A stretch of 64,000 nucleotides of DNA, taken from positions 106,145 through 170,144 of the IMG/VR virus record IMGVR_UViG_3300049489_001303. The stretch is one strand, 5' to 3'. The position numbers and the translations under genes were made by a program. The DNA comes from a virus. The notes under the pieces were generated by a model that saw only the letters and a list, made by a program, of their open reading frames with translations, had not been told where the DNA came from and made no database searches. Below are positions 1 to 64,000 of this stretch, piece by piece. Position 1 is the first letter of the stretch; the number at the start of each line of letters is the position of its first letter.

Positions 1-810
1 GCCATCCAAGGTCAGGATATTGGGTACGGCGTTCTCAACAACGTAGTACCCCCGGTACTCCACATCATTGCCAGACACAACACTGGTGATCTCCAGCATA
101 TCGCCGACCTGACAACGGGCCATATCTGCAGTCAGATCCGTCAGGGTATAGTCCCCGGTAGGCCCCGCCACCTGAGCCATCAGGCCAGCGCTGCCCGACG
201 CTACTACGGTGGTTCCCCGCTGCCCCATGAAGCGCAGTGTGTCCCCGCGTCTGATGCCCTCGTTGTACCAGTCCCATGACGTAGGGAGATAGGCCATGCG
301 GCTGTCAGAAACCCGGTTACCCACTGTCTTCTGGATCTTTCTCCAGGCCACACCCCGTTGGGGCTCATAGTTGCCACCAACAGACAAGGAGCGGCGGAAA
401 GGATCCTCAACGAATCGGACGATACCATCATCCGGATTCATGAAGAACTCCACATTCTTGTCCATGACTATCTGCGGATCAAAGATGGTGTTCTGCAGTG
501 TGTTGACGTTCATCACCGCGCCGGGGGGATCATAGATGTAGCGGTCTTCTGACCCATCCTCGCCCTTGGCGTAGTTGATTTCAGTCTCGTCGATCAGCCA
601 TAGCTTCCACAACTCACGGTTGAACACCGGAGTGTCAACGACACCCGTAGCCAACACGTTGGACATCAGGTCCAGATACACCTGGCTGAGGTAGGTCTCG
701 GAGGCCTGATAGAAAGCCTCCAGGTCTTCTGTATCACGGAAAAAGCGTTGCCAGAAACCTGACAGGCTCTGAAACAGAACAGAAGAAGTGTCACCGGTAA
801 ACGTACCCAT
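1..810 (-). CDS. Probable baseplate wedge/structural protein, truncated at window edge
   Basis: ATG at 810 just after the baseplate-J-like gene. Manual translation (MGTFTGDTSSVLFQSLSGFWQRFFRDTEDLEAFYQ...) stays open where checked and appears to run off position 1. Function is inferred from position. Confidence 0.6.
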   Translation of the reverse strand, partial: MGTFTGDTSSVLFQSLSGFWQRFFRDTEDLEAFYQASETYLSQVYLDLMSNVLATGVVDTPVFNRELWKLWLIDETEINYAKGEDGSEDRYIYDPPGAVMNVNTLQNTIFDPQIVMDKNVEFFMNPDDGIVRFVEDPFRRSLSVGGNYEPQRGVAWRKIQKTVGNRVSDSRMAYLPTSWDWYNEGIRRGDTLRFMGQRGTTVVASGSAGLMAQVAGPTGDYTLTDLTADMARCQVGDMLEITSVVSGNDVEYRGYYVVENAVPNILTLDG

Positions 811-817
811 CTGGATT

Positions 818-2929
818 CTAATACCTCAGCACGAACGTAATAAGGTCTGCTCGTGTTTTGTAGGATGTCGTCCTGTCTGTGATACCCATCCAATTGTACC
901 ACGTATTCAACTCCGCGACAGTGTCAATGTTACCGCTGAGTATCTTGCCATTGGCCAGGAGCTCTGCGGGGGTTACGAGGTCCGAACCATTTGAAAGCGT
1001 GACGCCATTGCTCTGGTCCTCCACGGGGAAGATCGACACGATGTCCGTGCTTTCAAACATTGCCTGCTGCCCATCCGGGGCGTTCAGGGTGAAGCGTAAT
1101 GTGACGGGATACATCGTTGAAATCTGAGCATAAGTGCTGCGCAGGAACGTCGTGATGTCCGACGAATCCAGCATCAGGTTGTCATTGAAGGCGTTAATGT
1201 AGTCTGTCAGCCCGACAGCCGCGGTATCCGTATCGAGGGTGGTGCCCTCCTGCAGCTTGTAGTCAACCTGGAAGTTTATCCACACAGGATGGCGTGAGCG
1301 CACCAGATGATTAGCAACAGCTGTTCGGCGGCTGCGACTGACAACATAGCTATGAATGGGAGCAAAGCCCTGAAGACTCTCATAGGTCACCTGCAGTTTC
1401 TTACCGTCGAAGGCTGCAACCTGGGTTCCCAGATTGAGTAAATTGATTGCCGCCAGAGACTGTGCCTTCTCGGGATTGGTCACCTGAAGCTGATATTGGG
1501 TGTCCGAAGGAACTGTTGTGGTCGTGTTTACAGGCGTGCCATTGACCCTCGTGACAAACACAATTTTGCCTGTAATAGGATCCGCCATGGTGCTGCCAGC
1601 CGGCGCATCCAGCATCTCAACCCAGGTTACGTCCAGAATCGGACCCGTCAGTGCTACCTTACCGGGCTGATGCGTCAGATTGGATGTCCCATAAGGCACT
1701 TCCGGATAGTCTACATGCGCCGCGGCGATCCTGGTAACTGTCGGAGGGTCCCCGGGTGTGAAATTGATATTCTCATAATCGGGAGGCAAATAACCGATGG
1801 AATATGTAATAGTCTGGGTAGTATCTGACACCACCGGAAACGGGTTGCTATCGCTGACGGTCAACTCATGGGCTGACACACTGGTGATCAGGTACTCCTG
1901 GGGACTGTTAACCAATCCGGACTTTACCTTGAGAACATAGCCAACCTTCACGCCGAGGGTGACATAATCATAGCCAGTCTCATATGTCAGCCCCGGATCC
2001 CTGAAGGTATTGATAAGGCCATCAGCGCGTGGGAAGTAGCCCCCCACCGTGCACATTTCGGTGACGCTGGTACGGGGAAGGGTCACGTAGGTATCATAGC
2101 AACCACCCACATGCAGCAACATATGCGCCCCGAGCTCCTTGGGCACATCACGGACCATCTCTGGTTCACCCATACCCACCGTCATCGTCTCCTCGATAAG
2201 GGGGAACTCGTTCTGCAGAGTCACATCACAGGACCGATTATTCACCAAGTTCCGGACAGAAATGACCGTATCGGCCCTCTGTAGCAGCTGATCAGTGCTC
2301 TCGACATCGTTGCCACCTTCAGAAGAGACCACTGTCTCGGCATATATGAGGTCCGACAGGCCTATGGGGGCCACTACTCGCATAAAGCGGCCCGGCTCAG
2401 TCTTGTAGCTGGCCCCGGGGGCGCTTGCTCTCAGGGGAATGTCGGCGACATACTCAACCAGCTGCCCCTTCGTGTCATACACGGGAAACTGGGCGTCTTC
2501 AGAGATCGCGAAGTCCGTACCATCCGTGTTCAGCACGAACTTCTGAGCCGCTGTCTTAAAGAACTCGGAACGTACAGATATGGTACGGGGTATCCGGCGC
2601 TGCAGATGCACACGAGCACTAACCGTGACGTAGGTGCCGCCTTTACGTGTCACGAACCAGTTCGACAGGATCTCGTTGACGGACTGCTTGATGTCCTCCT
2701 CATCAGTGAGTTCTTCCTGAATACGCAACAGGGACTGGCGTGCAGATACGCGATCTACCTCTCCGCGGAGGAAAGCGTACATCGTGGCGAAGCCGGTAAC
2801 CATGAGGTCCCTGATGGCACTGCCGGCTTCATAGTTACCCTCAGGAACTTTCTCTTTCAGAAAGCCCACCAGGAAGGCTTCGGCGTCCCTCAGATCTGTT
2901 TGACTGATAGTTGTTTTGTAGCCGTCCAT
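818..2929 (-). CDS. Baseplate J-like wedge protein (T4 gp6/P2 gpJ family)
   Basis: 703 aa. N-terminal GSAIRDL and 'SEGGNDVESTDQLLQRA' motifs typical of baseplate J; adjacent to a gp25-like gene. Confidence 0.8.
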   Translation of the reverse strand: MDGYKTTISQTDLRDAEAFLVGFLKEKVPEGNYEAGSAIRDLMVTGFATMYAFLRGEVDRVSARQSLLRIQEELTDEEDIKQSVNEILSNWFVTRKGGTYVTVSARVHLQRRIPRTISVRSEFFKTAAQKFVLNTDGTDFAISEDAQFPVYDTKGQLVEYVADIPLRASAPGASYKTEPGRFMRVVAPIGLSDLIYAETVVSSEGGNDVESTDQLLQRADTVISVRNLVNNRSCDVTLQNEFPLIEETMTVGMGEPEMVRDVPKELGAHMLLHVGGCYDTYVTLPRTSVTEMCTVGGYFPRADGLINTFRDPGLTYETGYDYVTLGVKVGYVLKVKSGLVNSPQEYLITSVSAHELTVSDSNPFPVVSDTTQTITYSIGYLPPDYENINFTPGDPPTVTRIAAAHVDYPEVPYGTSNLTHQPGKVALTGPILDVTWVEMLDAPAGSTMADPITGKIVFVTRVNGTPVNTTTTVPSDTQYQLQVTNPEKAQSLAAINLLNLGTQVAAFDGKKLQVTYESLQGFAPIHSYVVSRSRRTAVANHLVRSRHPVWINFQVDYKLQEGTTLDTDTAAVGLTDYINAFNDNLMLDSSDITTFLRSTYAQISTMYPVTLRFTLNAPDGQQAMFESTDIVSIFPVEDQSNGVTLSNGSDLVTPAELLANGKILSGNIDTVAELNTWYNWMGITDRTTSYKTRADLITFVLRY

Positions 2930-2930
2930 T

Positions 2931-3380
2931 TTAGTATTTGGATACCCCTATAGTCGCTACCGCGGTCTCCGCAGACTCACCGGCTTTGTTTTTCAACCTG
3001 ATCCACACCTCAAACCCGGTGTCCTTGGGTTCATAACCGATAACCTCGGCACTCATCAACTGCTCCGTATCGTCAAAGCCACCATCAATATCCTGCCGAC
3101 GAACCTGCGCCGCGGCGTCTGCTACTGACATTTCCACCGTGTCTGACACAAGGGAATTCCCCCTGGAAATGTTGGAGCCTATCAACCCTCCGAAAACCGT
3201 ACCGTAATCTTTGTTGAGGATATCACTACCCACCGGAGTCATCAAGGTTTTAGCGAATCTATTGATAAGAGCTTGCAACCCTGTCATTTTCAGTGGGGCT
3301 GCGTAGGCAAACTCGAAACAGCGAAAGCCGTGCAGATCATCTGCCGAAACGCCCTGGAAATGTATGTCGTACCTTGGCAT
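2931..3380 (-). CDS. gp25/GPW-like baseplate wedge protein
   Basis: 149 aa. 'KTLMTPVGSDILNKDYGTVFGGLIG' resembles the gp25 T-x-x-GS...YG motif; directly upstream of the J-like gene. Confidence 0.75.
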   Translation of the reverse strand: MPRYDIHFQGVSADDLHGFRCFEFAYAAPLKMTGLQALINRFAKTLMTPVGSDILNKDYGTVFGGLIGSNISRGNSLVSDTVEMSVADAAAQVRRQDIDGGFDDTEQLMSAEVIGYEPKDTGFEVWIRLKNKAGESAETAVATIGVSKY

Positions 3381-3387
3381 CTTCGCT

Positions 3388-4641
3388 CTACACCACTACT
3401 ACCCCCACAGAGGTGTTCTCTGTGGTTGATGGCAAGCCCGTCGGCTCTGCGTTAAGCGCTGCTCTTTTAGTCTGAGACCGCGCCGCTTTCTCTTCATAAA
3501 CGATCGCACGTTTCTGTGCGCTGTTTGCCGCCGCCGTGTTGTAAGCCGACTTGTCCCTGTTCAATAGTTTCTCAGCACGCTTACGTGCCATCATGTCGAT
3601 CTGTATCTGCTCAGTGACCTTGCCACCATACGAATCCTCGGGATCCTTACCAAGGAGCGTGGTGTTGGGGAGGGCCCCGACTCTGTAAGCAGGGATAGAC
3701 TCAAAGACCATCTCAGCTGTGACGTTTGTATAGCTGTCTACCTGCACAAACAGGTCTGCCCAGGCTTTCTCAGTATTGAAGGTGTGCTCCGTGCCTATGA
3801 GGTTACCCCCGGACAGGGCCCCGGCGTCCACATACCCGGAAATGGCGTTACGTGCAGACCCGGGAGACAGACAGAGGTTGCGAGCCTTCAATGCCGGATA
3901 CACCAGCTCCAGCTTCCGAAGAAGGATCGCCAGTGTGCGCAGTTGCTGCTCGCTGTAGTCAGCGTAGACCACATTTTCAAAAGAGTTCCCCCAGATAGCT
4001 TTATTGCCCGAGCTGCGCGGGTTATTGCGCACAAACAGGGCCTCCTCGAGAAGGATAGAAAGGCAGGTCTCCTGTACCTCAGCACAGTTCTTGAACGCGA
4101 TGTTACAGTCTCCCACAACATACAGATCCCCCAGCCGACTCACAAGGAAGTGCGCTGGTTGGGTGGCTGCCCTGCCCGCGTGCTTCTGAGATTCAGAGGC
4201 TATCCGGTAGCCATGAAACAGCGTGATCGGATCAGAGCCACGGGCAATATAAACGGTGTCAGCTTTGTACTCAACGGCAATAGCACCCTGCCCCGCGGAA
4301 GTGGAGTTAAGCCACCCCGTCCCCTTGGTATCGGCGTGCCACCCCTGCCCGAAAGACCCGAGAACAACGAAGGAGATCTCCCGGGAAGTGCTGTACGGTA
4401 TGTACATTGTGCTGCTGATTTCAGCCTGTATCAGCTTACAACTGGGTGGAAAACCCTCTGCAGAAATAACACTTCGCGGTGTCCCGCTGTATTTGCTGAG
4501 CGGCCCGGAGGACACGACGCTGTTATTCACGTACGCCGCGGCGTTGTCATAATGCTGCCGAGCCACCGCGTTCAGATAGACAGAATAGTCATCTGTCTTA
4601 TCCCGGGTGTAGGAGCTGCTCTGGCTGCGGGTATCCACCAT
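3388..4641 (-). CDS. Virion-associated protein with degenerate N-acetylmuramoyl-L-alanine amidase (Amidase_2)-like domain
   Basis: AHFLVSRLGDLYVV, CLSILLE and YSEQQLRTLAILLRKL follow the Amidase_2 motif order, but the Zn-ligand His residues appear absent. Confidence 0.55.
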   Translation of the reverse strand: MVDTRSQSSSYTRDKTDDYSVYLNAVARQHYDNAAAYVNNSVVSSGPLSKYSGTPRSVISAEGFPPSCKLIQAEISSTMYIPYSTSREISFVVLGSFGQGWHADTKGTGWLNSTSAGQGAIAVEYKADTVYIARGSDPITLFHGYRIASESQKHAGRAATQPAHFLVSRLGDLYVVGDCNIAFKNCAEVQETCLSILLEEALFVRNNPRSSGNKAIWGNSFENVVYADYSEQQLRTLAILLRKLELVYPALKARNLCLSPGSARNAISGYVDAGALSGGNLIGTEHTFNTEKAWADLFVQVDSYTNVTAEMVFESIPAYRVGALPNTTLLGKDPEDSYGGKVTEQIQIDMMARKRAEKLLNRDKSAYNTAAANSAQKRAIVYEEKAARSQTKRAALNAEPTGLPSTTENTSVGVVVV

Positions 4642-5369
4642 TAAAAGGTCCTCTTATGGGCTTCCAGGAGCCCATCCACCAGCTTGCGCCGCTTATAGCT
4701 GAGTTGCCCCTGAGTAAGCTTGTACTTGGCACATAGCTGCGCATTGTTCAGCTCTTTGGCGCCATCATAGCCCGTGATGTCCTTGAACATCTTTTTATCC
4801 TCGGCATCCAGTCCGTGGAAGAACATATCCATGACTGAGGCCCCGCCACTGCTGGGCATCTGTGCAGACTGGAAATCCATGGTGGCGCCGGCAGATTCAA
4901 CCAGTTCTCGGACGCCATAGGCCTTGCCGAACTCGATAACTTTTTTGTGCGACCATTTGAGGTGGTCGGCCATCTCCTCAGACGTAGGATCCCTGCCCAG
5001 ATCATCCACCAGCTGGTTCTGCGCCACGCTGTATGTATTGTAAAGAAGCTGCTTATTCTCAGGCAAACGTGCTACGTTCTGGTAGGGGTACACAGACCGC
5101 GACAGTTTTCTTAACCGTGAGGTAACATGCGTGCCGATGGACGCTCCGCGGTTGGGATCGTAGGTCTTGAGGGCTTCAGCCGTAAGCAGGCGAGCTTTGG
5201 CTTCCAGCGCTGGCCCGGGGACCGACGACTGCCACTTGCTGACCTCACGATAAATCAACGGCTGCAGGCGCGTCAGAAGAGCCTCGAGCTTATCAGCCCT
5301 TCCGGTCTGCTTCCACTCACGCCAGAGCGTAAGATCCTGGTCTTGTCGTGCACTAATGTCCATGATCAC
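4641..5369 (-). CDS. Phage sigma-70-family RNA polymerase sigma factor (FliA/WhiG-like)
   Basis: Region 2-like 'ALKTYDPNRGASIGTHV', region 3-like 'LGRDPTSEEMADHLKWS', and a C-terminal HTH-like segment. Confidence 0.85.
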   Translation of the reverse strand: MIMDISARQDQDLTLWREWKQTGRADKLEALLTRLQPLIYREVSKWQSSVPGPALEAKARLLTAEALKTYDPNRGASIGTHVTSRLRKLSRSVYPYQNVARLPENKQLLYNTYSVAQNQLVDDLGRDPTSEEMADHLKWSHKKVIEFGKAYGVRELVESAGATMDFQSAQMPSSGGASVMDMFFHGLDAEDKKMFKDITGYDGAKELNNAQLCAKYKLTQGQLSYKRRKLVDGLLEAHKRTF

Positions 5370-8300
5370 CCTTGGGGGTATTTGTATCCAGCTACACTCA
5401 GAACAATTTTACGATATTGCTCAAGCCTGTCGTCCCAATTATCACGTGTCTGAGCCATACCCGTCTCCGGGCCGGCCTTTTTAAACTCTTTAACCGGGGG
5501 GTATTCCTCCGCGGGACCCACGTTAGAGTAGGCTGGGTCGGGAGTATTACCCGGACCTTGCAACAATTTGTAGATTCGTGACCAGTAAACGGCCCCCTGG
5601 CTCCCCTTCGAGTCACCCGCCTCGCTGTAGAATCGCATCTCTTTAGCTCCCCGGACACTCTCAGCTTTGGCGGCGTCACCACCATGCCAGATACTGATAT
5701 AGTCCTGCAGGCTGCACGCCGGCCGCGCCGCAAAGCGCATGGCCATTTCATAGTTCTCATACAACGGCGCCAGCTTCGCAGTGGCCTTCAAGAAGCTGTT
5801 ATTTGTCAACTTCGACAGGTCACCCGTGAGTTCTATATCCTTCCCGGAATCATCCGACGCGATGAGAAGCTCTCTCCAGTTGAACACCGCCGGCTTCGTG
5901 GAATTGGCGTCGCCGTACAGGAATTTGGCATAGTTGGTTTGAGCGGCTGTCAGGTACTGGAAAGCCAGCGTAATATCCGGGATAACCTCTATGGGGTACA
6001 TATCAGCTTTTTTAATAGGTATCCTGACCTGATACTCCTGGGGCTCCGACGTAGGAGTATTGCTCACCCCCGTGAAGTCCGCATCGTTATCCCCGCTGTC
6101 CTCGATCACTTGCCTGACGGCCGCTGTCTCAGGGTCTCCTCCAGTGCCCGTCGAAACACTGGTGGGCTTAAGACCCGCCTCAGCTTGCTTCTTCCACATC
6201 TCAAGGTTGTCCGTATCATTCATAGCTTCTGTGTGGGCAACATTCGGGGGATCCAGATGCACCCACCGCTGAGTCCTGGCACTCATCTTACCGTTATTCG
6301 CTCCTCGGATATCCACATGTGTGCTGCCGCCACCGTAGGGGTAGTATCCTACGCCATGGCCTGTCGGGAAAGCATCCAGACAAAACAGCCAGAGCTCCTC
6401 CTGAGAAACACCCTCCACCTTAAAGTCGAGAGCTATAGCTCCTGAATGAAGCCCGCCCTTAGGGGCTCCATTCTCGTAGTAACCCTTGGTATTCTCTGTC
6501 GCTGCAAACCTATAGCCCGACACAATGTTTATAGCTTTACCGGGAAACCCCTGTGCCACGGTCTCAATGATGTTGATCGTTGCGGGGTTCATGGGTAATG
6601 CCCCCGGACGATCTGCTCTACAAAGGGTATTCCAGGTATCTTTCTGCTCCTGCGTCCAAGAGGCCCAATCGTTACCTGGCCACTCCAGCTTCTTACCTTT
6701 GCCCCTGATGATAGTCTTCTTGCCGGGCTTAGGAGCCTTGGTGGCAGCTTTTGCAGCCTCCCCCTGTTTCCCTGCAGTTTTTGTGGGGGGTATAGTCATC
6801 GTGATTAAACGCCCACCACCCCCGCCTTGAGCACTATCTGCCTGCACCTGCGCTGTTGTAGCGCCGGTAACCCCTGCAAACTCCTCCAGGCTTCTGGAGA
6901 AGGAGAAGGAGACCGTTGTCGTCATGCTACCCTGGGCGTTCAGGTTGTGGGACACCCCGGTGATGTACATGAAGATGTCCATCCCGGATTCATCTTTGTC
7001 GAAGATTACACCGGGGAACCCCGGTAGGACGTAGGGGTTAAAAGCCATATTTACGGTGCCGCTGCGCTCGCAGTAACGTCTGCGGTAGTACTCGTACTGA
7101 GCGTAATCCTCGAAGATCTGACTGAGGGGTCCATCAGATGTCTGAGGGCTCTCGACGTTACCAGTGCTCTTCAGATCCTGGGCAAGCACGAACATCCACT
7201 CCGGGGCACTGGCCTGAGCCGACGTAGGACCTATGAAAAACTCCTCGGGGAACAGAAGCATATTCTTGGAACTCTCGACACCACCTGTCAATAGCTGCTT
7301 CATGCGTTTACGCACAGGCACAGGATAACCAGTAACCAGAACTGCACTGATGAGCGCCGCACTGGATGCTGCTTCATCTGATTCCCCGAAGAGTATCGTT
7401 TTGGTTACAGAGTTCTCATTGAGATACAACCTTGTGGGCTGCCCGTTGTAATTCTCCGAGTAGCCCCAGTCTGTTATCTGGGAAGGGAAAAACACGTTGC
7501 ATACCGGAGGAAGCGCGAAATAAAGAGAGGGCTTCACATAGTGCGACGCAATCGTGGTGTTGGCATCCGCTTTGGCCCCCACCAGGCCATCGGCCATGTG
7601 TGTATCTTTGTTGAGCTGCACCGCGGGAGGCGCCGGCACCGCCAACACCTCCATATACATGTATCCCAGCACAGCCTGCAGCAGATCCCATGCGGACCCC
7701 GAGTTACCAACGCTCTCACCAACACGGGTCTGCAATACCTCCAGGATCTTCATCTCCTGTGCTGCTTTTATGAGAGGGAAGCACCCACCATTATCATAGT
7801 TACTGGGGCTATCATCGATCCCCGGGAAGCCGGCCCAACGCTTATAGAAGCCGGTCATCAAAAGCCACCTACCAAAGAAGTTGCGCCCGGGAACCGATGC
7901 CGCGGTCTTGGGGAGCTTTACCTCAAAATTGGAGATGCTGTTATTATCCCCTGCCACAACTTCAGGAACATCCGTGTTACTGGTACTGATCTCGGACAGT
8001 AGCGCTCTGAACACATTCAACACAAACTCGATGGGCCGCTTGATGGGGTTACCCACAGAATTGCCATCGGGCTTTGTCAGCCCTTCATAAAACAGGCTGG
8101 CCGGATATAGTACTTTCGGCTCTGTAAAGTATGACGCATCGGAATTGCCCACAGCACTAAGAGCCTGAACCATGTCATCTACTGACGATATGTAGAAGAA
8201 CTGCAGCTGTCTGAAAATAGCCGCCTGTCCCAGGCAGTTCAGCTGCATCGATCGGCCACGGGGGTTGTTCTGATATGAAATACCCACAATCTCATATTCG

Positions 8301-8542
8301 CCCATAAGGCGCAGGGTGGGTTGTTCATCCCAGTGATAGTCCAGATAAAAAACAACCACTTGGATGCGATCTTCAGCCCCCAGGCGACGCAATAACCTGT
8401 GTGGTGTGACTGTCAACGTTGCCGTGGGAACTTGCCAGACGCCGAAGGACGTGGACACGTTCTCAACGGGGATCTCCAGGCCATTGATATAAACCAGCCA
8501 GGCGCCCAAATGAAAGTCGCTGCTGCTGTAGTTAGTTGCCAT
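5366..8542 (-). CDS. Baseplate hub-like protein with inserted peptidase M15 (LAS, YcbK/DUF882-like) domain
   Basis: About 1058 aa from MATNYS with GGAG RBS. Hub-like 'FNPYVLPGFPGVI..MYITGVSHNL'. The insert carries SGYR, LHSGAIALD and GVGYY..HVDIR. Confidence 0.7.
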   Translation of the reverse strand: MATNYSSSDFHLGAWLVYINGLEIPVENVSTSFGVWQVPTATLTVTPHRLLRRLGAEDRIQVVVFYLDYHWDEQPTLRLMGEYEIVGISYQNNPRGRSMQLNCLGQAAIFRQLQFFYISSVDDMVQALSAVGNSDASYFTEPKVLYPASLFYEGLTKPDGNSVGNPIKRPIEFVLNVFRALLSEISTSNTDVPEVVAGDNNSISNFEVKLPKTAASVPGRNFFGRWLLMTGFYKRWAGFPGIDDSPSNYDNGGCFPLIKAAQEMKILEVLQTRVGESVGNSGSAWDLLQAVLGYMYMEVLAVPAPPAVQLNKDTHMADGLVGAKADANTTIASHYVKPSLYFALPPVCNVFFPSQITDWGYSENYNGQPTRLYLNENSVTKTILFGESDEAASSAALISAVLVTGYPVPVRKRMKQLLTGGVESSKNMLLFPEEFFIGPTSAQASAPEWMFVLAQDLKSTGNVESPQTSDGPLSQIFEDYAQYEYYRRRYCERSGTVNMAFNPYVLPGFPGVIFDKDESGMDIFMYITGVSHNLNAQGSMTTTVSFSFSRSLEEFAGVTGATTAQVQADSAQGGGGGRLITMTIPPTKTAGKQGEAAKAATKAPKPGKKTIIRGKGKKLEWPGNDWASWTQEQKDTWNTLCRADRPGALPMNPATINIIETVAQGFPGKAINIVSGYRFAATENTKGYYENGAPKGGLHSGAIALDFKVEGVSQEELWLFCLDAFPTGHGVGYYPYGGGSTHVDIRGANNGKMSARTQRWVHLDPPNVAHTEAMNDTDNLEMWKKQAEAGLKPTSVSTGTGGDPETAAVRQVIEDSGDNDADFTGVSNTPTSEPQEYQVRIPIKKADMYPIEVIPDITLAFQYLTAAQTNYAKFLYGDANSTKPAVFNWRELLIASDDSGKDIELTGDLSKLTNNSFLKATAKLAPLYENYEMAMRFAARPACSLQDYISIWHGGDAAKAESVRGAKEMRFYSEAGDSKGSQGAVYWSRIYKLLQGPGNTPDPAYSNVGPAEEYPPVKEFKKAGPETGMAQTRDNWDDRLEQYRKIVLSVAGYKYPQG

Positions 8543-9032
8543 TGTTGTCCATCTCCATGTACGCTGCCAGAAGCACAACCGCCGACATGCCTGCTACACG
8601 GAGAACTGGACTGTTAGACTCGAGAGCAGCCAGGAGCAGAGTTACCTGAGAGGTCGGCAGATTGTATCCGGCGAAGGCTCTCGCTGCATTCTGGAAAAAG
8701 GGCATATCCGAAAGGAGGTCATCCGCGATCGCCTTGCTGTTCCGCTTCTCACATATTGGAACCTGTAAGGCTTTACGGCGGGGCAGTAATCGGAGAAATA
8801 TGGGTGAAATATTGGAGTCGAGCACTCTCAGAATGGTCTCACGGGTACTTACCGCCGGGGTTGTGGTATTCACCACCGTCTTCAGGAACTTAACCCGGAG
8901 AGCCTCAAAAGCTTCCATATACTGGAAGCTCCTCGACATCACCACCTCAACGTCGATCATGGGACCGCGGTGGCACCCCCTGAAGGTTGTCGAGGTTCTG
9001 TCCCCGGTGTTGAATCTCCAAGTAAACGCCAT
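8532..9032 (-). CDS. Hypothetical protein in tail module
   Basis: ORF packed between neighbours; GGAG upstream of ATG 9032. Confidence 0.55.
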   Translation of the reverse strand: MAFTWRFNTGDRTSTTFRGCHRGPMIDVEVVMSRSFQYMEAFEALRVKFLKTVVNTTTPAVSTRETILRVLDSNISPIFLRLLPRRKALQVPICEKRNSKAIADDLLSDMPFFQNAARAFAGYNLPTSQVTLLLAALESNSPVLRVAGMSAVVLLAAYMEMDNNGN

Positions 9033-9034
9033 GG

Positions 9035-9439
9035 CTACGGCCACTCCACTACGGCTGTTTTGGTTGCTTCGTTTCCGAACTCATCGAGCTGTGACACCCC
9101 GACAACGATCGTGCTGTTGCGGCGCCAGGCCTGGCTCTTACGTATCTTTATCCACATGCGCTGACCGTCATAGGGCCGAACAACGATGCTGTAGGGGGAA
9201 TCATGTGCTGGGAGGTACGTAGCACCCGCATCCTCGCTGATGGTTGTGCTATTTGCCAAGTCATCGGGGGAAAGTGTGCTGCTATAGCAGTAAATGTAGA
9301 ACTCAATCCAGCTATCCAACAGCACATTGATAGCACCGTCCACAGGCGATGACAACTGGAAACGCGGCTCTATATTGCTGGAAGGTGCACCATTCTGGTG
9401 ACGCCCCCAGGCCAGATTACCAAAGCCGCCCGTTGTCAT
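9035..9439 (-). CDS. Small beta-rich (Ig-like) structural protein
   Basis: 134 aa, GGAGG RBS; 'SSPVDGAINVLLDSWIEF' resembles a bacterial Ig-like domain start. Confidence 0.5.
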   Translation of the reverse strand: MTTGGFGNLAWGRHQNGAPSSNIEPRFQLSSPVDGAINVLLDSWIEFYIYCYSSTLSPDDLANSTTISEDAGATYLPAHDSPYSIVVRPYDGQRMWIKIRKSQAWRRNSTIVVGVSQLDEFGNEATKTAVVEWP

Positions 9440-9457
9440 GTAGAAACCTCCAGAGCC

Positions 9458-9955
9458 TCAACAGAGTTTACACTCCAATAATACTACAATTTCCTTCGCG
9501 TTGAGGATACCATCGCACCAATCAGGCTCGATGGGGGTAAGTTCGGCTTCGATTTCTTGCTCCATCGCCTCTGGGAGGGTACGCATCCGCTCATTCTCAG
9601 CACTGATAGCCTCTGCATATTCCGTGATGAGAGGCTGAAGGTCCGCAGTATAGGCTTCGGTGTCGGCCAGGTCATAGCGGAGCGCCTGCCCTTGAGGGGT
9701 ATTAATAACCTCTGTGATGGCTTGCCCCCTGTCATCGCGCTTGGCATGCTTCTCAAGGAGCTCAGCCTGCTTCTTACCGTATTCCACATAAGCAGATACA
9801 CTGGTGTTTACTTTGTCAACAGCCTCGGCGAGGGGCTTGAGGGCGATCAGATTGCGGGCTACCTTGAACGCCGAACCAGCCGCGGGAACATCCCCGAGCT
9901 TCTGCATGACCTGAACCAAAGCCTTGACCTGTGAGTATTTGATATTGATTTTCAT
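9458..9955 (-). CDS. Helical hypothetical protein (possible fibre-associated/chaperone)
   Basis: MKINIKY start with AGGAG RBS; helical, acidic. Confidence 0.5.
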   Translation of the reverse strand: MKINIKYSQVKALVQVMQKLGDVPAAGSAFKVARNLIALKPLAEAVDKVNTSVSAYVEYGKKQAELLEKHAKRDDRGQAITEVINTPQGQALRYDLADTEAYTADLQPLITEYAEAISAENERMRTLPEAMEQEIEAELTPIEPDWCDGILNAKEIVVLLECKLC

Positions 9956-10013
9956 TGAAATCTCCTGTTGTTGGTGGGAGGAATGTAACACGAGGCAGGA
10001 GCGTAATCAAGAC

Positions 10014-10292
10014 TTAAGCGTGGAAATCAACCCGAATCTTTCCGGGGAACGTCTGAGCCCACACATAGATGTTCACGGGGGTGGGGTAATCGACGTTGTG
10101 TGTCGGGTAGTCCCAGACAATACCGGTCTCTACGCCGGTCTCCGGCGGATCGCTTTCGGGAGTCCGATACGTCCAGTAATACTGCGGAGCATTTGTGACG
10201 CGGGGGCGGAGGTGGAGTTGCCCTTGCTTGATGCCTTCTGCGACGCGCACCCACTGCTCTTGAGGGATTTCTACAATTTCAGGGTTCTTCAT
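10014..10292 (-). CDS. Small virion-type protein, paralogue of 10302-10733
   Basis: MKNPEIVEIPQEQWVRVAEGIKQGQLH aligns with MANPVYVTCPKDTWTKVAAGVKSGTLH; C-termini also align. Confidence 0.65.
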   Translation of the reverse strand: MKNPEIVEIPQEQWVRVAEGIKQGQLHLRPRVTNAPQYYWTYRTPESDPPETGVETGIVWDYPTHNVDYPTPVNIYVWAQTFPGKIRVDFHA

Positions 10293-10301
10293 TTTGATTC
10301 C

Positions 10302-10733
10302 TTAAACCATGTCCACAAGGACACGTCCATCGAAAGGTGTAGAATACACCCAGATGTCTGATGCCTCATTCACATTCAGGCTGTTGTTTTTGTCCAGGTA
10401 CACCCGCTCGTTGTCCACACCGTCGGTCATGTTGATGTGTGGGACCGTAAACGTGTCGAGGAACAGCACCTTACCCGCCAACACCGCTGCGTTTCTGTCT
10501 GCAGAGATGTCTGGATTCACCAGGTCCGCGGGGGAGGGGAGGCGGTTCCAGGTGTCATCCGCCGGAGTGGCACCCAGATTCCATACGTCCTTGGTGCCCG
10601 TGTCTACGCGGCACCAGATATACGTCGGAGCAGCCCAGGCTGTTTCTACCGTATGCAGGGTTCCAGACTTTACACCAGCGGCTACTTTGGTCCAGGTGTC
10701 CTTGGGGCATGTTACATAAACGGGATTTGCCAT
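10302..10733 (-). CDS. Small virion-type protein, paralogue of 10014-10292
   Basis: 143 aa, GAGG RBS; shared N- and C-terminal motifs (IWVY..FDGRVLVD vs IYVW..FPGKIRVD). Confidence 0.65.
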   Translation of the reverse strand: MANPVYVTCPKDTWTKVAAGVKSGTLHTVETAWAAPTYIWCRVDTGTKDVWNLGATPADDTWNRLPSPADLVNPDISADRNAAVLAGKVLFLDTFTVPHINMTDGVDNERVYLDKNNSLNVNEASDIWVYSTPFDGRVLVDMV

Positions 10734-10742
10734 TTTAATTCC

Positions 10743-13523
10743 TCACTTCGAGTAGAGAGTGCGGCTTCCCAGCGCGTCAATCTCGTAATGTGTGCCGTAG
10801 TTGATCAGGAATACATCCCCGGGGAACGTGTCCTGGCTGCTGCGCGAAAATGACGTCAGGTTCTCCTGCGAAACACTATTGCTCACGGGCTGGTACCCTG
10901 TCAAGTTGCTCCAGTCAGCTGAGTCATCAATGGGAACCAGATAGTGTCCATACGCCGGGTAGGTCATGGAAGCTGTCCAGGTCACGTCGAACGTATGCGT
11001 GTTATTGGTGAACACCCCAGTGCCTACCGGATCCACTTCTGTGGCTCCAATGTAGTGAATACCCGCCGAATAGATCTCCACGATGAACCTGATAGTCTGC
11101 CCAGCTATGATGTCCTGGTTAGTCGTGATATGCACATGTGGATATACCTTGCTCCCCACCAGCCAATTGTGCTGCATAGGCACATTGAAGCTGGCAGACT
11201 GCATGATTCCAGGCTCGAAGGCCAGCAACTGAACGCCTCGGGAAATATCGTTACCTACAGGGCCCACCACCCAGCTGGGAGATCCGGCCAATACCAGAGC
11301 ACTGCCGGTCAGGGTGTTGGCCACAGACGTTCCAGCGCCTTCTTCCATGCGCCAGATACCTACCGCGGTGGGGCCCGACGGAATAGTATACGTGCCGTGT
11401 CCATCATTGTAGCGGCTCAGAACGTTTGCGGGAGACATCACCGTGGAGTACACCGCCACGTTCGTGATAGCCGCGTCCGCCGAATACTGCACAGCGCCAC
11501 CATTGGCAGCAAAACCACCCACCGTGATGGGCGAGTTGAAGTTGAACGTAGCCGCCGTGAGTGCTGTGGACTTACCGTTCACGTAGAGCAGTGCTGTGTT
11601 TCCGGTTGTGGTGAGCACCAGGTGGTTCCAACGATTGAGCGCCAAAGGATAAACTCCGTTGACTGCCGTGCCACCGTTGAAGCGTACATACGGTATTCTG
11701 GAGTTGTCCGGGGTTCCGATCTCAAGCCGCGATGTAGAAGCATTGTTATGCGCTGCGAAGTATACCTGCTGCCCCCGGATGTTAGTTGGTCGGACCCACA
11801 GGTCAATACTGTACGTGCCGCTGGTCAGGGCGTTCGTGAGCGCCGTGTATAGGGCAATGGTTCCGTACTTGCTGGTGGCGTTGAAATTAACAGCGTTAAG
11901 GGTTGTCCCCGAGGTCTGCAGTACAGTCTTGTAAACCGGGGGGTTAGCCTCATCAGTGGTCATTCCAGCAGCTGCAACGTAGTAGTCTTCAAATGTAGTG
12001 GCCTTACCATGCAACTGCATGGATCCGTCACCCTGCACTTCAAAGTAGTCCGCGCCCACGCCCACTTTGAGAATAGGATTGCTGTTCGCCGCGGGGGAAA
12101 TAATCTCGTACAGACCCGTCGCCGGGTTGAACTTGAGACGTGTTGAGGACGTATACGGCGTAACCACGCCGTTGATCGTGGTGCTCATTACAGGGTACAG
12201 ATTCAGGTTGGCCGAGGTGTCTGTACCGGACATCGTTGTGCCTGCGGGGCCTTCAGCGCCCGTAGCCCCAGTGGGGCCCGTGGCGCCCGTAGCACCAGTG
12301 GGGCCGGTAGCTCCTGTCGGGCCGTCCGCGCCGGTGGGGCCAATCAAGCCTTGTGGGCCAGTGGCTCCTGTGGCGCCTTTCGCCCCCGTAGCACCTGTGG
12401 GGCCCTGCGGTCCTGTGATATTGCCCACATCCGTAAAGGTATCCGGCAATGCGGTGCAGACATAGAGGTGACCGGAGTCCACCACGATGTAACCATCACC
12501 GAGGGTGTTACCTTCTGTAGGAAGATTCGCCGCAGTGGCCACGCTGCCTTTGATAACAACAGACTGGCCATCCTGGCCCGTTGGGCCAGTGGGACCGTCG
12601 GCGCCAGTTTCACCTGTGGGGCCGGTGGGGCCGGTTGCACCAGTTGCACCAGTGGCGCCGGTGGCGCCGGTTGCACCCGTCGGGCCAGTGGCTCCGGTGG
12701 CTCCAGTAGCGCCAACGCCCGTGGCTCCAGTAGCTCCAGTGGGACCTGTGGGACCAGTGGCTCCCTGAATACCCTGCAACCCTGTATCACCGGTGGGACC
12801 TGTGGGGCCGGTGGGGCCTGTTCCACCTGTGGCACCCTTAGCAGCTACCAGTTCCCAGTAGTTCGTGTCGGTAACGGGGTTTCCCGTTGAGGGTGTAGCA
12901 AAAACATAGACGTAAGATGCTCCGTTGAACGTTACAACGTCCACATAGCGGTATTCGGTGCCGACGTCCCAAACTCCCATGGGCATCCACATAACCCCTG
13001 TAGCGCCGGTAGCGCCGGTGGGTCCCGTGTCGCCGCGGATGCCGCTGTCGGCGATTTCGTTGATGGCGCCGATAACGGAGGTAGCTGTAAACCCCGGGTC
13101 GAGACCGGTAACCCCCGGCTCAGTAAAGGGTATAGGGTCCGCAAGATTGCCCATGTCTGCAGTATGGAACTGTACAACGTCCGCTCTTAAGGAGGTTGTG
13201 GCTACGCCGAAGCGTACGTCCGTAGTAACCTCTGCCCAATTGGAATCTGTGCTGGCGGACAGCCTACAGGATAGCATCAGATCAGCGCTGTCTTCATATA
13301 TTGTGCAGTCCAGACCTGCATTATTATCCCCGGAGCCTGTTCGCGCCATTACAGTAGCATACGCGTTACGTACTTCAGCCCCTACAGGGGTTTCTGCGGT
13401 ATTCTCTGCCAGGAGCAAAGCTTCAACAGCGTCTGTAGTCTCATTGAATTCAGCTACAAGCGTGACATCCTGGCTCACACTGATTTCACCACTGAACCCC
13501 GTATTATTACCCAAGTTAGCCAT
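10743..13523 (-). CDS. Collagen-like fibre protein with LamG/ConA-like lectin domain
   Basis: G-[PA]-T triplet runs; CBM-like '[24 protein letters not shown]'; LamG-like '[30 protein letters not shown]'. Confidence 0.85.
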
Positions 13524-13578
13524 TGAGGTCTCCTATATCCAAGCAAAGGATCTGCTTCTATTATACTACAAAACGTTC

Positions 13579-14700
13579 TCAACCTATGTAAGAACGTGCC
13601 ACGGGGGCCGCGCCGCCGCCTGTGGGTATGTTCTCTACCGTGAAGACTCCGCGGAAGGCGGGGAGTCCCATGTTGCTTCCCATCCGTTCGTATACCGCGA
13701 TGCCCTTACCGGGATACAGCACGGTCTCACTCAATGTGTTCTGTCCGAACATTGAATACTTCGCGGCGTTCTCGATTGTCTGGTTGAAGGGGATCGCCGC
13801 GTCCTGTGCCTGATGGAACCAAGCCACTGAACGAACCAGGGGCTTTGTGACCAAGCCACCCTGATTAGCGCCGGCGCGGGTTGTGGCAACCGTAGTCATG
13901 ACTTTTACAGTGGACGGCAATGGAACCGCGCTGTCCATGGGGATCACATCTTCAGCCCCACCTGTGGTCGGGTCTATGTTATCGATGAATTCAACTTCAA
14001 ATTTGTTCTGAACCGCAAGTCCAATTTCAATAACCGTGATGCGCTCGATCTCCACAGGGTATGTCGAGTCGGCGTTGAAGATCGTCCACATCGGAAAGCC
14101 TCGGATGACGGACACTTCCGCGCTGCACCAATATGTCAGCGAATTCTGACGAAACCTGACACCTATACCGTAAGCCATAGGAAAACTGTTACCGGGCATA
14201 TCCAGGCAGAGGCCTTGATTCTGATTCAGGGTGATCGGCTGAACCTGACCCACTACACCTGCTTGCCGGTCGTAAACTTCCGAGCAACATGGGAACTGCC
14301 GTGCGCTTCCCGGCAATGCAACTGTGGCCATTGCCAGTGGTAGACACTGGATACTACGGACAAGGCTGTTTGCCGTGAGTGTCACGCTGTCCGGATTCGC
14401 GCAGACAGTTACGTTCGTAGGGTCGGCGTTGTTCGAGTCCATCTTCAGCGGGGTAGCCGGCCGCCCTGACCCCACTGTGACTGCGCTGATGCGCTGCAGT
14501 TGGGCGCTGCCGCCGGAAAGACTTGTGCCTGGATGATTTCCAAAAACGTCGATCTGCTTGATGCGGACGATCTTGCCGGAAGATCCAGTATTGTAGATAG
14601 CGAACGCCGCAGAGTTCTGCATAAACCCCAGCACGTTATCAACATTCTGTCCCCAGATTGTCTGATACGGCCGGATGTTGAATGCGTAGCTGTCAGCCAT
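13579..14700 (-). CDS. Beta-rich virion protein with two tandem copies of a domain shared with 14707-15225
   Basis: TPLKMDS/VIPMDS and QPITLNQNQG/TVLYPGKG repeats; matches ITPVTHD and QPLTLRQNE of the neighbour. Confidence 0.6.
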   Translation of the reverse strand: MADSYAFNIRPYQTIWGQNVDNVLGFMQNSAAFAIYNTGSSGKIVRIKQIDVFGNHPGTSLSGGSAQLQRISAVTVGSGRPATPLKMDSNNADPTNVTVCANPDSVTLTANSLVRSIQCLPLAMATVALPGSARQFPCCSEVYDRQAGVVGQVQPITLNQNQGLCLDMPGNSFPMAYGIGVRFRQNSLTYWCSAEVSVIRGFPMWTIFNADSTYPVEIERITVIEIGLAVQNKFEVEFIDNIDPTTGGAEDVIPMDSAVPLPSTVKVMTTVATTRAGANQGGLVTKPLVRSVAWFHQAQDAAIPFNQTIENAAKYSMFGQNTLSETVLYPGKGIAVYERMGSNMGLPAFRGVFTVENIPTGGGAAPVARSYIG

Positions 14701-14706
14701 TCGATT

Positions 14707-15225
14707 CTATTCCTTCGTGAACTCAATCCAGGTGTCGAGCAAGCCCACCGCGCCGGTCGTGTTGTAGACAGCCACCAGCTCATTCTGTCGAAGTGTCAAC
14801 GGCTGCACGTTGCTGTCGCCGTATCCCGCATCCCAGATGATGTTCAGCGGCACCATTGTTTCGAGCTCATCGAGCGTACCTGTCGAGATCGCTGCTTCGT
14901 CCGATGACCAGAACACACGGCGAAGAAGTGTCGATGTTCCAGCCAATGTTCCGGCATGCGCATACGTTGCAGTAGTAGGTGCGCTGTTCGTGGTGTCATG
15001 TGTCACCGGAGTAATCGCCGTGCCAGCCACCGAAAACGAAGCACCCGTGTATCGCCGCAACTCCAACTGGCACAATACACCCGTCACAGATGCTGTCTGC
15101 GCATTAAGCAGCCCTACGCGCCGCACTTTCAGAATTTCAGAAGCATGTGCATTCAGCACCGCACCCATGTTTTTACCGGCTGCGAACGCGATACCAGAAT
15201 AATATGCTGTCCATGTCTGTGCCAT
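14707..15225 (-). CDS. Beta-rich virion protein (single-domain paralogue)
   Basis: 172 aa, AGGA RBS; motifs shared with 13579-14700. Confidence 0.6.
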   Translation of the reverse strand: MAQTWTAYYSGIAFAAGKNMGAVLNAHASEILKVRRVGLLNAQTASVTGVLCQLELRRYTGASFSVAGTAITPVTHDTTNSAPTTATYAHAGTLAGTSTLLRRVFWSSDEAAISTGTLDELETMVPLNIIWDAGYGDSNVQPLTLRQNELVAVYNTTGAVGLLDTWIEFTKE

Positions 15226-15228
15226 TGT

Positions 15229-15485
15229 TCAGTCCTTTGAATACAGAGTAGTCTCGTTGCGACCCTCATTTAAAATTGCCTGTTCCACTTTACCTGCCCG
15301 CAGATTCTCAATGGCTGTGACCACTCGGTCCTTACGGTCTCCCGGGGGCATGGACGCTGCCATTTTTCCACGCGCATTCAGGGTGAACTGACAGACCCTC
15401 TTGAGCTGGATAGGCTCCAGCATTCGTGGTGTCTGGCAGATCCATACACCCCTGAGATCATTATACATCATGCGGATGTCATTCA

Positions 15486-15489
<4 letters not shown>
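15229..15489 (-). CDS. Hypothetical protein
   Basis: 86 aa; ATGA overlap with the upstream fibre gene. Confidence 0.55.
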
Positions 15490-21625
<6,136 letters not shown>

Positions 21626-21633
21626 CTTGCTAC

Positions 21634-21828
21634 CTACCCCTCCCAAAAAGTACCGTTCCACCGTTTTACCGGCGCAGACTCCCAGGCTGTGTTCGTGGCG
21701 TTCCTTCTCTGTACGTCCACCAACTCCCAGGCTGTGCCCGTCCACCGATAGACTCTACCAAGCTTCAAATTGATGTCAAATGAAGTAGTGGTTGGTTGTT
21801 CTTTCAGCCATATATCGAAGTCCGCCAT
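21634..21828 (-). CDS. Small Trp-rich structural protein
   Basis: 64 aa, repeated RWxGTxW motifs; coupled to the upstream gene. Confidence 0.55.
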   Translation of the reverse strand: MADFDIWLKEQPTTTSFDINLKLGRVYRWTGTAWELVDVQRRNATNTAWESAPVKRWNGTFWEG

Positions 21829-23783
21829 TACTGCCTCGTTGGAGTACCATTGGCACTTCTTCCTATCCGTGTTGCACTTTCATACCCTACTGTGTATTTA
21901 GCTCTGGGGTCAAATACATACGTTGTATATGGGCCATTACCGGTTCGGGTGGTTGTTGTGAGACACTCGTCCGTAGTGGCGTCATGATATTTAATGGTGA
22001 CCGTGCCACCCGCAGATTGGAAAACCTGGCCCATTATCTGGAAGTAGTGGCCGTGGTAAGACACCCAGTGCTCAAAACTCTTGTACGCCGTGCTGATAGT
22101 GTCTGCCTTCCAGTACCTGGCACCCTCTACAGCTAAGCGTTTGCTGTCATAGTCACCATCGAATCTATCGAAGAGGTCTGTAGCGTCGGCATACACCGAT
22201 TTTCTCCCGAGCTCCGGATCTGTGCTCAGAGTGGTTGAAATAATAGTTCTGTAACCCCCACCAGACCCCTCACCAGCATTCTGGGATACAGCAATGTTGG
22301 TGCCGTTCTGGGTTAGAGCGCTTTCGGTTTCCATCAGAACGCCCGCACTGATAATCCCATAGTAGGTCTCTGGAATATCCAGCAGAGTGGGAGAGCCTAT
22401 AGCTATGGCGGTCCCGTCAGCGGCTGTTGCGTACGTAAGCTTTTTGATTGTTTTTGCGTGAACACCTGTGCCGCCAGTGGTAGCTTTATCCGATGTGTAG
22501 TTCAGATAAATAATACCGCACACGTTGGTGTACACGGCTAAGGATGCCGAATAGGAATCAATGGTTATAGTGATTGCATTATCAGAAATAGAGGCCCCAG
22601 CACCTTGTGCGCCGCCAGAATCAAACCTCTGGGTCAATGACACCTGTCCACAAGTCACTGACCCGGCATTTGTAGTATACGTTCTATACGCCTGGCTTCC
22701 TATCGCACAGGATTGATTAGCTGCAGATACCGCACTGGAATAGATCATAACACCACTCTGCACCAGTGTTAAGGACCCCGGTTCACAGAGATTAAAGGAT
22801 CTACTATACCGGCTTTTATAACCGCTGCTATTGTACAGATTCACGTCTTCAAAATGCCACGGTATCGCCAATGAATTAATTACTGTAGAAGTAGTGGCTT
22901 CAGTGTATTCATAAGTGACAACGAGCACCACACACAGATTATTGTAGCCCGCAACGCCCGCCATCTTAGCCATAAAAGCATGCGTGCCGTTCGTCGTCAT
23001 ATCACTTCTTGTCCATATCAACGTATCAAAACAAGAAGAGTTATTTGCATTTTCATTGGGGCTGAAGGAGAAACCTGGTGTTTCAGCATCTAACGCAACC
23101 GTCAGGGTGGTGTCTGTGGTTGCACCTATGGCCTCATTCCCGCTTATCTCAAAAAACTTACACCGATACGCAGTGGTGTCCTCAGGCAAAAATGTATCCA
23201 GATTGGGTATCTGATTCGTTCCTATCTGCGTGAGTGTGGTGAGTGGAACGGTGTCCGTATGACTCTCAAGAGGTATACGTACTGTTTTGATTCTTGTTGT
23301 AGCACCTGAGGTGTCATCATACGAATAGGTAATGACCAACTTAGCCGAGATATTGGTTAGTATCACTGGATTTGTTGCTGAGCTGGTAGCAAACTGGAAC
23401 CCTACTTGTACTGCTTGACTGCTGCCTGTAAATTGTGCCGTGAATCTGGCCGTAACGTCTCTTTTCCAGATGTAACTGATCTGCTCACCTGTGTCAGTCA
23501 TTGTGTCCGTTACTGTTACGTCATCAAAAGCATTGGCACCAAACTTAATACCTATAAGCCAGCTGGATAGGGATGCTCTTGAAGACGTTGCAGACGAAGC
23601 GTCCCTTGCACAGATCTCTACGTAGGCGCTGATAAAAGTTCTGGACGTTGTTTCTGGGATATAGACGTTTAGCTGGGAGCCACCGTAATTCACAAAGTCA
23701 TGTCGCGTCGCTGCGGCTAGGGTGTATGCGGGTGACGTTCTAAGATCGAATGCATATTCAATTGTGTTTAATCTAGTTGCCAT
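21828..23783 (-). CDS. Thr/Ser-rich beta virion protein (fibre/receptor-binding associated)
   Basis: 651 aa in the fibre cluster; composition typical of virion proteins. Confidence 0.6.
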   Translation of the reverse strand: MATRLNTIEYAFDLRTSPAYTLAAATRHDFVNYGGSQLNVYIPETTSRTFISAYVEICARDASSATSSRASLSSWLIGIKFGANAFDDVTVTDTMTDTGEQISYIWKRDVTARFTAQFTGSSQAVQVGFQFATSSATNPVILTNISAKLVITYSYDDTSGATTRIKTVRIPLESHTDTVPLTTLTQIGTNQIPNLDTFLPEDTTAYRCKFFEISGNEAIGATTDTTLTVALDAETPGFSFSPNENANNSSCFDTLIWTRSDMTTNGTHAFMAKMAGVAGYNNLCVVLVVTYEYTEATTSTVINSLAIPWHFEDVNLYNSSGYKSRYSRSFNLCEPGSLTLVQSGVMIYSSAVSAANQSCAIGSQAYRTYTTNAGSVTCGQVSLTQRFDSGGAQGAGASISDNAITITIDSYSASLAVYTNVCGIIYLNYTSDKATTGGTGVHAKTIKKLTYATAADGTAIAIGSPTLLDIPETYYGIISAGVLMETESALTQNGTNIAVSQNAGEGSGGGYRTIISTTLSTDPELGRKSVYADATDLFDRFDGDYDSKRLAVEGARYWKADTISTAYKSFEHWVSYHGHYFQIMGQVFQSAGGTVTIKYHDATTDECLTTTTRTGNGPYTTYVFDPRAKYTVGYESATRIGRSANGTPTRQ

Positions 23784-23788
23784 ATCGT

Positions 23789-26700
23789 TTACCCATTATC
23801 TATCCAGATGTCGCCTGTTAAGACCCCTACTGTTGGAGCGGTACTCGCTATCGTTAGTTTATAAGTACTGATGCTAAGCTGTTCTACCTTGGTTTTGTCA
23901 GCTGCTGACATAAAACCAGCTACAGATATTGTAGCATCACTATGTGTATGATTTCCAGCAGCAAAATTAGTTGCACCAGTACCGGCAACCAGATTACCAT
24001 CATGCCATATTTTTCGCCAAGAAGTCCATACAGCACCATTATCAGTTCTTACATACCATTCATTCGTAGCCCAGTCACTCGCAATCTGCGTAGCGAAAGA
24101 GGCGTTATAGGCTAAGGTTAATAGCGTATGGGTTGTTCCAGGGGGCTTGTTCGTACTTCCAGTATAGTATGCAGTGATTCCGGTAGCGGCTCCATCATTA
24201 GCATCGGCTAATAATGCCAAATAGGCATTGGATAAATAGGCATGGGTGTGGGAAGATGCCGCTGCACCTACATCAGTATAGGTCAGTCCATGTGCTCCAA
24301 AAGCATATGTGGTGGCTCCGGTTGCTTTTAGAAAATGGCCAGTAGTTAATCCAGAAACTGAGTGTCCTGTTGTGTCTATTAAAGCATGCGCTGAGGGGGT
24401 TCTTGCGTTGGATAGTCTGCTGTCATCTCCAACACATGCGGTAGTACTGCTGGTTCCATAAGCAACTGAAATAGTCTTGGCCGCTGAGCCATCGAAGGTA
24501 GTCCCTGAACTGACTGTGATCCCAGTACTGAAAGTGAGAGCGTTGGCTACTGAATTAGCAGCGCCTCCGGCTGATGAGGATCCTGCGTAATTATGGGTGT
24601 GAGTACTGATTGAATATGTATTCGTATCTAATGTGAAGGTGTCCGCACCTGTATATTTAACAAAGGCAGCCGCGGTGTACGTCAATCCTGCGAGAGAGGT
24701 GAGCCCTGCGTCACTTGGCTGATAAGCGTGCGTGTGATCCCCATACGCTGCAGTTACATGGCTGGTGCCGAAACCGGGGAATGAAACCAATCCGCCCGCA
24801 GTACTTCTTACCTCATTGATTGACCCGACTATCGTTTTGTTGGTCGTAGCGAGTGCAGTATTGCTACTATCGCTGAACTTTATGGCTGCAGATAAATTAC
24901 CATCATTAAACAGCAACTCCCCAGCGTTTATTGTAGCTCTGGTATGATTGTCGTCACTATTCGTTATCGCATCATCCCTTTCAACCCTGATGTATGCGCT
25001 ACTAGGGGCATCAGTAAGATACAATTCTGAGTAGTTTACTGTTGTGCCTGTGGCGTAATAGGACTTAGCCCTTACTCCTGACTTTATAGCATAGTAATTA
25101 TTTTCAAGCGAGAACTCCGCCGTATACTGGTACGACTTAATATTCAGTATGGTTTCAGAGTTGTGCGCCGTAGTTTTATATTCCAGTAACGCTATACCTG
25201 TCCCGTCTACTGGGTTATTTCCTACGTTTACCGCCACAGTATTGCTTATGCTGGTGTTTTCATTGGCGCTCGTAATAGTTGCGGTGCTTCCAGCCGTATA
25301 CACATTCTGTAGCGTATGTGTGTGTGATGTAGTGGAATACGTGTTGGTATCCAACGCAAACTGGTTGGCCCCTGTCATCTTAACAAAAGAAGCTGAGGCG
25401 TAACTTAAAGAATTTAATCCACTAGCCCCTACTAGGTTTAATGCATTGGTCCATGTAGAACCAAAAGGAGTCGCATTGGTAACGAGCAACTGGTATTGTG
25501 CGCTACCTACTGGAACACCTCCGGAAGGAGTCTCCCATGTATACGTCCCTGCAACCGATCCGGCAGTTAAAACTTTACCCGTGTTGCCTGTACCGTTTAC
25601 GGGGACATGAAGATTACCGTCACCAGTGGGGTGTACGTAGTTATTTGCATTTGTAGCAATGCCATCGAGCTTTGTGATTTGGGCAGCAGTAGCTAAACCA
25701 GGTTGTGATGCAGTAGCGCTCTGGATAGTATCTCCAGTTATATGGCTGGCAGCATGTGCTGTAGGAGTACGTGAATTAGATAATCTGGAATCATCCCCCG
25801 CACAGAAATTGGTAGACCCTGTGCCTGCAGTTAGATTTGTGCTGTGCCATAGCTTTGACCATGCAGTCCAGACTGTGTTGTTCTGCACACGGACGTACCA
25901 CTCATTGGTTCTCCAGTCAGATGCCATTTGGCTAGACCATGCTGCACTATAATTCAAAGTCAGCAATGCGTGATCTGTACCAGGAGGCTTAGTCCCACTT
26001 GACGAACTGAGATAATAAGTGGTTATGCCTGCATTGTCTGCGTTATCCGCTTCTGCTAATGTCTGGCCTCCCAGGTAGGCATTCGACAAATAATTGTGAG
26101 TGTGGTTGCCTGCTGCATAGTTCGTAGCTCCAGTTCCAATGTTATTGTTATTGGTACTGTAGACTCGATTGGCACCTTCGTATAAAGCTGTGCCAACCAA
26201 GTTGGCGGGGTACGTTACATTCTTATCTGAATCCCACGTAAAGATGTTTCGATTTCCTGCAGGGTATCCACCCCACATTTCCATGCTTAAGAACCCTATA
26301 GCGCCAGCACTTGCCCATGTTGGCGTAAATACAAATTCAATATCAGTAGAGTGACCAACATATGTCGGAACAGGAATAAGCCAGACAGCTGGGAACTGCA
26401 CAAAGTAATGTCCAGGTGAAGCCATGTATGGTGCAGTATTGTCTGCCGTTACAGCAACCCATGTCCCCACATTGTTCTTTCTGTTGACGTGAACTTTCAT
26501 TTGGTGTCCACCGCCATCAACATAGAAATAAGCCATAGACACTGAGAAATAAGAAGAGGCCGCAATCCTGATTCTATAACTGATCGCTGCCGTAGGAATA
26601 ATGCCAACATTGCTAGAGTTAAGGCCTGTTGTAAAGTTTTTAATTTTAGCAGTAGTGGGAACTGTGTCAGTAATCCAGTCCGTTCCATTCATTGTATATT

Positions 26701-29155
26701 CAAATGTAAACTTAGTCGGATCATAGAACCAGAGTTTATTACTAAACTCAGCTTGCAATAATGCAGCTTCAACTATTGAAGGATCTCCAAGATTAGATGT
26801 TGGTATACCGTTATTTCTTAAAATAAGTCTATGGGCAGATAGCGTTCTATCACTATTTGACCCATTGGCCAGCACTGTATCCAACGTATTATTGGTATTC
26901 AGCAACGTCGAAAGACTCGTGAGTCCTGTTCCGCCATTTGCGACAGGCAATGTGCCAGTGACGCCTGGGGTTATGTTCGCAGTTCCATCAAAAGAGGCGG
27001 CGGAAGTAGAGGCTAGGTTAGTCTGTATAGTACGGGCGTTGGTAAGTTTTGTAGCGTTGGCTGCATTGCCCGAAGCGTTCACGGCAGTGCCAGCGTTGGT
27101 TGCGTAGGTGGCTGTAGTGTTGTCTACACAGACTGCTTCGTTCGTTATCCCGGTTTCACTTGTGATAAAAGAAAGAGTCCAGTCAGAGTCAGTTAATGTG
27201 GATGCTCCAAAATGTGAGTGCCTTACATTGTCTACAGTTATGAATGGATAGCTCCATACGGTAGCCGTACTCCCAATAAGGGCGCAATTATTTGTTCCAT
27301 CATGCGCTAAACGGACAGTAAGTTCTCTTTTGCCGCTACGCACAAAATAAAAATTGACCCATCCAGGGGCTCCACTATAGTTGTAGCCTGTTATGGTGTA
27401 TACAGTATTGCCATTAACTCCGTAGTCGTACAACGTAACATCGAACGTTATCATGGAACTGTTCCATGTTATGGGCATTACTATTTTTAACGTTCCAGTA
27501 ACTGCTGGATTATTTTGACGAATAGCACCGACAACATCTCTGTATATAAAGGCGTTGGCACCTGGGAGATAGCTGTATTGCTTTTTAGCCGCACCTATTT
27601 CTGCTAGGGTGTAGGCTACATTGGCGCTACCATTGAAAGACTTTCCTGTGTCCCCGATAGTGATCGTTCTGCCTGTAGCTAATACCGTGGCTGATCCAGC
27701 ATTGCCTACTAAATTCGCTTCCCAAGTTAGCACCCCAGCAGAGGCCCCTGCTGTTAAGACTTTCCCTGAATTGGTTGTTCCGGTGGCAAGAACATGCAGG
27801 TTGCCATCGGTGGTTGGGTGCACGTAGTTGTTTGCGTTGGTGGCAATCCCATCTAATTTCGTTATCTGAGTTGCAGTAGCTAATCCGCTTTGGGAAGCTG
27901 TCGCATCCCTGATAATGTCGCCGCCACCGGTAACGTGGCTTGAAGCATGCGCTGAGGGAGTTCTTGCATTTGATAGTCTGCTGTCATCTCCGACGCAAGC
28001 AGTAGACGAAGTGGCACCATATGCCACTGAAATAGTCTTGGCTGCTGAACCATCGAAAGTGGTTCCTGAACTGACTGTGATCCCAGTGCTGAAGGTAAGG
28101 GCATTAGCCACTGAGTTAGCCGCGCCTCCGGCTGATGAGGATCCTGCATAACTATGCGTATGGTTTCCTGCCGCAAAATCAGTAGCTCCAGTACCGAATG
28201 CTCCGACAGTTAAAACTCCAGATGTACCGGTCTTCACTGGGAGACCGGCCGTAGAACCTATTGCCCCAGCATTGGATATATTTCCATGCGTATGGGATGT
28301 CGGTACTCTTGCATCAGACAATCTTACGTCGTTGCCTGCACACGCCGTACCTGCGGTGGTGCCCAAGTTATAAGACGGGGAATAATCGACTAGCCCAGTC
28401 ACCCCTGTATAGGTTGCAGATGCTGCTGCGACCGTAACGTTAGCCGGATCTGTCAATACGCTTATAGTTATTCTGGCAGTGCCTACTGTGGAGCCAAGCG
28501 TCCTTCTTATTCTGAATAAGGCTACGTTAGTTGTTACCTTCACATCCACTTCAAAGTCATTGGATGAATAAGCTCCAGTAGAATTTGAAGGTATCACTCT
28601 TTGCCAAACTCCGCTGGTCTTATCGTAATTTATGGGGCACGAATACTGCTTCACCGTGGCGAACGCCGTGTCATGAACTGCTACGCTGATATCTAGTCCA
28701 ACAGATAAATTGGAGATAGTGACTGATGCAAAATCTATTGCGCTGTCTAATACCGTAGGTACTGCAACTGAATAACTGGTAGTTCCTACCGCTGTTCTTG
28801 CGTCAGACAATCTTGTGTCGTTACCCTGGCAGAATGTATTTACCGCTGTACCAAAAGACCCAGCCTGAACAATTCCACCTGTACCAGTTATCAATGGGAG
28901 ATTCGCAGTTGTTCCTACAAGACCACCGTTGGTGATATTCCCATGAACGTGTGCCGTTGGGGTTCTCGGGTCCGACAACCGCGCATCATTGCCTACACAC
29001 GCCGTTGATCCATCGGTTCCGAAGCCCGGAAAGCTCACACCCTTGTCTGTCCACTCAGTATCGAGATCCGCCGCCGTCTTCTTCGACAACACCTTTCCAG
29101 CGTCACCTCCAAGCGGAAGCCCGTTTATGCCCTCTGGAAATACTGTTTTACCCAT
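23789..29155 (-). CDS. Long tail fibre with repeated modules, HxH motifs and two knob-like domains
   Basis: 1788 aa. Repeated CxGxDxRLSxxR, NHTH/SHTH motifs, and two 'ASDW.TNEWYVR..N..W..W.K.WH' domains. Confidence 0.85.
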   Translation of the reverse strand: MGKTVFPEGINGLPLGGDAGKVLSKKTAADLDTEWTDKGVSFPGFGTDGSTACVGNDARLSDPRTPTAHVHGNITNGGLVGTTANLPLITGTGGIVQAGSFGTAVNTFCQGNDTRLSDARTAVGTTSYSVAVPTVLDSAIDFASVTISNLSVGLDISVAVHDTAFATVKQYSCPINYDKTSGVWQRVIPSNSTGAYSSNDFEVDVKVTTNVALFRIRRTLGSTVGTARITISVLTDPANVTVAAASATYTGVTGLVDYSPSYNLGTTAGTACAGNDVRLSDARVPTSHTHGNISNAGAIGSTAGLPVKTGTSGVLTVGAFGTGATDFAAGNHTHSYAGSSSAGGAANSVANALTFSTGITVSSGTTFDGSAAKTISVAYGATSSTACVGDDSRLSNARTPSAHASSHVTGGGDIIRDATASQSGLATATQITKLDGIATNANNYVHPTTDGNLHVLATGTTNSGKVLTAGASAGVLTWEANLVGNAGSATVLATGRTITIGDTGKSFNGSANVAYTLAEIGAAKKQYSYLPGANAFIYRDVVGAIRQNNPAVTGTLKIVMPITWNSSMITFDVTLYDYGVNGNTVYTITGYNYSGAPGWVNFYFVRSGKRELTVRLAHDGTNNCALIGSTATVWSYPFITVDNVRHSHFGASTLTDSDWTLSFITSETGITNEAVCVDNTTATYATNAGTAVNASGNAANATKLTNARTIQTNLASTSAASFDGTANITPGVTGTLPVANGGTGLTSLSTLLNTNNTLDTVLANGSNSDRTLSAHRLILRNNGIPTSNLGDPSIVEAALLQAEFSNKLWFYDPTKFTFEYTMNGTDWITDTVPTTAKIKNFTTGLNSSNVGIIPTAAISYRIRIAASSYFSVSMAYFYVDGGGHQMKVHVNRKNNVGTWVAVTADNTAPYMASPGHYFVQFPAVWLIPVPTYVGHSTDIEFVFTPTWASAGAIGFLSMEMWGGYPAGNRNIFTWDSDKNVTYPANLVGTALYEGANRVYSTNNNNIGTGATNYAAGNHTHNYLSNAYLGGQTLAEADNADNAGITTYYLSSSSGTKPPGTDHALLTLNYSAAWSSQMASDWRTNEWYVRVQNNTVWTAWSKLWHSTNLTAGTGSTNFCAGDDSRLSNSRTPTAHAASHITGDTIQSATASQPGLATAAQITKLDGIATNANNYVHPTGDGNLHVPVNGTGNTGKVLTAGSVAGTYTWETPSGGVPVGSAQYQLLVTNATPFGSTWTNALNLVGASGLNSLSYASASFVKMTGANQFALDTNTYSTTSHTHTLQNVYTAGSTATITSANENTSISNTVAVNVGNNPVDGTGIALLEYKTTAHNSETILNIKSYQYTAEFSLENNYYAIKSGVRAKSYYATGTTVNYSELYLTDAPSSAYIRVERDDAITNSDDNHTRATINAGELLFNDGNLSAAIKFSDSSNTALATTNKTIVGSINEVRSTAGGLVSFPGFGTSHVTAAYGDHTHAYQPSDAGLTSLAGLTYTAAAFVKYTGADTFTLDTNTYSISTHTHNYAGSSSAGGAANSVANALTFSTGITVSSGTTFDGSAAKTISVAYGTSSTTACVGDDSRLSNARTPSAHALIDTTGHSVSGLTTGHFLKATGATTYAFGAHGLTYTDVGAAASSHTHAYLSNAYLALLADANDGAATGITAYYTGSTNKPPGTTHTLLTLAYNASFATQIASDWATNEWYVRTDNGAVWTSWRKIWHDGNLVAGTGATNFAAGNHTHSDATISVAGFMSAADKTKVEQLSISTYKLTIASTAPTVGVLTGDIWIDNG

Positions 29156-29162
29156 TTAGCAC

Positions 29163-30776
29163 CTACACCACGAAACTTATTCTGGTTGCATGTATTCTAA
29201 AATCAGCCAAGCCAATGTAGCCACCACCCTGATACGTATTGACCTTGAACCTGTAATATCTGTAGTTGGCTTCTGAATCTAAATTAAAACAAACTTGCGC
29301 CCATATTCCCCTGTATACTTGGTAGTAATTACCAACTGTCCCTCGTGTTACACCGGACATGTCAGTTACCGTATCTAAAGCAGTCCAATTTGTACCATCA
29401 TTCGAACCGTCAAACGTCCACCCTGTAGGGGATCTTAGACCGTAATTATCAATAGACCAAGGAGCAAAGCTGTAAGAGTTTACTACTGTTGCTGCTCCGA
29501 AATCGTACTTTATCCAAGCATCAGTAGGATTACTGTTGGCCGTCAACCATCCGGCTGATGTTTGATTCATGGCAGCCCAAGCCATAGTACCTGCATTATA
29601 TGCTGAACCCTCGCTGGCAACACCTGAAGGATCTGTATTGCTTGTCATTTGGGGGATCAAGTTGGTAGGAAGATCCACTCCAGATCCACCACTCTGATCC
29701 ACCCACTCAGTATCGAGATCTGCGGCCGTTTTCTTTGCCAGAACCTGACCTGCGTCCCCGCCCAGCGGAATGCCACCGACACCCCCACCACTACCATCAA
29801 CACCTGTTGCGTACCGTATGCCGCTCGCCGTCCAGCCGCTCGTCGCCGCTGTTGCGAGCAATTGAACATTCCCGAGCGCGGCGGTCATCGTCACCGAGAA
29901 CACAATATCTGCTGTCGGATCTCCGAGATCTACGCTTTTCTCAGAGCGGAAGCTCACTGTCCCAGCGCTGTCGTCCCACGCGGCGTTCACCGTGTACTCC
30001 GTCAGCGCGTTGCTCTTCATCAGAAAGAGGTGCCATACAGCTTTCCCATCCCCGTTGGGATTGAAAAAGTCTACGATAGTTGTGGGGGAATTCACCGTAA
30101 CATCTGAAATCTCGGTCCACATGCTATCCCCGGTGGCTCCGGTTGCGCCTGTGGGACCCGTAGCTCCGGTGGCACCATCGGCGCCATCAACGCCGGTGGC
30201 TCCGGTGGGGCCTGTTGCTCCGGTGGCTCCAGTGGGGCCTGTAGCTCCGGTTGGTCCGTCAGCGCCATCAGCGCCGGTGGCTCCTGTGGGGCCTGTAGCA
30301 CCTGGGAGACCCGGCGTTCCAGGGTCACCCGTGGGGCCTGTTGCTCCGGTTGCTCCTGTAGGTCCGTCAGCGCCATCAACTCCGGTGGGTCCCGTCGCTC
30401 CTGTTGCGCCATCAACTCCTGTGGCTCCGGTGGCTCCTGTGGGTCCGTCAGCGCCGGTGGGTCCGGTGGGACCTGCAGGCCCAGTGGGACCCGTGGGACC
30501 TGTAACACCTTCACCTCCGCCACCATACTGCCAGCCATCTGCCGTTGTCACGCGGATGGGGCGCCAGTAGCAGCCGTAAGCGGGGTGGACTTTCCAGCCG
30601 GCGGTGTCCAAGTCTGCTTTGTCTGTAGCTGAGACGTGGTGGTACGCCACCTCTGGCACCATCACGCCGTTGGGGCATGTAGCGAGGGGGCGGCTGGCGT
30701 GGAAATCCGAGTCTGTGGAATTGGCATATCCCTTCAGAATATCCAGGCCGGCAATGACATCAGTGAGGATGCTCAT
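29163..30776 (-). CDS. Collagen-like fibre protein with C-terminal discoidin (F5/8-type)-like domain
   Basis: Long G-[PA]-T/GAD run; '[38 protein letters not shown]'. Confidence 0.85.
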
Positions 30777-30779
30777 AGT

Positions 30780-30995
30780 TTATCCCACCGTAGAGAAAAT
30801 CAGGCCATAGAGCTTATCGAACTTCCAACCAGCGTCCTGCAGGGATAACTGTTCTGCTTTACTGAATTCTGACTTCTTCTTCGCAACATAGATGAGATAG
30901 CCCTGCACATTGAGTGTGGTGTTCGGGAACTTAACATTGATGATGTTAAGTCCTACAAGGCAATTCTCGATCATGTTTGCGTGGGAGATGGTCAT
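30780..30995 (-). CDS. Small protein homologous to the N-terminal domain of 29163-30776
   Basis: GLNII..S.AE...LQDAGWK.DKLYG vs GLDIL..S.TD...LDTAGWK.HPAYG. Confidence 0.55.
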   Translation of the reverse strand: MTISHANMIENCLVGLNIINVKFPNTTLNVQGYLIYVAKKKSEFSKAEQLSLQDAGWKFDKLYGLIFSTVG

Positions 30996-31030
30996 TACTC
31001 AAACCAAAATCCTTTTATCGCCATCAGGCG

Positions 31031-31942
31031 TTACGGTAAATCTATGTAATCCACGCGGCCCAATAGTCCCGTGATCTGTGCACATCCTGCAAGCGCGATT
31101 TTGAGCCCTTTGTCTGCGACGATAGTCAACAGATCCATGACCGAAAAATAACTACCAGCACCACTGGCTCTGTAATATCCGCCGCCGGTCGTGAGTACAT
31201 TCCCGCCGACAACAAGCGCATTTGTTTTCACAATTTCAGGCGTGCCGCTGTTGTTCGGATAGTTCAGAATGTGCAGAGTTTTTACCGCGCCGAGCAATCC
31301 GCCTTGCTGATCTTGAGCGTTGTACAGATTGAGGTCGCACTGATAATATCCCGACGCCGTTGCACTCCACGAAAGAGACTCCACTGTAAAACCGGTATCG
31401 TCCGCCGCAGATACGGCCATATCGACACCGGCATACGCGCCTCCGACGATGGTTATCAAATCCCCATTAGCCAGCTTGCATCCTGGTACCGCAAATCGCG
31501 GCTTACCGCCCGAGTCAGACACTGACTCAAAACGCCCTCTAAATTCTCGCGGTGATTCCCATGCGCTGCGAGCGATGTTGTAAAGCTTCGTTCCACCTTC
31601 GCTCGGGTCGGACGATGACGACGCGGCGGCAATGACCGCCCACGTTCCGTCTACAGAACCTCCCGCAGCAATAATGTACTGGGCCGTCTCATCTGCCGCT
31701 ACCGTCCCCAGCGTCGTGGGGGTTACCGTTGTAACAGTCACCGACTTGGTACTTGCGTTCACAAACTGATAACCAGCCTCTCCAACCGATAACTTAGTAG
31801 CGTCCGGCAGCACAAAAGAGTCTCCCTCCGCGGTTCCCGTTATTACAATGGTTCCAGCATCATTGACTGTAAGCGTATGGGTTGTGCTTCCAACAGTGGC
31901 TATGGTGCTCACTCTGTTCGCATAGTTCTTAACAACAGTCAT
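31031..31942 (-). CDS. Fibre-associated structural protein
   Basis: 303 aa, Thr/Gly/Val-rich; 'FVLPDAT..YQFVNAS..VTV' fibre-type segment. Confidence 0.55.
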   Translation of the reverse strand: MTVVKNYANRVSTIATVGSTTHTLTVNDAGTIVITGTAEGDSFVLPDATKLSVGEAGYQFVNASTKSVTVTTVTPTTLGTVAADETAQYIIAAGGSVDGTWAVIAAASSSSDPSEGGTKLYNIARSAWESPREFRGRFESVSDSGGKPRFAVPGCKLANGDLITIVGGAYAGVDMAVSAADDTGFTVESLSWSATASGYYQCDLNLYNAQDQQGGLLGAVKTLHILNYPNNSGTPEIVKTNALVVGGNVLTTGGGYYRASGAGSYFSVMDLLTIVADKGLKIALAGCAQITGLLGRVDYIDLP

Positions 31943-31943
31943 A

Positions 31944-32678
31944 TCAGTTCATCCTTCTCCACGGCTTGGTGCCGTCTTCAGTCATTGTGGATTTCTCGCC
32001 TATCAAAGCGATCTTAACGATAGCGTGCTCCACCACGTAAGCATAGCCCTTCGCGATCCCGGGCACAAGCGTGCCGAAGTCCTGCTTGTAGTCCTTAAAG
32101 CACACCGACCACCACTGCACGTCGCAGGGGTAGTACATTGGGAACTGAGCCTTCAGGGCTTTGCGGGCGCCTTCGAGGGTGATCACGTAGCCGTAGTTGC
32201 CACCGCCGTAGGTCAGGTGGCCCTGGCTATCCGTAGACATGTTGGGATAGGCGGCGTCCCGCCCCTGGAGAAACAGCACATCGGCGTCTGCGGGGAAGCC
32301 GCCCTGCAGCCCCACGGACTCCTCGAAGGTGTTGTGAAAGTGCTCTGTAAGATCGATGTCATCCTCGAGCACCACAGTGCAAGGGATCTCATTGTCAACG
32401 ATGTGCTGCCATGCAGCGCGGTGGCCGAGAGCACAGCCAATCTCTGTGGGGATGAGGGGGAACCAGTGAACGTCACCCATGACGCCAGAGTCTTTGAGCG
32501 CTTCCATATCTGCAAAGTTCCAGAGGGGCCGGCCAGTGGCGTCTTCGCCCGGAGCCTGCCAGGGACGACCGTCCACGCCTTCGATGCGCGTAAAGGTGGG
32601 GAGCATAGCAACCATGTGCTCAAGACGCTCAGGAGAACGCTCAAGGTTGATCACCAGTATGGGCCAGTCAGACATCAT
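31944..32678 (-). CDS. Glycosyltransferase family 25
   Basis: VINLERSPER, IEGVDG, EIGCALGH..W, VLEDD and GYVIT.EGA.K motifs. Confidence 0.9.
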   Translation of the reverse strand: MMSDWPILVINLERSPERLEHMVAMLPTFTRIEGVDGRPWQAPGEDATGRPLWNFADMEALKDSGVMGDVHWFPLIPTEIGCALGHRAAWQHIVDNEIPCTVVLEDDIDLTEHFHNTFEESVGLQGGFPADADVLFLQGRDAAYPNMSTDSQGHLTYGGGNYGYVITLEGARKALKAQFPMYYPCDVQWWSVCFKDYKQDFGTLVPGIAKGYAYVVEHAIVKIALIGEKSTMTEDGTKPWRRMN

Positions 32679-35600
32679 GTCGGGGCAACCTCATGGCCGT
32701 TAGATGTGATCTCAGGACCGTAGGTGTAGCACTGCCACGTGACGATCTCAGCAGAGCTGCCTGTTGCAGTGATTCGGAATAGGGAACCTACCATAGACAC
32801 TACAATATCCCAATCAGCCTCTGTGCCGCTTGACGTGGAATCCAGAATCTCATATTTCGGGGTTCCCACAATGGCGCCGTTCGTGACCGTAGTTGTAACC
32901 TCCCAGGACTTGGCCCGAGCGCCGTCGGGGTTGGTTGCGATCACCAGTGTGCGAAGTACATACGCATGATACGTCTGCAGCGTTAACTCAATAGAGTTGT
33001 CCGCACCGTCCATATACAGGATCTTCTGATAGGACGCCGTGGTGGGCGTGGCTCCTGAGTGTGGGATCATACCCAGATTCTGACCACCGCCAGAATATAG
33101 CCAGGCATCCGACCCGACCATAGCGGCGCTGGCGCGGGTGGGGTGTCCGCCCGAATTGATGTGCATATATCCTCGGCCCTTGGCATAGCCCAACACACCG
33201 GTCATAAAGATGCCCTTGGTACCGGAGGTGATCAAATTTTTGCTGCCCAGGATGGTGCTACCTGCTGTGGCGTTGGCGGTGTTGTAACGCCCCGCTATGA
33301 ACGTGTCGCTGCTGGCGAGCAGCATCTGATTCGTGAAGCCGAAAGCTGTGCAGTATGTGGAGTTTCCTGTAGAACTGTTGGAGGCACCGCGGAGGGTGTT
33401 ATAGGCATTAAGCCCTGCCACACCTACACCCGTGTGAGTGACAACATTGCCGTCCCCCAACACCACATGCCAGTTACCTGACGTAACGTTGTTGTCGCCC
33501 ACGATCAGAGACTTCGTGGTGGCGTACGTAGCCGCGGTGTTGGTGTTTGTGGAGCCGAGGATGACGTTGTAAGTAGCTCCGGAGGCCAGGGTATTAGACT
33601 TTCCGCCTATCAAACAGTATGAATTGCCTTGTGGCAGGGTGTTAGACTCCCCAAAAACCAACGTGTAGTCAGATTGCCCCGTAGTGAACGTGTGCGACTT
33701 TCCAAACACCGTGATATAGCTGTGAGGGTGCGACCCCAGGAGCTGGTGGTCGGAGCCACTGACCAAGCAATACTGCGACTGAAAGCCTATTGTATGCCTA
33801 GCGCCCAATAACACGTTATGTGAAGAACCACCGGCATTAACTGTAAAGGTGTGGGTCTGCCCCTGTAGAAGGGTATAGGTAATACTGGCGTTGAGGCTAA
33901 GGGCGTACCCCAGCAACACATTGTAGCTGCTACCGCCCCCTACGATGCTATTATCACGCCCACTGATCAGGTTGTATACCGCCGTACCAGATAGTGCACA
34001 GTTCCGCCCTAACAGGCTGTTGTGGGTGCACCCACCCGCCGAGATTGTGTGACCTTCCCCCGTTAGAAAGCTATATGCAGCACCTCCAGCGGTAATTGAA
34101 TGGCTCTTCCCGGCCAGCAGGTTATGTGTGAAGCTATCTGATGCGCCTGTGACACTGTGGGCCTCACCTATTACGCCATTGTGGGTTACCCCTCCCACGT
34201 TAAAAACATGCGACGCACCGGACACCAGGTTGTGTGTCATACCTCCAGAAACGCTTGCCCCGGTGTGTTGGTGCCCCACTATGAGATTGTTAAGGCTTTG
34301 CTGCGCCGAAAAATCGTGGGAACTACCAAATAGTGCATTGTACGGGCTGTTAGGCCCCAGCTTATGCTCTTGACCGCCTAGCACATTAAAGCTGCACGAG
34401 ACGCCGAGTGTGTGTACAACACCTGAGATGCTGGAGAAATTGCAACCAGCACCTATCACATGACTAAGCCCGGTAATCGAAGCGTACGAGATGCCCGAGG
34501 CCGCGGTATGTCCTTGCCCTGCAATAAAGTTACCGACGGAGGGACCTCCTGAAGCGACAACGGTATGACTGTACCCCGCGATCAAGTTACCTGTACCCCA
34601 TCCAGCAGCATTTGACTGTCCCAGAATAGCGTTGTAATTGCTATACGCCGCCAGCGTATTTCCAGACCCAGCCACAAGGTTAGCACGACAGTCGTCCCCC
34701 ACTTCATGGCTACTGCCCATCAATACAGTGTGGTTACAGCGTCCCGCAGACGTTCCCATGGCATTATCACTGCCCAACACCACAGAAAACTCACTACCCT
34801 TGACAGTGTTGGATTGCCCCCCGATCACACTGAATAAAGTCCCCGCACCTATGGTATTCCCCTGACCAGAAATCAAGTTGTGTGTGGTAATTGCCTCTAC
34901 CGTGTGCCCCTCACCCGCAACCAGGGTAAAGGATGCCCCTGTGCCCAGCGTCGTGTTATATCCAAACACCGCCGTGTGATCTACTGCCCCGATAACGTTC
35001 TTACCGCCAGCCACAATGGTGTTGTTGCTGTAGTAATCAAGGCTGTTGTAGTAGAATGGGTGTGTGCTGATGCTGACCAGGTTGCTCAGGTTGTTGCCGT
35101 AAGTTCTGAGGCCGACGGCGGGAACCCATTCAACAGCGTCAATAGTCAGCGGATTTACCGTGCTAGTGCGCCAGAAAGTACCACCATATACATTCCCGTT
35201 CATCACATACGTGGTAGCTCCCAGCTGCGCTCCCGCCAGCACGAGCACCCTGTTCAAAACGAAAGGTGTCGTGGCTGAACCCAAGTCACCTATCTGCCAG
35301 ATGCCCGCGTGATCCCCGCTGGCCCCTATAATCAGAATATTCTGATCCTCCACAAGATCTGTTATCCCGTCGAGGGCTTCGTCATTCAAGCTTCCGTCAG
35401 CTGTGGCCGTAAACACGTCACCCACCAATGTGCCCGCTGGAATACTTGTCCAGTCATCAACAGCTATGCGGCACGTAAAATCGTACACGCCCAGAAGACG
35501 CGCAGGCCAGGTGTCTACCCACCGCAACATAGCATCTACTTTGTACCAATAGCCCGGGTCCTGTCCCGGCTCTGAGTTGTCAAAGTAGGTCTCATTGAAC

Positions 35601-35920
35601 GCCGGGATGCTGAGATTACTGTTGGCCAGGGGGATACCCAGGTAGAGGACCTGGATGTCTTTCGTAGCAAGGCCCTCATCCACAGTGTAGCGCACCAGAT
35701 AACCGCCGGTGGTGTCCAGCGTCAGGGTGGCCGTCTGGGTCGTTGCATTGGTGAGTACCGAGGTGCACCCGATCGGCTCGCTTATAATCTCCCAAAGGTA
35801 GTTCGTCGCGGCGTACTGGCCTGAAAGTGTGATGGGGAGCGTGACCTGCAGATCTTTACGGGCTACGCCCCAGTCTCCAACGACGCCATCCTGTGTGATT
35901 CTGTATGTTGCTAGGGTCAT
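32675..35920 (-). CDS. Tail spike/fibre with long beta-roll (YadA-head-like) repeat region
   Basis: 1081 aa with dozens of ~15-16-aa N-x-x-x-G-x-x-[HN] repeats; N-terminal PKD-like segment. Confidence 0.75.
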   Translation of the reverse strand: MTLATYRITQDGVVGDWGVARKDLQVTLPITLSGQYAATNYLWEIISEPIGCTSVLTNATTQTATLTLDTTGGYLVRYTVDEGLATKDIQVLYLGIPLANSNLSIPAFNETYFDNSEPGQDPGYWYKVDAMLRWVDTWPARLLGVYDFTCRIAVDDWTSIPAGTLVGDVFTATADGSLNDEALDGITDLVEDQNILIIGASGDHAGIWQIGDLGSATTPFVLNRVLVLAGAQLGATTYVMNGNVYGGTFWRTSTVNPLTIDAVEWVPAVGLRTYGNNLSNLVSISTHPFYYNSLDYYSNNTIVAGGKNVIGAVDHTAVFGYNTTLGTGASFTLVAGEGHTVEAITTHNLISGQGNTIGAGTLFSVIGGQSNTVKGSEFSVVLGSDNAMGTSAGRCNHTVLMGSSHEVGDDCRANLVAGSGNTLAAYSNYNAILGQSNAAGWGTGNLIAGYSHTVVASGGPSVGNFIAGQGHTAASGISYASITGLSHVIGAGCNFSSISGVVHTLGVSCSFNVLGGQEHKLGPNSPYNALFGSSHDFSAQQSLNNLIVGHQHTGASVSGGMTHNLVSGASHVFNVGGVTHNGVIGEAHSVTGASDSFTHNLLAGKSHSITAGGAAYSFLTGEGHTISAGGCTHNSLLGRNCALSGTAVYNLISGRDNSIVGGGSSYNVLLGYALSLNASITYTLLQGQTHTFTVNAGGSSHNVLLGARHTIGFQSQYCLVSGSDHQLLGSHPHSYITVFGKSHTFTTGQSDYTLVFGESNTLPQGNSYCLIGGKSNTLASGATYNVILGSTNTNTAATYATTKSLIVGDNNVTSGNWHVVLGDGNVVTHTGVGVAGLNAYNTLRGASNSSTGNSTYCTAFGFTNQMLLASSDTFIAGRYNTANATAGSTILGSKNLITSGTKGIFMTGVLGYAKGRGYMHINSGGHPTRASAAMVGSDAWLYSGGGQNLGMIPHSGATPTTASYQKILYMDGADNSIELTLQTYHAYVLRTLVIATNPDGARAKSWEVTTTVTNGAIVGTPKYEILDSTSSGTEADWDIVVSMVGSLFRITATGSSAEIVTWQCYTYGPEITSNGHEVAPT

Positions 35921-35944
35921 TTGTATTCTTCCTTTAAGCTTTGC

Positions 35945-36952
35945 TTAAAATAAAGGCTCTGCCGTTAAATCCCGCTGGCCCCTATCGGCAATCTCATAAA
36001 TCGTGGGCTCCCTTACAATATCCGCAAGTGCGGCGACACCTGTGCCTGTAGACCCTGTATCCTGGGACGCCGTAGTGCTTTCGGCCTGTATCTGAGCCCA
36101 CGACTTAAGACCCTGTGTCGTTGGCAATGGGCTATTCGCCGTAGCTGCCCCCTCTGGCGTACCAGACTCCGTACCCGCGATAGTCAATACCGCCGCCGAG
36201 TCAGCTGGATCCGCCGGAGCATTGGCATTCGGGATGGCTGCTCCCAACTTGGCAGACTTCGTGGGGGGTGTAAGGCCACCGAGAGTTATTCGAATCTCCT
36301 TCACAAGGAGTGAGAAGCTGAAGCTGCAGGCCATCGGCATCTCCGCGGTGGTTGCCCATGAGAAGTTGGACATGGCACCGGTAACCATCAACGAGTCATA
36401 GGTGAGCCGTATGGTTTTTTTGTGACGTGCCAACTGAGATCCGCGGGCGAGGTCCCGGTAGGTACGGAACATGCTCATGGCCCAATCATCCTGAAACGTA
36501 TTGAGGAGGGTTCCCGTGTATTGGAAGATGGGGGGCGCCTGGCCGAAGAAATAGGCCACATAGTTGTCCGACAGGGTCTCGTGGATCTGCATGTTCTCAG
36601 AGAATCCCTGCTGGGCCACGTGCAAAAGAAAATCCACGTATCCATATCCGCCAGTCCCCGAGCCGTCGCCAGCCAGCACCGCCAGAATATCCTTAGTCTC
36701 CTGCTCCTCGAATCCAGCAACAAACTTGGCATACTCCGCGGCGTTAACATGCATGTACAGGCGTGCCGTCGTGTCCGTGTAGTCGGAATTACGCAGAGCG
36801 TGCTTCAGATGCTTGGGTGTCATCATCGGGAACGAAGAATATACACCCTGGGCTCGAGGATCGATAGCGGGAGACCCGTTAGTTCCCCGCACCGCCGCCG
36901 AAGATACTGTCGGGCTGCTGTTGCTTATCGGTACTGTGGTGGTCCCTGCCAT
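35945..36952 (-). CDS. Putative tail tube initiator/baseplate protein
   Basis: 'ENMQIHETLSDNYVAYFFGQAPPIFQYTGTLLN' and 'SFSFSLLV' tube-fold-like strands; downstream of the tape measure. Confidence 0.55.
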   Translation of the reverse strand: MAGTTTVPISNSSPTVSSAAVRGTNGSPAIDPRAQGVYSSFPMMTPKHLKHALRNSDYTDTTARLYMHVNAAEYAKFVAGFEEQETKDILAVLAGDGSGTGGYGYVDFLLHVAQQGFSENMQIHETLSDNYVAYFFGQAPPIFQYTGTLLNTFQDDWAMSMFRTYRDLARGSQLARHKKTIRLTYDSLMVTGAMSNFSWATTAEMPMACSFSFSLLVKEIRITLGGLTPPTKSAKLGAAIPNANAPADPADSAAVLTIAGTESGTPEGAATANSPLPTTQGLKSWAQIQAESTTASQDTGSTGTGVAALADIVREPTIYEIADRGQRDLTAEPLF

Positions 36953-36957
36953 TATGA

Positions 36958-37176
36958 TCAGCCCTTGGTAATATTCAGTTCAGTGTCTGATGGATACACC
37001 ATCATGGGCATGATACCGATCTCGTTAACCAACATATTTGCCCGTGTAACCAGTGGAGGCAGATACACCTCCGTGTCAAACCCTTTACGTACATTATAAA
37101 GGATGTTGCCGGTAACCGCCCGCAGAAAGTCGTCGGGCTGGGGGAGGATGTACTGTAATTCGCTTTCGGTTTTCAT
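36958..37176 (-). CDS. Hypothetical protein
   Basis: 72 aa; start overlaps the tape-measure stop. Confidence 0.55.
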   Translation of the reverse strand: MKTESELQYILPQPDDFLRAVTGNILYNVRKGFDTEVYLPPLVTRANMLVNEIGIMPMMVYPSDTELNITKG

Positions 37177-40100
37177 CAGTGGCCAAGCTCCTCTGTGATT
37201 AACTGTTTCAGATCCTTCACTGCTGTGCCGAAAGAATCAACGGCATTACTGAATACCTTTTCCGGGAGGTTGGCTGCAAGGTTAGCAAAAGCGGTGTCGT
37301 CACGTTTAACCCGCTTCGCCGCCGCGCCGGTGGCGGGAGCGGTCTCTGTGTCCTGGCGCATCTGGGAGGTGAGACGCTCTGTAGTATACCGGCCGAGAAG
37401 AGCAGCCGCCTCTTCAGCTTTGGGGCCCTCACCGTGAATATCGATCGCAGCTTGACGGTACTTTTCTTCCTTGTCCCCGAACTTACTGGGGTCGTACTTC
37501 TCGAGAATTTCCCTGAAACTAGTATACGCCTCTGGATTCCTCAAGGCCCCTACCTTCATTTTTGAGGATAGCTGCTGCATACCGGCCTGGCTGAAAATGG
37601 CAGTGGTCAATTTATTTGACAGGGCTAAATCCTGCAGCTGCCCATAGGCTGCGGGAGTTTTTGCCAACTCCCCTAAGCCTTCCCTCAAGTCATCGTCGGA
37701 CAGAACCCCCTTAAAGCTTCCGGTCTGAGCCTTTCTAATGGCCTCGGCAAAGTCATCTATAGTCCCCTTCCCACCTGCACCAGTCCAAGCCTTGTACAGC
37801 GCGGGAGTTGCGCCCTCAGCGATACCCATGATCTCTACTTGGGTTTTTCCACCCACAGGATTATCCCCGATAAAGCCCATCAACCGTTCCCCGACATCGT
37901 CACGCCATATGCCGGTGCTTATTCCGGCATCGGATTGCAACTTAGCCATCTTTGCCTTGTTACTTTTCAGAACTCTATCAACGGCTTCCTTCTGCTTCTC
38001 CTCAAAATCTCCGGCAGCATCCGACATACCTGCAGCCAGGGCTCTTTTCGCTCCGGGCCTTTGAGAAGCCTCTAACAGAAGAAGCTTCATGATCTCAGCT
38101 TTCTCCTCATCCGTTTTGTTTGCATATCCCGGTATGGACTTGGCGGCTTTATCCAGTTCCTCTTTAACTTGGGGTGATTCCAGGTTCCACGCTTCTCCCG
38201 AAGTAAGGCTGGACCACAAAGACCCGCCACGGCTCTCTAATTTTTTTGCAACACTTACTGCTGCTACTTGCAAAGCGGCCCCAGAAACATTCAAGCGCTT
38301 AGCTGCCTTTCCAGTATCACTCGGGTCCATGCCACTCATGCTGTTGGCCAATTCATTAATAAACGTATCCGGATCTGTGGATAAAGTCCCAGCCGTGTTG
38401 GCCCCCTTACCCGATCCAATACGTGTACGGGTGCCTGCGGCACTACCCGCGTAGCGCCTCGTGCTCTCTGTATTGATCGAGTCGTTGTAACTGCGTCGGC
38501 GCCGGACCATACCACTCTCCGGCCCGCCGATAAGCGGGAAGTCCGCCAGGAAGTTGCCGATGTTGTCAATCCCACGACCCATGGCGTTGGATGGGTACTC
38601 GATGGCTTTGCTCAGTGCTCCGCCGATACCGCCAGTGAAGCTGGCAGGCAGGAGGGGTCTGTTGCCCATGGCGCTGCGCTGCATCCCCGCCAGATCCTGC
38701 ATCTGATCGAAGCTGCTGCGCTGGAGCTGACCGAGACCTCCGGACTTCATCATATGGATCATTTGCTCGCCCTGGTCTCTCCCGAACATAATCTGAGCAC
38801 CAGTGGCAAAGCCTTCGATGCCACCCATGCCGAGCTGCTTCCCGGTGTTGAGAGCCATCATGTAGCGCTCGGCCATAAGCTCTCCGGGGGTCTTCTTCGA
38901 TGTTGCGCTGTCGGCGACCTCACGGCCCTGGAGCTGGAACATGGCCAGAGCTCCAATACCGCCCTTCGCCACGCCGGCGCTCAGGTTGCGATAGGCATCC
39001 GTGACCATGCCCTGCGCTCCACCCGCAGCCATGTAATCCGATGCGCCATCAGCCGCCGCTGTCCAACCCTTGGCACCGAACCTACCACTCTTCGCGGCGT
39101 AAAGGGGCATACTGGAGAACGCCGCTTGTGCCTGAATGTCCCGTTGGGTCATACCCGACACTCCACCCAGTAGAGCCAGCTGCTGTGCGGACATATTGCC
39201 GCCCGCAACCATCTGGCGGGTCATTCCCGCGGCGAAGTTACCATACTGGAATCCGGCACCAGCCGTAAGACCGGCTCCCTGAAAAGTAGCTGCGCCGGGA
39301 AGTCCGCCGATTTCTTTGAGACCTTGGATGGAAGTCCCGGCCTGACGTGAATATGCTCTCATCCCCTGCGCTGCCTGGGACATCTGCGCCTGAGTCATAC
39401 CCATCTGCTGCATCTGTCCCATCTGCTGGATCACGCTGGTGAGGCTCGGGTCGTTGGTGAGCTGCATGAACTCTTTGATAGTGTTGGCAGTCTCCCGGAG
39501 CTTGTTCTTGATATCGGGAACAGACTGCGCCATGTCAAACAGACCGGCCTGGCCGCCCTGCTTGAGGATATTCATCATGTCCGCTTTGTTCATTCCGGAC
39601 GTATTACTCGAGTCCGCCGCCATATCCCGGATGCCACTTGCCAGTTCACGGGAAGCCTCTCGAGTCAGGCCGCGGCCTGTGGGGCTGAGTCCTGCACCGG
39701 AAGTCACGAAGCCACGGGTGGCATTCTGGATGTCGGCGCCCATGCGGATCGTCTCCATGGGGATGCCTGTAACCATATCCGCCATTCCACCGACGGCTGA
39801 GGGGATTCCCGCCAGCCCGGCGCCCAACATGCCAACGCCGGCACCGATCGCACGGCCCCAGGGCCCGAAGGCGCCACCGAGCTTAGCCCCGGCCATAGCT
39901 GCGGCACCAAAGCCGATACCCTGACCCATCACCCCGGGAATCTTAGACGCCGCGGCGTAAGCGTTCATGGAAGACATGTCCCCGAACGTCTGCTGCTGCT
40001 CGGCGGGGGACTGGAACATCGGCTGGGGCAGACTGTAGCCCAGACCGATGGGGGACAACATACGATTTGAGAAAGAAGGGATCCCCATGGGCGGTAAAGC

Positions 40101-40496
40101 CCCGAAGCCGGGGGATGGCGCCCTCGGACGGAAAACTCCCGTCTCAGACGGCGTCATCATCAGGGGCGAAGGCAGCATGCTCTCCGAAGGCACTCCGAAG
40201 GGATTACGTGCTAGATCCTGAGACGTGTAGTTGGGATTTCGAGCCATGTAGAGCGCCTGCGCCACTTGCGGGGACATATTCTGCGTTGCTTTGATAGCCT
40301 CGTAGTTGGCCTGAAACTGCCGCGACACGCCCTGCACGGCCGTGCTGATGTTCACCTGTGCCTGTTGCAAACGCAAAGATGCGTCTTGCATGAGGCGCAG
40401 GGACGTTTCGGCTGGAGAAGGCGTCATCGGTGACTGAGAACTCGCTCCGCCACCGCCCAGACCCATCCCGGACTGCATCATGTTGAGGTCTGCCAC
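37176..40496 (-). CDS. Tape-measure-like protein
   Basis: 1106 aa, Ala/Gly/Met/Gln-rich helical with glycine-zipper segment; follows the frameshifting chaperone pair. Confidence 0.7.
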   Translation of the reverse strand: MADLNMMQSGMGLGGGGASSQSPMTPSPAETSLRLMQDASLRLQQAQVNISTAVQGVSRQFQANYEAIKATQNMSPQVAQALYMARNPNYTSQDLARNPFGVPSESMLPSPLMMTPSETGVFRPRAPSPGFGALPPMGIPSFSNRMLSPIGLGYSLPQPMFQSPAEQQQTFGDMSSMNAYAAASKIPGVMGQGIGFGAAAMAGAKLGGAFGPWGRAIGAGVGMLGAGLAGIPSAVGGMADMVTGIPMETIRMGADIQNATRGFVTSGAGLSPTGRGLTREASRELASGIRDMAADSSNTSGMNKADMMNILKQGGQAGLFDMAQSVPDIKNKLRETANTIKEFMQLTNDPSLTSVIQQMGQMQQMGMTQAQMSQAAQGMRAYSRQAGTSIQGLKEIGGLPGAATFQGAGLTAGAGFQYGNFAAGMTRQMVAGGNMSAQQLALLGGVSGMTQRDIQAQAAFSSMPLYAAKSGRFGAKGWTAAADGASDYMAAGGAQGMVTDAYRNLSAGVAKGGIGALAMFQLQGREVADSATSKKTPGELMAERYMMALNTGKQLGMGGIEGFATGAQIMFGRDQGEQMIHMMKSGGLGQLQRSSFDQMQDLAGMQRSAMGNRPLLPASFTGGIGGALSKAIEYPSNAMGRGIDNIGNFLADFPLIGGPESGMVRRRRSYNDSINTESTRRYAGSAAGTRTRIGSGKGANTAGTLSTDPDTFINELANSMSGMDPSDTGKAAKRLNVSGAALQVAAVSVAKKLESRGGSLWSSLTSGEAWNLESPQVKEELDKAAKSIPGYANKTDEEKAEIMKLLLLEASQRPGAKRALAAGMSDAAGDFEEKQKEAVDRVLKSNKAKMAKLQSDAGISTGIWRDDVGERLMGFIGDNPVGGKTQVEIMGIAEGATPALYKAWTGAGGKGTIDDFAEAIRKAQTGSFKGVLSDDDLREGLGELAKTPAAYGQLQDLALSNKLTTAIFSQAGMQQLSSKMKVGALRNPEAYTSFREILEKYDPSKFGDKEEKYRQAAIDIHGEGPKAEEAAALLGRYTTERLTSQMRQDTETAPATGAAAKRVKRDDTAFANLAANLPEKVFSNAVDSFGTAVKDLKQLITEELGH

Positions 40497-40499
40497 GTT

Positions 40500-40850
40500 T
40501 TATCCCTTGACTGTCAATGCCGCCACCTTGTCCATCAGGCGTTTTTGTTCATCTTCGGCACTCTGCTTAGCCTGCTGGACCAGTTCCTCAACAGGCGTGT
40601 ATCTATAATTATAGCGAAATTGGTAGACCTCTTCAGCATAACTGGCCACCAATCGAGATACTTCACCCCTGGACAGGCCTGATATAGGCTCTAAAAGAGC
40701 TGCGAAAAGCCGAGCGAAGGCCACCTTCTCCTGCTTCTCACGCTGCAGACCCTCTGCCAGGATGTTGAATTTGAAAGAACCCATCGGCGGCAGAGGGATA
40801 CCCTTCAAATAACAGTGGATCCGCGCCTGCCCTACCGCCGAATTTAAAAA
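40500..40850 (-). CDS. Tail assembly chaperone extension (lambda T-like), reached by -1 frameshift
   Basis: The -1 frame is open from the slippery site (FLNSAVGQARIHCYLKGIPLPP...) to 40500; the annotated TTG start has no obvious RBS. Confidence 0.65.
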   Translation of the reverse strand, partial: FLNSAVGQARIHCYLKGIPLPPMGSFKFNILAEGLQREKQEKVAFARLFAALLEPISGLSRGEVSRLVASYAEEVYQFRYNYRYTPVEELVQQAKQSAEDEQKRLMDKVAALTVKG

Positions 40851-41503
40851 TCCGAGGGCGCTCCTTCAGAAAACACAGCGTAAACTTTGCTGTCAAACTT
40901 GGCCACGCAATCCATCAACCGCGCTGCGACTGGGGTGGGCAGGCTCATCACAAACTCCAGGCGTGCGTGGAACGCCCGCTCTATTTCCTCTTTGCGGGCA
41001 TCGTATGTCATATTTTCTGTGAGGGCCGGTTGCACCATCTTCTGTCCCCGGTATTCCACCAGGGACGCCGCCAGGTTACACCGCGACAGGATATCGTTGT
41101 AATGTGTCGGGCTGGTGGGGTTCTCCGCCTCCACGATCCTGAGCATCCGCTGGGTATCCGTGTAGGTGCGTGTGCGCACAATAGCGGTAACACCCCTGCC
41201 AAGCTCTACTGTCTCTTCGTACATGTCGTTGAACAGCACCTTGTCCAACATGATCCGGGCCTCTTCCTGAGTAACCTCTACAGCTTTAAGCCCCTCCAGA
41301 TACAGCTTCGCACGCTCCTCGGCGGTGGTGGGGATCTTTTTTTCAGCCTCTTTGGCCGCTTCCCCTGCCGACTTTTCAGCTTCCGGTTTCGGCTCTGGTT
41401 GTGGCTGGGGTTTAGCCTGCAGCGTAGCCGGCGCCTGGTGTCGAAGCTTATTTCCTTCTGCGGACTCAAATTTGCCAATGATGTTGTGCTGCGAATCGGT
41501 CAT
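40844..41503 (-). CDS. Tail assembly chaperone (lambda G-like)
   Basis: 219 aa from MTDSQH with GGAGG RBS; ends G GAT TTT TAA; upstream of the tape measure. Confidence 0.7.
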   Translation of the reverse strand: MTDSQHNIIGKFESAEGNKLRHQAPATLQAKPQPQPEPKPEAEKSAGEAAKEAEKKIPTTAEERAKLYLEGLKAVEVTQEEARIMLDKVLFNDMYEETVELGRGVTAIVRTRTYTDTQRMLRIVEAENPTSPTHYNDILSRCNLAASLVEYRGQKMVQPALTENMTYDARKEEIERAFHARLEFVMSLPTPVAARLMDCVAKFDSKVYAVFSEGAPSDF

Positions 41504-41571
41504 GGTGGGAGGCCTCCTGTATGTTGATGTCTCACAACATATCAAGGAAACCGGGTAAAAGCAACAACTGG

Positions 41572-41600
41572 TTGACATGGGGTTTGGTGTCCTGTAGGAT
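41572..41600 (+). promoter_or_regulatory. Sigma70-like promoter
   Basis: TTGACA-17 bp-TAGGAT at the strand switch, 8 nt before ATG 41609. Confidence 0.55.
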
Positions 41601-41608
41601 TTGACCCA

Positions 41609-41983
41609 ATGCACTATATCATCGGAATAGCCCTTGCGGAGCAGACTGACGAGCAGGTATTGGTTTCTGCCGTGACCTGTTTCAAGGAAACTCCCCGACG
41701 ATTCGGGCATGGGCGCCTGTCAGCAAACACTGTAAAGAGGGAAGCCATATGCTGGGTATCCATGATAGCCCCCAACTACGTGAGGGGTATATCCGCGGCG
41801 TATCATCGATCCATCGAAAAGATCCTGCTGCGCAATGACTTCAGGATACCTCCCTCCGGTCTGGATGCGACAGCCCTGATCTTACGGCCGTACGCCAGCA
41901 ACAAACTGCAGGTTCCCCACAAACTACAGAGTGCCCATTGGACTATCACCGCAGCGGAAGAGCTGCTACTGGAGGTGCTATGA
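41609..41983 (+). CDS. Hypothetical protein
   Basis: 124 aa; stop overlaps the next ATG. Confidence 0.5.
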   Translation: MHYIIGIALAEQTDEQVLVSAVTCFKETPRRFGHGRLSANTVKREAICWVSMIAPNYVRGISAAYHRSIEKILLRNDFRIPPSGLDATALILRPYASNKLQVPHKLQSAHWTITAAEELLLEVL

Positions 41984-42213
41984 AAGGTCTATTCAACCCC
42001 GACGACAGCCGTCCCCGTGTAGACAATAACGTTTGCGGTAAGTGCCGGCGCAAATTCGAACGCGGGCATCGGGTGACCACCGCCTACATCTTCGATAGCT
42101 CCGGGCTTAACCCCAGAGACTTCAGGTCGCAAGGTGTCTACCTTGAAAAGGAATTCGAGCTGGTTCATATTGACTGTAAAGATCCTACCCTTACCAAGGG
42201 TCTTGTGAGTTAG
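41980..42213 (+). CDS. Small zinc-binding protein
   Basis: GGAGG RBS; CGKC and HIDC. Confidence 0.6.
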   Translation: MKGLFNPDDSRPRVDNNVCGKCRRKFERGHRVTTAYIFDSSGLNPRDFRSQGVYLEKEFELVHIDCKDPTLTKGLVS

Positions 42214-42215
42214 CC

Positions 42216-42662
42216 ATGTCTGGAATATTCAACCCCTTCGAGAAGCCCAAAGAGAAGCTTCCCACCTATGATCAGGCTCAGGAAAAGCTTGAAAAGGAGC
42301 GGGAGGCTCTTCAAGAGGAGCTGTGTGATGCGGCGCTGGATGGTGGGGGATTCGTGCTCAAGATCCTTCAGGTAAGGCCTGAAGACATCTATGAAAGGCT
42401 CGGGAGACTGATAAAGGACGTAGTTAAGGTGCCTGAACTGAAGGCGGAGCTGGAGCGCTACGGAGTAACGCTTACCAACGACAAAATAGCTGAGGCCTGC
42501 GTCTCTTCCCTGAAAACAAGCTCCGGCTACCTGGGTGTTAACCTGGGGGACAAAGCACATTCTGAAACCGCAGTATACAACCGACTGGCTCGGGCACTGT
42601 ATAATGTACCCATAAAGAAAACCCTGACGGATCACAATGCCGTCATTATCAAGAGAGGATGA
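42216..42662 (+). CDS. Hypothetical protein
   Basis: 148 aa in plus-strand operon. Confidence 0.6.
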   Translation: MSGIFNPFEKPKEKLPTYDQAQEKLEKEREALQEELCDAALDGGGFVLKILQVRPEDIYERLGRLIKDVVKVPELKAELERYGVTLTNDKIAEACVSSLKTSSGYLGVNLGDKAHSETAVYNRLARALYNVPIKKTLTDHNAVIIKRG

Positions 42663-42672
42663 GTTAAACTGA

Positions 42673-42927
42673 ATGCCTACGTATCCCTGCAGTAAATGCG
42701 CGAAATTCTACGCTCTGCGTAAACCCAAAAGAGATGGTAGTGGCTTCCTTGAACTGAAGCATGGCTACTGTCTGGCCCGGACGGTGTTCGCCAAGAACCG
42801 GCCCGGCGATGAGGTTCTCCCGATCGGAGCTAAGAGCGCAGATCTGCCCAACGGACAACACAATGTGGTGCTGGTGCGTGTGGACAGCCTGGAGCTGGGC
42901 TGCAATGACGCCGTGCCACGAAAATAG
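42673..42927 (+). CDS. Small Cys-containing hypothetical protein
   Basis: CSKC plus two further Cys; in operon. Confidence 0.55.
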   Translation: MPTYPCSKCAKFYALRKPKRDGSGFLELKHGYCLARTVFAKNRPGDEVLPIGAKSADLPNGQHNVVLVRVDSLELGCNDAVPRK

Positions 42928-42936
42928 GAGGCTCAT

Positions 42937-43248
42937 ATGGAAGAGATGAAGAAGGGGGAAATGATCCCCGGACAGACTGCCAACAAGGATAAACAGGCAC
43001 AAGTCATGGCTACAGCCTCAGAGGCGGCACACTGGGAACGTGTCGGTAAAGCATCGGAGGCTATCAATAAATATGCTATGTTGCATATGAAAGACTATCA
43101 TTTGACCCATGAGGAGATGGCACAGGCCATTTACCTTGAGGTCATCAACTGGAAAGAATTCTGGCCGACTGATCTTGGCGGCCCCGCTCAGTTCGATGCC
43201 CTGAGCAAAGATGTCTGGGACTGGTTCCAGGCAAATAAAAACAAATAG
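42937..43248 (+). CDS. Hypothetical protein
   Basis: 103 aa, GGAGG RBS. Confidence 0.6.
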   Translation: MEEMKKGEMIPGQTANKDKQAQVMATASEAAHWERVGKASEAINKYAMLHMKDYHLTHEEMAQAIYLEVINWKEFWPTDLGGPAQFDALSKDVWDWFQANKNK

Positions 43249-43281
43249 TTCATAGTTTGAAAATCACAGAAGGAGTCGGAC

Positions 43282-43854
43282 ATGAAACGTATATATTACG
43301 TACTGGTAGCCCTTATTCTCACTTTGCCCACGCTGGCGGGTGAACCCGCACCTGTTCGGGTGGCCATGCTGGAAGCCATTGAGACTGAGACAGTTGAAGC
43401 CGAAGCAATGCGGATGGAAGACAAACTCGACAGCGCAATCCTCTACTACCTGGCGGGTTCAAAGAGACATCCAATGGCCAAGTGGGACAATCGTGAGGCC
43501 CTTATCAAGGATCTGATCGTCGCGGGGAATGAATATGGCGTCTCTCCCTACCTGCTGCTTACCACGGCTTTCTATGAGAGTAGCCTCCTGATTTCGGCTG
43601 TCGGCACGAGGGGGGAGATCGGACTTACTCAGGTCCACGGGGATGCCAAGAAAGAGTGTGAGCTTGACACACAACTTGGCCAGTTAATGTGTGGTGCCCG
43701 GTGGCTGAAGAAGGCTCATGATGTTTGTGGATACTGGCCGGGAGCGCTTACAATGTACGCCACGGGTGAGTGTCGTTCCAAATCGGAACGTGTGGTTCGG
43801 CTGGTTCACTTCCGTATGGAGAAGTGGCAGTACGTCGAAAACCTGACTAACTGA
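43282..43854 (+). CDS. Soluble lytic transglycosylase (SLT)-like protein with N-terminal signal peptide
   Basis: YESSL (catalytic E-S), 'AVGTRGEIGLTQV', 'ALTMYATG'; hydrophobic N-terminus; AGGAG RBS. Confidence 0.8.
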   Translation: MKRIYYVLVALILTLPTLAGEPAPVRVAMLEAIETETVEAEAMRMEDKLDSAILYYLAGSKRHPMAKWDNREALIKDLIVAGNEYGVSPYLLLTTAFYESSLLISAVGTRGEIGLTQVHGDAKKECELDTQLGQLMCGARWLKKAHDVCGYWPGALTMYATGECRSKSERVVRLVHFRMEKWQYVENLTN

Positions 43855-43866
43855 GGGTATAAAGAC

Positions 43867-44040
43867 TTAGCAACACGTCGGCTTCTTTACAGGGAAGCAG
43901 GGGTACAGAAACTGTACCCACTATGCCCTGCCCCTTCGAAGACTCGGGGCCAAAGGAAAAAAGAGGACTGCGGACTTTCTCCAGGTACACACAAAGGTGT
44001 TGCAGAGGATGGTTGAAATATACCATCCTCTTTTTTTTTT
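43867..44040 (+). ncRNA. Candidate structured non-coding RNA
   Basis: Between a GGTATAA motif and an intrinsic terminator; closing stem GCAACAC/GTGTTGC with three internal hairpins. Confidence 0.4.
44004..44040 (+). terminator. Intrinsic terminator
   Basis: AGAGGATGG/CCATCCTCT stem followed by a run of 10 T. Confidence 0.85.
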
Positions 44041-44044
44041 GGCC

Positions 44045-44073
44045 TTTACACTGCAAACAACCCCTGCTATCAT
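44045..44073 (+). promoter_or_regulatory. Sigma70-like promoter
   Basis: TTTACA-17 bp-TATCAT with extended -10 TG. Confidence 0.55.
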
Positions 44074-44113
44074 CCACCCATAGGTTAAACGCGAATGGCC
44101 GGGGAGGTTGGGA

Positions 44114-44413
44114 ATGACTGTGGACATTTATAAAGAGGGTGAAGAGAATGTGATCGCTGAGATTGCCATGCACACGGGGAACCTACTTATTGTAGACGAC
44201 GTAGCATTGGCGGGGCTTCCAGCAGGAACTAACTTCGTGAGCCTGCATGTGGGTTCAGTGCAGCCCCAATGGGTTCCCGTGATCGCTACGCGGCAGGGGG
44301 GAAAAAGATACATTCTGATCTCCATCGACGACGCCATGGACATGCCCACGCAACTGACTGAAATAGTCCCTATTGAAACCCCGGAAACAAACGAAGATGC
44401 AACCGATAAATAA
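44114..44413 (+). CDS. Hypothetical protein
   Basis: GGAGG RBS, 99 aa. Confidence 0.55.
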   Translation: MTVDIYKEGEENVIAEIAMHTGNLLIVDDVALAGLPAGTNFVSLHVGSVQPQWVPVIATRQGGKRYILISIDDAMDMPTQLTEIVPIETPETNEDATDK

Positions 44414-44981
44414 CCCCCTGAGTATTGTGGGCATCGCCGGAGGGTTGAACTGCGGTAAAGGTGCTGTCGCCGCTGTGTTCCACGGCCAAGGATATATGGA
44501 ACGAAACTTCTCAGATCCCCTCAAGCGTATTGTCCGTGAGCTTTTCAACGTTTCCACCAAAGAGTTATGGGGCCCCAGCCAGAACCGATCCCCCGAGGTG
44601 CGTGCCATGCTGCAGGAGTTAGGCACAGACTACGCCCGTAAGTTCCGGCCCAACATCTGGGTGGATAAGATGGAAGAGTCCCTTTCTGCCTTTGCCTCCA
44701 GTGGCATCAAGGGGTACAAAGGGGTCGTTGTAGCTGACATACGATTCCCGAATGAGATTGAGCTGCTACGCTCCATGGGTGGAAAGATGATACGTATCCG
44801 TCGCCCGGGAAACTGCTCCCACTTGCCCACGGAGCTGGGCAAACACAGCAGTGAAACTGCCATAGATAATATGCCTGACTCGGCCTTCGACTACATCATA
44901 CAAAACGACGGAACACTGGAAGACCTCCAGAACACCGTCCTGAGCATAATCGAAGACATCAATGCCCTTCATATCAAATGA
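44397..44981 (+). CDS. Deoxynucleoside monophosphate kinase (phage type)
   Basis: GIAG...GK P-loop, FSDPLK, R.MLQELGTDYAR, DIRFPNE, HSSE and IIQNDGTLEDL. Confidence 0.9.
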   Translation: MQPINNPLSIVGIAGGLNCGKGAVAAVFHGQGYMERNFSDPLKRIVRELFNVSTKELWGPSQNRSPEVRAMLQELGTDYARKFRPNIWVDKMEESLSAFASSGIKGYKGVVVADIRFPNEIELLRSMGGKMIRIRRPGNCSHLPTELGKHSSETAIDNMPDSAFDYIIQNDGTLEDLQNTVLSIIEDINALHIK

Positions 44982-45408
44982 CCTGCCGGTAAACCCCGCC
45001 GACGGCGCCATATTCACTTACCCCGCTGGCAAGGTGGGGGGCGCTGGCAGCGCGATCTCTCTGTACCACATGACAGAGCTGATCGGAACAACCCCCAGCG
45101 TCATGCCGGTGGCGGGGAGAGACGACCTCATGTCCCTGGAGCGGGTCGTTACCAAAGTGCCCGTCGAAAGTAAGATGGTCTTGAAAATCCTGGCCGAACA
45201 GTTTATATTCGGTTCTCTTATTTTCCATAGCGGCTTCGGGTGGTTTGGCTTCGATGACGGAAAGGTGTCCAAGCTACCCATATATGAGCGTTTCGTGCGT
45301 GTGACTTGCGTTGTACCCATAGGCCCCACTACTGAGGGCTTGTACCTGTATGAGAAAATTGGTGTCAAACTGATTGGAGGCCTCGATGAAGAAACCAGTG
45401 GTACCTGA
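44962..45408 (+). CDS. Hypothetical protein
   Basis: 148 aa overlapping both neighbours. Confidence 0.55.
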   Translation: MPFISNDLPVNPADGAIFTYPAGKVGGAGSAISLYHMTELIGTTPSVMPVAGRDDLMSLERVVTKVPVESKMVLKILAEQFIFGSLIFHSGFGWFGFDDGKVSKLPIYERFVRVTCVVPIGPTTEGLYLYEKIGVKLIGGLDEETSGT

Positions 45409-46117
45409 GGATTTAAGAAGACAAGTGGAAGAAGCTATCCGCACCGGGGCGCCCCTGCCTCCTGGAGTGGTAACGGTTGGCCCGGGCCAGAAGCCGCCGC
45501 CCGGAGCTATGTCCCTGGGATCGATCGACCCCAAGCACCCGGCCATGGCCAAGAAAGAATCCCAGAACCCGCTACCAAGTGGGGCCGCTGGGTTAAAAAC
45601 CATCCGGGACGGTGGGGAATGCAACATCGGCTATGAGACGGGCAACCTGAACACCCTCATGGACAAAGTGCTCGATGACGCCAAGGGCTGCAGTGAAGAA
45701 GAGTCTGAGAAGCTGGAAGAGCTCCTCCGCGACTCACTGGCCAAGGGCGTTGTGGTGGCCATGCGCATGGAGGAGTACTGTGAGAACCACAGCTCCAGGA
45801 GGGTCTCCATCACCTTTGAGCGTCACCCTGAGTTGCTCGAAGTGCATCAGGAGATCGGCCGGCTGCAGGCTGAGGCCGAGGAAACCCGCAAGAAGATGCA
45901 GGAACTGCTGGCCGCCGGCAAAGAGGCACTGCAGAAGCGCTGGGAACTGGCCGTCAAGCTGGGTGGGCTGTCCCCCGAGAACAACTACTACATGATCAAC
46001 GAAGAGGCTGGTTGTGTGGAGCTGGTTGAGCTGAACTGCCATGAGTGTAAGGGTGCTGTCAAAGTCCGGAAGGCGCGGCAGGCGTTGCAGGAATATGCGG
46101 CGAAGATCAAGCCATGA
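45386..46117 (+). CDS. Coiled-coil hypothetical protein
   Basis: GGAGG RBS; Pro-rich N-terminus, Glu-rich coiled coil, CxxC. Confidence 0.6.
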   Translation: MKKPVVPEDLRRQVEEAIRTGAPLPPGVVTVGPGQKPPPGAMSLGSIDPKHPAMAKKESQNPLPSGAAGLKTIRDGGECNIGYETGNLNTLMDKVLDDAKGCSEEESEKLEELLRDSLAKGVVVAMRMEEYCENHSSRRVSITFERHPELLEVHQEIGRLQAEAEETRKKMQELLAAGKEALQKRWELAVKLGGLSPENNYYMINEEAGCVELVELNCHECKGAVKVRKARQALQEYAAKIKP

Positions 46118-46257
46118 GTGAACAACCTGAAAAAGCCCCTGAGTTTATCTGTGCTACGTGCGCGGAGTGTATTCTGAACGATACGTATTGCTACGCTTTT
46201 GAGAGGGAAACCACCCCCGACACTGAGGGATGTATGCACTACAAGCTGCGGGTTTGA
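46114..46257 (+). CDS. Small Cys-rich protein (47 aa)
   Basis: Manual translation MSEQPEKAPEFICATCAECILNDTYC...GCMHYKLRV; ATGA overlap. Confidence 0.5.
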   Translation: MSEQPEKAPEFICATCAECILNDTYCYAFERETTPDTEGCMHYKLRV

Positions 46258-46258
46258 T

Positions 46259-47536
46259 TCACTTCTCTGAAAATCTTCGCTGGATAGCGTCCCGTAATTT
46301 AGACCCACCGTAATAGATGCCACCGCCAGTCGCCAAGGCCAGGGGGAGGGTGCGGGTAAGGGCGTTTCTTCGAAGGGCTCTGATAACCTCGGGCGTATCT
46401 GCAGCTGTTGTTAAAAACAGTTTTCGAGCCAATGTCTTCGTCGAGGGAACAACCTGAGGTCCGTACTCCAAGATGTCTTTCTTTGGCCATTCAGAGTAGT
46501 CCAATCCCTCGTAGGGAATTCCCTTCTTCAGCTGGTGCGCGACTACCCTTGCCGCCAGTTCGGGTGCTGCCAGGCCTCCCACAACAGATGCTGCCATAAC
46601 GGGATCCTGGGCCGTACCATAAGCCGCTCCTCCCAATGCTGCTCCCAAAGCTGCCCTGGAGCCATAGCGGTAAGCTGCACGATCCAACAACCCCTTATAG
46701 GCTCTTGTCTGATGCCCTAAAGAAGCTGCCACTGGAACAAAGCCGGAACCTTCTCGGAGGAAATCTGCAGGAAGCATCTCACCGGGTAGCTTACCCCTGA
46801 AGCCGGAGGCCGTTCCTGCAGCGGCGTGCGCCTCTGCGGGGAACGACGAACACATCTGATCCTTGCATACGTTCTTCTCCAGATGTCTTTTAACCCGGTC
46901 TTTACCCGATCTGAATATCTTGGGGACGAATAGATCTCTGAAGGTTGCGTGGATACCCTTGCTGAAGCTGTATTCTCTGTTCGTTCTTTTCGCCAACTCT
47001 TCGAGATACGTGGCTTGCTGTTCGGGGGTCATGGGGCGCTCAGGGCGTATAAGAACAGCGTCCTTATATTTGTGGTGCGCCATGTGGGCTCTGAGTGTTC
47101 GGGACTGATTAGACGCCGCCTGTGGGGTGGGAATGTGGCGCCCATCATCCCCACGGAGAGCTTCTCCAGCATCTAAAATTGTGGCCTTGCCCTTGCGTTT
47201 ACCGTTGATCGCTGCGGCATGAAAAAACTCACTGCCCGAGAACGGTGATTGTGTTGCTTTGAACCCTTCCCAGGAGGGTCTGGAGACGAGTAGGATGTCT
47301 CCAGGTTGCGCCATTCTTTCGAGATCTTTCAGGGACGCATGCGTCACATTGGGATTGAGGTGCGGGTCATGAACCAGCTTCTTCTCCCCGATCATACCTA
47401 AAAAAGGTGACGCTGCTGCCGCGGCACCAATCCCAAGGCTTACGTCCCTATGATCCTGCCCACTGCTCATGGCGTATTTATCGAAGGCTGCCAGATATCC
47501 CTGATTGCGGAATAATAGAAGTGCTGCGTGGGTCAT
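46259..47536 (-). CDS. Permuted NlpC/P60 (YiiX/YaeF-like) papain-fold enzyme with K-x-A leader
   Basis: QPGDILL..FFHAA..EY..MCSSF (His before Cys); N-terminal AAFDKYA; glycine-rich hydrophobic helices. Confidence 0.75.
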   Translation of the reverse strand: MTHAALLLFRNQGYLAAFDKYAMSSGQDHRDVSLGIGAAAAASPFLGMIGEKKLVHDPHLNPNVTHASLKDLERMAQPGDILLVSRPSWEGFKATQSPFSGSEFFHAAAINGKRKGKATILDAGEALRGDDGRHIPTPQAASNQSRTLRAHMAHHKYKDAVLIRPERPMTPEQQATYLEELAKRTNREYSFSKGIHATFRDLFVPKIFRSGKDRVKRHLEKNVCKDQMCSSFPAEAHAAAGTASGFRGKLPGEMLPADFLREGSGFVPVAASLGHQTRAYKGLLDRAAYRYGSRAALGAALGGAAYGTAQDPVMAASVVGGLAAPELAARVVAHQLKKGIPYEGLDYSEWPKKDILEYGPQVVPSTKTLARKLFLTTAADTPEVIRALRRNALTRTLPLALATGGGIYYGGSKLRDAIQRRFSEK

Positions 47537-47581
47537 GTCTTATACTTCCTCCATAACACTTCAATTATAGGAGGCTTCCAC

Positions 47582-47875
47582 ATGACCGACGAACAGAAAA
47601 AAGAAACACTCAGCAGCGTAGAGAAGAAGGCCCTTCACAGCAAGAAGTTCCTTGCGTGGCTCATCCAGCAGATTCTGATGTGCGGGATGGCTATCGTGGC
47701 GTTGGTGAAACAGCCTGACATTGGCTGGCCGCTGGCGTCCTACATGGGCGGCATCGTGTTCATGATGGGCATCAGCACCATGTGGTATCTGGGCAAACAG
47801 GCTGCCGTTGATTCGGCGGTGCGGGGCTATGCTATGCTGGCGGGGAAGAAGGATTCTACTGACGCTGGCGCATAG
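47582..47875 (+). CDS. Holin-like two-TM membrane protein
   Basis: GGAGG RBS; SKKFLA followed by two hydrophobic helices. Confidence 0.55.
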   Translation: MTDEQKKETLSSVEKKALHSKKFLAWLIQQILMCGMAIVALVKQPDIGWPLASYMGGIVFMMGISTMWYLGKQAAVDSAVRGYAMLAGKKDSTDAGA

Positions 47876-48746
47876 ACTGGCGCGGAACTTCTGGCCCCAC
47901 CTCAGGGAGCATCATACCTTTACGCGCACGACTGTCCATGTAACTCTGAACAGCTGAATCACTCAAGGCTCCCGGGGCGCTACGCTCTGACGGTGCTGCG
48001 CGTAAGGATTGGCGAGGAACTTCCGGACCTACCTCTGGGAGCTGCATACCCCAATGGGAACGGCTGTCCAAATAGGCAGAGCGCCCGGCATCCGTCATAG
48101 GCTCCGGCTTACCGCCGCGGTACTCGGGAGCTGCACGCATAGACTGGCGAGGAACTTCCGGGCCTACGTCGGGGAGCATCATGCCTTTGTGTGCGCGGCT
48201 ATCCATATAAGATGCACGATCGGCGTCTGTCATGTATTTCTGCCCTGTAGGGCCTTTTGCTTGCAAAGCCGAAACTGCGGAGGGTTTAGACTCTGCTGGG
48301 GACGACACGGGGGTCTGTCCCTTAGAGGCTACCACAGGGGCCACGGGCGCAGCATGGGACTCGGGAGTCTTGGGTGCGCCACCCTGAAACTTACTGAGGT
48401 CTACGCCCTTATTCCATTTCTGGAGGCGTGCCATCTGCTCAGGATCACCATTGGCCGCGGCGAGCTGCTGCCGAAGCCGGGCTTGCCAACCACCGGTGTT
48501 GCCGCCGGTGTGTTTGCGCTCATTGGATGCCACGGCGGTGGGAGCCTGCTGCATAAGCTCCTTCCTCCAAGAATCTGAGCCCGGCATCACCTTCCCGGGG
48601 AGGAGTGCCCCTACGGGATTCGCTTTTGGTTCCGTGGGTTCCGTACTGAGAGAGAACATGGGCGGAACATCCCCTGCCATGCCTTTACCTGGTGCCGCCA
48701 TCTTCTGCAAAGTTATACGTGCTATCTGCGCCGCTGTTTTGATCAT
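47856..48746 (-). CDS. K-x-A leader protein with three C-terminal repeats
   Basis: MIKTAAQIARITLQKMAA; three copies of Y[ML]DSR...GM.LP[DE]VGPEVPRQS[ML]R. Confidence 0.7.
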   Translation of the reverse strand: MIKTAAQIARITLQKMAAPGKGMAGDVPPMFSLSTEPTEPKANPVGALLPGKVMPGSDSWRKELMQQAPTAVASNERKHTGGNTGGWQARLRQQLAAANGDPEQMARLQKWNKGVDLSKFQGGAPKTPESHAAPVAPVVASKGQTPVSSPAESKPSAVSALQAKGPTGQKYMTDADRASYMDSRAHKGMMLPDVGPEVPRQSMRAAPEYRGGKPEPMTDAGRSAYLDSRSHWGMQLPEVGPEVPRQSLRAAPSERSAPGALSDSAVQSYMDSRARKGMMLPEVGPEVPRQSMRQRQ

Positions 48747-48836
48747 GTGTAAGGCTCCCTTGTTGCAAATCTTCCTCTATATTATAGAAGAACCGTGGTA
48801 TAACAACTAGAATATTCACAAAGAAAGGACTACACG

Positions 48837-49052
48837 ATGAGTCACAAAAGAACTTTACAATCCAGGTTCCGCTCCGACAAGAGATGGCGCACGTCGTCCT
48901 TTGCCGGGTCCAAAGTTATTCTGTTGGGGGTGGGGGCTGATGATCGTTTCAATGGTGAGACGTTGAGTGTGTACACGTGGTTGGTGCCATGGCTGTTTCA
49001 TGAAATGGAGCCGATCTCTACGGAGAGGTTCACTGCCAGGAGACTGGCGTGA
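48837..49052 (+). CDS. Hypothetical protein heading glycine-rich array A
   Basis: AAGGA RBS; TGGTATAA motif upstream at 48796. Confidence 0.55.
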   Translation: MSHKRTLQSRFRSDKRWRTSSFAGSKVILLGVGADDRFNGETLSVYTWLVPWLFHEMEPISTERFTARRLA

Positions 49053-49288
49053 TTCGCAGGTATGTGGACTACCCCCGACAACTCGGGACGCTGGAGATGG
49101 GTGGGGGCATGGGGACTTACTCGGAAACACTACACTTCACAGGCACGGTCAAATCTGGGGGAGGATCCGGTGGTGGGTATTCCGGGATGCTGGGTAATGC
49201 TTATGGCACCGGCCCTTGCGGCCTGGGCGGCTCCAGATTTGGAAATGGGACCTGTATGAGCATTGCCCCCGATGAGTACTTCCAATGA
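49049..49288 (+). CDS. Glycine-rich microprotein A1
   Basis: 79 aa; GTGA/ATGA overlaps; GGGSGGGYSG. Confidence 0.65.
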   Translation: MIRRYVDYPRQLGTLEMGGGMGTYSETLHFTGTVKSGGGSGGGYSGMLGNAYGTGPCGLGGSRFGNGTCMSIAPDEYFQ

Positions 49289-49377
49289 GAGATGAACACG
49301 AGCCTTGGTTCTGGGGATGCGTTGCAGCGCTGGTGCTGGTGCAGCTCTTTTATGGGGTGAGAGCGTGTCTCCAATGA
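49285..49377 (+). CDS. 30-aa single-TM peptide
   Basis: MRDEHEPWFWGCVAALVLVQLFYGVRACLQ; exactly fills the gap with ATGA overlaps at both ends. Confidence 0.55.
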   Translation: MRDEHEPWFWGCVAALVLVQLFYGVRACLQ

Positions 49378-49568
49378 GAACCCTGAATGAGTATATCCGC
49401 TCAGAGAGTCCAAAATCCACTGGCCGCGGTGACGGTTTCGACTTCGGGATCGGGTTGGGTACCGGTATAGGCTTTGGGATCCCCTTTGGTCTTAATGACG
49501 GTTCTGGTAAGGGCTTCGGCGGCCAGGACCTCTGGGGTCTGGAGATCGATGAAGAGGAGATGTTATGA
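49374..49568 (+). CDS. Glycine-rich microprotein A2
   Basis: MRTL...GRGDGFDFGIGLGTGIGFG. Confidence 0.7.
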   Translation: MRTLNEYIRSESPKSTGRGDGFDFGIGLGTGIGFGIPFGLNDGSGKGFGGQDLWGLEIDEEEML

Positions 49569-49804
49569 GGGCCATTCACACGTATCCTGTGGGGGCTGAA
49601 ACATCCTACAGCGATGGCAATGGTGCTGACTTCGGTTTCTGGGACTACGGGGGTGGTGCTGGCGATGGCCGGAGCTACGGCGGTGATGGTTTTGGTGATG
49701 GCTTTGCTTTCGGTGATACTGATGGGGACGGCTACGGGGACCTTAACTGCGATAATCGTGCAGAAGGGCCCGAAATATATGAAAGTGGGGAGTTTGTTAC
49801 CTGA
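49565..49804 (+). CDS. Glycine-rich microprotein A3
   Basis: GGAG RBS; GDGFGDGFAFGDTDGDGYGD. Confidence 0.7.
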   Translation: MRAIHTYPVGAETSYSDGNGADFGFWDYGGGAGDGRSYGGDGFGDGFAFGDTDGDGYGDLNCDNRAEGPEIYESGEFVT

Positions 49805-50010
49805 TGCGAACCCTCACAGACAACCTCCCCCACCGCGGAGATGGGATAATGCCCTACCTGGATACGCTCTTCGGCGATCGTTTCGGAGGTGGCTGCGGCT
49901 ATGGGGCGGGTGGCTATGGCCTTCCGGATATGTTCTTCCCTATGGAGGATCCGGACACTGAGTTTACACACGCATACGGCCCGGCGCTGAGTGCGTGGGA
50001 GGTACAATGA
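49804..50010 (+). CDS. Glycine-rich microprotein A4
   Basis: MRTL..RGDG..GGGCGYGAGGYG; TGATG overlap. Confidence 0.7.
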   Translation: MRTLTDNLPHRGDGIMPYLDTLFGDRFGGGCGYGAGGYGLPDMFFPMEDPDTEFTHAYGPALSAWEVQ

Positions 50011-50228
50011 AAACAGTGACAGGTGAGAGTGTTTACCGGGGAGACGGTCACTCTGGCGGCTTTGGGTGGGGCTTTACCTCCGGTAGGGGCAGTGGGTGCG
50101 GCGCCATGAATCCTGTTCAAAGGGGGAATGGTTACGGCTGCGGCGAACCCTTTGGCAATCACGCCGGAGACTCCGTTTTCGACTACCTCCCCCATGGTGA
50201 CGTTATAGATATGACGAGGACACAATGA
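50007..50228 (+). CDS. Glycine-rich microprotein A5
   Basis: GGAGG RBS; MKTVTGES..RGDG..GGFGWG. Confidence 0.7.
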   Translation: MKTVTGESVYRGDGHSGGFGWGFTSGRGSGCGAMNPVQRGNGYGCGEPFGNHAGDSVFDYLPHGDVIDMTRTQ

Positions 50229-50446
50229 GAATAGTAACAGGTGAATCCCTCCCCTCCCGCGGGGACGGGTGTGAGGGTGGCTTTGGGTGGGGATATAACA
50301 AGCACGGTGGTGGGGGTATGAGCAGATTCTACGTCGGCCAAGGGTCCGGCTACGGGTTCGGTTTCGAATTCGGTAACTCTGTGGGAGGTAGCTTCAGCTC
50401 CTATTGGCCCATCGGCGCTAACCCGATAAGAGGGGATTTGCAATGA
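50225..50446 (+). CDS. Glycine-rich microprotein A6 (close paralogue of A5)
   Basis: MRIVTGES..RGDG..GGFGWG..GYG.G..FGN. Confidence 0.7.
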   Translation: MRIVTGESLPSRGDGCEGGFGWGYNKHGGGGMSRFYVGQGSGYGFGFEFGNSVGGSFSSYWPIGANPIRGDLQ

Positions 50447-50670
50447 GCATCCGAACATACTACGTGGTTGAAACCCTCAGGAATCACCTCTACATCAACA
50501 TTGGCACAGGCATCGGTAATGGTTTTAATTTCGGATCCCACGATGAAACATACAGCTTTGATGGGGATGGGCAAGGTTACGGATATGGTTCGGACCTGGG
50601 CCTGGCTCCCCGTGAGCACATACTGTCGTATTGTTTCCCCGCAATTAGAAAGGGTTTTGAGCATGAGTAG
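50443..50670 (+). CDS. Glycine-rich microprotein A7
   Basis: GTGIGNGFNFG..DGDGQGYGYG; ATGA overlap. Confidence 0.65.
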   Translation: MSIRTYYVVETLRNHLYINIGTGIGNGFNFGSHDETYSFDGDGQGYGYGSDLGLAPREHILSYCFPAIRKGFEHE

Positions 50671-51304
50671 TGACTTGTATAAGAAATGGTTCGAGGTGGG
50701 TTCCACTACAGAACCCATTAATCATGCGGTGGCTGAAGAGACGCTGCGTAGAGCCTACGCCGCGGCGGGCTTGAGTGAGTTGGAAGAGATAACCTGGGTA
50801 GACTCGCCGATGGGTGCGATGTTTGCGGCCTCGAGAATATGGCCGGGAGACGAAAAGGGTGGTCTGGCTTATACACTGACGCAGATGGTCTGCTACGGCC
50901 AGCTGGACGCTGGGTGGCACGCCTTTTATGAGCGGTTGGCGAATCATATCGTCGATCGTGCCGGCAGTCTCATGCTCTGCCATGAGCTGGCCACGGTGGC
51001 GCATTGGTGGTGGGCGTTCAAGAAGCATGCGATCATGTGCGAACGTCCCATCGTCTTTTGCGTGGATGAGGCGCTGCGTCCCCACTGCACCACCGGCCCG
51101 GCGATTCGGTATCGTGACGGCTTTGAAATATACGCCGTTGGGGGCGTGAGGGTGCCGCAGGTTGCAATACTGAAACCCACGGAGATCACCGCTGAGATGA
51201 TTATGGGACAGGGGGATATCAAGGTCAGGAGTGCCATGCGGTCACTCGCCCCGGCGATTGTGGGGCTGTTGAGTGCAGAGGCTGACACAGGCGACACTTT
51301 ATGA
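50663..51304 (+). CDS. DUF6745-like phage protein
   Basis: YGQLDAGW, WWW..CERP..HC.TGPAIRYRDGFEIYA.GGVRVP. Confidence 0.75.
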   Translation: MSSDLYKKWFEVGSTTEPINHAVAEETLRRAYAAAGLSELEEITWVDSPMGAMFAASRIWPGDEKGGLAYTLTQMVCYGQLDAGWHAFYERLANHIVDRAGSLMLCHELATVAHWWWAFKKHAIMCERPIVFCVDEALRPHCTTGPAIRYRDGFEIYAVGGVRVPQVAILKPTEITAEMIMGQGDIKVRSAMRSLAPAIVGLLSAEADTGDTL

Positions 51305-51319
51305 GCTACAATTAACGGC

Positions 51320-51739
51320 ATGGATACTCTACCTGTTTACATAGGACTTCTCGCTTTCTTCACTCAGATATGGGTTCACGAGGGCAGCCATCTGGCCATG
51401 GTGAAGATCCTGGCGCCGGAGTCACGCATCAGAAGCTTCAAACCTTGGCCCCATATTCAGAATAAGCGTCTGTATATGGGGCGTTTGGTAGTGGACAATC
51501 CCACCCCGCTAAGGGGATTGCATCTGTGCTACTTCCTGGCCGCGCCGCTGATTGGGGCCACAATAGCACTCTGCATCTACGGGGCGTTGGGGGACCTGTT
51601 TGTACTGGCCTGCATTTCCCCACTGATCGATATCGCTTTCTGGATGCTTTGTGCTATGCTCCTACCCGCAGACCCCGATGAGACAACAAACGACGGGCCA
51701 CGCTGTATGGCCGCTTGGAAGGATAAAGATGCACGCTAG
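51320..51739 (+). CDS. Membrane protein with HExxH (M50/zincin-like)
   Basis: WVHEGSH within a hydrophobic helix; LAAPL and a downstream Asp. Confidence 0.5.
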   Translation: MDTLPVYIGLLAFFTQIWVHEGSHLAMVKILAPESRIRSFKPWPHIQNKRLYMGRLVVDNPTPLRGLHLCYFLAAPLIGATIALCIYGALGDLFVLACISPLIDIAFWMLCAMLLPADPDETTNDGPRCMAAWKDKDAR

Positions 51740-52070
51740 AGAACGCATAGCTGCCCATTGTGCAGAAAACGAAGAGGCTATTGTCGCCTACACCCAAGAG
51801 CTGCGGAGAGACAGTGAGAACTACTGTGTGGCGCATGGGGGTCACTTCTTCTCACCCTGGCACGTGACGTCCACCAACCCCATATTCAATGTGCCCTGCC
51901 TGGAAGAGCGCCGATGCGCCGCCTGTGGGTCTACTGAAACCCGGACACCCGAGTATGCTCAGCTGGACATCCAGCGCTTTGCCAGTACCTCAGATGATGA
52001 CCCCTTCCTCTTCCGACAGAAGAACGCCCCCCGGGTAATAGACATGGATCTTGATGACGAGGATGATTAG
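51729..52070 (+). CDS. Hypothetical Zn-ribbon-like protein
   Basis: C..HGGH.F and RRCAACG. Confidence 0.5.
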   Translation: MHARERIAAHCAENEEAIVAYTQELRRDSENYCVAHGGHFFSPWHVTSTNPIFNVPCLEERRCAACGSTETRTPEYAQLDIQRFASTSDDDPFLFRQKNAPRVIDMDLDDEDD

Positions 52071-52102
52071 GGCTATACTTCTCGGTGATGGAGGACTGAC
52101 AC

Positions 52103-52471
52103 ATGTACAAGACATCTGAAGAGATCGGGTTTGAGGTTTTGGAGAAGGTGGCTGGGCGTTTTGGCGCGGCGTTGAAGGCTGGCAAAGAAGCTTGGAAGAG
52201 CTACGGAGCACCTAAGAAGGTCACTGCCCGTAAAGGCCTGTTGGGGTTTAGAAGCCGCGCTAAGCGCAATGCTGGCAAGACTACTGCCGAGAAAGCCCCC
52301 GCCGCCGAGGTGAGTGTTGGTGGCACCCCCAAAGACAAAACGAACGTTGAGACGTCTGAGCCCAAAGACAAATGGGGCAAGGCCAAGACCGTAGGTCTCC
52401 TCGGCGCTGCTGGCGCTGGCGGTTATGCCCTGGCCAACAAAGGCAGCGAGCAACAGCCTCCGCCCTACTGA
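52103..52471 (+). CDS. K-x-A leader protein, basic, C-terminal glycine zipper
   Basis: MYKTSEEIGFEVLEKVAG; GLLGAAGAGGYALA; GGAGG RBS and TATACT upstream. Confidence 0.7.
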   Translation: MYKTSEEIGFEVLEKVAGRFGAALKAGKEAWKSYGAPKKVTARKGLLGFRSRAKRNAGKTTAEKAPAAEVSVGGTPKDKTNVETSEPKDKWGKAKTVGLLGAAGAGGYALANKGSEQQPPPY

Positions 52472-52531
52472 TTCCCTTCAAAATTTCCCTCACCTTTACG
52501 GTATAAAACTTAAACACGAAAGGAGTTAACC

Positions 52532-52903
52532 TTGCTGTGCATAACTGCACTGACCGAGAACCTGCGTCAATATAGACCTATGATACAGCTGTCAGCAGCC
52601 ACTCAGGAGGGTCGGCTGGTATGGCTCCTACGGTTGTGGGGTTCTGGCCAGGACGCTATGGCACTTGTAAATGCCATCACCCAATCTCCGGAATTGAACG
52701 TCATGTGCTATCAGGACTGTGACGCGTTATCACCCACACTACGGCTGGTTTTAAGTAAGATGGAAACACAAGAGATCGTACACACAACCTTCATTGGCCT
52801 GTTTGAAGCCCTGGGCTCAGAAGGTCTGAGGGCCTTAACCGAAATACCTGAGGAGCACTGGAAAGATGTTCTTAGCCGAATTGATCCGCTACATCCAATC
52901 TAA
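52532..52903 (+). CDS. Hypothetical protein, paralogue of 52866-53282
   Basis: AGGAG RBS; shared Q[LV]SAA..L.W.L and LR..LS...LG.EG..AL..I. Confidence 0.6.
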   Translation: MLCITALTENLRQYRPMIQLSAATQEGRLVWLLRLWGSGQDAMALVNAITQSPELNVMCYQDCDALSPTLRLVLSKMETQEIVHTTFIGLFEALGSEGLRALTEIPEEHWKDVLSRIDPLHPI

Positions 52904-53282
52904 AGCTGCGGGGAACCTGCAAGTTTCTGCTGCACTACCTGGCCGGCAACTATACTGGGTGCTATTCTGTCCTGGCATCGGCCATATGTTCTTTAAGCAG
53001 GTGATTGAAGCCGAGCTCCGCCATTTGTTGTTGGGTACTGGCGGGGAATACTTCGAACAGTTCACAGCCACAAAAGATCTCAACCTGAGGATACGCCTAT
53101 CAGTAGAGGCAACCGAAAAGCTACTGTGGGACACGCCCTTCGGCGAGTTAGTCCTCAACCTTGGCAAAGAAGGGTTTGAAGCCCTTGGTAGAATTGACAA
53201 ACATTCGCTGCAGGAAAATCTTGCAGCTATACGAGGAGAAAAAGATGAAAACGTCGAAAATCAACGAAAACTCACAATTTGA
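52866..53282 (+). CDS. Hypothetical protein, paralogue of 52532-52903
   Basis: Shares Q[LV]SAA..L.W.L and LR..LS...LG.EG..AL..I with the upstream gene. Confidence 0.6.
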   Translation: MFLAELIRYIQSKAAGNLQVSAALPGRQLYWVLFCPGIGHMFFKQVIEAELRHLLLGTGGEYFEQFTATKDLNLRIRLSVEATEKLLWDTPFGELVLNLGKEGFEALGRIDKHSLQENLAAIRGEKDENVENQRKLTI

Positions 53283-53559
53283 CAAAGAACTCGAAATGGC
53301 CGTGCAGAAGGTGCTCGATAACCCGGCGAGCGTCTTTGAGACCAGCCACGAACTGAAGAGCATGGGCTTCCACGCCGCGGCGTCCGCCCTCAAGAAGGTG
53401 GGATATTCCCACACCAAAGCTTCCGGTCTCATCGACTACAAGTCGGCTCCCCCGGCTGGGGCTGTGGTAGTGGGTAAAGGGCCGATGCGGCTCTGGTTCC
53501 ACCCCACATCGCTGTTTGAGAAAGATGTTCGGGCTGTGGCTGAGCGTCTGATCGGTTGA
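53245..53559 (+). CDS. Hypothetical protein
   Basis: GAGGAG RBS, 104 aa. Confidence 0.6.
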   Translation: MKTSKINENSQFDKELEMAVQKVLDNPASVFETSHELKSMGFHAAASALKKVGYSHTKASGLIDYKSAPPAGAVVVGKGPMRLWFHPTSLFEKDVRAVAERLIG

Positions 53560-53566
53560 ACCTACA

Positions 53567-53600
53567 GAGACTGCCTTCATTATGAGGGCAGTTTCTTTTT
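53567..53600 (+). terminator. Intrinsic terminator
   Basis: CTGCCTTCAT/ATGAGGGCAG stem followed by TTTCTTTTT. Confidence 0.7.
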
Positions 53601-53642
53601 GCCTCCGGCCTATAATTGCTTCGTGAAACGGAGGCTTCATCA

Positions 53643-54179
53643 ATGACACCATTAATTGAATTCATGCATCTGCTGACTCTCTATAAACGCCAGTACAAGC
53701 TCCAGGTCTACGCCAAGGACAAGAAGTGGGTGAAGTTCTGGAAAATAGCCGATCGGGCCTACAGAACTATCAGCTTTGGGAGGGGTGGGAGCCTGTTGAA
53801 AGACTACACCACCACCATTGGCCCCTGGATCTTTTTCCCCGCAGGGTGGAAGAGTCAGAACGTATCCACCGAGGATTGTGTCACCCTTCAGCACGAAGCC
53901 GAGCACATCCGTTGGTTCCACGACTTTGGGTTGGGCAATCCCTGGCTGGGGGTGCCTGTGATAGGGTTCCTCTATTTGTTTTTCCCACTGCCCATCGGGG
54001 CAGCGTGGTTCCGCTATGCAATGGAGCGGGAAGCCTACCTGGTATCTATCCAGGCTTGGCGTCACTACGGGGTCAAGGTATCAGGTGACTACTATGCGTC
54101 GAAGATCGCGGGTCCCGGGTATCTGTGGGCGTGGCCTTACAAGAAGGTGGCGGCTTGGTTTAGGGAAAATGTTCGTTAG
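53643..54179 (+). CDS. Zincin-like HExxH membrane-associated protein
   Basis: YTTTIG..LQHEAEHIRW..TM helix..EREAY; TATAAT and GGAGG upstream. Confidence 0.65.
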   Translation: MTPLIEFMHLLTLYKRQYKLQVYAKDKKWVKFWKIADRAYRTISFGRGGSLLKDYTTTIGPWIFFPAGWKSQNVSTEDCVTLQHEAEHIRWFHDFGLGNPWLGVPVIGFLYLFFPLPIGAAWFRYAMEREAYLVSIQAWRHYGVKVSGDYYASKIAGPGYLWAWPYKKVAAWFRENVR

Positions 54180-55123
54180 TTGTCGCTGAGCAGCATGTGG
54201 GCCAGAAGACCTGTTCCGGCCCCGGCCGCACCCATACCCATCACCCGTTTGGCATTTGCACTGTGAGCCAGCGTCTTCAGTATCCGCACAGCTTCATCCG
54301 CGGGAACGTTGTGCTTGGTGCCTTTGATGGTGTCGTTGAGAAGGATGTTCGCGGGGATCTTTCCCTCTCCACGTGCCTTCTCCGCGGCATCGAGCAGCTC
54401 TTTGGGGATACTCTTGATGCCTTCTCGATACTTCACAGCATCCTCGTGGGGGGAAACGAAGTGAGCACCTGCGGCACCTGCAACAGCACCAGCCCCCATC
54501 AATCCCGCCGGGCTGCCGTAACTGCGAGCCGCTTCAGTGATCTGTGGATCCTCATAGTAGGCACTGCCCTCGTCCGCGGCTTGTTTCTGGCCACCGGCCA
54601 GGTTCTCGCGATACTTCTGCTGCTGATCAGCCTGTATCTGCCGGAGAGAGTCGATGTCAGGAAGCTGCTCCGCTGGGGCGAGCTTCTTCTGGGCGGCTTG
54701 TTCGGCATACTCAAGCTTCTTGCGCTCAGCCTCGAGCTGCAACTGCTGCTTCTCCGCGTTGAAAGCCATCTGCTGCTCATGCTTCTCCAGCTTCATTCTC
54801 TCATCATTCAGTTGATCAGCAGCCCACTTAAAGGATTGTCTACGCATTGGTCTCACCGTCGCATTCTTTGTATAATCGCTGTCTTTTCCCGGCAAAGCCG
54901 AGGTACGCATCATTGTTTCTTCGTGACCGCCCGAGGTCTGGGCGCCGGCGGCGAGCATAGCCGTGGTGGGTTCCGCACGGAGACCGGTGTTCACTGTCTT
55001 AAGCCAGTCGGGGGAGGGGGCGCCGCGGGGGGAAGAGTCCTGTGCCGAATCCGGGGCATCCTTGGGCTTACGAGATTCTCGATTGTCGAGAATACTGCGT
55101 AAAGTATCGTAGTCGTTATTCAC
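54176..55123 (-). CDS. Coiled-coil protein with internal K-x-A motifs and glycine zippers
   Basis: KNAT, KWAA and KQAA; GAGAVAGAAGA and GAAGAGTGLLA. Confidence 0.65.
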   Translation of the reverse strand: MNNDYDTLRSILDNRESRKPKDAPDSAQDSSPRGAPSPDWLKTVNTGLRAEPTTAMLAAGAQTSGGHEETMMRTSALPGKDSDYTKNATVRPMRRQSFKWAADQLNDERMKLEKHEQQMAFNAEKQQLQLEAERKKLEYAEQAAQKKLAPAEQLPDIDSLRQIQADQQQKYRENLAGGQKQAADEGSAYYEDPQITEAARSYGSPAGLMGAGAVAGAAGAHFVSPHEDAVKYREGIKSIPKELLDAAEKARGEGKIPANILLNDTIKGTKHNVPADEAVRILKTLAHSANAKRVMGMGAAGAGTGLLAHMLLSDN

Positions 55124-55626
55124 TGCAACAGCCCCTTCAAGAGGTAACCACCGATAGCCGCTCCGGTGAGCATCGCTGCGATAATCCAGGGGCCGGCTTT
55201 CAGGATAATGTCTTTGGTTGTGGCTGTCGCCACTGCGGCGGCCATGCCGGGGTTATCGCGCATGTCATCGCGCCCACGGCCCCTCATATCGACGACACCG
55301 GTAACTTCTCCCCGCTCTTCCTGAATCTTTTCTTTGAAAGTCTCGACCTTCTTGAGGCGTGCGTTGATACCCCTATTGTCTTGTCGGGCTTGGCAAGTGG
55401 CCTGTTTCTCTTCCACGCTAGACACGCGGTTCTCTATGCGGGTCACATTTGTGTTGATGGCTGTAAGGGCTGTCTGTACGCCCCCGAGCTCCCTGGCAGT
55501 ATTCATGGACGCCGTCTGAACCTTCTCGAGCCCATTGTCTAACCTGTCTGCCGTGGTTTTGAACAGCAGCTGGTTGTCTGCATGATGCTGCTGGATCACT
55601 TTCAAGAGTTCGGCGATGTCTGACAT
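55120..55626 (-). CDS. Coiled-coil protein with C-terminal TM (holin/XhlA-like)
   Basis: Heptad region then WIIAAMLTGAAIGGYLL; GGAG RBS. Confidence 0.55.
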   Translation of the reverse strand: MSDIAELLKVIQQHHADNQLLFKTTADRLDNGLEKVQTASMNTARELGGVQTALTAINTNVTRIENRVSSVEEKQATCQARQDNRGINARLKKVETFKEKIQEERGEVTGVVDMRGRGRDDMRDNPGMAAAVATATTKDIILKAGPWIIAAMLTGAAIGGYLLKGLLQ

Positions 55627-55647
55627 AGCAATTATCTCCCCAAAACG

Positions 55648-56067
55648 TTACACGTTTTCGTTTCGGTCAGCTTTCCGACCGCCGAAGAGAGCTGCCCCCG
55701 CACCTAATCCCGCCAAACCACCACCTACGGCCTTACCCCAGCCGGGAAGTCTTTTCCAAGAATTTTTGATCCCCGATAGAAGACCCTTACCGGGTTCCTT
55801 TTTCGGTACCAGTGTTGCCTTCTCAGTCTTATTCAGGACTTCATTCACGCCTACTTTACCCTTGGATGCCTTAGCCTCAGTTACTGCAGCATCAAGACCT
55901 ATACGCTGGGCCTGGCTGGCACGTGTAGCAGCTGAACGACTCTTATATCGCGGATCAGCGTTTGCTCTGCCACCACCACGGTTTCCGCCGGTAGTACGGG
56001 CTTCTTTAATCAGAATGGCCTCCAAGGCCTCCAGGTAGGATTGGTCGGATGCTTCTTTAGTCCACAT
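55648..56067 (-). CDS. K-x-A leader protein (MWTKEA type) with glycine zipper
   Basis: MWTKEASDQSYLEALEAILIKEAR; GGGLAGLGAGAALFG. Confidence 0.7.
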   Translation of the reverse strand: MWTKEASDQSYLEALEAILIKEARTTGGNRGGGRANADPRYKSRSAATRASQAQRIGLDAAVTEAKASKGKVGVNEVLNKTEKATLVPKKEPGKGLLSGIKNSWKRLPGWGKAVGGGLAGLGAGAALFGGRKADRNENV

Positions 56068-56374
56068 GTGATGTCTCCCGAGGTGGCGGCGCCACCGACT
56101 TGCTTGCCTGTGACAATGATAGTACCTCATTGGTCAAGGACACAAGCAATAGTGCAATTTGATGTTGTCTTTCCATGTTACTGCGTAAAGCTGCAGCTAG
56201 CTCTTCCTCGTTACCTACCATGATCTGAACCTTTTCGTCCCGGGACGTTTCGATGCGGCGGCAGGTGTTATGCCATGCGTGAACACGCTGAACGTACGAC
56301 AGCGTAACCATTCCGAGGATCAGAATGCCCAGAAGCAGGAAGAAGAGGGCTAGTAAGATATAGATAGATGACAT
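56057..56374 (-). CDS. Membrane protein with N-terminal TM
   Basis: YILLALFFLLLGILILGMV; GGAG RBS; TATACT upstream. Confidence 0.55.
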   Translation of the reverse strand: MSSIYILLALFFLLLGILILGMVTLSYVQRVHAWHNTCRRIETSRDEKVQIMVGNEEELAAALRSNMERQHQIALLLVSLTNEVLSLSQASKSVAPPPRETSHVD

Positions 56375-56445
56375 AAGTAGCACTCCAGTGTCCCCCACAA
56401 AAGTCTCATATGCAAGTATACGGGAAAGGATTTACTGTTGATGCT

Positions 56446-57312
56446 TTAATCGAGGCCCAGGGTGCGATTTATGCTGTTCAGGGTGCTGGTGGTGGGCGCC
56501 AACTTGGCGTAGTGCTCAGCGAATGACCGCACAGTGGGAGCCAGGCGTATGTTATTCATTGCTGTCACGACATCCTGCGTGTTATTTAAAGCCCTGCCTG
56601 TGAGCTCCTGTGCGTTCGTGGTGAGTGCCCGGGATCTTCGAATCATGTTGGCATGGTGCAATGCCAGGCGCTGCAGGTGATGGTCGCGCCCATGCTGCAC
56701 TGCTCGAGTGATCTGACGAAGCTGGCTGTTGTAGCGGTGGGGATGCTCTTTGAGCATATCCTCTTCGGTCTTGAGGATCCCCTTCAAAAGGCTGTCATAC
56801 TCCAGCTGCGTATATTTCCGCTCGTTTGAGATACTGGCCGCAATGTTCTTGCTGATCAGCAACGGATCGACGTTGGGGGAGTGTTTGGCCATATCGGCGA
56901 TGGCATTGAAGCGGTGCTGGATATACAGGTCGCGATCAGCCTCAAAATCCTTTGTCCCAATGCTCAACTCCTCAAGCAACTTGTTGTAACCCTCTTGGGG
57001 GGACTTATTGAAGGCCTCGTAGTGGGCGGCAGCTCGATCGCTCCAAGGCTTAGCCTGCCCCACTGCCGCCATCACTTTCCCCAGGGGGCCTGAGCGGAGG
57101 TCTTTAATATACTCAAGACCTGTTGTGTCTTTGCCATCATACTTGACTGGCGCTGCAACCGCCGCATGGGACTTATTCATATAGTCCTGTATGGCCTGGT
57201 CGGGGTGGATCGCTTTGGGGATATTGGTCAAGTCCTGGATCTTCGCCTCTGTCGCGGGGTCATAGGTGACCGTGAGAATGTTTCCGGCGAGTTTGGTGTG
57301 GAGTTCGAGCAT
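56446..57312 (-). CDS. Helical protein with short K-x-A leader
   Basis: MLELHTKLAG; 288 aa. Confidence 0.6.
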   Translation of the reverse strand: MLELHTKLAGNILTVTYDPATEAKIQDLTNIPKAIHPDQAIQDYMNKSHAAVAAPVKYDGKDTTGLEYIKDLRSGPLGKVMAAVGQAKPWSDRAAAHYEAFNKSPQEGYNKLLEELSIGTKDFEADRDLYIQHRFNAIADMAKHSPNVDPLLISKNIAASISNERKYTQLEYDSLLKGILKTEEDMLKEHPHRYNSQLRQITRAVQHGRDHHLQRLALHHANMIRRSRALTTNAQELTGRALNNTQDVVTAMNNIRLAPTVRSFAEHYAKLAPTTSTLNSINRTLGLD

Positions 57313-57318
57313 TAGCCT

Positions 57319-57711
57319 CTAATCCCTGTCCTTCTTGCGTTTCTGTAACAATCGCCGAATGGCTAACCCACCACCAACGCCAGCGCCGATACCCGCCAAC
57401 GCTCCCAGGCCTTTACCCCGATTCAGCAGCTTCAGGTATTTCGCATGGGACATCGTCTTTTTGGGGAGCATCTCTGCCAATTCACGACGTGCGGGGTGCT
57501 TGGCAATCATCTTAAGCCCTTGTCGGCGATGCTTCATTGCTCTCATAGCCTTGCTGCTGTGAGCAACATGTTTACCGATGGCAGCGCCCGCGGCGCCACC
57601 AAGAAGACCTGTGCCGATGGGGGTTCCGACGATGGGTTTCTTGCGTTTTTCTTTAGCCACCTTCTCAAAAGCCTCAACGTAACACTGATCACAAGCTTCT
57701 TTAGTCCACAT
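57319..57711 (-). CDS. K-x-A leader protein (MWTKEA type), basic, two glycine zippers
   Basis: MWTKEACDQCYVEAFEKVAK; GLLGGAAGAAIG and GALAGIGAGVGGG; AGGAGG RBS. Confidence 0.7.
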   Translation of the reverse strand: MWTKEACDQCYVEAFEKVAKEKRKKPIVGTPIGTGLLGGAAGAAIGKHVAHSSKAMRAMKHRRQGLKMIAKHPARRELAEMLPKKTMSHAKYLKLLNRGKGLGALAGIGAGVGGGLAIRRLLQKRKKDRD

Positions 57712-57826
57712 GATGTTTCCCTCCTTAGGGGGGGGGTAGAAGTTACTGGGTAAAGTATAGGGCGGATGGGTCGCGTTGGCAAAAAGAAAGCGCTGTCTCA
57801 CGACAGTGCTTCTTCCGAGTTGCCTT

Positions 57827-58081
57827 CTACAGGCAGATGGCGCGAATCTCACGAGTGAGATCACTGGGGGTGTGGGTGGGCTCGCAGTCTTCACTATGGG
57901 CCCAGTAGAAGCTCTTTCCAGAGATCGTGACCCCACACTTCTCCGGAAGGGGAAGTGCAGTCTCCGCTCTGTTGAGCTTGAAGTGATGGGTGAAGTTTCC
58001 TTGAGTTTCCTCACGGACTTCGTCGAGCCACGCCGCGGCTGCGGCCCGACTATCAAACGTCGCTGTCATGTGTTTGGGCAT
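57827..58081 (-). CDS. Hypothetical protein
   Basis: AGGAGG upstream; TGGTATAAG on the minus strand at 58137-58145. Confidence 0.5.
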   Translation of the reverse strand: MPKHMTATFDSRAAAAAWLDEVREETQGNFTHHFKLNRAETALPLPEKCGVTISGKSFYWAHSEDCEPTHTPSDLTREIRAICL

Positions 58082-58193
58082 GCCTGCCCTCCTTATAAGG
58101 TTGCAATCAAAGAACCGTTCTCTGATTGACTATCTTCTTATACCAAATATCGTACATGTATACGCATGGATCTATTAAATACCGCGGGTGGAA

Positions 58194-58221
58194 TTGGTAT
58201 AAGATGTTAACAACAAAACAA
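58194..58221 (+). promoter_or_regulatory. Phage promoter-like element TTGGTATAAG-nn-GTTAACAACAAAACAA (copy 1)
   Basis: Near-identical copy at 59723-59750; both precede an RBS and ATG. Confidence 0.6.
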
Positions 58222-58252
58222 CTGGGCATTGAACTGCCCGAGGAGAATGACA

Positions 58253-59236
58253 ATGAAACTGAAACACGTTTGGATACTTTGGATCCTGGTCGCCGGCTGT
58301 GATGCTGGCACGATTGGAAGTCTTGAAGAAGACACTGGCACCGAAACAGATGTGGATACGGACAGTGATGCGGACAGTGATGCGGACAGTGATGCGGACA
58401 GTGATGCGGACACTGATGCGGACGCTGACACTGATGCCGACACTGATGCCGACACTGATGCCGACGCTGACACTGATGCCGACACTGATGCCGACGCTGA
58501 CACTGATGCCGACGCTGATGCTGACGCTGATGCTGACAGCGACATTGATACGGACACTGGCGTTGACACTGTAGACACTGAATCGGAAACGGACACTGGC
58601 GTTGATACCGTTGACACCGGGGCAGATGCTGATACCGACACGGACAGCGACACTGACAGCGACACGGACAGCGACACTGACAGCGACACGGACAGCGACA
58701 CTGACAGCGACACGGACAGCGACACTGACAGCGACACTGACAGCGACACTGACACAGATGCGGATGTGTGCACCCTCAATGAGACTGAGACCTTTGACAC
58801 CAACCTCGGGGAGTGGGTGCCGACGGCGGTGTTCCCCACCATCTACCCATCCCACTGGGCTTGGTCGGGGGATACCGTCAACTACACCGGGGAAGCTCGG
58901 GCAGTGGGTTCTTCCTATGGCGTGGACACGCTCGTGTCTCCGCTCTACACCGTTGGTGGGTGTGGTAGCGTGACGATCCAGTACTCCCAGAAGTACACCT
59001 CATCATCCTCAGCTGGCTACGCCATAATGTCGTTCAGCGTTGGGGATAGTGGGGTGTGGGTGGAGGCGTGGAGGGTTAGTGGGTTGGCCTCTGCGGCCAC
59101 GCCGTACACAACCATAACCAAGCGGCTCTTCGATTACCTGCCCGCCGGGACACAAACCTTCCGAATCAGATTCGGGCTGAACACCTCGCTCGCAATTCTG
59201 CGGGTGGACAACGTCCATGTTCGGGGTGCTCTATGA
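58253..59236 (+). CDS. Lipoprotein with long Asp-[Ser/Thr/Ala] repeat stalk and C-terminal beta-sandwich
   Basis: MKLKHVWILWILVAG-C lipobox; DSDADTD repeats; jelly-roll-like C-terminus (FRIRFG..VDNV). Confidence 0.8.
   Translation: MKLKHVWILWILVAGCDAGTIGSLEEDTGTETDVDTDSDADSDADSDADSDADTDADADTDADTDADTDADADTDADTDADADTDADADADADADSDIDTDTGVDTVDTESETDTGVDTVDTGADADTDTDSDTDSDTDSDTDSDTDSDTDSDTDSDTDSDTDSDTDTDADVCTLNETETFDTNLGEWVPTAVFPTIYPSHWAWSGDTVNYTGEARAVGSSYGVDTLVSPLYTVGGCGSVTIQYSQKYTSSSSAGYAIMSFSVGDSGVWVEAWRVSGLASAATPYTTITKRLFDYLPAGTQTFRIRFGLNTSLAILRVDNVHVRGAL
58355..58765 (+). repeat. Coding tandem 6/12-bp repeats (D-x dipeptides)
   Basis: GACAGTGATGCG, GACACTGATGCC and GACAGCGACAC[GT] arrays. 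Confidence 0.9.
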
Positions 59237-59445
59237 AAACCCTACATCCCGCGGCCCTGGACACTCCCAGCTTCAACCTCACCAAGGAAACCAAGAATGG
59301 TCGTGGGGATGGAGCTGGGTTTGGGTTCCGTTATGGGGCTGGGATGGGGACTGGAACCCTGGCGGATAACAGCCTCGACGGTGATGGGGGCGGGAAACCC
59401 CTGTCACGGGGAAACACTGTGAACGGTTGGGGGCCGGAGAAATGA
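59233..59445 (+). CDS. Glycine-rich microprotein B1
   Basis: MKTL..GRGDGAGFGFRYGAGMGTG. Confidence 0.7.
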   Translation: MKTLHPAALDTPSFNLTKETKNGRGDGAGFGFRYGAGMGTGTLADNSLDGDGGGKPLSRGNTVNGWGPEK

Positions 59446-59675
59446 AAACCCTCAACATTCTCAGCCCCGATTCCAATGAAGACCGCTTTATCAGTAGAAT
59501 GCGTTGTGAACACATGGGAGAGGGATTTGGTGACGGCAATGAGTTTGGACGTAGCGACTTTGCGTCAGTTGGGAATGGGCGGGGTTATGGGGTTCCAACG
59601 CATCGAACAGTCATGATTGCGTTCCGCGGGGACGGCCACTCAGAGGAGCTACGCCGTCCGTACATTATCGAATGA
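59442..59675 (+). CDS. Glycine-rich microprotein B2
   Basis: MKTL..GEGFGDG..GNGRGYG..RGDG. Confidence 0.65.
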   Translation: MKTLNILSPDSNEDRFISRMRCEHMGEGFGDGNEFGRSDFASVGNGRGYGVPTHRTVMIAFRGDGHSEELRRPYIIE

Positions 59676-59722
59676 CCTTAAAGCACATCACCTCTCGTGG
59701 TGTGCTTCTTTTTGCCCCATCC

Positions 59723-59750
59723 TTGGTATAAGGAGTTAACAACAAAACAA
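59723..59750 (+). promoter_or_regulatory. Phage promoter-like element (copy 2)
   Basis: TTGGTATAAGGAGTTAACAACAAAACAA followed by GGAGG. Confidence 0.6.
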
Positions 59751-59760
59751 GGAGGTCGTC

Positions 59761-59931
59761 ATGATACTGCAGCTGATAACCCTCAACACCCTGTTCGTAA
59801 CTGCCATCATAACCCACGGAAGCCTGTGGGGGGTTTGCCTGATGCTTCTAGCGCCGATCCCGGTGCTGGTTCGAAAGCAGCGGGAGTGGGATGCCTATGA
59901 TCGTCTCAATGGAAGGTGGCAGAGGAACTAG
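59761..59931 (+). CDS. 56-aa hydrophobic peptide
   Basis: GGAGG RBS; MILQLITLNTLFVTAIITHGSLWGVCLMLLAPIPVLVRKQ... Confidence 0.55.
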   Translation: MILQLITLNTLFVTAIITHGSLWGVCLMLLAPIPVLVRKQREWDAYDRLNGRWQRN

Positions 59932-59957
59932 AAGAGGCTTTGGGCTTCTTCTTTTTG
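59930..59957 (+). terminator. Probable intrinsic terminator between convergent genes
   Basis: AGAAGAGGC/GCTTCTTCT stem followed by a T run. Confidence 0.5.
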
Positions 59958-59958
59958 C

Positions 59959-61005
59959 TCAGCGGTTGATAGGTCCTCGAAAGGTCATTCCGCGGCTGGC
60001 ACGGTCGTTGTAGGTGGGGGTGGTGTCGGGGCTACCTACTTGAGCGCGGCTACGTAGAAGCCCGCGATCGGCCCGGCTGGTTGGGGTGGTTTGGTTGTTG
60101 GGGACCGTGGGAACTGCCGGCGTTGTTGGGGCTATTGCCCCGGGTGTGTAGTTGTTGGTTGGCGCCACGCTCATGCTGGTACCAGTCATCGCCCTTGAAG
60201 GCTCCACCCTGCTCATACTCGACAAACCAGCACCAACTCCCGCACCCGTTGCAGCCGTCATAGCTAAAGGCACTGCTTTATTGACAGCCGTGGTTGACGC
60301 TCCATCCGGCGCATTGCCTCGTGGGGGATCATACGTGGCCTTGTTCAGGATGGCTTCCTCTTTATCCTGAAAGTGCCTTATGGGATTAACAAACGTCCTA
60401 TCCTGTGGGGACTTTACGGCCTGTCGAGTCTCGTGCTGCAACAAGCTCTGCGCCTTGGGCACGTTACTTGGATTAAATATGGGTTGCGTAGGATCCGACG
60501 AATAGTCGAAAGACTGTTGAGGCTTTGGGGCCGCTGGGGCGGTGCGTGGCTGTCTGTTGGGGAGTACCCCAGTAGCATCCATCGCGGAGATCGCCGCATT
60601 AGCTGCCGGGGCTTTCTTTTTGGCGGCTTCTGCAGCATCATCGGCCGCCTGCAAAAACTTACGGCGATCCTTGATCTCCGCAAAGCTTTTGGGCCCACCC
60701 TCAGCAACCTGTGTGGGCTCCGGCGCTCTGCTGAACAACCCCTGCAGCTTACTTTTATATCCCTGAAGCACCCCGGGGACTTCACTCAGAACACCACGTG
60801 CCGCGGGCAAAGTGGCCTTTAGTGTCTGGGTTGCTTCTGGAGCCTTCCCTATGCCGCCGCCCATCGCAACACCCATGTTATCGACCCAGTCACTATTGGG
60901 TCCAAACCCCAAGGTGTCGGCGCCACGATTAAGGGCTGATACGAAGTCACCCTCAGCTATTTTAGCCAGGGTCTGGTGCGCAATCTGGCGGGCTGTCTTT
61001 ATCAC
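59959..61005 (-). CDS. K-x-A leader protein, Pro/Ala/Thr-rich low complexity
   Basis: (V)IKTARQIAHQTLAKIAE; AATGAGVGAGL. Confidence 0.7.
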   Translation of the reverse strand: MIKTARQIAHQTLAKIAEGDFVSALNRGADTLGFGPNSDWVDNMGVAMGGGIGKAPEATQTLKATLPAARGVLSEVPGVLQGYKSKLQGLFSRAPEPTQVAEGGPKSFAEIKDRRKFLQAADDAAEAAKKKAPAANAAISAMDATGVLPNRQPRTAPAAPKPQQSFDYSSDPTQPIFNPSNVPKAQSLLQHETRQAVKSPQDRTFVNPIRHFQDKEEAILNKATYDPPRGNAPDGASTTAVNKAVPLAMTAATGAGVGAGLSSMSRVEPSRAMTGTSMSVAPTNNYTPGAIAPTTPAVPTVPNNQTTPTSRADRGLLRSRAQVGSPDTTPTYNDRASRGMTFRGPINR

Positions 61006-61211
61006 AACGTCCCACTCGTAGCGCCACCGGGGGCGGAGGGGGTGGTGGCTTTGGCAGAGGTTCCGCCCATGCTGCCCTTAACACCCTTGAACAGATCCCC
61101 TTTGGCCGATTGGCTGTTGCCAATCACCTTCCCGATGCGGATGGGGGGTTCTGCGGCAACTGCCATTTTGGTCAGGACGTCTTGTGCTATTTGTTTTGCT
61201 GTCTTCAACAT
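61002..61211 (-). CDS. Small K-x-A leader protein
   Basis: MLKTAKQIAQDVLTKMAV; 69 aa. Confidence 0.7.
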   Translation of the reverse strand: MLKTAKQIAQDVLTKMAVAAEPPIRIGKVIGNSQSAKGDLFKGVKGSMGGTSAKATTPSAPGGATSGTL

Positions 61212-61231
61212 GTCCTCAAGTATACGCCACC

Positions 61232-61266
61232 AAAAGAAAACCGCACACCCTTTTTCAAGGGGTGCA
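61232..61266 (-). terminator. Probable intrinsic terminator
   Basis: GCACCCC/GGGTGTGC stem then TTTTCTTTT on the minus strand. Confidence 0.55.
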
Positions 61267-61274
61267 GCTTCTCT

Positions 61275-61730
61275 TTATCTATAGGCTATGGTGAGGCTGA
61301 TGTCGAGGGCACAACACAGGTTGTTGATTTCGGTGGGGTTAACCTTCCGCGACGCCGCGGCGAGGAGGGTTTGTTGGACGGCGTGCAGCACCTGGCGGGT
61401 GGCTTCGATATCTTTACCACACAGCGGCCCACACTCGAGAACGTCGATGAGGTGGGCGAGGTGCTCGGATGTTCGGGCGGTATCGCCGGCGGGTTTGTTG
61501 TTGGTGGCGACGGTGAGAAGCATGTCTTCGTAGAATGACGCTACGAATTCAAGCTCATCATCGTACCAGTCATACAGGCTGTCGCACTCCTCGCCGAGGA
61601 TCAGCTCGAGCCGGGCAAGTCGCTTGGTGTGTTCATCCAGTGTGTATTCAGATGTGTGTTCAGGTACGATACCCGCATAATGCATCTCAAGCACGGAACT
61701 GGCTTGGGTCAGTATTCTTTCACGGTTCAC
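61275..61730 (-). CDS. Hypothetical protein
   Basis: 151 aa; GGAGG RBS with GTG start. Confidence 0.6.
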   Translation of the reverse strand: MNRERILTQASSVLEMHYAGIVPEHTSEYTLDEHTKRLARLELILGEECDSLYDWYDDELEFVASFYEDMLLTVATNNKPAGDTARTSEHLAHLIDVLECGPLCGKDIEATRQVLHAVQQTLLAAASRKVNPTEINNLCCALDISLTIAYR

Positions 61731-61884
61731 GTTTAACCTCCGGCAATCTGATTTGCTTCATTTTTGGGGGCGCATCAATGTCATCCTCGATGAGGATACG
61801 CTGTTGCATCCGAACCTCAACAATTGCTTCATCCAACTTCTTCATGGCTTTCTCGAGCTTCTTGATCTGTGCTTCTCGGGTCAT
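61720..61884 (-). CDS. Small coiled-coil protein (54 aa)
   Basis: MTREAQIKKLEKAMKKLDEAI...; ATGA overlap. Confidence 0.5.
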   Translation of the reverse strand: MTREAQIKKLEKAMKKLDEAIVEVRMQQRILIEDDIDAPPKMKQIRLPEVKREP

Positions 61885-62363
61885 GCTTCCATCACCTCCC
61901 CCGACGCGCCGGCCATACCACGCACGTTGAGATCCAGCAATCGGGTCTGCACTGTATAGAAAGCTTTCGCCTCATCGGGATCCAGGAGAAGCATGGACTC
62001 TCCTTTGGCTATGGCTTCTGCCACTTTGATGAACAGCTTGACCTCACTGTCCGTTGCGCCGCTGCGGTGTAACAGGATTGCAAGGTTGGCCGCTTCCTCG
62101 GGGGTGTACCGCGGCATGGGCTCGTACTGAATATCACTCTCCATCCTGGCGGCCATCACCACAAACAGCTTTGTGAGCGTGAGTTGGTCTTCAGCGTCCA
62201 AGCCCTCGGTGGGTGGGTCGTCACCCCGCAGGATCGCTGGGAGGTATTTGTCCACCACTGCCATTTCCTTCTCGTCAAACCCACAATCGACGCAGATCTT
62301 CCTGAGCCTGGGGATGAAAACCTCCAGCTCCGACGGATCGGTGGGTATCAATTTATTTTGCAT
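61881..62363 (-). CDS. Hypothetical protein
   Basis: Acidic helical ORF in operon. Confidence 0.6.
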   Translation of the reverse strand: MQNKLIPTDPSELEVFIPRLRKICVDCGFDEKEMAVVDKYLPAILRGDDPPTEGLDAEDQLTLTKLFVVMAARMESDIQYEPMPRYTPEEAANLAILLHRSGATDSEVKLFIKVAEAIAKGESMLLLDPDEAKAFYTVQTRLLDLNVRGMAGASGEVMEA

Positions 62364-62793
62364 CTCTCTTCCCTTTCGCATTTAACAGCAAATGCAAACC
62401 CTTTAAAAGCTTGAGTGCTTTGCGGCACGCCTCCTCGTCGAACATCCCCACGTGGCAATCATCTATTGAGATCCCCATGCGAGTTGCCAGCCACCTGTAG
62501 GCGTGATCACGCCCCCACCCAAGTCTCCCCCATAGAATGTCGAAACGATCATGTACTCTGGAACGAAGAGCACGCAGCTTTCTATCAGCCAGCGTGCCCA
62601 TGGGCTCTACCCCCGTGAAGTTAAACTCAGCGTTTTTACGGTGTGCTTTAACAAAAGCTTCGCAAGGTACACAGACCCAGTAATGGGATCCACTTTGCGC
62701 TTTGACAAACGCTGGCATAAACTCAGCAGCGAAGAAATCAGCTTCCTTCTGACAGTAGGGACAGAGCACTATCGGCATGGTCACGTTCTGCAT
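62353..62793 (-). CDS. DUF3268-like zinc-finger protein
   Basis: CPYC..WVC.PC.A.V.AH..PMGTLA..LR.LR..H..FD.LW..AY.WLA..MG..CHVGMFD. Confidence 0.85.
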   Translation of the reverse strand: MQNVTMPIVLCPYCQKEADFFAAEFMPAFVKAQSGSHYWVCVPCEAFVKAHRKNAEFNFTGVEPMGTLADRKLRALRSRVHDRFDILWGRLGWGRDHAYRWLATRMGISIDDCHVGMFDEEACRKALKLLKGLHLLLNAKGKRDAK

Positions 62794-62797
62794 AATA

Positions 62798-62929
62798 CTA
62801 TCCGCTTACTTGCTCTTCCTGATCAGCTTGCGCATCTTTACTCTCTTTCGCGGGGGGTTCAGTCCCCACCATCGCATCAATCATCCGCCCCAACAGGGCT
62901 TCAGCCTCATCTACAAATCTTTGGAACAT
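62798..62929 (-). CDS. Small hypothetical protein (43 aa)
   Basis: AGGAG RBS; MFQRFVDEAE. Confidence 0.45.
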   Translation of the reverse strand: MFQRFVDEAEALLGRMIDAMVGTEPPAKESKDAQADQEEQVSG

Positions 62930-63027
62930 GGCCACTTCTCCTTTCTGTGATCGAGTAGAACATACAGCGCACCCACCACCAACAGGGCGAGGGTGCACAG
63001 TATGTATTCGCGTTTTGTAAGTTTCAT
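62911..63027 (-). CDS. 38-aa single-TM peptide
   Basis: MKLTKREYILCTLALLVVGALYVLLDHRKEK...; ATGA overlap with C1. Confidence 0.55.
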   Translation of the reverse strand: MKLTKREYILCTLALLVVGALYVLLDHRKEKWPCSKDL

Positions 63028-63308
63028 GATTGCACTCTCAACTCCAGGCCGATGGGTGGTGAAGCAGCCCCACTCAGAGCGACACCGTTGCCCCTCAAGT
63101 GTTCATACCGCACGGAAAATCGCAGGCTCGACTCTATCACGCCGTAGCCTGAGCCATCTATCACACCACTGCTTCCCGTTCCTTTGCCGTTACCTCTGTC
63201 GCTGTTATGTATCCCCACAGAGTTACAATCTCCCATCCCATAGCCCTCTGCTATCTGCGTGGAGTGGCCTGTTGTCATCAGCTCGCTGAAGCTCAGGATC
63301 AGTTGCAT
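63024..63308 (-). CDS. Glycine-rich microprotein C1
   Basis: MQLI..RGNGKGTGSSG..RGNG. Confidence 0.65.
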   Translation of the reverse strand: MQLILSFSELMTTGHSTQIAEGYGMGDCNSVGIHNSDRGNGKGTGSSGVIDGSGYGVIESSLRFSVRYEHLRGNGVALSGAASPPIGLELRVQS

Positions 63309-63586
63309 CTGTACCTCACCAGCGACTCATAGGTGCTGTTGCCGTTACCATTGTGAGCAAACGCTGCAAGGCCGCCGCCTGTTCGGGAGCCATACAGGTC
63401 ATAGTTGTGGCGCTCTGCCCAGGGGATCCTCGCAGTGATAAACGCCCAATCCTCATCGTAGCGACTCCCATCCATACCGCCCCCGCTTATGCGCCGGTCA
63501 GTGAGTAGCAGATAATTCAAGTCTCCTACTCCACTGTACAGCCCTATGGCTTGTACACGTGGGTCTGAGCCAAATGTCAGTTGCAT
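63299..63586 (-). CDS. Glycine-rich microprotein C2
   Basis: MQLT..DPRV..GGGL.AF..GNG..LVRYRCN. Confidence 0.7.
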   Translation of the reverse strand: MQLTFGSDPRVQAIGLYSGVGDLNYLLLTDRRISGGGMDGSRYDEDWAFITARIPWAERHNYDLYGSRTGGGLAAFAHNGNGNSTYESLVRYRCN

Positions 63587-63879
63587 CTGTACTTCTCCAG
63601 TTTAAACTCACCTTGACTCTGTCCATCGCCGCTGGAACCGAATGCTGTGATGCCGCCGCCCAGCCCGCCGCCAGAGAACTTCAACTGCCTGGCGGTGGAT
63701 CTGCCGCTTATGTGCTCTACCAATTCAAAGTTTTCATAGCCTAGACCTGAACCCATGCCGGATCCCCCAATCTGAATGCTGGTGTTAAGTCCTAAACACA
63801 GCATATAAAAATCGTTCCCTACCCCGCAACCCAAGACCGCTACACGGGGATCTAAGTCATTGTCTTGTGTCAACAGCAT
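63577..63879 (-). CDS. Glycine-rich microprotein C3
   Basis: MLLT..DPRV..GGGLGGGITAFGSSGDGQSQG..YRCN. Confidence 0.7.
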   Translation of the reverse strand: MLLTQDNDLDPRVAVLGCGVGNDFYMLCLGLNTSIQIGGSGMGSGLGYENFELVEHISGRSTARQLKFSGGGLGGGITAFGSSGDGQSQGEFKLEKYRCN

Positions 63880-63965
63880 CTGTACCTCACCAAGTTGCGG
63901 TCGCCCTGGCTCTGCCCATCGCCGCTGGAACCGAATGCTGTGATGCCGCCGCCCAGCCCGCCGCC
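63623..63965. repeat. Perfect 50-bp direct repeat (63623-63672 and 63916-63965)
   Basis: CCATCGCCGCTGGAACCGAATGCTGTGATGCCGCCGCCCAGCCCGCCGCC appears twice. Confidence 0.9.
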
Positions 63966-64000
63966 CAGCCCACCTCCGCCGCTCTGCAGCTTCCAGATGA
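63870..64000 (-). CDS. Glycine-rich microprotein C4, 5' end outside window
   Basis: ...GGGLGGGITAFGSSGDGQSQGDRNLVRYRCC*. Confidence 0.65.
   Translation of the reverse strand, partial: IWKLQSGGGGLGGGLGGGITAFGSSGDGQSQGDRNLVRYRCC

What the first reader, a model, noticed from the sequence alone, without database searches (positions are those of the whole stretch)
49049..50670. Array A: seven translationally coupled glycine-rich microproteins
Seen: seven ORFs of 64-79 aa joined by ATGA/TGATG overlaps. Most start M-[RK]-[TAI]-[LIV], four carry RGDG, and all have G-x-G-[FYW]-G tracts interleaved with divergent segments. A5 and A6 are clear paralogues (TGES..RGDG..GGFGWG). The same type recurs in arrays B and C, giving at least 13 members in this window. 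Inference: a diversified paralogue library of small Gly/aromatic proteins. Candidate roles are polyglycine-II scaffolds with variable loops, amyloid/condensate formers, decoys or anti-defence peptides, or precursors for an enzyme encoded elsewhere. I cannot assign a known function.
Basis: partly seen in the sequence, partly recalled or inferred. Interest (0 to 1): 0.8.

Follow-up and report, generated by a model that had tools for sequence, protein, structure and literature searches.

The report
Phage array of glycine-repeat mini-proteins
A 170-kb uncultured phage carries at least 17 tiny, real, fast-diverging genes for floppy acidic proteins with glycine at every second residue and a shared five-residue start; six sit here just before an unstudied gene (DUF6745) and ten surround a chaperone/protease pair, but what they do is untested.

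Summary
Six of the seven ORFs (A2-A7) belong to one family. The evidence is leave-one-out profile scores against composition-matched shuffles, best codon score in the annotated frame, Shine-Dalgarno-like sites and ATGA/TGATG junctions. Family paralogue pairs outside array A give dN/dS of 0.25-0.36. A1 is a coupled Gly-rich ORF but not a detectable member. The whole 170-kb phage holds 17.

The proteins have a conserved N-terminal cap, M-[RK]-[TI]-[ILV]-T, often followed by G-[DN]-G. The core has glycine at period 2, is mostly acidic, and is predicted disordered. Nothing like them was found among 1.8 billion representative proteins, apart from two look-alike phage mini-genes.

Ten members are interleaved with a MoxR AAA+ ATPase and a zincin-VWA protein. 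Three related operons in other phages carry other mini-gene arrays in the same places. Array A is translationally coupled to a DUF6745 gene that lacks its usual repeat tract. In other phages that position holds detached repeat mini-genes.

My best reading (about 0.35) is a library of cap-tagged variable clients or modules for these constant partners. This scan has noted similar Gly-X arrays and DUF6745 libraries on other phage DNA. I found no paper that describes either.

The parts
48837..49052 (+). 71-aa ORF heading the operon, not Gly-rich, no family
   Evidence: SD-like site at -12. GTGA overlap with A1. No Sm-like or other fold found.
49049..49288 (+). A1: 79-aa Gly-rich ORF with GTG start, coupled but not a detectable family member
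   Evidence: Leave-one-out z = -0.4. Best codon score is in this frame.
49374..49568 (+). A2: 64-aa member (cap MRTL, RGDG, long Gly-X run)
   Evidence: z 4.9 with 0/200 shuffles. Codon log-likelihood 0.35, best of six frames.
49565..49804 (+). A3: 79-aa member, very acidic (net -13)
   Evidence: z 8.2. ATGA overlap with A2. SD-like GAGGAG at -9 to -11.
49804..50010 (+). A4: 68-aa member with the most typical cap (MRTLTD..P.RGDG)
   Evidence: z 10.1. TGATG junction with A3.
50007..50228 (+). A5: 73-aa member, paralogue of A6
   Evidence: BLASTP A5/A6 E 3e-12. z 8.7.
50225..50446 (+). A6: 73-aa member
   Evidence: z 9.6. AlphaFold2 pLDDT 44 with no secondary structure.
50443..50670 (+). A7: 75-aa divergent member without the cap
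   Evidence: z 3.9 with 0/200 shuffles, the weakest supported member.
50663..51304 (+). DUF6745 protein (213 aa), lacking both the internal repeat tract and the C-terminal ~90 residues of its relatives; its start overlaps A7 by 8 nt
   Evidence: Pfam PF20530 E 1.3e-18, profile positions 9-118 of 206. Alignment with 16 relatives. Model pLDDT 80 with no solved-fold match.
51320..51739 (+). 139-aa membrane-type protein with an HExxH motif (possible zincin, weak evidence)
   Evidence: Pfam DUF3267 'putative zincin peptidase' E 0.041, below the cut-off. Motif HEGSH seen in the translation.
59233..59445 (+). B1: 70-aa family member, ATGA-coupled to the preceding 335-aa lipoprotein-like gene
   Evidence: z 7.7..
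59442..59675 (+). B2: 77-aa family member, ATGA-coupled to B1
   Evidence: z 7.2..

Best explanation
SHOWN. Array A is a polycistronic, translationally coupled run of real genes. Six of them (A2-A7) belong to a 17-member family confined, as far as the databases show, to this phage. Each product is 49-83 aa. It has a short conserved N-terminal cap (M-[RK]-[TI]-[ILV]-T, then commonly [DG]-x-x-P-x-x-G-[DN]-G). The core has glycine at every second residue and free variation elsewhere (Asp, Phe, Tyr, Asn and Cys are commonest). The proteins are mostly acidic and are predicted to be disordered.

INFERRED. The family is a library of cap-tagged variable clients or modules that serve constant partner proteins encoded beside the arrays. 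The primary partner is the MoxR AAA+ ATPase plus zincin-VWA protein pair, whose operon holds ten members. There the cap, or a Gly-flanked Asp presented to the intact VWA metal site, would be the recognition element. The zincin domain would process the mini-protein, and the ATPase would remodel or load it. Array A is a second copy of the library, placed so that its translation runs straight into a repeat-less DUF6745 gene. In other phages that position is occupied by libraries of detached repeat mini-proteins. Array A may therefore supply variable modules to DUF6745 as well or instead. The rapid, paralogue-by-paralogue diversification suggests a role at a host-phage interface rather than in core replication.
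For: Real genes. In all 17 members the annotated frame has the best codon log-likelihood of six frames. Synonymous-codon scores are mostly near those of long phage genes: five of the 17 (B2, D5, D6...: B2, D5, E2, E3) are negative, against 0.09 +/- 0.06 for genes and -0.1 off-frame. SD-like motifs lie 8-13 nt before most starts. In paralogue pairs, third codon positions are the least conserved, and dN/dS is 0.25-0.36 where dS is not saturated; those pairs are D2/D3, E2/E3 and D2/D4, none from array A, where A5/A6 has saturated dS.

Family. Leave-one-out HMM z = 3.9-10.9 with 0/200 shuffles for 17 of 19 candidates. The cap columns are conserved in 12 members, while the rest of the sequence has identity 0.13 once G:G pairs are excluded.

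Partner link. Four members lie upstream of the MoxR gene and six lie between it and the zincin-VWA gene, all on one strand and coupled. The VWA domain keeps its D-x-S-x-S metal-site motif.

Orthologous operons in other phages. (1) L018 has a MoxR 46% identical (E 5e-78) and a zincin-VWA 38% identical. One coupled mini-gene sits between them and five sit behind, with (x-Ala-Ser)n cores and a shared cap. (2) L006 has a zincin-VWA 39% identical, followed by a coupled Gly-Tyr/Gly-Asp mini-gene. (3) L067 has a MoxR 43% identical, with coupled mini-gene arrays on both sides.

DUF6745 link. The start codon overlaps A7. Relatives L013, L015 and P0016 carry an internal four-residue repeat tract that this protein lacks. 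The repeat-less relatives L002-L004 are followed by coupled arrays of 56-68-aa repeat mini-genes.

Precedent in print. Zincin peptidase plus 'small, rapidly-diverging protein' modules are attached to vWA-MoxR systems (PMC7159879, section 24). A MoxR-vWA pair with an N-terminal metallopeptidase in jumbo phages was proposed to process virion proteins (PMC7824862).
Against: No binding, cleavage or expression datum exists for any member. Array A lies about 50 kb from the MoxR/zincin-VWA operon. Array B has neither partner beside it.

Only 3 related operons (L018, L006, L067), besides this phage, show mini-gene arrays. 47 of the 48 other zincin-VWA loci in IMG/VR (L018-L065) have none, so the association holds at best for one sub-clade.

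The mini-genes beside DUF6745 in other phages are helical four-residue repeats. They show no detectable similarity to these period-2 Gly-X proteins. The usual His-motif partner of DUF6745 is absent here.

The L018 phage has no DUF6745, and five DUF6745 phage records have no DUF2201_N. The two partner systems are therefore not generally linked.

In the published peptide-processing systems the conserved, released part is C-terminal. Here the conserved part is N-terminal.
Confidence: 0.35

Rival explanations
1. Self-assembling material. The (Gly-X)n cores would adopt silk-like or cross-beta sheets, or would form condensates, and so build a fibrous or gel-like structure. This could be a virion coat, an extracellular matrix or an intracellular compartment. 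The paralogues would tune its properties, and the MoxR chaperone would keep the proteins soluble until needed.
For: There is a strict period-2 glycine pattern with aromatic or aliphatic residues between the glycines, as in fibroin-type beta sheets (my own knowledge). The look-alike P0012 hits the Pfam keratin-associated and sulphur-globule-protein composition models. A MoxR-vWA pair is needed for tail growth in an archaeal virus (cited in PMC7824862).
Against: Asp is the commonest residue between glycines (35 of 153 G-x-G triplets, the tally over 17 members), and most members carry net charge -2 to -13. This disfavours beta aggregation. No model shows strands. The related operon L018 uses an Ala-Ser-rich core instead, and L067 uses ordinary sequence, so the Gly-X chemistry itself is not conserved.
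Confidence: 0.15
2. DUF6745-only reading. Array A is this phage's version of the 'detached repeat library' seen beside repeat-less DUF6745 genes in many phages. The mini-proteins would dock on the DUF6745 core to give many variants of one complex. The members near MoxR/VWA would be secondary copies.
For: The position and coupling of array A to a DUF6745 that lacks the tract. The same layout appears in L002-L004. This scan holds many earlier notes of that layout.
Against: There is no sequence or periodicity relation between Gly-X cores and the four-residue tract. 11 of the 17 members lie elsewhere in the genome, ten of them in the MoxR operon. This DUF6745 also lacks its C-terminal third and its usual His-motif partner.
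Confidence: 0.2
3. Exported peptide precursors: Gly-rich class II microcin-like bacteriocins, or RiPPs with a conserved leader and a hypervariable core. They would be matured by host machinery and used against competing bacteria or for lysis or signalling.
For: The leader-plus-variable-core layout. Size (58-83 aa) and Gly content resemble class II microcins, and the start M-R-T-L-T of A4 resembles the colicin V leader (both from my own knowledge). Cys is present in most members.
Against: The phage has no C39 peptidase, ABC ATPase, radical SAM or YcaO gene. The cap ends G-[DN]-G rather than G-G/A, carries Pro at -6 and is one residue short of the double-glycine leader register (by inspection). 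The acidic, Asp-rich cores are unlike known microcins. No immunity-like gene was recognised.
Confidence: 0.07
4. Polyglycine-II scaffold with variable loops, like the gp38 adhesin tip of T-even phages or the snow-flea antifreeze protein (one of the first reader's options).
For: Gly-rich motifs alternate with divergent segments. The phage encodes many large tail-fibre proteins.
Against: Glycine recurs at lag 2, 4 and 6 and is depleted at lag 3, which does not fit a three-residue helix. No structure was predicted. There is no Pfam or PHROG tail-adhesin match. The arrays are not next to the tail-fibre genes.
Confidence: 0.03
5. Translated but largely functionless expansion. A stop/start-RBS-cap cassette duplicates easily and low-complexity cores drift. 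Under this reading the arrays are tolerated passengers.
For: A 44-nt stretch, 95% identical, spans the D2 and D3 starts, which shows recent junction duplication or conversion. The last codons of most members double as the next gene's ribosome-binding site. The family is absent outside this genome.
Against: dN/dS is 0.25-0.36 between paralogues. The cap is kept across four arrays that have diverged to saturation at silent sites. Analogous arrays sit in the same operon position in three other phages.
Confidence: 0.1

Closest known systems
Peptide-processing modules attached to vWA-MoxR conflict systems (zincin metallopeptidase plus small, rapidly diverging precursor; Kaur, Burroughs, Iyer and Aravind 2020, PMC7159879)
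   Same: A MoxR AAA+ ATPase, a vWA protein, a zincin-type peptidase domain and small fast-diverging proteins are encoded together. One short part of the small protein is conserved and the rest is free.
   Different: These are phage-borne and multi-copy (17 genes in four arrays). The conserved part is N-terminal, not a released C-terminal FxSxx/RxD/acidic peptide. The peptidase is fused to the vWA protein. There is no radical SAM or AP-ATPase effector. Array A itself is 50 kb from that operon.
MoxR / metallopeptidase-vWA chaperone pair of jumbo phages (Iyer et al. 2021, PMC7824862)
   Same: The same gene pair (AAA_5 ATPase; DUF2201_N zincin plus VWA) in a large phage.
   Different: That paper proposes processing of virion structural proteins and mentions no mini-gene arrays. 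Only 1 of the 48 other zincin-VWA IMG/VR loci I inspected has such an array (L018). L006 and L067, which also have them, were found by other routes.
Detached four-residue-repeat mini-gene libraries beside repeat-less DUF6745 genes
   Same: A coupled array of diversified ~60-80-aa mini-genes abuts a DUF6745 gene that lacks its internal tract.
   Different: Those mini-proteins copy a four-residue repeat. These are period-2 Gly-X, predicted disordered, and not detectably related. Here the array is upstream rather than downstream, and the His-motif partner is missing.
Class II (Gly-rich, double-glycine-leader) microcins such as colicin V (my own knowledge)
   Same: Small Gly-rich gene-encoded peptides with a short conserved N-terminal segment.
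   Different: The leader register and G-G cleavage site are not met. There is no C39/ABC exporter in the phage. The cores are acidic rather than hydrophobic or neutral.
(Gly-X)n structural proteins: silk fibroin, keratin glycine loops, sulphur-globule proteins
   Same: Glycine at alternate positions with aromatic residues. There are weak composition-driven Pfam hits to keratin head, KRTAP and SGP models.
   Different: No homology. These proteins are tiny, acidic, cap-tagged and encoded as diversified arrays in a virus.

Membership tests
DUF6745-associated detached repeat mini-gene library | Adjacent DUF6745 gene that lacks the internal repeat tract | tested here: met
   PF20530 E 1.3e-18. The alignment shows no tract where L013, L015 and P0016 have one.
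DUF6745-associated detached repeat mini-gene library | Mini-proteins are free-standing copies of the four-residue repeat | tested here: not met
   Glycine periodicity is 2. There is no 12-nt DNA repeat beyond 2 copies. There is no resemblance to the L002-L004 mini-proteins.
DUF6745-associated detached repeat mini-gene library | Small His-motif partner gene next to DUF6745 | tested here: not met
   A profile built from four partners (L002, L003, L013, L016) finds nothing in the 170-kb genome (best E 2.5).
vWA-MoxR-linked peptide-processing system (PMC7159879) | Zincin peptidase, MoxR ATPase and vWA protein encoded with the small proteins | tested here: inconclusive
   Met for the ten members at the contig start (DUF2201_N E 2.9e-13, AAA_5 E 3.1e-9). 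Array A has only a weak HExxH neighbour (DUF3267 E 0.041).
vWA-MoxR-linked peptide-processing system (PMC7159879) | Small, rapidly diverging precursor protein | tested here: met
   Identity is 0.13 outside the cap once G:G pairs are excluded. dS is saturated between most paralogues.
vWA-MoxR-linked peptide-processing system (PMC7159879) | Conserved C-terminal peptide (FxSxx, RxD or acidic type) released by the peptidase | tested here: not met
   Conservation is N-terminal. The C-terminal similarity (…D/E-T-Q) coincides with the next gene's ribosome-binding site and start. Cleavage itself is not testable here.
Class II microcins / double-glycine-leader bacteriocins | 15-18-residue leader ending G-G, G-A or G-S with hydrophobic residues at -4, -7 and -12 | tested here: not met
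   The cap ends G-[DN]-G, has Pro at -6 and has variable or charged residues at -4 (by inspection).
Class II microcins / double-glycine-leader bacteriocins | Dedicated C39-peptidase ABC exporter | tested here: not met
   No PF03412 or PF00005 match in the phage, with positive controls. A host-encoded exporter cannot be excluded.
RiPP precursors (thiazole/oxazole, sactipeptide and similar) | Modifying enzyme (YcaO, radical SAM) in the locus or genome | tested here: not met
   No PF02624 or PF04055 match in the phage.
Polyglycine-II domains (gp38 adhesin tip, snow-flea antifreeze protein) | Glycine at every third residue, or Gly runs able to form packed three-residue helices | tested here: not met
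   Lag-3 glycine is depleted (0.13 against 0.23, z -4.4). Lag 2 is enriched (0.52, z 13).
Polyglycine-II domains (gp38 adhesin tip, snow-flea antifreeze protein) | Predicted or solved PGII bundle | tested here: inconclusive
   The AlphaFold2 model has pLDDT 44 and no regular structure, from a shallow 15-row alignment.

The most novel reading that the evidence does not exclude
Large phages may run a general 'constant machine plus hypervariable mini-protein library' strategy. In it, short caps address dozens of fast-evolving low-complexity peptides to a MoxR/zincin-VWA processing machine and/or to DUF6745. This phage would show the libraries are interchangeable between the two otherwise unlinked machines, because one capped Gly-X family sits beside both. 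The processed peptides would act as a diversified set of effectors or decoys against host defences or surfaces. That would be a protein-level counterpart of a variable-region repertoire.
Probability: 0.12. Interest if true: 0.85.

Novelty: new variant of a known kind. Interest (0 to 1): 0.6.

Why it matters
Tandem arrays of tiny low-complexity genes are usually discarded as annotation noise. Here they pass composition-corrected homology and codon-level tests, so they are part of the phage proteome.

One capped family lies beside two different uncharacterised constant genes: the MoxR/zincin-VWA pair and DUF6745. Related phages fill the same operon slots with chemically different mini-proteins. 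Together these facts give a concrete, testable hypothesis for what the phage MoxR/zincin-VWA pair acts on and for what DUF6745 does. Neither question has an experimental answer in the papers I could search. If the mini-proteins are processed clients, the system would be a compact model for how viruses generate and deploy peptide diversity.

Tried and rejected
1. Complex prediction of the DUF6745 protein with A6. The verdict was 'no answer' (score 0.01). This is neither support nor evidence against binding.

2. Structure of A6 with the family alignment and the Atlas record. Both gave no confident fold, so no fold search was made.

3. DUF6745 model (pLDDT 80) searched against solved structures with Foldseek (best E 0.4) and VIA-align wide (best Z 3.3). 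No usable match, so no function could be inferred.

4. Homologue searches. The word-indexed 5.8-billion-protein search returned only this genome's own members. The exhaustive profile search of 1.84 billion representatives added only two look-alike mini-proteins and two spurious long proteins.

5. Pfam and PHROG scans of all members gave only sub-threshold composition hits to keratin-type models.

6. Sm-like partner lead from earlier scan notes. The 71-aa ORF ahead of A1 shows no Sm-like or other fold, and the proteins next to the MoxR operons have no Pfam family. The lead was not confirmed.

7. 'Detached linker' idea. Many zincin-VWA relatives have a variable Gly-X linker between their domains, and ours is among the shortest. 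However, L019 and L057 have equally short linkers and no mini-genes, while L018, also short, does have them. The idea was dropped.

8. Diversity-generating retroelement. No template/variable repeat pair matches any array.

9. Circular joining of the contig ends. The reading frame stays open across the join, but the sequence beyond it does not match VWA relatives. The zincin-VWA gene is therefore cut by the contig end, and array C is not shown to follow it.

10. RGD-to-VWA metal-site idea. It is attractive, but the L018 and L067 mini-proteins lack any such motif, so it is kept only as a sub-hypothesis.

12. Promoter and terminator scans were at chance level.
Full report
CONTEXT. The window is the last 64 kb of a single 170,144-bp virus contig. 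IMG/VR classes it as linear and CheckV estimates it 95% complete. The minus-strand block from 1 to about 41 kb encodes very large tail-fibre-type proteins with collagen-like segments. The finding lies in a region of small accessory genes.

OBSERVATION. The junctions are as follows:
- A2/A3, A4/A5, A5/A6 and A6/A7 overlap as ATGA.
- A3/A4 overlaps as TGATG.
- A1 overlaps a preceding 71-aa ORF as GTGA.
- A7 overlaps the next gene's ATG by 8 nt.
- A1 and A2 are separated by 85 nt and are not overlapped.

The start motif M-[RK]-[TAI]-[LIV] is present in five ORFs, RGDG in four, and a G-x-G-aromatic-G tract in six. A5 and A6 are clear paralogues (E 3e-12).

IS IT MORE THAN COMPOSITION? I collected 19 candidates across the genome. 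Besides arrays A and B there are two more runs at the contig start, on the minus strand. Four ORFs lie upstream of a MoxR-type ATPase gene and six lie between it and a zincin-VWA gene. Each candidate was scored against a profile built from the others and compared with 200 shuffles of itself.
- Seventeen candidates score z = 3.9-10.9, and no shuffle reaches the real score.
- A1 (z -0.4) and one ORF at the far end (z 0.7) fail.
Two of the three are paralogues of each other and form a separate small family.

So the window holds eight demonstrable members and the genome seventeen.

ARE THEY TRANSLATED? No expression data could be obtained, so the evidence is indirect but consistent.
- For every member the annotated frame has the highest codon log-likelihood of the six frames. 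Scores based on synonymous-codon choice alone lie near those of long phage genes for most members, though four of the 17 are negative; they are not systematically at off-frame values.
- Purine-rich Shine-Dalgarno-like motifs lie 8-13 nt upstream of most starts. They are often made by the last codons of the previous gene, which explains the recurrent …E/D-T-Q ends.
- In paralogue pairs the third codon position is always the least conserved. dN/dS is 0.25-0.36 where silent sites are not saturated; these pairs (D2/D3, E2/E3, D2/D4) come from the contig-start arrays, and A5/A6 in array A has saturated dS.

ANATOMY OF THE PROTEINS. Twelve members share the cap M-[RK]-[TI]-[ILV]-T. It is usually followed by [DG]-x-x-P-x-x-G-[DN]-G. 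Downstream, glycine recurs at lags 2, 4, 6 and 8 and is depleted at lags 1 and 3. P(G at i+2 | G) is 0.52 against 0.23 in shuffles, z 13. The residue between two glycines is most often Asp (35), then Phe, Tyr or Gly (14 each), Asn (10) and Cys (9). Most members are acidic, with net charge down to -13. Apart from Gly:Gly matches, identity outside the cap is 0.13. There is no DNA-level tandem repeat. There is no template/variable repeat pair that would indicate a retroelement-driven mechanism; the only repeat is a 44-nt, 95% identical stretch across the D2 and D3 starts. AlphaFold2 with the family alignment gives pLDDT 44 and no secondary structure, and the ESM Atlas model has pLDDT 0.29. The period-2 pattern does not fit polyglycine-II helices, which need period 3.

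RELATIVES ELSEWHERE. The family is not found outside this genome in 5.8 billion clustered proteins or in an exhaustive profile search of 1.84 billion representatives. Two small look-alikes did appear.
- P0012 is 89 aa with a Gly-Tyr/Gly-Asp core. It is encoded directly behind, and coupled to, a zincin-VWA gene 39% identical to this phage's.
- P0013 heads a tandem trio of coupled Gly-X mini-genes with conserved ends in another phage-like contig.

THE MoxR / ZINCIN-VWA CONNECTION. The ATPase (AAA_5, E 3e-9) and the DUF2201_N zincin-VWA protein (E 2.9e-13; HExxH and D-x-S-x-S motifs intact) are the pair that Iyer et al. noted in jumbo phages and proposed to process structural proteins (PMC7824862). 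I fetched 48 related zincin-VWA loci and 8 MoxR loci, with these results:
- L018, the closest relative (MoxR 46% identical, E 5e-78; zincin-VWA 38%), has one coupled mini-gene between the two genes and five behind them. All share a cap and have an (x-Ala-Ser)n core instead of Gly-X.
- L067 (MoxR 43%) has coupled arrays of 48-73-aa ORFs of ordinary composition on both sides.
- The other 47 of the 48 zincin-VWA loci have nothing comparable.

Within one sub-clade, therefore, the operon keeps slots for arrays of small, fast-changing proteins whose chemistry is free. That fits best if the small proteins are clients or substrates recognised through a short handle. Kaur et al. describe an analogous arrangement in bacteria: a zincin peptidase and a 'small, rapidly-diverging protein' attached to vWA-MoxR systems. 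There, however, it is a conserved C-terminal peptide that is released (PMC7159879).

THE DUF6745 CONNECTION. The gene that A7 runs into is DUF6745 (PF20530, E 1.3e-18), and it is the only one in the genome. Aligned with 16 relatives, it lacks the internal tract of four-residue repeats seen in L013, L015 and P0016. It also lacks the C-terminal ~90 residues. Three repeat-less relatives (L002-L004) are followed by coupled arrays of 56-68-aa mini-genes made of that repeat. This scan has noted that layout in many other phage genomes, and no paper in the library mentions DUF6745. Array A thus sits in the position of such a library, but its members are unrelated to the repeat. The His-motif gene that accompanies DUF6745 elsewhere is absent. 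The DUF6745 model is confident (pLDDT 80) but matches no solved fold. The two partner systems are not generally linked: the L018 phage has no DUF6745, and five DUF6745 phage records have no DUF2201_N.

INTERPRETATION. What is shown is a real, phage-specific, rapidly diversifying family of capped, acidic, probably disordered Gly-X mini-proteins. They are expressed from coupled arrays at four places in the genome.

What is inferred, with confidence about 0.35, is that they form a library of variable clients or modules for the constant proteins encoded beside them. The primary partner would be the MoxR/zincin-VWA machine, with cap or Gly-flanked Asp recognition followed by processing or loading. 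For array A, DUF6745 may be a partner as well.

The rivals, with my confidence in each, are:
- a DUF6745-only module library (0.2);
- self-assembling silk-like or condensate material (0.15);
- tolerated, drifting expansions (0.1);
- exported microcin-like or RiPP precursors (0.07), for which the phage has no C39, ABC, radical SAM or YcaO gene;
- polyglycine-II scaffolds (0.03).

NOVELTY. Earlier notes of this scan describe Gly-X mini-gene arrays in other large phages. One notes that they follow an ATPase and protease/vWA pair. So the phenomenon recurs, but I found no published description of it. What this locus adds is that one capped family lies beside both the MoxR/zincin-VWA pair and DUF6745 in a single genome, and that orthologous operons swap the chemistry of the mini-proteins.

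Noticed in passing
window 63024-63879 (- strand): Three coupled 94-100-aa Gly-rich ORFs. Two are paralogues of each other (E 1e-10), both ending Y-R-C-N, and the third is unrelated. They are not members of the Gly-X family. They lie at the contig end, on the same strand as the MoxR operon at the other end.
   Followed up: partly
window 58229-59236 (+): A 335-aa protein with a lipoprotein-type signal (…L-V-A-G-C), a long Asp-Thr/Ser-Asp-Ala repeat linker and a C-terminal domain with no Pfam family. Its stop overlaps the start of family member B1 (ATGA).
   Followed up: partly
window 51320-51739 (+): A 139-aa multi-pass membrane-like protein with an HExxH motif just after DUF6745. It has only a sub-threshold match to DUF3267 'putative zincin peptidase' (E 0.041).
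   Followed up: partly
L001 1-999 (- strand; genome start): The zincin-VWA gene is cut by the contig start just after its G-G-G-G-T-D-M motif. The frame stays open across an artificial join of the two contig ends, but the sequence beyond the join does not match relatives. The contig is therefore not simply circular at this point.
   Followed up: yes
L018 3831-6337: Six coupled mini-genes flank a zincin-VWA gene. Their cores are built of Tyr/Asp/His/Cys-Ala-Ser triplets and they share a common start. Several end in R-L-R-G-G; that ending coincides with the next gene's ribosome-binding site, so it need not be a ubiquitin-like tail.
   Followed up: partly
L058, L043, L061, L051 (zincin-VWA genes, about 4000-5400): Many zincin-VWA proteins carry a variable low-complexity Gly-X linker (for example a Gly-Gln run) between the peptidase and VWA domains. 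The HExxH-to-metal-site distance ranges from 140 to 483 residues; it is 189 in this phage.
   Followed up: partly
L005 6579-8922: A DUF6745 gene is followed by three 215-250-aa paralogues with a conserved N-terminal domain and Ala-rich periodic tails. This is another kind of diversified neighbour of DUF6745.
   Followed up: no
It is the only nucleotide-level repeat among the arrays and suggests recent duplication or gene conversion at the junction.
   Followed up: partly
window 62353-62793 (-) and 44373-44981 (+): A DUF3268 zinc-finger protein (E 4.7e-27) and a deoxynucleoside monophosphate kinase (phrog_139, E 2e-42). Both are ordinary accessory genes of the region.
   Followed up: no
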